Below the pieces are notes generated by a model. That model was not told the DNA's origin. It was given only the letters and a program-made list of their open reading frames with translations, and did no database searches. A stretch of 12,372 bases of DNA, taken from NCBI GenBank assembly GCA_016840035.1, contig JAEOTC010000253.1, positions 1-12,372 of the forward strand, given 5' to 3'. Below, piece after piece: positions 1-12,372 of the stretch. Both the position numbers and the translations under genes were made by a program. This DNA comes from Candidatus Hodarchaeota archaeon. Lineage in GTDB: Archaea; Asgardarchaeota; Heimdallarchaeia; Hodarchaeales; Hodarchaeaceae. How positions within the stretch are numbered: position 1 is the first letter of the stretch; the number at the start of each line of letters is the position of its first letter.

Positions 1-149
1 AAAAGTCGTTCTGGATACCCTATATCATCTAAAAACGGTTTTAAACCCTCCAAAAGGGGAATAATACGGATTTCATCCATAAAAAGAATGAACCCAACAA
101 GAAAGCCGATAATGAATAATCCCATCAACAGATTTTTTTTCAAACCCAT
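1..149 (-). CDS. Partial small membrane protein (N-terminus only, runs off the window start)
   Basis: Not in the ORF track. Manual translation from ATG 149 gives MGLKKNLLMGLFIIGFLVGFILFMDEIRIIPLLEGLKPFLDDIGYPERL..., open to position 1. It has a basic N-terminus followed by a TM/signal helix, with AAGGT upstream. Divergent from the 288 gene. Confidence 0.65.
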   Translation of the reverse strand, partial: MGLKKNLLMGLFIIGFLVGFILFMDEIRIIPLLEGLKPFLDDIGYPERL

Positions 150-287
150 TTTCAAAACCTTTAATCTTGTTATTTACTTTAACTAGTTCAAACATAAATA
201 AAAGATTTTGGATGAAGGAGAAAACAAACACAGAAAAAACCGAGGAAAACGGAAGAATTAAGAGAAAGCAAGATGGGAGAACTATAA

Positions 288-1376
288 ATGGAGAAAGCAA
301 ATGGAGAACAGATAGATAAACAGGATAGCTCCTCCATCAAACGGAAACACCTAATCATAGGAGGTACCTTGGTACTATCAGTAATATTAACAATAGCATT
401 CATGTTCACATCAATAGTCCTAGCAGGTATAATAGGGAGATACTTTTTGGACAATGTGATGTTTGATCCATGGATACAAATGATTGGGGCAGATCGTGAC
501 GAAGAATTTCCGATTATTCAGGCGGAATATCAAGAATTACTAGAAATCTTCAAAGTACTCGGGATGATTTCACTCATAGTACTTGTAATTCTGATTGTTG
601 TTGGAATCTTAGCAAGTAGGTATAAAATCTCACTTTTTGGAAGTGTACTTCTCCATCTACCGACATTCAGCCAATTTGCATTTAAAATGTACTTCTTCTC
701 GGGGGCAGGCATCCTTACAGTCCTATGGCAACCACTATTTGAACTATCCCCCGAACTCCTCCGACTAGGAGAAATAATCTATGCTCCAATAATTCTAGGA
801 CTGTTGATCAACGATTTTATGCCAGAATCGTTGGATAATCTAGTTGGAGGAATCATCATTGGATATCCGATTATTCTACTGGTATTAGGAGTGTTTTTCT
901 TCCTATGGGGGACGATAACTTGGTTGTATGGAAAATTCAATGGAGTGGAGATAATAGATTTTTGGATCTACAAGTATTCCCGACACCCCCAATATTTGGG
1001 GATCATGTTCATTACATGGGGGCAATCATTCTTTCTCACACTTGGAAAATTCTGGTTCCCCTTTACTCCCCCCAGCACATTTATGTTATTATTCAGTTTG
1101 TTAATGATGGGTTTAATTTTTCAGGATGAGAAAAGATTGGTAGAGAAGTATGGGAACCATTATATCGCATATCAACAACAAACGTCTGTCCTTTTCCCTC
1201 TACCAAAACAGATTCGGAGTATGTTTGCAAAAATCAACCAGATGCTGATCAAAAAGGAAAATCCTACACGGAATAGGGAAATCTTGGTCATTTTGGCAGT
1301 ATATGGAGGGATAGCTGTGATCTTATCAGTGATATTAGTCTTGTTGTATCCAATCCAAGATTTTTCTCCAAGATAA
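288..1376 (+). CDS. Polytopic membrane protein with a C-terminal isoprenylcysteine carboxyl methyltransferase / PEMT / DUF1295-like domain
   Basis: The family motif (W)IYKYSRHPQYLG is followed by DEKRLVEKYGNHYIAYQQQTSVLFP (E-x-x-L-x-x-x-YG-x-x-Y-x-x-Y...P pattern). Many TM helices. SD GGGAG lies 8 nt before ATG 288. Confidence 0.8.
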   Translation: MEKANGEQIDKQDSSSIKRKHLIIGGTLVLSVILTIAFMFTSIVLAGIIGRYFLDNVMFDPWIQMIGADRDEEFPIIQAEYQELLEIFKVLGMISLIVLVILIVVGILASRYKISLFGSVLLHLPTFSQFAFKMYFFSGAGILTVLWQPLFELSPELLRLGEIIYAPIILGLLINDFMPESLDNLVGGIIIGYPIILLVLGVFFFLWGTITWLYGKFNGVEIIDFWIYKYSRHPQYLGIMFITWGQSFFLTLGKFWFPFTPPSTFMLLFSLLMMGLIFQDEKRLVEKYGNHYIAYQQQTSVLFPLPKQIRSMFAKINQMLIKKENPTRNREILVILAVYGGIAVILSVILVLLYPIQDFSPR

Positions 1377-1406
1377 AGGGGCCTGAGAAAGAAAATCTTA
1401 GCTCAC

Positions 1407-3968
1407 TTAGCGTGATTTTGAAATCCTTCTTCGATAAAATGGAATTACCAAAACTAAAAGAAAAAGAAGGGGAAATCCTATACTTTGGCTAGTCTGAGTG
1501 GAAATGGGATAAGGTGTTGTTGTCGTTAGAGTAGTACTACTTGTTGGTGTAGTAGGTACAGCAGTAGTTCCAGATGCAAAAACGGTGAAAACGACCTCTG
1601 CAACCCCAATATTGTTAGCCTCATCGGTAGCTTCAATACGGAGAGTATAATCTCCTGAACTAGAAATTTCGGTAAGAATTGAACCATTAGATTTAAACCC
1701 AATAGATATATTATTTAGAAAAACCTCCACAGTAAAATTCTGGTCATCAAAAATAGTATAAACAAGGAAAACCTGTCCACCCCTAAAATCATAGGAGGAA
1801 CCATGTTGAGGGGACAAAATTTCGACCACGGGAGGAATAGAGTCGGAGGAACGAATGTCAAAGCTCAGCATATAAGAATAGGTTTCATAACCCAGATTAT
1901 CTTTAACATACACATACATCTCAACCGTTTCCCCAGCTGGCCAAGAAATGCCGGGGATAGAAAGGGAATAGGTTCCAAAAAACACTTCCTTCGGAAGGAA
2001 CATCTCCTCAAAGCCGAGAGAAGAAAAGTTCACATAGACAGACTCAACCCCTAGAAACGCATTGGGATAATTTTGAACGAGGAAGGACACATTTAATCCT
2101 TCATTGTCAAGAAGATAATGGGAGGAAATGGGATCAGAATGAAGAGTATGTTGTAGATCAGTAATGTAAATAGTAGAGGGTTCCTCACGTACCTGCGTAT
2201 ACTTGAAATAATCAGTTGGAAGAGCCCAATTTAACAAATTGTGAACAAACGGAATATTATCAATTGGATAGGGAAGATACGGGGTCGTATATGCAAACAT
2301 ATTCTTATAATCGGCAAAAATGGACTCCCCAGACATGATAAGTCTAGAATTATTCCAGGGACCAAGATGCCATTGGACCGCAGTCAGAGTCCAGCTACCC
2401 AGTGTGAAGGTCGGATATCCTTCCCAAACATTATCAGCATCGAAATCCTGATCAACTATTTCCCCAGATTGTGAAGAATTCACGATCCAGTCAGTATAAG
2501 GAAGATCAGTCCATTTAGGCATGGTATTTATTCCATCTAATCCACCAGAATAAGGTGCAATCACCGTAGATCTGCGATAGAATAAATCATTAACTCCAGA
2601 AGTAAGATTAGCAATCGGGCCAAGAGAGTTTGTGACATTGGCAATTGCATAGCCATGAAGGCCATCAATAGGTATCCCATCGTGAATTGAATCATCTTGA
2701 ATAATCATCTGACCACCAAGAGCCAAAGAGAGATTATTAAACATGGAAGGATTCCAATAACCCCCATAATCCGAATCACCCGCAAACCAGATAGTACGAT
2801 TACCATACGCCCACCAGCGGAGAATAACATCAAGTTCAACAGGTGTGAAGCTGACACGATTACCCCATCCATTTCCATTTAAGATGAGAATATCTGATTC
2901 AGCGAGAAGATAAGGATCCAATAAGTCCATTACAACTACTTCAAAGCCCCACGCAGATGCATTGGACTTAAAACCTTCAACAGAATCATCAAAAGCATTG
3001 TGGCCATTGAAAACAAAGACACGAGGAACTTTGTTTAGGATCGATACGTCGGGATCGTTCGCCCACCGCAAAAGATTATACGTAAGCGGAAGATTCTGTT
3101 GGCCGAATCCTCCCCACAATGTTGTATTCGTAAAAGTGCCTTGATAGTCGACAAAGATACTCTCTCCCATCCAAACAGCTTTAGACGATCCCTTAGGACC
3201 TATTTGCCACTGAACTGCCGCTAATGTATAACTACCCGGAACATTCAGGGGATACCCCTTCCAAATAGTATCATTATCAATTTCTTCACCGTATACCATA
3301 CCTGCATTGGAGGTGTTAATAATCCAATCTGTGAAGGGGAGGTCATCCCATTTGGGTCCAAGATTAATCCCCGACTGATTACCTGAATACGGAACAACAC
3401 AGGTAGGAGCATGAAAACTCACATTGTAGACACCAGTTGTGATAGAATCGTTTACCCAAAGAGAATTGGTAGTATTCGCTAAAACACGATAAGGAGTTCC
3501 ATCATTACTAGCTGCATCTTCTACGCCATCATCTTGAAGGGTAACATTCAGACCTAACTCCACCACGAGATAATTTAAGTCAGAAACATTGTAGGAACCC
3601 CCATAATCACTATCACCCGCAAACCAGATAGTACGATTACCAGTTGCCCACCAGTCGGAGATAAGCTGTCGATCAAGGGGAGTTAAGAAATCAGGAGCAT
3701 TAAGAATCAAAATATCTGTAAATTCAAGGTATTCATTCGTGAAATGTTCAATAATATTTAGAACGTAACCCCACTCACTGGTTTTCTGTTTAAAGCCTTC
3801 AACTTCAACATGATAGGCACCATTGCCATTAAACAAAGTAATTACAGGAAAATGGTGATCAGTGATTGTATTAACGGGAGAAGAAGTCGTTATACTCAAA
3901 CCGTTCAACGGAAAAAGAACCAACGCGACAATTAAACTAAAAATAATCCCAAAGTGCTTCAGACTCAT
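1407..3968 (-). CDS. Secreted, C-terminally anchored cell-surface (glyco)protein: two tandem class-I GATase-like (DUF4350/GIFT-like) domains, Ig-like domains, Thr-rich linker and CTERM-like anchor
   Basis: Signal peptide MSLKHFGIIFSLIVALVLFP. Internal duplication at aa ~41-303 and ~315-582 (DILILN, GNRTIWFAGDSDYGG, QDD, GESIFxDY, NLLxWA). Ig-like segment D-x-x-PPVVEILSP...YTLRIEATDEANN. Tail TTPTSSTTLTTTT-GF-hydrophobic-RRR. About 20 N-x-S/T sequons. SD AAGGAGGT lies 6 nt before the ATG. Confidence 0.8.
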   Translation of the reverse strand: MSLKHFGIIFSLIVALVLFPLNGLSITTSSPVNTITDHHFPVITLFNGNGAYHVEVEGFKQKTSEWGYVLNIIEHFTNEYLEFTDILILNAPDFLTPLDRQLISDWWATGNRTIWFAGDSDYGGSYNVSDLNYLVVELGLNVTLQDDGVEDAASNDGTPYRVLANTTNSLWVNDSITTGVYNVSFHAPTCVVPYSGNQSGINLGPKWDDLPFTDWIINTSNAGMVYGEEIDNDTIWKGYPLNVPGSYTLAAVQWQIGPKGSSKAVWMGESIFVDYQGTFTNTTLWGGFGQQNLPLTYNLLRWANDPDVSILNKVPRVFVFNGHNAFDDSVEGFKSNASAWGFEVVVMDLLDPYLLAESDILILNGNGWGNRVSFTPVELDVILRWWAYGNRTIWFAGDSDYGGYWNPSMFNNLSLALGGQMIIQDDSIHDGIPIDGLHGYAIANVTNSLGPIANLTSGVNDLFYRRSTVIAPYSGGLDGINTMPKWTDLPYTDWIVNSSQSGEIVDQDFDADNVWEGYPTFTLGSWTLTAVQWHLGPWNNSRLIMSGESIFADYKNMFAYTTPYLPYPIDNIPFVHNLLNWALPTDYFKYTQVREEPSTIYITDLQHTLHSDPISSHYLLDNEGLNVSFLVQNYPNAFLGVESVYVNFSSLGFEEMFLPKEVFFGTYSLSIPGISWPAGETVEMYVYVKDNLGYETYSYMLSFDIRSSDSIPPVVEILSPQHGSSYDFRGGQVFLVYTIFDDQNFTVEVFLNNISIGFKSNGSILTEISSSGDYTLRIEATDEANNIGVAEVVFTVFASGTTAVPTTPTSSTTLTTTTPYPISTQTSQSIGFPLLFLLVLVIPFYRRRISKSR
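2761..2817. repeat. Direct repeat copy A (51/57 nt identical to 3598-3654; perfect 31-nt core at 2775-2805)
   Basis: atcacccgcaaaccagatagtacgattacca occurs exactly at 2775-2805 and 3612-3642. It encodes the GNRTIWFAGD motif of the duplicated domain. Confidence 0.9.
3598..3654. repeat. Direct repeat copy B (perfect core at 3612-3642)
   Basis: Partner of 2761-2817, offset by 837 nt (in frame). Confidence 0.9.
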
Positions 3969-4159
3969 GGAGATACCTCCTTACATCTCAATACACACAG
4001 AGAGTTACGAATATATTGGATTTATTAAGGAATCTTACCGATTGGTGATAAATCCATTCTCATAAGGTTGTATACAGTTGGTTCTAGAGCGACGTAATCG
4101 ATATTAAAGCTTTTAGGTTATAAAAAAGGACTATTTAAAGCTAAAAAAGAAGGAGACAA

Positions 4160-4174
4160 AGAAGAGTTTATAGT
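4160..4174 (+). promoter_or_regulatory. Putative archaeal BRE/TATA promoter of the amidohydrolase
   Basis: A purine-rich run precedes TTTATA (4167-4172), about 40 nt upstream of ATG 4212, leaving room for SD GGTGA (4202-4206). Confidence 0.45.
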
Positions 4175-4211
4175 ATTAATTTAGCAAGATTACGATTAAT
4201 TGGTGAAAAAA

Positions 4212-5399
4212 ATGAAAGCAATAATCAATGGAACAATATTAGATCCGAATCTGGGATTAATTAAACAAGGAAAGATCTTAATCGACCAAGGTAAGATCCT
4301 AGAGATAGGAACCGACATTGCTATACCAGAGGGGACTGAAACAATTGATGTGAAATCCAAATATGTCTGTCCAGGATTCATAGATGCACATACGCATCAA
4401 GGATTATTTGATGGGAGTATTGGCTGGGCAGGGGCAGATGGAAATGAAATGACAACCCCAGTTACTCCCATAATAAGAGGGATTGATTCATTCAATCCTC
4501 ATGAACCAAGTCTCAAAGATGTCCTAAAAGGGGGAGTAACAACCATAAATACGGGCCCAGGCTCAGGAAATGTCATTTCAGGAACGAATTTTTCGATCAA
4601 ACCTGTAGGGACGATTGTGGATGAAATGCTAGTGTTAAATCCCAGTGGCTTAAAAGTTGCCCTAGGAGAAAATCCTAAACGTATCCATGGACAAATGAAC
4701 AAGCGGATGCCAATGACAAGAATGGGAGTGGCCGCACTTCTGAGGGAAACATTAAATAAAGCAAAAGACTATATCAAGGAATTAGAACACTATAACGAAT
4801 CACTAAAGAAGGTGGAGGAAGGAAAACCTCAACCGAAACCTCCAAAAAAGGATTTAGGGATGGAAATCCTTGTAAAGGTGCTAGAAAGGGAGATTCCACT
4901 ACATGCCCATGCACATCGGGCAGATGATATAACTACGATTATCCGGATCGCTGAAGAATTTAACTTGCGATTGGTCTTAATCCACTGTACGGAAGGGCAC
5001 AAAATAGCCGATTACATCGCAAAAAAAGGATATCCCGCAGTGGTAGGACCAACGCTAATATGGGTCAGTAAACCCGAAACACGAGAACGTGGATTCAAGA
5101 CAGCAGTCATTTTACATAATGCTGGAGTCAAAGTATCATTACAAACAGATTCTTTAACTCCCATGAACTATTTTCCGCTATTACCCATGGCTGTGATCAA
5201 AGAAGGAATGTCAAGAGAAGATGCATTTCGTTGTGTAACCATGAATCCGGCAGAAATGTTAGGTCTTGAGCACAGAGTAGGTTCATTAGAGAAAGGGAAA
5301 GATGCCGATATTGTCATCTGGTCAGGCCATCCCTTCGAATTTTACAGCAAAGTAGAAAAGGTGTTTGTGAACGGAGAAGAAGTAAAGCTAACTGATTGA
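4212..5399 (+). CDS. Metal-dependent amidohydrolase (imidazolonepropionase-like / Amidohydro_1 superfamily)
   Basis: Motifs PGFIDAHTH (HxH), GGVTT, LKVALGENPK (Lys ligand), HAHRADD, IHCTEG, QTD and NPAEMLGLEHRVGSLEKGKDADIVIW. ATG 4212, after SD GGTGA, is preferred over TTG 4200. Substrate not assignable. Confidence 0.9.
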   Translation: MKAIINGTILDPNLGLIKQGKILIDQGKILEIGTDIAIPEGTETIDVKSKYVCPGFIDAHTHQGLFDGSIGWAGADGNEMTTPVTPIIRGIDSFNPHEPSLKDVLKGGVTTINTGPGSGNVISGTNFSIKPVGTIVDEMLVLNPSGLKVALGENPKRIHGQMNKRMPMTRMGVAALLRETLNKAKDYIKELEHYNESLKKVEEGKPQPKPPKKDLGMEILVKVLEREIPLHAHAHRADDITTIIRIAEEFNLRLVLIHCTEGHKIADYIAKKGYPAVVGPTLIWVSKPETRERGFKTAVILHNAGVKVSLQTDSLTPMNYFPLLPMAVIKEGMSREDAFRCVTMNPAEMLGLEHRVGSLEKGKDADIVIWSGHPFEFYSKVEKVFVNGEEVKLTD

Positions 5400-5472
5400 G
5401 TTCAAAGCACTAGGGATTAAACACTACCATCTGTAGGAGCTTCAGTGTAAAGAGAAGCTCATGAACTACGAT

Positions 5473-6306
5473 TCAAAATTTTCGTTTGAGGAAATAGATG
5501 AGTCCACCAGTTCCAACAAGGGCACCAATTATACCCATCCCAAACAACAGAAATATTTGTTGCATTCCTGTAATGAGAACGGTGTCAGTCCACCAGATAG
5601 TGATGAATTCCTCTTCAGGCAACCAATCAGAATACTTCAGGTTCCCGACGAAAAATTTGTCCTCCTCTTCAAAAGTATCAAAGTATCTGTCACTATTAAT
5701 ATCGTTACAAATAGATTTAGGAATCCAGAATTCGAAATCAGCAGAATCGATATTATGGTTCCAAGTCAAAGCTGTTCCAACACAATATCGAAAGTTATAT
5801 TCGGCAGTATTGGAAGTAAAGGTTCCTGCACCATCCTGGTAATCCCGATTGTAATGAATATTAACTGTATGTTCTTCTTCACCGTCAAAATATACAAAGA
5901 GTTCGAGAGCCTGAAAATCACCATAGGTTGAAATCGAAGGAATTTGAATGGTCTTCCACACATAATCCACGGGTAAACCATCAAGCAGGAGAGATTCTAG
6001 TAGAAGAGGGTTAGTTTCCTTGCTTCCTGAAATAACAAAAGGAAGTAAAATGTTGAGGCCAACAGAACTAGAATTTCCATTAGCAAAAGTATAATTTGCA
6101 TTAATGAAGACACGAGAAGACGTAAAACGGAAAATAATTACTTCTGATTTGAAATATACAGAATTATCATAATTTGAAGCTAGGGGAATAGTCCCATAGT
6201 TATAATCGCTAGGAATAGGGTTACCACGGGTGAGAAGCAACGGAGAAGAAAAGAAAAACAGGATTAAAAACGGGAGAATCAGAAATCGTAAGAGAAATCG
6301 ACTCAT
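5473..6306 (-). CDS. Secreted, C-terminally membrane-anchored protein, DUF4424-like
   Basis: Signal peptide MSRFLLRFLILPFLILFFFSSP. VYFKSEVI...ANYTFAN...LLPF and YCVGTALTWNHNI resemble DUF4424 motifs. Ends in a TM helix plus KRKF. ATG 6306 is preferred because GTG 6357 lies immediately next to the TATA-like box at 6360-6367. Confidence 0.65.
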   Translation of the reverse strand: MSRFLLRFLILPFLILFFFSSPLLLTRGNPIPSDYNYGTIPLASNYDNSVYFKSEVIIFRFTSSRVFINANYTFANGNSSSVGLNILLPFVISGSKETNPLLLESLLLDGLPVDYVWKTIQIPSISTYGDFQALELFVYFDGEEEHTVNIHYNRDYQDGAGTFTSNTAEYNFRYCVGTALTWNHNIDSADFEFWIPKSICNDINSDRYFDTFEEEDKFFVGNLKYSDWLPEEEFITIWWTDTVLITGMQQIFLLFGMGIIGALVGTGGLIYFLKRKF

Positions 6307-6359
6307 ACATTCAGTTAATCTGTTATCCTCCTTAAGCTTATTGGTGTTGACTGCCACCC

Positions 6360-6367
6360 ATATAAAA
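6360..6367 (-). promoter_or_regulatory. Putative TATA box (TTTTATAT) for the DUF4424-like gene
   Basis: Lies ~27 nt upstream of AAGGAGG (6327-6333) on the minus strand. Confidence 0.4.
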
Positions 6368-6412
6368 CTACCAAAATTAATGGAAAGAAGTCTTGTCTAG
6401 GGAACATCTAAG

Positions 6413-6440
6413 GTCCTCAACGTAGAACAACGGTGAGGAC
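6413..6440. repeat. Intergenic inverted repeat (10/11-bp stem, 6-nt loop); possible terminator, RNA hairpin or operator
   Basis: gtcctcaacgt-agaaca-acggtgaggac, between the permease stop and the next promoter. Confidence 0.5.
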
Positions 6441-6508
6441 GAGTCGCCAATAAAAGTATAACACAGTCCTAGAAGAAAATCGAAAGATTCATTGTGTTTC
6501 CAGAATAT

Positions 6509-8035
6509 CTAACTATAACTGATTTCTGATTTCGTTAGTACCAAAGACGCAAGATAAAAAGTAATTGCTAAAACGATATTAGCCTGTAAACTGAAGGAGA
6601 TAACCTCTTGGGCATCAGGCGTGGAAATATATGCTGCAAGAAGCAGACTAGAGAGAATGGGAGAGAATAGAATTAGTAAATAATCTACTCCAGGAAAAAG
6701 AAATATAGAAACCAAAATTCCAACAATTTCAATCCCAAAAATTGACAGAACTGTCGACTGAAGCAAATTCTTTACAGGAAAAATACGCCAAATCAAGAGA
6801 AGGACAGCTACAAAATAAATCGCCCGGAATAATAAATTAACAGCCAGCGGAAAAAAAGTAGATGTTTCAGACCTGAAGAAAATAACGAGAGCTCCAAAAG
6901 AAAAGAGGAAGTTTAGGAGAATTGGTCTGAGAAGGCTCGTAACTTTAAGAGAGAAGTAACGATAGGCAGAAATTCGTGCAAGGATCATTTCCTCCATATT
7001 ATATTCTTTTTCCATAACAATTTTAGGAAATATCGTAAATAATCCAATAAGAAGGATCGTAATGAAATGAATACAAAATAAATAGACGACAAACATTATA
7101 GAACTGAAAGAATCATCAAAGAGGATATAAACAAGGACGTAAGGAAGACAATTCAGGAGAAGCAAGGATTGTTGCCATGTAGGGGTTTGAGTAGATGTTA
7201 GGTTTAATAATTTTAAATAGAAATTAGAACTAGTGTGAAAATTACCACTTTTCATCTGTTGACCCCCTTTCATGACCTCAATAACAGTTTTCTGACATAT
7301 ATGAGTGATAACCTTGTACACAGAAAAGAGTAGAATAAAACTGAGGATGAGTAAGACGAGAAAAGATAAGGGAAAATCAGCAAAAAGGGACCGACCAAGA
7401 AGGACAGGTGAAATAAGGAACTGAAAGTCATATAAATCCAAAATTAGAAGAACAAAAAAGACAGTGAGAATCGTAAGGTAATAAATAATCGTACGAAATA
7501 TGGAAGATGGATAATAATTTTCAGAAACTCCAAGAGTTAAGACGGAGATAAGAAACCAATCAAAAAAGAAGAGGAAAAGTAACAGAAGAAAAAAAGGACT
7601 AAAGAAGAGGGGAGAAAGCCTGTTTCCGGAAAGTTTCTCAATCAAAAATACACCTAAAAAGCCACCGAGAGGGGGAAGAATCATTAAAATGGCATTGGCA
7701 AAACTTCGAGCAAAATACAGTGTCTTAAATTGAGTAGGAGAAATAACCAAGTAATCCAACATTGAAACCTGACGTTCTCGAGAAAACAGATCAAGATTGA
7801 TCGGAAAGAAGAGAAGGAAGAGAAAAAGAAGAAGTCCAAGGAGTTTAGAAGAGACTGGAGAGAAAGAATAGGAAAAAATGAAGTACAAAAAACTTGGAAG
7901 AAGGATTAGAAAAATACAGCCATAATAACACCAGAGTAAGAGGGAGGATTTGAGACGAATTTTGATCTCATGCACCGTACAATAATGAAAGAAAGGGGAA
8001 GGTAGATTATCAAAAAACAGCTCCATAAAACTCAT
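6509..8035 (-). CDS. ABC exporter permease (about 12 TM, probably two fused ABC-2-like halves)
   Basis: Highly hydrophobic, with two similar halves (FSRERQVSMLDYLVISP and IVMEKEYNMEEMILARIS resemble the ABC-2 E-R/K-E-x-x-x-x-E-x-L loop). ATG 8035 overlaps the ATPase TGA as ATGA, suggesting translational coupling. Confidence 0.75.
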   Translation of the reverse strand: MSFMELFFDNLPSPFFHYCTVHEIKIRLKSSLLLWCYYGCIFLILLPSFLYFIFSYSFSPVSSKLLGLLLFLFLLFFPINLDLFSRERQVSMLDYLVISPTQFKTLYFARSFANAILMILPPLGGFLGVFLIEKLSGNRLSPLFFSPFFLLLLFLFFFDWFLISVLTLGVSENYYPSSIFRTIIYYLTILTVFFVLLILDLYDFQFLISPVLLGRSLFADFPLSFLVLLILSFILLFSVYKVITHICQKTVIEVMKGGQQMKSGNFHTSSNFYLKLLNLTSTQTPTWQQSLLLLNCLPYVLVYILFDDSFSSIMFVVYLFCIHFITILLIGLFTIFPKIVMEKEYNMEEMILARISAYRYFSLKVTSLLRPILLNFLFSFGALVIFFRSETSTFFPLAVNLLFRAIYFVAVLLLIWRIFPVKNLLQSTVLSIFGIEIVGILVSIFLFPGVDYLLILFSPILSSLLLAAYISTPDAQEVISFSLQANIVLAITFYLASLVLTKSEISYS

Positions 8036-8991
8036 GAGAGATAAGCCATCCATTCAACCTTGGTATGGTTCAAGAAATAGATATCTTCTAAAATAACAGG
8101 ATTGGCAACAACCGTGTGATCAGACGGAGGTACATCAGAAAACAGAGAAGAGAGGGACGAAACATATTGTTGATGACAATAAAGGTCAATACCCCTAGAA
8201 GAGGTTTGGAAATATAGAATATCATCAATGGTAGCCAAATCAGGGATAGATTCACTGGAAATATCACCCCGAATTTCTACCCGTCGGAGTTGATCAAACT
8301 TATTCTTTAATTCAGAAATCCAGAGAGGTTGATGAAGCATAACACCCTTCTCAAGAATAAACACACGATCACAAACGGCTTCAATATCTTCGAGGATATG
8401 CGAAGAGATAAGAACCGTTTTATCAAAATCATCCGAGAGATCTAAGAGGAATTTACGAACCTGAATACGAGCTAAAGGGTCCAATCCACTGGTAGGTTCA
8501 TCGAGAATCAAGAGACGAGGATCATGAATAAGTGTAACCCCTAAACCTACCTTGTGTAACATCCCCTTGGAGAGTGATCTGATCGGTACATGTAAATACG
8601 AATCGATATCCAATGCTTTTATGACTCGCTCGCGCAAATCCGCTTGATCCACACGAGTATGATCACGGAGACGAGAGAAAAACTCCAAAACTTCAATCAC
8701 AGAGAAGTTGGGATAAAACGAGAAGCGTTCAGGAAGATAACCAATCAATTGCTTAATTTGAGTAGCCTCACGACTGGGATTTAGGCCGAAAATCTCAATA
8801 ATACCATAAGAAGGAAGAAGAAGGGTAGAAAGAATCCGAATAAGGGTCGTTTTACCCGCACCATTGTTACCCAGAATACCAACTGTCTCTCCCTCAGCGA
8901 CAGTAAGGTTAATGTTGTCTAAAACCACTTTATCTGGATAGTATATCCTTTTTATCTTTTCAAGATACACAGGTAAGGATTCATCAGACAT
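8032..8991 (-). CDS. ABC transporter ATP-binding protein (ABC-2/DrrA/CcmA-like exporter ATPase)
   Basis: Walker A GNNGAGKTT, signature LSKGM, Walker B/D-loop LLILDEPTSGLDP, H-loop ISSH. SD AAGGAG at 9001-9006. Confidence 0.95.
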   Translation of the reverse strand: MSDESLPVYLEKIKRIYYPDKVVLDNINLTVAEGETVGILGNNGAGKTTLIRILSTLLLPSYGIIEIFGLNPSREATQIKQLIGYLPERFSFYPNFSVIEVLEFFSRLRDHTRVDQADLRERVIKALDIDSYLHVPIRSLSKGMLHKVGLGVTLIHDPRLLILDEPTSGLDPLARIQVRKFLLDLSDDFDKTVLISSHILEDIEAVCDRVFILEKGVMLHQPLWISELKNKFDQLRRVEIRGDISSESIPDLATIDDILYFQTSSRGIDLYCHQQYVSSLSSLFSDVPPSDHTVVANPVILEDIYFLNHTKVEWMAYLS

Positions 8992-9035
8992 TACGATCCA
9001 CTCCTTCTCATAAGAATTTCAAACCCTTTAATGAA

Positions 9036-10550
9036 TTAAACCTCTCGGCCGAGAATTACAAAAACAATAAACCGCAAAATGAATAATCCAATGGATAACA
9101 GCAAAATAAAGATCCAAAAAAACCTACTCGAAACGGGGGTTTTCGTAAGAAAATCTGCTGTCACTCGCTGATCCTTATCTAAATCAAAGCTTACAAATTC
9201 TAACTCTTGTTGGTTTACTAGGAGTTGATAATAGTTTGCAAGTATCAACGCCAAAATAACTATACCCATACCGATACCCAGAACGTTGAACAAGTCAGCA
9301 AATACACAACAAAGGCCAATTACAAGCCAATTCCGATCAAACGTAAGATTATGACTATCAGTTCGAGTTCTGTTTAACAGCGGAGGAATTCGTTTACTAA
9401 AAAGTCTGTATAAACCTAAAAATACAGCTGTATAGACGATTCCATGCGAAAGTACTGTTAATGGGTCAGCAAATAAACCATCAAGGATATGAAAACGTGG
9501 AGAGCAGAAGTAAGCTAAACCCCCAGTAGGGACGTATTGCTCCGCTGCAGTATTCAATTGGTAAGTTCCCAATATCCATACAAAGATTGAGGAGGAATTT
9601 TCCCTTCCACTCGAATTCCAAACAACTTGACTAAGAAAACGGATAAGAGCGAAGAAAGTTGTCGTTAAAAGGATTGATAGCAAGGGGGAAGAGAGAGAAA
9701 CCTTGTGAGATTCTACATCGTCAAAATTATTACTATTAGATATCTGGAGCGACAAAAATGTCACCAAAAGGAAAATACCAATTGCAAACCATACAGAAAG
9801 AAGTGATAAATGAGGAAGGTTTAAGCTATGAGAACGAACGGGACTATAACGAAAGAATAAGAAGCCAAAAGCATTAAGACCCTCTTCTCCGATACAATAA
9901 AGAATAGCTAAAAAAATTCCCCGTGCTGATGTAAGTTCACCCGGTCCTTCTAAAATATTGTTGGAAGCAAGAAACGCCTGCATAATTTGCACCCAAATCC
10001 CACTTGCCAGAAAAATCGATATTCCCGAGCCTAATCCCCAACCTTTATTAATAAATTCATTTAAATAGATGATAATAATACCTGCTATAATCAATTGTCC
10101 GACAATTGAAAATTGAGTAAATATATCTAAATCTGTACCATATAATCCTGAAAGGATTAAAATCAAGGCCATAATTACAGTAAAAACGATACCCAAGAAA
10201 ATTCTGATACGATTGTACCGTTTAAGCTCATCAGGATGGGTAGGATCAAATTGGTAAAGATTGGTTCTTAAAAAAATGTGAAATACAAATCCAGCAGTTA
10301 AAAGTGGTAGAATCCCTAATTCGGTAGAAGTACCATGCTTAGAAGCCCCAATAATACGAATAATGCCATAAGGATCTGCTTCGCCGAGATTAGCCCCTAT
10401 TAGAGGAATGACGGCTAGCAGAGAGTATACAATGATAACCCCTAGAGTAATAAAGACCTTAACAGAAAAATTATCTTTATTAAGCGAGTTTATAAGCATT
10501 TTTTTAAGTAAGAAGCTGTTGTTTTCTTTTCCCAGATTTTCTTCCACCAT
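9036..10550 (-). CDS. secY: Divergent SecY/Sec61alpha paralogue with reduced cytosolic loops and an extra C-terminal TM helix
   Basis: Motifs in SecY order: IPLIG; plug DPYGIIRIIGASKHGT; ELGILPLLTAG; GLYG; QLIIAGIIIIYLNEFINKGWGLGSGISIF; PTGGLAYFCSP; DP...IVY; FADLFNVLGIGMGIVI...YYQ. ATG 10550 is preferred (GAGG 6 nt upstream). The symbol denotes homology only; this is probably not the housekeeping copy. Confidence 0.9.
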   Translation of the reverse strand: MVEENLGKENNSFLLKKMLINSLNKDNFSVKVFITLGVIIVYSLLAVIPLIGANLGEADPYGIIRIIGASKHGTSTELGILPLLTAGFVFHIFLRTNLYQFDPTHPDELKRYNRIRIFLGIVFTVIMALILILSGLYGTDLDIFTQFSIVGQLIIAGIIIIYLNEFINKGWGLGSGISIFLASGIWVQIMQAFLASNNILEGPGELTSARGIFLAILYCIGEEGLNAFGFLFFRYSPVRSHSLNLPHLSLLSVWFAIGIFLLVTFLSLQISNSNNFDDVESHKVSLSSPLLSILLTTTFFALIRFLSQVVWNSSGRENSSSIFVWILGTYQLNTAAEQYVPTGGLAYFCSPRFHILDGLFADPLTVLSHGIVYTAVFLGLYRLFSKRIPPLLNRTRTDSHNLTFDRNWLVIGLCCVFADLFNVLGIGMGIVILALILANYYQLLVNQQELEFVSFDLDKDQRVTADFLTKTPVSSRFFWIFILLLSIGLFILRFIVFVILGREV

Positions 10551-10628
10551 TCTCATCCTCTCAGCCTAGAAATTGCAGTCAAATTTCAAAAGTATTCTCT
10601 CCAATCTTGATAAGAAAGTGATTCTAAG

Positions 10629-10636
10629 TTATATAA
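10629..10636 (-). promoter_or_regulatory. Putative TATA box (TTATATAA) upstream of the secY paralogue
   Basis: Archaeal TATA consensus ~80 nt upstream of ATG 10550, in the intergenic gap. Confidence 0.45.
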
Positions 10637-10703
10637 TGCTTATGGTGCAATTATTTGACAAAAATCGGGAAAAAAGGAATAATGCAGTGTAGTGGTCAGT
10701 AGA

Positions 10704-11465
10704 CTAAGTGAGTAAATGCTTGAAACGAGGGGAAATCGTTAATCCTCTTCCATTTTGCTCAATAACATCATGAGTCCTTAAAATTTTTACATAATATGAC
10801 AGTAACGATTTGTGGATCCCTAAAGTTATACAGAGATCCTTTTGAAAAACCATTGTAGAACTTCCATGCAAACATTGAAGGATTTCTGCAATATTTTGGT
10901 TCTGAAGTAACGAAAATAATAATCGAGCATCTTCTGACCAATATTGGGACGTATCAAAATAATGGTTTGACTTTCCAAATTTTACCATTTCAATTTTACC
11001 TTCTTGTTCAAGAATACGCAACCAATATTGCACTGAACCCATGGCGACATTTGAAAGACGAATTATTCCACGAAGAGATACTCCTGGATGGTTTAATATG
11101 GTTGTTGAAATTACTTCACGAGTATCACGAGTTTCTTTCCATTCTTGAGACGAATGGATCATCTTATACAAGTTATAGACAACTGGAGGAATAAAAAATG
11201 CTGAAAGATGAATCCTATCAACTACGTGAGTCGACAAGCTACAAAAAGGATCAGATAGATCAGGGTTTAGGAAAAAGGACGATGCTACCATATCGGGAAT
11301 AACTACTTCGCCTTGATAGGAAGCCACCTGCTGGGGAACAGTATTCAGTGGTGAATTTCCAAATACGGCGAAGATAGAGAGAACTAGAAGTAGAACGGCT
11401 ATGATACCTCTTGCATGTAACCAAGTGATACGGAAGCGAATGAGTAATCCCCTCTTGATGATAAT
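10704..11465 (-). CDS. Double winged-helix transcriptional regulator (COG3398/ArsR-MarR-like) with a probable N-terminal TM segment; start uncertain
   Basis: HTH1: TREVISTTILNHPGVSLRGIIRLSNVAMGSVQYWLRILEQEGKI. HTH2: QKDLCITLGIHKSLLSYYVKILRTHDVI. The frame stays open upstream of the track's GTG 11327 to 11480 and encodes RGIIAVLLLVLSIFAFVFG. SD AAGGAG precedes in-frame ATC 11468 and ATT 11465. Confidence 0.75.
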   Translation of the reverse strand: MIIKRGLLIRFRITWLHARGIIAVLLLVLSIFAVFGNSPLNTVPQQVASYQGEVVIPDMVASSFFLNPDLSDPFCSLSTHVVDRIHLSAFFIPPVVYNLYKMIHSSQEWKETRDTREVISTTILNHPGVSLRGIIRLSNVAMGSVQYWLRILEQEGKIEMVKFGKSNHYFDTSQYWSEDARLLFSLLQNQNIAEILQCLHGSSTMVFQKDLCITLGIHKSLLSYYVKILRTHDVIEQNGRGLTISPRFKHLLT

Positions 11466-11628
11466 GATTCGTTCTCCTTTTTATGCTTTTCTTCTCCCTC
11501 ATCAGAAGTCAAAAGATTGTATTACAATCTTTAATCACAAGAGGTCGAACAAAAATGTCAAAAATGATTAGTAGTCCTCAGGAAAAATTTTAGAGAAAGA
11601 ATAAGAGAAAATCAGATGCAATTGGGAT

Positions 11629-11940
11629 TTATTTCTTTTTGGCTGAAGTGACGAAGGATTTAGCTTCCTCAGCAAGTGTAATCCATACCTCTAGCGGGCT
11701 CGGAGGAATAGCTACCCACTCTTTCATAAATTTCCCAGTACCTGGATCCCAAGGTAGCCCTTCCCCAGAATCAACGAGTTCTTTAACTCGGGTAGCGGCC
11801 ACCTTCACAACAAATTGGTCGTTTTTAGTCCACATAGCAAACATTTTCTTATTCTTTTTCAAGGAATTTCCTTGCTTCTGAACACCTGACATTTTTAGAA
11901 AGTGTTCCATTAGTCTCTCAAAATCTTCTTTCCCTGACAT
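11629..11940 (-). CDS. Small TfoX-N / MmcQ-YjbR-like putative nucleic-acid-binding protein
   Basis: LK-x-NKKMFAM...FVVKV...RVKELV..G.G..WDPGTGKFMKEWVAI...W..LAEEAKSFV is the typical pattern. Start M20 (11940) is preferred: GGTGTGG lies upstream, and TTATTAAG at 11981-11988 falls inside the longer ORF. Confidence 0.7.
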   Translation of the reverse strand: MSGKEDFERLMEHFLKMSGVQKQGNSLKKNKKMFAMWTKNDQFVVKVAATRVKELVDSGEGLPWDPGTGKFMKEWVAIPPSPLEVWITLAEEAKSFVTSAKKK

Positions 11941-12022
11941 TGGTCTTCCACACCGTTGATCAATGTTTTTAGTAAAAGGGCTTAATAATCTGTCCACTTC
12001 GTATGATCCAAAGCAATTATGC

Positions 12023-12372
12023 TTAGACTGATCGGGGTATATACCAAATCAAAAGGAGAGCAAAAACAAGCAAGAGTGGAATGGGAAGAATGATAGGATT
12101 AAGATTTTCACCCTGAGAATTTAACGTAAACAGTGCAGGGATAGATAATACAAGAGGGATTAACTCGCTGATTAAACTTATTAGAAGCATACGTTTCTTA
12201 TTAAATTTCCCAAAATAAAAAAGCGGAATTTCAAGTAAGAAAAAGAGTCTAAAGAAACAGTATTCAAAGTAGAACTGAAATGCACTAAAGAATCTCAGTG
12301 AATAAAAATGTGTTGAAAAAGGAATTTCCCACAGCAAGGAAACCAGAGAATTCGAACCAGGACCTAGATCAA
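12023..12372 (-). CDS. Partial hypothetical membrane protein (C-terminal part)
   Basis: The frame is open beyond the track's TTG 12337 to the window end (...DLGPGSNSLVSLLWEIP...). About 3 hydrophobic helices. Confidence 0.65.
   Translation of the reverse strand, partial: DLGPGSNSLVSLLWEIPFSTHFYSLRFFSAFQFYFEYCFFRLFFLLEIPLFYFGKFNKKRMLLISLISELIPLVLSIPALFTLNSQGENLNPIILPIPLLLVFALLLIWYIPRSV

Follow-up and report, generated by a model that had tools for sequence, protein, structure and literature searches.

A single-chain SecY-SecE fusion with a linked winged-helix regulator and candidate operator in a Hodarchaeales archaeon

Contig JAEOTC010000253.1 of Candidatus Hodarchaeota archaeon (assembly GCA_016840035.1), which we analysed over its full 12,372 nucleotides (the window), carries a secY-like gene with altered motifs. 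A sequence-only reading of this DNA had proposed a second, functionally specialised channel, relevant to the diversification of translocons near the origin of eukaryotes. The locus thus raises the question of whether the gene encodes a second translocon, how its product departs from the housekeeping SecY of the same genus, and what such a protein might do. The features of the locus are collected in Table 1.

The SecY core and its SecE-derived helix

The frame is intact, as the sequence-only reading had it, with 506 residues from the first ATG (504 from an alternative start, ATG 10550), and the SecY assignment held for both sequence and predicted structure. The protein scored 57.3 bits against PF00344 (cut-off 32.2), and its AlphaFold2 model (pLDDT 83.4, pTM 0.86) has the ten-helix clamshell fold, with mammalian Sec61alpha (7tm3) being the closest structure found by Foldseek (TM 0.69/0.75, E 5e-18). 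The plug domain PF10559 scored 16.1 bits, below its cut-off of 22.1, and a short helix was modelled in this region; the equivalent of R66 (plug R67) is invariant among the proteins that share the fusion, referred to here as the fused family. The NCBIfam equivalog cut-offs for housekeeping SecY were not reached (125.6 vs. 300 and 76.9 vs. 253.6).

All of the motif changes listed earlier are present in the protein, but the reference against which they were set needs replacing, the proper one being the host's own housekeeping SecY (GSLAELG, LDE, GSGMG, YVSNIP). Hardly any other copy has GTSTELG or lacks the TM7 proline; LNE and the missing N-terminal PEVxxP occur in only part of the fused family. 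Changes found family-wide matter more than these. The largest lie beyond the motif list: loop 8/9 is shorter by 28 residues, and SecE has contributed an 11th helix.

Several comparisons identified the source of this helix, which spans residues 475-500 in the AlphaFold2 model. By BLASTP, the tail of the fusion protein matched the end of the host SecE at 11 of 14 positions (E 6e-7). A SecE profile built without the tails gave P values of 7e-7 to 4e-5 for nine fused-family tails, compared to about 0.05 for housekeeping tails, and a profile-profile alignment of fused tails with SecE using hhalign reached E 5.5e-6. Among the 5118 ORF tails in the host genome, the fusion tail on its own ranked second (E 0.22); the argument for SecE therefore draws on the family as a whole and on the precise ending LGREL, which is limited to the SecE of the host's sub-lineage. 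The tail corresponds to the C-terminal clamp helix of SecE/Sec61gamma (TIGR00327), while the amphipathic helix and KP-x3-E hinge of SecE are not retained and a polar linker stands in their place. The host genome has one secE gene and one Sec61beta gene. A Sec61beta origin of the tail was rejected, with no alignment to the host Sec61beta at E 100.

SecE-like tails were also seen on two SecY proteins outside the fused clade. P0134 (L172:712-2292, GCA_048938655.1) has a tail at P 1e-11 that keeps a KTPE hinge-like motif, and the tail of P0194 (L173:428-1903) is weakly SecE-like. Because these SecY proteins are unrelated to the fused family, SecY-SecE fusion may have arisen more than once. When 301 Asgard genomes were searched with P0134, none of the matches listed was a full-length SecY-SecE protein.

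We compared the anatomy of 11 fused proteins with that of 20 housekeeping SecY proteins of the same genus. Across the fused set, loop 8/9 is down from 49 to about 21 residues, loop 6/7 is rewritten, both gate positions Q127 and N300 are non-polar, and the pore ring and plug Arg are retained. The equivalents of K273, R276 and R405, basic residues of the ribosome-binding loops 6/7 and 8/9, are absent from the fusion protein; the GMQ.PG.RR motif of loop 8/9 and its R405 equivalent are missing from all fused members, and the sequence of this loop drifts freely within the family. Loop 6/7 was modelled at a pLDDT under 50. Compared to the host housekeeping SecY, the two cytosolic loops are 4% and 2% identical, whereas the outer loops are 67% (loop 5/6) and 52% (loop 7/8) identical. 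In yeast, loops L6 and L8 serve ribosome binding and co-translational transfer, and mutations in them preferentially block SRP-dependent translocation, not dislocation (PMC2171681).

Residues newly fixed across the fused family are L83, N115, R306, F457 and D458, and the changes G82 -> L and G439 -> N are shared by the 11 fused proteins. The pore ring of the fusion protein is hydrophobic (I82/L86/I179/L183/L296/I434), the corresponding human Sec61alpha ring being I81, V85, I179, I183, I292 and L449. At the lateral gate, the polar cluster T86/Q127/N300 (human numbering) is reduced to T87, with the non-polar M129 and L304 in place of Q127 and N300; position 127 is non-polar or Gly in 11 of 11 fused proteins. 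The energetics of Sec61 gating are set by Q127/N300, and N300L gives resistance to several Sec61 inhibitors (10.1101/2022.08.11.503542). Glu and Asp occupy these two positions in all 20 housekeeping SecY proteins (L001:1429-2937, G000 C71, plus 19 loci), where the acidic pair sits in the essential channel.

Table 1. Features of the locus, with positions in the window
Feature	Positions	Strand	Basis or remark
Multi-pass permease overlapping the ATPase	6509..8053	-	only in this genus, 7/83 genomes
ABC ATPase (DrrA/GldA-like), own Shine-Dalgarno	8032..8991	-	44 nt downstream of the fusion gene
SecY-SecE fusion gene	9036..10556	-	open frame, PF00344, AlphaFold2, Foldseek
11th TM helix, equivalent to the C-terminal TM half of host SecE (C293:11752-11949)	9039..9122	-	BLASTP, HMM, hhalign
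Cytosolic linker, family motif F-x-(R/S)-F-D	9123..9218	-	replaces SecE amphipathic helix and hinge
SecY core, TM1-TM10	9213..10478	-	alignment via vertebrate match with human Sec61alpha numbering, and model
Shortened cytosolic loop 8/9	9333..9395	-	21 vs. 49 residues
R306 in TM7	9639..9641	-	invariant in 11/11 fused; Tyr in 20/20 housekeeping
Rewritten cytosolic loop 6/7	9684..9746	-	21 vs. 27 residues; K/R 1 vs. 4; 4% identity to housekeeping
Shine-Dalgarno-like GAGG	10557..10560	-	sequence
BRE/TATA-like element, 6-nt spacer then TTATATAA	10629..10642	-	same spacing in orthologues
Conserved 18-bp candidate operator, WGTCAAA-N3-TTGYAYYA, abutting BRE/TATA	10643..10660	-	matrix scan
Double winged-helix regulator (PF24266), one N-terminal signal-like segment	10704..11480	-	profile match, hydropathy
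Second operator copy upstream of the regulator, inverted	11507..11524	+	18.8 bits, chance level alone; homologous place in orthologues

Copies, descent and selection

A whole-genome search bore out the claim of a paralogue. The host genome has four secY-like genes, namely a canonical copy on contig C71, the fusion gene, and remodelled copies on C277 and C289; the C71 copy rules out the fusion gene as the only secY of the genome. The proposed Asgard host was correct, its relatives being named Hodarchaeales. It was also true that no ribosomal genes lie nearby, but this is not diagnostic because the housekeeping secY of the genus also lies outside the spc cluster (in the host it is on C71, and the ORF after L15 on C284 is S19-like).

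The fused family forms one clade (100/99) inside a genus-level SecY clade (100/100) and stands apart from eukaryotic Sec61 in the SecY/Sec61 tree, where the fusion gene copy has one of the longest branches. The family probably nests inside the host's own sub-lineage, which it joined (SH-aLRT 92, quick tree) when the split class, a loop-remodelled secY with a separate secE gene, was left out of the tree; the sister relation of the fused and split classes may be long-branch attraction. Contamination or foreign origin of the fusion gene is unlikely: its GC and GC3 are those of the host, and its closest housekeeping genes belong to the host's own sub-lineage. No recent gene conversion of the outer loops was seen when three regions of the fusion gene were compared with the housekeeping gene, synonymous sites being near saturation in all three, a check that speaks to recent conversion rather than older events.

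Three grades of extra secY occur in the genus: a near-canonical duplicate, the split class, found in two genomes, and the fused form. The split-class loci (L067:6498-8228 and L068:7062-8845) have the candidate operator, a divergent secE, the loop-remodelled secY and the regulator in one run. At L176:3349-5746, two fused-type genes stand in tandem; both have an operator of their own, and the second is only 210 codons long. Independent divergent secY duplicates were observed in another Heimdallarchaeia family (L078:12869-14248, L079:5214-6224 and L080-L082), one of them inside a ribosomal protein operon. A secY branching outside Heimdallarchaeia (L070:652-2100, on the 2.1 kb contig C312 of G048) is possibly bin contamination.

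Pairs of fused genes gave dN/dS values of 0.28-0.40 (NG86) and 0.34-0.42 (LWL85), compared to 0.02-0.05 between housekeeping genes (one very close pair gave 0.17) and 0.05 for the near-canonical duplicates; the fusion gene and its nearest relative gave about 0.24 at a dS of 1.7. In a neutral simulation the frame was closed by 0.3 changes per site, while the real frame is open at a dS above 1. Neutral decay, which the sequence-only reading had named as the finding that would speak against it, is thus rejected for the family by values well below 1 and by frames that stay open at saturated dS. Selection is nevertheless relaxed: the fused family is under purifying selection about tenfold weaker than that on the housekeeping gene. 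Intact fused copies were found in 3 of 22 genomes, along with one remnant, a frameshifted and shortened secYE on contig C12 of G050 (L226:3234-3900). The split-class secY of G061 carries an internal stop, TAG.

Promoter, candidate operator and neighbouring genes

Both elements pointed out earlier, the Shine-Dalgarno-like GAGG and the TATA-like box (TTATATAA, 10629-10636), are present. The 18-bp candidate operator ends six bases ahead of TTATATAA, a spacing that recurs in orthologues, and was the top match in the genome (25.8 bits) for a matrix trained on other genomes; the same matrix had no match at 20 bits or more in 2 Mb of simulated sequence. The site precedes non-housekeeping secY genes and, inverted, the regulator gene, and none of the housekeeping secY loci carries it. 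The C277 and C289 copies have neither operator nor regulator. Genome-wide matches under 20 bits were no commoner than chance, so we do not claim a wider regulon in this genome. Across genomes the pattern was counted 32 times versus 11 in controls, a count that is partly circular. Operator-like matches also lie in front of a gene for a 127-aa membrane protein in the host genome (L210:1566-1583; 19.2 bits, no better than chance) and, in G059, among three small winged-helix-like genes (L188:1501).

The PF24266 regulator is single-copy in the host genome. Each of the best 12 matches to it among 83 genomes of the class lies within about 340 nt of a non-housekeeping secY; these 12 pairs are kin and not independent, but their gene order and orientation vary, and five fall outside the set used to build the model. 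The host copy lacks an ATG where its homologues start: the codon near 11453 is AAG, with ATC/ATT upstream, and the first common start is GTG 11327. Its signal-like segment is conserved in frame despite the missing ATG.

Judged by hydropathy and flank charge, the regulators have a single hydrophobic segment, preceded by a basic flank, and lack a second strong helix. In distant membrane-bound relatives a second helix returns the HTH to the cytosol, and this helix is absent in all subfamily members but one. By the positive-inside rule, which was used to orient the regulator, export of its DNA-binding domains would be expected, except if a short stretch of weak hydrophobicity ahead of the HTH inserts; with both topologies the outcome would depend on the translocon. 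A sister regulator subfamily (L160-L166) has the same operator and is mostly divergent from genes for a LolD-like ATPase and a 600-aa FtsX-like permease. Because the same site serves this ABC system, the inducing signal may be general envelope stress.

The ABC ATPase gene is probably co-transcribed with the fusion gene. Among orthologues of the ATPase, the operator is present in G061 (25.3 bits) and, as a weak match, on C4 of G065 (15.7 bits); it is not present at the orthologues of G049 and of G065 C42. Behind the permease, in the same orientation, is a 294-aa protein with a signal-like N-terminus, a C-terminal anchor and no Pfam match (5473-6357, -), and at 1407-3968 (-) is an 853-aa secreted-type protein with two similar DUF4350-like halves, a Thr-rich stalk and a C-terminal anchor. 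No link to the fusion gene was seen for three further genes of the window, which encode a DUF1295 membrane protein (288-1376, +), an amidohydrolase (4200-5399, +) and a weak TfoX_N/YjbR protein (11629-11997, -).

Possible functions and known translocons

The reading we favour, at a probability of roughly 0.45, is an inducible, self-clamped, ribosome-independent SecYE belonging to an export or envelope stress regulon, with both its activity and its expression being predicted. The clamp of SecY is SecE, and archaea have post-translational Sec transport for which no motor is known (PMC6098224). The favoured history would start with a duplicated housekeeping secY that came under a dedicated regulator. 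The fused helix would take over the SecE clamp and allow assembly without free SecE, and with loops 6/7 and 8/9 gone, ribosome-nascent chains would not be accepted; its substrates would be chains already released, with membrane proteins or stalled precursors the most plausible, and would pass via an easier-opening gate. The regulator would itself be a Sec client, and export would normally remove its DNA-binding domains or keep them off DNA. Should export falter, it would stay cytosolic, bind the site beside the TATA-like box, and activate secYE and the ABC transporters. The full version of this scheme is a Hodarchaeales export-stress response in which a Sec-client winged-helix activator, escaping when the translocon is overloaded, induces via the 18-bp site a single-chain SecYE able to conduct or insert proteins with no need of ribosome, SecA or SecDF; taken whole, it is tentative and rather doubtful.

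The fold, the asymmetry between outer and cytosolic loops, the yeast loop mutants, the gate changes, the frames open at high dS, the three-grade secY series, the operator-free housekeeping loci, the 12/12 pairing of regulator and secY and the regulators' missing second helix argue for the favoured reading, while the weaker selection, the drift of loop 8/9, the G050 remnant, the G061 stop, the long branch, the lost TM7 proline, the regulator without ATG and the C277 and C289 copies with neither regulator nor operator count against it. SecA and SecDF were not found, and the SecA_DEAD profile had no match in the host genome (87% complete), so that insertion of membrane segments, a process that may need no motor, is more plausible than secretion of long chains. 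The genes around the fused family include no targeting factor or substrate gene as a constant companion.

The same observations can be read in other ways. The induced protein might move no polypeptide and act as a SecY-shaped decoy that soaks up an inhibitor, phage or toxin ligand, or as a scaffold for outer-face partners (OST, TRAP, signal peptidase). This is unlikely but well matched to the outer loops, which are the best-kept part and follow the host's own housekeeping variant, to the loss of all cytosolic docking sites with no motor known, and to co-regulation with exporter-like ABC systems. The pore ring, however, is still conserved, and the gate-opening changes at Q127/N300 reduce Sec61 inhibitor binding (N300L) and suit a resistant channel better than a sink; to our knowledge there is also no archaeal SecY inhibitor for a decoy to bind. 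Less probable again is that these are regulated dosage copies in slow degeneration, having lost ribosome binding, kept under weak membrane-folding constraint, and heading to loss. The dN/dS of 0.3-0.4, the patchy distribution, the G050 pseudogene, the G061 stop, the three diverging copies in the host and the lost regulator start codon are what one would expect of such copies, but frames of about 500 codons remain open at saturated dS, the five new residues named above are fixed family-wide, and the SecE tail and operator-TATA spacing are kept across proteins only 40-55% identical.

We consider it improbable that the protein is a quality-control or leak channel that removes misfolded membrane proteins, scrambles lipids or passes small solutes under stress. 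Yeast dislocation does not require L6 and L8 (PMC2171681), a hydrophilic groove could be lined by the new TM7 Arg, and the C289 secY copy adjoins an SPFH/Band 7 gene; against this, the fused family has no protease or AAA ATPase gene as a constant neighbour, and the plug and pore ring are intact. An ancient specialised translocon bearing on the diversification of eukaryotic Sec61, the relevance that the sequence-only reading had proposed, is very improbable even though the Hodarchaeales host is described as close to eukaryotes (10.1101/2023.03.07.531504). The family nests in one GTDB genus and not with eukaryotic Sec61, its LGREL tail matches the host's sub-lineage only, and most Asgard genomes searched show one secY. 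Since the fusion arose late inside one genus, it has no direct bearing on eukaryote origins.

Set beside known translocons, the favoured single-chain SecYE shares with SecYE-beta/Sec61 (PF00344; 7tm3, 1rhz) the ten-helix fold, plug Arg, pore ring, TM5 GSG-I-S and outer loops, and is 38% identical to a close housekeeping SecY relative. It differs in having no loop 8/9, a rewritten loop 6/7, a hydrophobic gate pair, the TM7 Arg, the SecE helix and its own regulator. Like SecY2 of the Gram-positive accessory Sec system, the gene is a second secY that has diverged and lies away from the ribosomal operon (PMC12445088). The partners of SecY2 are SecA2, Asp proteins and a serine-rich substrate (PMC5578698), whereas no SecA2 motor, Asp proteins or linked glycoprotein substrate were found among the neighbours of the fusion gene, which descends from the host's archaeal secY. 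Yeast Ssh1p is likewise a non-essential Sec61 paralogue beside a canonical copy, but it serves the co-translational pathway only (PMC2171681); a protein without ribosome-binding loops would be the opposite specialisation, and the fused clade, its docking loops lost, lies outside the eukaryotic clade. The literature searched, which took in few subscription papers, describes neither a naturally fused SecY-SecE nor an archaeal SecY lacking these loops, and gives no account of the present paralogues. How proteins pass post-translationally through archaeal SecY in the absence of SecA has yet to be explained (PMC6098224). With ribosome docking lost and pore, plug and clamp kept, the fusion protein offers a ready single-gene test of SecA-free transport.

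The proposed regulation also has parallels. ATFS-1 of C. elegans is a bZIP factor that senses mitochondrial import, and the bacterial SecM, MifM and VemP are translation-arrest peptides. By analogy, the logic proposed here would be the same, with a client of transport controlling the genes that restore it, but unlike these systems the regulator would be an archaeal winged-helix activator acting on a DNA operator. The linked regulator and candidate operator would provide a direct assay of translocon-overload sensing in an Asgard archaeon.

Follow-up and report, generated by a model that had tools for sequence, protein, structure and literature searches.

A SecY paralog fused to a SecE membrane helix

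The window, meaning the whole 12,372-nucleotide stretch of Hodarchaeales DNA analysed, carries on its minus strand an intact reading frame of 506 codons (9036-10556) whose product matches the SecY family in Pfam (E 2e-15) and Sec61alpha (E 3e-31), with Hodarchaeales proteins as its closest matches. A conserved promoter element and the gene for a winged-helix regulator lie upstream. The features, from the regulator to the end of the fused gene, are:

10704-11465 (-): tandem winged-helix regulator (HVO_0163-like) with an N-terminal hydrophobic signal or anchor; its start is probably ATT or ATC (Pfam PF24266, E 2e-10; homologs)
10629-10662 (-): conserved promoter element and candidate operator, with an imperfect palindrome ending TTGCACCA, a purine run and a TATA-like box (motif comparison)
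9036-10556 (-): gene for a 506-residue single-chain SecY-SecE fusion, a SecY paralog with ten TM helices and a SecE-derived eleventh (Pfam SecY, Sec61alpha, model)
10470-10556 (-): N-terminal segment, in which the Arg24-type ribosome-contact loop is lost (alignment; PMC11186639)
10320-10385 (-): plug, with Arg67 invariant and Glu79 nearly invariant (Pfam Plug_translocon, E 0.01; alignment)
10170-10172 (-): Met129 in place of lateral-gate Gln127, where canonical Hodarchaeales SecY has Glu (alignment)
9804-9968 (-): outer hinge loop 5/6, the best-kept large loop, which is the TRAPalpha/TMEM147 site in Sec61 (conservation; PMC11186639)
9687-9740 (-): loop 6/7, 6 residues shorter, without a hairpin and with one basic residue (span, clade identity, coil in the model)
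9639-9647 (-): Leu304, which takes the place of Asn300 in the lateral gate, and Arg306, a clade-invariant residue that is Tyr in canonical SecY (alignment)
9321-9392 (-): what is left of loop 8/9, running into TM9; 28 residues are absent, including the conserved Arg (alignment, anchor spans, 10-residue coil in the model)
9129-9221 (-): C-terminal tail of SecY and the linker that joins it to the SecE helix (alignment, model)
9039-9128 (-): TM helix derived from SecE/Sec61gamma, residues 477-506, without the SecE amphipathic helix (identity to own SecE, HMM, hhalign)

An AlphaFold model of the protein, built from a 68-row alignment (pLDDT 86.9, pTM 0.89), has as its best structural match Sec61alpha of the multipass translocon (7tm3_1; Z 35.4, rmsd 2.5 Å over 401 residues); predicted models lean to the closed state, so this match is weak evidence for a latched-shut channel. 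The ten-TM fold and the sequence homology are both present, and the protein belongs to the SecY family by fold and descent. It is without the defining features of the co-translational translocon and of the bacterial accessory Sec system.

The eleventh helix, present in all members of the fused clade, is a fused SecE membrane helix. The last 13 residues of the window protein include 10 that are identical to SecE of the same genome, and in eight clade members 9-14 of the last 20 residues are identical to SecE. When an HMM of the tails was compared with 33,317 six-frame ORFs of the genome, the best non-self match was the single SecE (E 7.8e-4), and hhalign gave SecE 87% (E 3.8e-6) against 7% for Sec61beta, which rules out the latter as the origin of the tail. 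The match spans just the last 20-23 positions of SecE, the N-terminal amphipathic helix being absent, and residues 477-502 are modelled as helix at a pLDDT of about 80-87.

The unfused accessory secY genes of relatives (G013, G014 and P0027) have their own secE copy directly upstream, which offers a source for the fused helix. Because the fused order is secY and then secE, a rearrangement would have been required; tandem duplication is one conceivable route, and tandem copies do exist. Two fused-type genes (L139 and L394) are arranged in tandem, and a separate copy of the promoter motif precedes each of them. Separate secE2-secY2 pairs occur at L039 (G013:C8), L040 (G014:C6) and L397. In the G013 and G014 pairs, loop 8/9 has degenerated along with the amphipathic helix of SecE, and a stop codon interrupts the secY of G014.

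The source genome, which is 87% complete, has four secY genes: the window copy, a normal copy on contig C71 and, on C277 and C289, two that resemble the window copy. A contaminating contig was ruled out as the origin of the window copy, since its GC content (0.38 vs 0.36) and tetranucleotide distance are unremarkable and relatives G002 and G007 carry both SecY types. The housekeeping secY (L321, G000:C71) is arranged head-to-head with a ribophorin I-like gene, outside the ribosomal protein operon, as in 20/20 Hodarchaeales cases read. Downstream of the fused gene, after a 44-nt gap, lie genes for an ABC ATPase and a two-part permease without a Pfam family (6509-8991, minus strand; 22-nt overlap), followed by two secreted proteins with C-terminal membrane anchors and no family above the cut-off (5473-6357 and 1407-3968, both minus strand), the longer of which (1407-3968) has an internal repeat and a Thr-rich linker.

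Loss of loop 8/9 and erosion of the other ribosome contacts

The sequence-only reading had proposed that the loop between TM8 and TM9 is largely deleted, leaving 24 residues (aa 389-412), and translation of 9321-9392 (-) matches the residues that it quoted. The loop is indeed shortened, but the final residues of this stretch already belong to TM9; in the model TM8 (365-389) and TM9 (400-423) are linked by a 10-residue coil. The loss is in frame, as proposed, and slightly larger than the 25 or so residues estimated, at 26-28. Alignment to human Sec61alpha, in which residues 389 and 411 correspond to 378 and 426, leaves the window protein 26 residues short, and relative to canonical Asgard SecY the loop is 28 residues shorter. 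Counted from the Phe of TM8 to the Asp of TM9, the 12 fused proteins (the window protein and 11 relatives) all have 36 residues, compared with 64 in 27/27 full-loop Hodarchaeales SecY proteins and in other archaeal outgroups, and 60-62 in eukaryotes. The predicted loss of the conserved Arg was also borne out by alignment against canonical SecY/Sec61: no full-length loop was found, and the Arg405 column is a gap in 12/12 fused proteins and Arg in 27/27 with a full loop. An in-frame gap of equal length, shared by 12 proteins whose genomes were assembled independently, rules out chance as well as an assembly error or frameshift.

Shortened loops also occur elsewhere. An independent degenerate secY from another Heimdallarchaeia family (L059, G061:C68:77066-78163) has a loop 8/9 that is 13 residues shorter; this gene is inserted opposite to ribosomal protein genes and is the sister of the canonical secY of its own genome. 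A second secY of 433 residues (L388, G053:C209) has an intact loop 8/9 and a shortened outer loop 7/8. Multiple secY matches in other Asgard genomes were rejected as paralogs in 9 of 10 cases checked, these being pieces of one gene split at loop 8/9.

In a mammalian structure, the ribosome is contacted by loop 8/9, loop 6/7 and the N-terminal helix of Sec61gamma, with loop 8/9 and gamma making the largest contacts (PMC4081569), and a fourth contact, the N-terminal Arg24 loop, is conserved in archaea (PMC11186639). All four are lost or eroded in the fused clade. Loop 6/7 spans 24-26 residues against 32 in canonical SecY (6-8 fewer), is modelled as a coil with no strands, such that the basic beta-hairpin is absent, and shows 20% identity within the clade and 8% to canonical SecY; together with loop 8/9 it is the least conserved region of the clade (19-20%). 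No clade member has an Arg at the Arg24 position. Given that point mutations in loop 8 are by themselves enough to lower 80S binding strongly (PMC2171681), erosion of all four contacts makes it probable that the fused proteins do not dock ribosomes, a prediction of the sequence-only reading that is thus well supported by the sequences.

The outer face has been kept while the inner face has been stripped. Hinge loop 5/6 has 62% identity within the clade and 70% to canonical SecY. In Sec61, this loop binds TRAPalpha and TMEM147 (PMC11186639), and a TRAPalpha-SecY contact has been predicted for Heimdallarchaeota; conservation of the loop could be structural only. The same pattern might be expected of a dislocation or quality-control channel through which stalled or misfolded membrane proteins are pulled back for degradation, and an SPFH/Band 7 gene and a TPR gene do precede the C277 and C289 copies. 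We nevertheless consider such a role very unlikely, as each of these neighbors is found beside one copy only, neither a protease nor an AAA ATPase is linked, and the gate appears biased toward closure (see below).

A retained seal and an apolar lateral gate

The window protein retains the plug residues R67 and E79, and its pore ring is aliphatic at 6/6 positions (I82, L86, I179, L183, L296 and I434). The polar cluster of the lateral gate (T86, Q127 and N300) is not kept, the corresponding residues being T87, M129 and L304. In all 12 fused proteins the Gln127, Asn300 and Asn288 positions are apolar or small, the Gly82 position is always Leu, and the Tyr302 position is always Arg; the new clade-invariant residues are Leu83 and Arg306, the latter in TM7. 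Housekeeping Hodarchaeales SecY proteins have Glu at the position of human Sec61 Gln127 and Asp at that of Asn300. In yeast, Q129L and N302L stabilise closed Sec61 and let only very hydrophobic signals pass (PMC3518225). This effect rules out hydrophobic gate substitutions as a means of opening the channel and, by analogy, suggests that the gate of the fused clade is biased shut. A bias toward closure is not equal to closure, since the yeast gate mutants still insert very hydrophobic segments.

These features bear on two of the roles that the sequence-only reading had suggested. The first, a small-molecule pore, is contradicted. One report describes the passage of sugars through SecY with a weakened seal (bioRxiv 10.1101/378786), and the new Arg306 in TM7 could be taken to suit a channel that now passes ions, small molecules or lipids. 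Both seals, the plug and the six ring residues, are intact in the fused protein, however, and the gate changes favor closure (PMC3518225), which leaves this the most improbable of the roles considered.

The second, a post-translational role, is weakened in its ordinary form and survives in a narrower one. The gate leans toward the closed state and no match to SecA, SecDF or Sec62 was found in the source genome (87% complete), so export of the usual kind would have no visible motor. A translocase or insertase limited to a few substrates, namely signals of very high hydrophobicity or single membrane helices, and opened either by these or by a partner, would fit the retention of the entire channel fold, plug and ring, and the FtsX-type ABC permeases that share the promoter motif are possible clients. 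The known openers of the channel stand against it: the ribosome, SecA and the FN3 domain of Sec63 all use loops 6/7 and 8/9, both of which are gone. The adjacent ABC ATPase and permease are unsupported as a dedicated motor, since the pair is not conserved beside other family members (13 loci). The processing of highly hydrophobic signals by the yeast gate mutants (PMC3518225) keeps a selective insertase in contention, although we judge it unlikely overall.

Origin, distribution and selection

In a SecY tree computed with the SecE tails removed, the 12 fused proteins form one clade (100/100) inside the SecY of a single genus (100/100), adjoining degenerate unfused paralogs, on long branches. 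Among 24 genomes of the order, fused genes are found in three, a broken remnant in one (L038, G003:C12:193239-193891, with several stops), an intact-loop second copy in seven and a degenerate copy in two. No fused type was found outside the genus among the best 150 matches listed from 379 Asgard genomes. The second secY of G001 (L041, G001:C312), which groups with other Asgard lineages and lies on a 2-kb contig, is probably a binning contaminant.

The fused clade is under relaxed but clearly purifying selection. Pairwise dN/dS within it is 0.20-0.40 (0.52 for one near-identical pair with 16 changes), about ten times higher than the 0.02-0.04 of housekeeping secY. These values and the intact frames rule out a pseudogene for the clade as a whole. 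Purifying selection could, in principle, act on a slowly decaying spare translocon only to keep it folded, sealed and harmless, or maintain a decoy that titrates partners or inhibitors of the real channel. Such a reading would accommodate the long branches, the patchy presence, and the gradation in which second copies range from intact to degenerate and end in a broken remnant. It sits less easily with the exact 28-residue gap, the fused SecE helix and the invariant Leu83 and Arg306, all of which persist over a saturated synonymous distance, with retention of the promoter motif, or with the multiplication of the gene (three copies in the source genome and a tandem pair in another), and we consider it improbable.

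A promoter motif and regulator shared with other spare translocon genes

In the element upstream of the fused genes, a TATA-like box comes after an imperfect palindrome whose last bases are TTG(C/T)ACCA. Its pattern has matches in 13/22 genomes, with 18 sites against two for a reversed control, and 16 of the 18 are outside coding-like repeats, mostly before secY paralogs or LolD/FtsX-type ABC operons. To avoid circularity, secY promoters were scored with a matrix trained on non-secY sites only. Upstream of 20 housekeeping secY genes the scores were below 10, and upstream of 19 accessory copies (8 second copies that are intact, 2 that are degenerate and 9 fused genes) they were 12.5-29. Although the relatives counted are not independent of one another, housekeeping and accessory genes are also separated within single genomes. 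Conversely, a secY-trained matrix gave 13-27 for four extra OST3/6-like genes and 7.4 or less for housekeeping OST3/6-like genes. The motif also precedes extra secE and FtsX-type ABC genes. Two extra, diverged OST3/OST6-like genes of the source genome (G000 C171:1950-2405 and C96; L364 and L365) both have the motif upstream.

The tandem winged-helix family with an N-terminal hydrophobic segment is encoded beside 7 intact, 2 degenerate and 7 fused secY loci, and only two genes of the source genome are above the family cut-off. The fused clade, as judged from these sequences, stems from a second secY copy that already belonged to a cassette with the promoter motif and the winged-helix regulator. 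The C277 and C289 copies, which are inside operons, have neither motif nor regulator; that is, two of the three fused copies of the source genome are without both. We infer that the winged-helix protein binds the motif, and that its signal segment may sense export capacity. This second suggestion draws on Vibrio VemP-secD2F2, in which an export monitor is encoded beside spare export genes (PMC11470409). The resemblance to VemP, SecM and MifM would be that a signal-bearing product encoded beside spare export genes may report export capacity; those systems act by translation arrest in cis, whereas the candidate sensor in Hodarchaeales is a signal-bearing DNA-binding protein acting with a promoter motif. 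In the window, the start region of the regulator (11454-11468, minus strand) has no ATG, GTG or TTG before the signal segment, and the ATG of homologs aligns with an AAG codon. ATC and ATT codons follow a purine-rich SD, and the gene has either a non-standard start or a lost start codon.

A possible scaffold for outer-face biogenesis factors

The explanation that we tentatively favor, while rating its chances as somewhat less than even, is that the fused protein is an inducible, self-clamped, sealed and ribosome-free SecYE that serves as a scaffold or chaperone for biogenesis factors at the outer face. In this model, an extra, separately transcribed SecY would have gained the SecE membrane helix by fusion, and the single chain would clamp itself with no competition for the cell's only SecE. 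Ribosomes would not dock, the gate would be biased shut, and plug and pore ring would keep the channel sealed. The outer face, through hinge loop 5/6 and loop 7/8, might still bind TRAP/OST-type factors, and the scaffold would act on proteins already inserted or exported. The signal-bearing regulator would switch the fused gene on together with other spare translocon parts, perhaps upon export stress. The conservation profile, in which the hinge loop is the best-kept large loop and loops 6/7 and 8/9 are the worst kept, counts for a scaffold; the lack of motif and regulator at two of three copies in the source genome, the raised dN/dS, the patchy family and the one broken remnant count against it. 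A complex prediction with the co-regulated OST3/6-like protein scored 0.00, which speaks neither for nor against a contact.

The scaffold model has a precedent in the multipass translocon, where Sec61 is latched shut and serves as a scaffold for other biogenesis factors. There, Sec61 is ribosome-bound and held shut by a partner, while the fused protein has lost its ribosome contacts and would be closed by its own sequence. Compared with archaeal SecYE-beta/Sec61 in general, the fused protein shares the ten-helix fold, plug, pore ring, hinge, TM10 glycine motif and SecE clamp helix. It differs in having one chain for SecY and SecE, in being an accessory gene in a genome with a normal secY, and in its deleted loop 8/9, eroded loop 6/7 and Arg24 loop, absent SecE amphipathic helix and apolar gate cluster. 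Streptococcal and staphylococcal SecY2, yeast Ssh1 and plastid SCY2 are likewise second, diverged SecY proteins beside a housekeeping copy. SecY2 works with a dedicated SecA2 and Asp proteins, and Ssh1 binds ribosomes (2ww9); neither SecA2, Asp proteins nor a glycoprotein substrate is linked at the 13 loci. To our knowledge, none of SecY2, Ssh1 and SCY2 is a SecE fusion or is without loop 8/9.

No description of paralogs of the fused type was found in the literature searched, in which subscription papers are incompletely covered, and a study of the Asgard translocon (PMC11417166) makes no mention of copies or paralogs. What is new here is that the SecE helix is assigned quantitatively, that the fused gene is traced to a regulated second-copy cassette, that a promoter motif and its regulon are described, and that the gate is read as closed. 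Loop 8/9 and its Arg have been treated as universal because every known SecY driver engages the cytosolic loops. A natural, selected, SecE-fused family without loop 8/9 is a ready test of a channel without ribosome or SecA, and bears on how proteins are handled post-translationally in archaea, which are without SecA. It also illustrates how a translocon can be duplicated, specialised and placed under its own transcriptional control in a lineage that has been proposed to be nearest to eukaryotes among the archaea. Because the fused family is recent and nested inside one genus, it represents a parallel experiment and no ancestor of any eukaryotic protein.

More broadly, a Hodarchaeales export-stress regulon might turn on spare translocon parts, with the SecY-SecE chain of one lineage having a job independent of ribosome and SecA, either in post-translational insertion or as a platform for glycosylation and folding; we hold this wider proposal to be plausible, with the balance leaning against it. 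Fusion combined with loop shortening has happened at least one further time, in P0135 and perhaps in P0174; if the proposal is true, the Sec channel would have reached a third mode of working by a route used repeatedly among the archaeal kin of eukaryotes. These two unbinned or poorly placed proteins combine a short loop 8/9 with a C-terminal helix. The helix of P0135 is SecE (E 7e-11), while that of P0174 is suggestive of SecE. A single origin of all the fusions was rejected for P0135 (AU p 0.011, on long branches).

Follow-up and report, generated by a model that had tools for sequence, protein, structure and literature searches.

A gene carried on the reverse strand of the 12,372-nt window (the whole stretch of Candidatus Hodarchaeota DNA that was analysed) probably encodes a natural single-chain SecY-SecE, in which an additional, SecE-derived transmembrane helix (TM11) would act as a clamp in cis. 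By translation, the ORF (9036-10556) codes for 506 aa with no internal stop and ends with a TAA stop codon at 9036-9038. It comprises the following elements:

9036..10556, reverse strand: whole fused gene, a divergent SecY/Sec61alpha paralog with a probable SecE-derived C-terminal helix (ORF, translation)
9216..10556, reverse strand: SecY body, aa 1-447, with TM1-TM10, plug-like segment and pore ring (alignment to human Sec61alpha)
9687..9731, reverse strand: remnant of loop 6/7 (aa 276-290), which is short and acidic and has no basic hairpin
9321..9392, reverse strand: remnant of loop 8/9 (aa 389-412), shorter than the canonical loop by about 26-29 residues
9129..9215, reverse strand: polar linker, aa 448-476, including an F-x-x-F-D motif (invariant residues, low pLDDT)
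9051..9128, reverse strand: eleventh transmembrane helix (TM11), aa 477-502 (AlphaFold2 helix, hydropathy)
9039..9101, reverse strand: probable SecE-homologous segment, aa 486-506, covering the second half of TM11 and the extracellular end, ...RFIVFVILGREV (BLASTP, profile)

The protein body displays a match of 57.3 bits to the Pfam SecY family (PF00344), above the curated threshold of 32.2 and confined to the N-half of the protein (profile positions 4-139 of 306), as well as a phmmer match to human Sec61alpha (E 2.7e-31), to which it was aligned over residues 25-378 and 426-466 of the human protein. The AlphaFold2 model of the 506-aa protein (pLDDT 84.8, pTM 0.87) matched Sec61alpha in Foldseek (E 2.9e-16), and VIA-align superimposed it on Sec61alpha 7tm3_1 (Z 35.1, rmsd 2.9, 414 residues aligned) and on M. 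jannaschii SecY 1rh5_A (Z 34.7, rmsd 3.2, 376 residues); as modelled, the body is a pseudo-symmetric, 10-TM SecY fold. The pore-ring positions, mapped with the human Sec61alpha numbering, correspond to I82, L86, I179, L183, L296 and I434 and are aliphatic in all six cases. The TM5 motif GWGLGSGIS is invariant, and a plug-like segment scored 16.1 bits with the plug profile, below its cut-off of 22.1.

Loops 6/7 and 8/9 are the cytosolic loops by which SecY/Sec61 docks the ribosome (or SecA), and both are altered here. At loop 8/9 (columns 425-470 of alignment A1), a 29-column gap occurs in every fused member, the aligned blocks being separated by 22 residues in the fused protein versus 48 in human Sec61alpha, and the conserved GxxP...GxRR segment is missing. 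At loop 6/7 (columns 285-300), a shorter polar stretch stands in place of the canonical RIEIPISYAQYKGIRSTYPIKLLY; this remnant is a loop in the AlphaFold2 model (pLDDT about 55) and maps to Sec61alpha 259-285. By this alignment, little of loop 8/9 is left in the fused family and loop 6/7 has been replaced, with the pore ring kept. Because loop 8/9 is shortened and loop 6/7 replaced, the fused protein is, as judged from its sequence, a divergent paralog and not an orthologue of the housekeeping SecY found on contig C71 of the same genome.

The C-terminus runs from TM10 (...ILANYYQLL) through a polar stretch to ...TKTPVSSRFFWIFILLLSIGLFILRFIVFVILGREV and the TAA codon, coordinates 9036-9212 covering the stop and aa 449-506. 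The initial annotation had proposed an extra hydrophobic helix following TM10 and a polar linker, and this is borne out by the ORF translation, by AlphaFold2 and by comparison with the canonical SecY encoded in this genome and with its relatives, whose chain ends about 20 residues past TM10 without an eleventh helix. The linker was modelled with a pLDDT of 55-61 over aa 448-476 (its F-x-x-F-D motif lying at aa 454-458, DNA 9183-9197) and is followed by aa 477-502 as one helix with a pLDDT of 80-86, within which segment 484-502 has the top Kyte-Doolittle score of the protein (2.97). Since the solved SecY/Sec61alpha chains align only up to model residues about 447-480, TM11, which has no counterpart in these structures, is truly extra.

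The origin of this helix was traced by comparison with the genome's own free SecE gene (L005:1456-1662), which matches TIGR00327 with 43.5 bits and whose product is similar to human Sec61gamma (E 1.2e-5) and M. jannaschii SecE (3.7e-4). This free SecE terminates ...VIRFIIFVILGREL, and when the C-terminal ends are compared (...FVIRFIIFVILGREL in the free SecE and ...FILRFIVFVILGREV in the fused tail) they are nearly identical over the last 12-21 residues. BLASTP aligned the free SecE with the window tail (11/14, E 9e-7) and with the tail of another family member, P0006 (14/21, E 7e-8), and hhalign matched the tails to a class-wide SecE alignment with P 1.6e-4 over 24 columns. These comparisons make it very likely that the last 21-24 residues of the tail share ancestry with the C-terminal half of the TM in the free SecE of the same subclade. 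At the codon level, 12/21 aa are identical between tail and secE but only 7/21 third codon positions (third-position identity to secE, 7-10/21); the fusion is considered old because these third positions are scrambled, which also rules out a recent gene conversion or chimera between secE and the tail.

The SecY-SecE fusion proposed in the initial annotation is thereby retained as regards a SecE/Sec61gamma origin, by way of the match to the own free SecE, the weak resemblance to human Sec61gamma noted there being no proof of it. The register given there (P-x4-F, IG...) lies some 6 residues away from the one set by the C-terminal match, and the tails gave no clear sign of the hinge/KP motif or the amphipathic helix: a Pro occurs in the tails of some members only, 6 residues out of register, the SecE amphipathic helix and KKPDRSEV hinge have no alignable counterpart in the tails, and the conserved motif of the linker, F-x-x-F-D, is a different one. 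Demonstrable homology is limited to the last 21-24 residues, so that what can be recognised of the SecE helix is its second half, and the tail TM falls about 6 residues short of the one in SecE.

Profile comparison with SecE (PF00584) and Sec61_beta (PF03911), to which the initial annotation had looked for an answer, was negative for the tail. Pfam returned no family at E<=0.1 for aa 440-506; in genome scans, PF00584 gave no match (the same profile also misses the Haloferax and Sulfolobus controls) and TIGR00327 detected the free SecE but none of the three tails of this genome. Against PDB chains, the tail profile yielded chance TM matches only (E>=0.08) and no SecE/Sec61gamma chain; phmmer searches of the genome ORFs with the single SecE, with and without --max, found SecE itself and did not reach the tails; and no short protein of a 5.8-billion-protein set matched the tail profile at E<=10, a 23-bit match being insignificant at that size. 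This failure of generic profiles is one of insensitivity to a lineage-specific segment of 21-24 residues and not of absent homology.

The lack of a match to Pfam/TIGRFAM SecE models or PDB SecE chains would also suit a generic hydrophobic extension whose likeness to SecE is convergent or due to chance, all the more so as E-values are soft when the segments are hydrophobic: the second-best genome match to the tail profile, a 43-aa ORF (C217) lying off-frame inside an ABC permease gene, is spurious and still reached E 0.001. Such an explanation is nevertheless improbable in view of the ungapped 11/12 match located at the extreme C-terminus of both tail and SecE, at equal distance from the stop. 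Besides, the last 21 aa of SecE were the best non-self match of the tail profile among 33,317 six-frame ORFs (E 8.4e-5), and within the genome (2.97 M six-frame residues) the motif RF-x-x-F-x-[IL]-LGR is found in the fused protein and SecE only. The similarity is moreover graded, mean identity of the tails being 9-10.5/21 with SecE of the fusion-bearing subclade, 3-7/21 with other SecE of the genus and 3-4.6/21 with other families. Derivation from Sec61beta, which the initial annotation had left as an alternative, is compatible with topology, this protein being tail-anchored with a cytosolic N-terminus. It is effectively refuted at the sequence level and its probability is negligible: the tail and the genome's own Sec61beta gave no BLASTP alignment at E<=100, hhalign of the tails against 31 Heimdall Sec61beta gave P 0.03 and a probability of 1.6% without TM overlap, and the genome scan with PF03911 detected the free Sec61beta gene only.

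The tail occurs in 16 protein clusters, all SecY-like and all from Hodarchaeales, which derive from independent JGI, ENA, NCBI and Logan assemblies. It is conserved in 10 of the 10 members aligned, with F454, F457, D458, L486 and F492 invariant, and is under purifying selection (dN/dS 0.35 for the whole tail; 0.27 for TM11 in the G014/G002 pair). The body is fast-evolving (dN/dS 0.41; long branches on the SecY tree) and the amino-acid composition of the window copy is unusual, which are features that a decaying pseudogene, a lost stop codon or read-through into non-coding DNA, or an assembly chimera might also show. Set against the conservation of an alignable tail across these clusters and assemblies, its purifying selection, and an ORF without frameshifts or stops that ends at the same position as in relatives, an artefact is refuted and retains hardly any probability; a lost stop codon, which the initial annotation had considered, is likewise excluded. 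The genome contains three fused copies (of which two, C277 and C289, have degenerate C-terminal motifs) together with the canonical SecY, one free SecE and one free Sec61beta. Fused tails were found in 3 of 83 genomes of the class, all within one genus. On the SecY tree, the fused proteins group with an SH-aLRT of 100 as sister to tail-less divergent paralogs, and in this phylogeny all fused paralogs fall into a single clade, produced by duplication inside one Hodarchaeales genus. The AU test did not reject an inside-subclade origin (p 0.42) and did not distinguish it from an origin at the base of the genus.

As the SecY C-terminus is cytosolic, TM11 would run from the cytosol to the outside, like the SecE TM. 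In the known channel, the SecE TM crosses the back of SecY on a diagonal and clamps its two halves; TM11 would pack in cis at this same site, and the fused paralog would carry its own clamp and be independent of the single housekeeping SecE. Complex prediction of body and tail gave a score of 0.34 versus 0.00 for the best control, in runs with at least 64% contact agreement and a partner pLDDT of at least 50, which lends weak support to this packing; 7 of 80 solved complexes, and both of the mismatches that passed, had likewise attained this mark at 0.60 or under. The Foldseek and VIA searches returned single SecY/Sec61alpha chains only.

TM11 might alternatively be derived from SecE without replacing it, serving as a peripheral anchor or oligomerisation helix while a free SecE (and beta) is still recruited. 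This would account for the presence of just the C-terminal half of the SecE TM, with amphipathic clamp helix and hinge unrecognisable, and for the retention of one free SecE and one Sec61beta in the genome. That same free SecE would then have to serve four SecY-type channels, and the segment ...RFIxFVILGRE is under selection in both SecE and the tails despite scrambled synonymous sites. A common constraint of this kind argues for a shared contact surface, which is the simplest explanation, and the 30-residue linker starting from the cytosolic end of TM10 is able to reach the SecE site, given the established SecYE-beta topology. Non-replacement is for these reasons regarded as unlikely, though it carries more weight than a chance resemblance, and the in-cis clamp is preferred.

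A channel lacking the ribosome-docking loops may well work without a docked ribosome, and the fused protein might then be a conduit or insertase that is under separate control, specialised in its substrates or post-translational in action, a suggestion that stems from loop loss. We consider ribosome-independent function of the fused paralog to be evenly balanced between true and false. The fuller proposal of a self-contained Sec61 alpha-gamma channel with its own clamp and no ribosome docking, present in three copies in one genome, often next to a winged-helix regulator gene, and dedicated as a conduit or insertase to special substrates or to quality control, is tentative and on balance doubtful.

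The neighbours of the fused gene in the window are the following:

10704..11327, reverse strand: winged-helix regulator (HTH_HVO_0163_N), upstream of the fused gene (Pfam PF24266, E 1.9e-10)
8032-8991, reverse strand: ABC ATPase, downstream of the fused gene (Pfam ABC_tran, E 1.3e-26)
6509-8053, reverse strand: protein of roughly 12 TM, downstream of the fused gene (12 hydrophobic segments)

A gene of the same winged-helix (wHTH) family is located immediately upstream at the G014, G002 and P0004 loci and divergently in the P0009 loci, so that a wHTH neighbour was found at 5 of 8 distinct fused-paralog loci. This frequent association may be a circumstantial pointer to separate control of the fused channel. 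Linkage to an ABC transporter was discarded as a feature of the family, these genes being adjacent in this window and at none of the other seven loci, and no conserved partner other than the regulator was detected at the loci compared.

SecY and SecE are essential subunits and, as far as is known, always separate chains. A natural covalent fusion would mean that the clamp helix can come from the same chain as the channel, and it would give structural and biophysical studies a translocon already in single-chain form. The combination of fusion, loss of both docking loops and paralog expansion makes the repurposing of Sec61-type channels away from co-translational translocation testable. Of the archaea known so far, Hodarchaeales rank with those most closely related to eukaryotes, and they belong to the lineage used to reconstruct their archaeal ancestor; if true, the present case would be an archaeal parallel to the eukaryotic diversification of Sec61-family channels. 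It is also a warning for annotation, since proteins of this type called "hypothetical protein" or "SecY" are neither housekeeping SecY nor pseudogenes.

Translocon subunits joined in one chain are otherwise known from SecD/SecF single-chain forms or from engineered covalent SecY constructs made in the laboratory, and no description of a natural SecY-SecE fusion was found in the literature searched. As a diverged SecY paralog that occurs beside the housekeeping channel and is presumably reserved for certain substrates or conditions, the fused protein resembles bacterial SecY2 of the SecA2-SecY2 system and the yeast Sec61alpha paralog Ssh1. SecY2 works with SecA2 and Asp proteins, while Ssh1 has its own beta subunit (Sbh2), shares Sss1 and keeps ribosome binding; neither is known to be fused to SecE, and no SecA is known from archaea. 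Closer relatives are the divergent, tail-less SecY paralogs found in the genus of the fused proteins (P0028 type; G017, G001), a sister clade (SH-aLRT 99) that is also fast-evolving but has no SecE-derived helix, ends with ...FGILEFYL and has a long though diverged loop 8/9. With the archaeal SecYE-beta and eukaryotic Sec61 heterotrimers (M. jannaschii 1RHZ/1RH5; mammalian Sec61), the fused protein has in common the 10-TM fold, a putative plug-like segment, the aliphatic pore ring, the TM5 motif and a TM11 that is very probably homologous to the gamma/SecE TM. It differs from them in that alpha and gamma would form one polypeptide in which the SecE amphipathic helix and hinge are unrecognisable, in that most of loop 8/9 is missing and loop 6/7 replaced, and in that its gene is located away from the ribosomal-protein cluster, in many cases with a wHTH gene next to it.

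The gene at 9036-10556 on the minus strand of the window translates without stops into a protein of 506 aa, in which TM10 (...ILANYYQLL) leads into some 30 polar residues, then into ...SSRFFWIFILLLSIGLFILRFIVFVILGREV and a TAA stop; positions 9036-9212 correspond to aa 449-506 and the stop. No other 19-residue segment of the protein is as hydrophobic as 484-502. In an AlphaFold2 model built on an 82-sequence alignment (mean pLDDT 84.8, pTM 0.87), aa 477-502 (TM11) form a single helix with a pLDDT of 80-86, and the linker at 448-476, in which a separate motif, F-x-x-F-D at aa 454-458, is invariant, is of low confidence. Because solved SecY/Sec61alpha chains reach only model residues 447-480 in structural alignment, TM11 is extra to the usual SecY fold. 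Translation, hydropathy, modelling and alignment with solved chains thus confirm the initial annotation, which described a hydrophobic helix lying beyond TM10 after a polar linker and absent from normal SecY.

The body of the protein, as modelled, clearly has the SecY/Sec61alpha fold, with a Foldseek E of 2.9e-16 against solved structures and VIA-align Z scores of 35.1 (rabbit Sec61alpha) and 34.7 (M. jannaschii SecY); the Pfam SecY match covers the N-terminal half only (57 bits). The pore is retained, with ring positions I82, L86, I179, L183, L296 and I434 when mapped onto human Sec61alpha, and the GWGLGSGIS motif is invariant. At the lateral gate, human N300 corresponds to Leu304 (window 9645-9647) while T86 corresponds to Thr87 (window 10296-10298), so that the polar cluster is partly hydrophobic in this paralog.

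The genome of this archaeon (G000; assembly of 4.3 Mb, 87% complete) contains the following Sec genes:
C71: canonical SecY, 216 bits
Window: the fused gene, one of three divergent SecY copies (the other two are the next entries)
C289, L036:3001-4485, plus strand: further fused SecY-SecE paralog, 495 aa
C277, L002:1282-2787, plus strand: further fused SecY-SecE paralog
C293: single free SecE/Sec61gamma, TIGR00327 43.5 bits
C112: single free Sec61beta
The C289 copy, which adjoins an SPFH/Band 7 gene, has diverged beyond recognition by the Pfam SecY models at E<=0.01, and the C-terminal motifs are degenerate in the C289 and C277 copies (...LRFVLFTSEIRRTF and ...SVFFQIFFN). An RNA-polymerase subunit gene lies on one side of the free secE and an ORF of 160 aa on the other. 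Its product, of 69 aa and ending in ...VLGLVAFVIRFIIFVILGREL, matches human Sec61gamma (E 1.2e-5) and M. jannaschii SecE (E 3.7e-4) and is, on these sequence matches, a bona fide Sec61gamma.

Comparison with this SecE bears out the SecY-SecE fusion that had been proposed. In BLASTP, the window tail (...SIGLFILRFIVFVILGREV) shares 11/14 identities with it (E 9e-7); for P0006 of the same family, whose tail ends in ...LMGLGIFFLRFIVFVILGREL, the figure is 14/21 (E 7e-8). As a check free of bias, a profile of ten tails (A2) was searched against all 33,317 six-frame G000 ORFs of at least 40 aa: leaving aside the three tails, which match their own profile, secE ranked first (E 8.4e-5), the last 21 residues of SecE aligning with tail columns 41-61. 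The next match (E 0.001) was a spurious, off-frame stretch within a permease gene, which shows that E-values are soft where segments are hydrophobic. The motif RF[ILVM][ILVMT]F[VTS][IL]LGR occurs only twice in 2.97 million six-frame G000 residues, as does the shorter F[VTS][IL]LGR[EDV], both times at an extreme C-terminus, once in the fused protein and once in SecE. Profile-profile comparison of the tails gave P 1.6e-4 over 24 columns with a class-wide SecE alignment and P 0.03, with a probability of 1.6%, with 31 Sec61beta sequences; BLASTP found no alignment between the tail and the Sec61beta of G000, which speaks against the Sec61beta origin first offered as an alternative. The likeness to SecE is graded by phylogeny: out of 21 residues, the tails share on average 9-10.5 with SecE from the subclade G000/G014/G002/G020/G004, 3-7 with SecE from elsewhere in the genus and 3-4.6 with SecE from other Heimdall families. 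Taken at the sequence level, the tail is derived from SecE.

Generic models miss the tail, and its homology shows up solely against SecE of the same lineage: Pfam gave no match on it, TIGR00327 and PF00584 matched no tail in scans of the G000 genome, and no SecE chain was among the matches of the tail profile to PDB chains, so that the HMM check suggested initially was negative. Only the C-terminal half of the SecE TM and the short extracellular end of SecE are demonstrably kept. The amphipathic helix and KKPDRSEV hinge of SecE have no alignable counterpart in the tails, the hydrophobic span of TM11 is about 6 residues shorter than that of SecE, and the P-x4-F / IG register to human Sec61gamma read by eye lies about 6 residues off that set by the C-terminal match.

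As to conservation in orthologues, the tail was found in every full-length member of the fused family, and a tail-only search of long proteins returned 16 clusters, all SecY-like and all from Hodarchaeales or 'Heimdallarchaeota B3', in independent JGI, ENA, NCBI and Logan assemblies. In G014 versus G002, the sole pair with unsaturated synonymous sites, dN/dS was 0.41 (body), 0.35 (tail) and 0.27 (TM11), on small counts (5 synonymous and 5 non-synonymous changes in TM11). Third positions of tails and secE are identical in only 7-10 of 21 shared codons, which rules out both recent gene conversion and an assembly chimera; the likeness is therefore held at the protein level by selection. Judging from these comparisons, the tail is old and not an artefact.

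In a SecY tree computed without the tail columns, all ten fused sequences group together (SH-aLRT 100), with tail-less divergent paralogs as their sister clade (P0028 type and G017; SH-aLRT 99). The group as a whole attaches to canonical SecY of the same genus, and branches are long; its placement inside the subclade with the matching SecE motif was not rejected (AU test p 0.42). The tail occurs in 3 of the 83 species genomes of the class, all of one genus, with three copies in G000, two in G014 (one cut by the contig end) and one in G002. The second tail-like match in G014 (C51:2-100, 52 bits) lies at the very contig start and probably represents the last part of a further fused gene. Free SecE is single in every genome examined, as is Sec61beta where found. 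In the genomes examined, secE and secY lie apart (by ca. 27 kb in closed genome G010), so that the fusion needed a relocated copy of a secE fragment. Many genomes of the genus also have a second canonical-looking SecY (L066, L067, L068, L069 and L019 in G010, G012, G008, G015 and G018) whose loop 8/9 is intact and whose C-terminus is normal, so that duplication of SecY is common in this genus irrespective of the fusion. The tail-less divergent paralogs of the sister clade, L071 (G017), L072 (G001) and P0028, end in ...FGILEFYL; the copy of G001 contains a TAG in frame. An odd 484-aa SecY (L074, on the 2.1-kb contig C312 of G006) branches outside all Heimdall families and is probably contamination of that genome bin.

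The neighbouring genes in the window are:
10704-11327, minus strand: winged-helix HTH_HVO_0163_N regulator (domain match)
6509-8991, minus strand: ABC ATPase and protein with about 12 TM segments, downstream of the fused gene
Of 8 distinct loci of the fused family, 5 have an HTH_HVO_0163_N gene immediately upstream (outside the window at L007:385-1203, L008:3240-4061, L111:5184-5762 and L113:5095-5841), co-oriented in four and divergent in one, which suggests dedicated transcriptional control. The ABC ATPase (319 aa) starts 44 nt past the stop of the fused gene and overlaps the 514-aa protein, in which about 12 segments are hydrophobic and Pfam finds no family; among the fused-paralog loci, only the window shows this arrangement.

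In the literature covered by our search, neither a natural SecY-SecE (Sec61 alpha-gamma) fusion nor these paralogs are described; public records name the proteins 'hypothetical protein' or 'preprotein translocase subunit SecY'. We propose that they are single-chain SecY-SecE channels, in which the SecE-derived TM11, oriented N-in/C-out, would clamp the body in cis. The main argument is that the same residues are under constraint in free SecE and in the tail, so that both presumably contact the same surface. Prediction of the body-tail complex, the one direct computational test, gave weak support to an association of tail and body, with an ipSAE of 0.34 where the best of three controls scored 0.00, runs agreeing in at least 64% of contacts and a partner pLDDT of at least 50; at scores of 0.60 or less, no more than 7 of 80 solved complexes attained this mark, as did both passing mismatched pairs, custom alignments make this calibration only rough, and the pass may reflect likeness to solved SecYE complexes. 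With such a clamp, none of the paralogs would need the one housekeeping SecE. In SecY/Sec61, loops 6/7 and 8/9 are the docking sites for the ribosome (and SecA); according to the alignment, all fused members have a loop 8/9 shorter by 26-29 residues and a shorter acidic stretch in place of the basic hairpin of loop 6/7, and the channel might thus act without a docked ribosome and under its own control.
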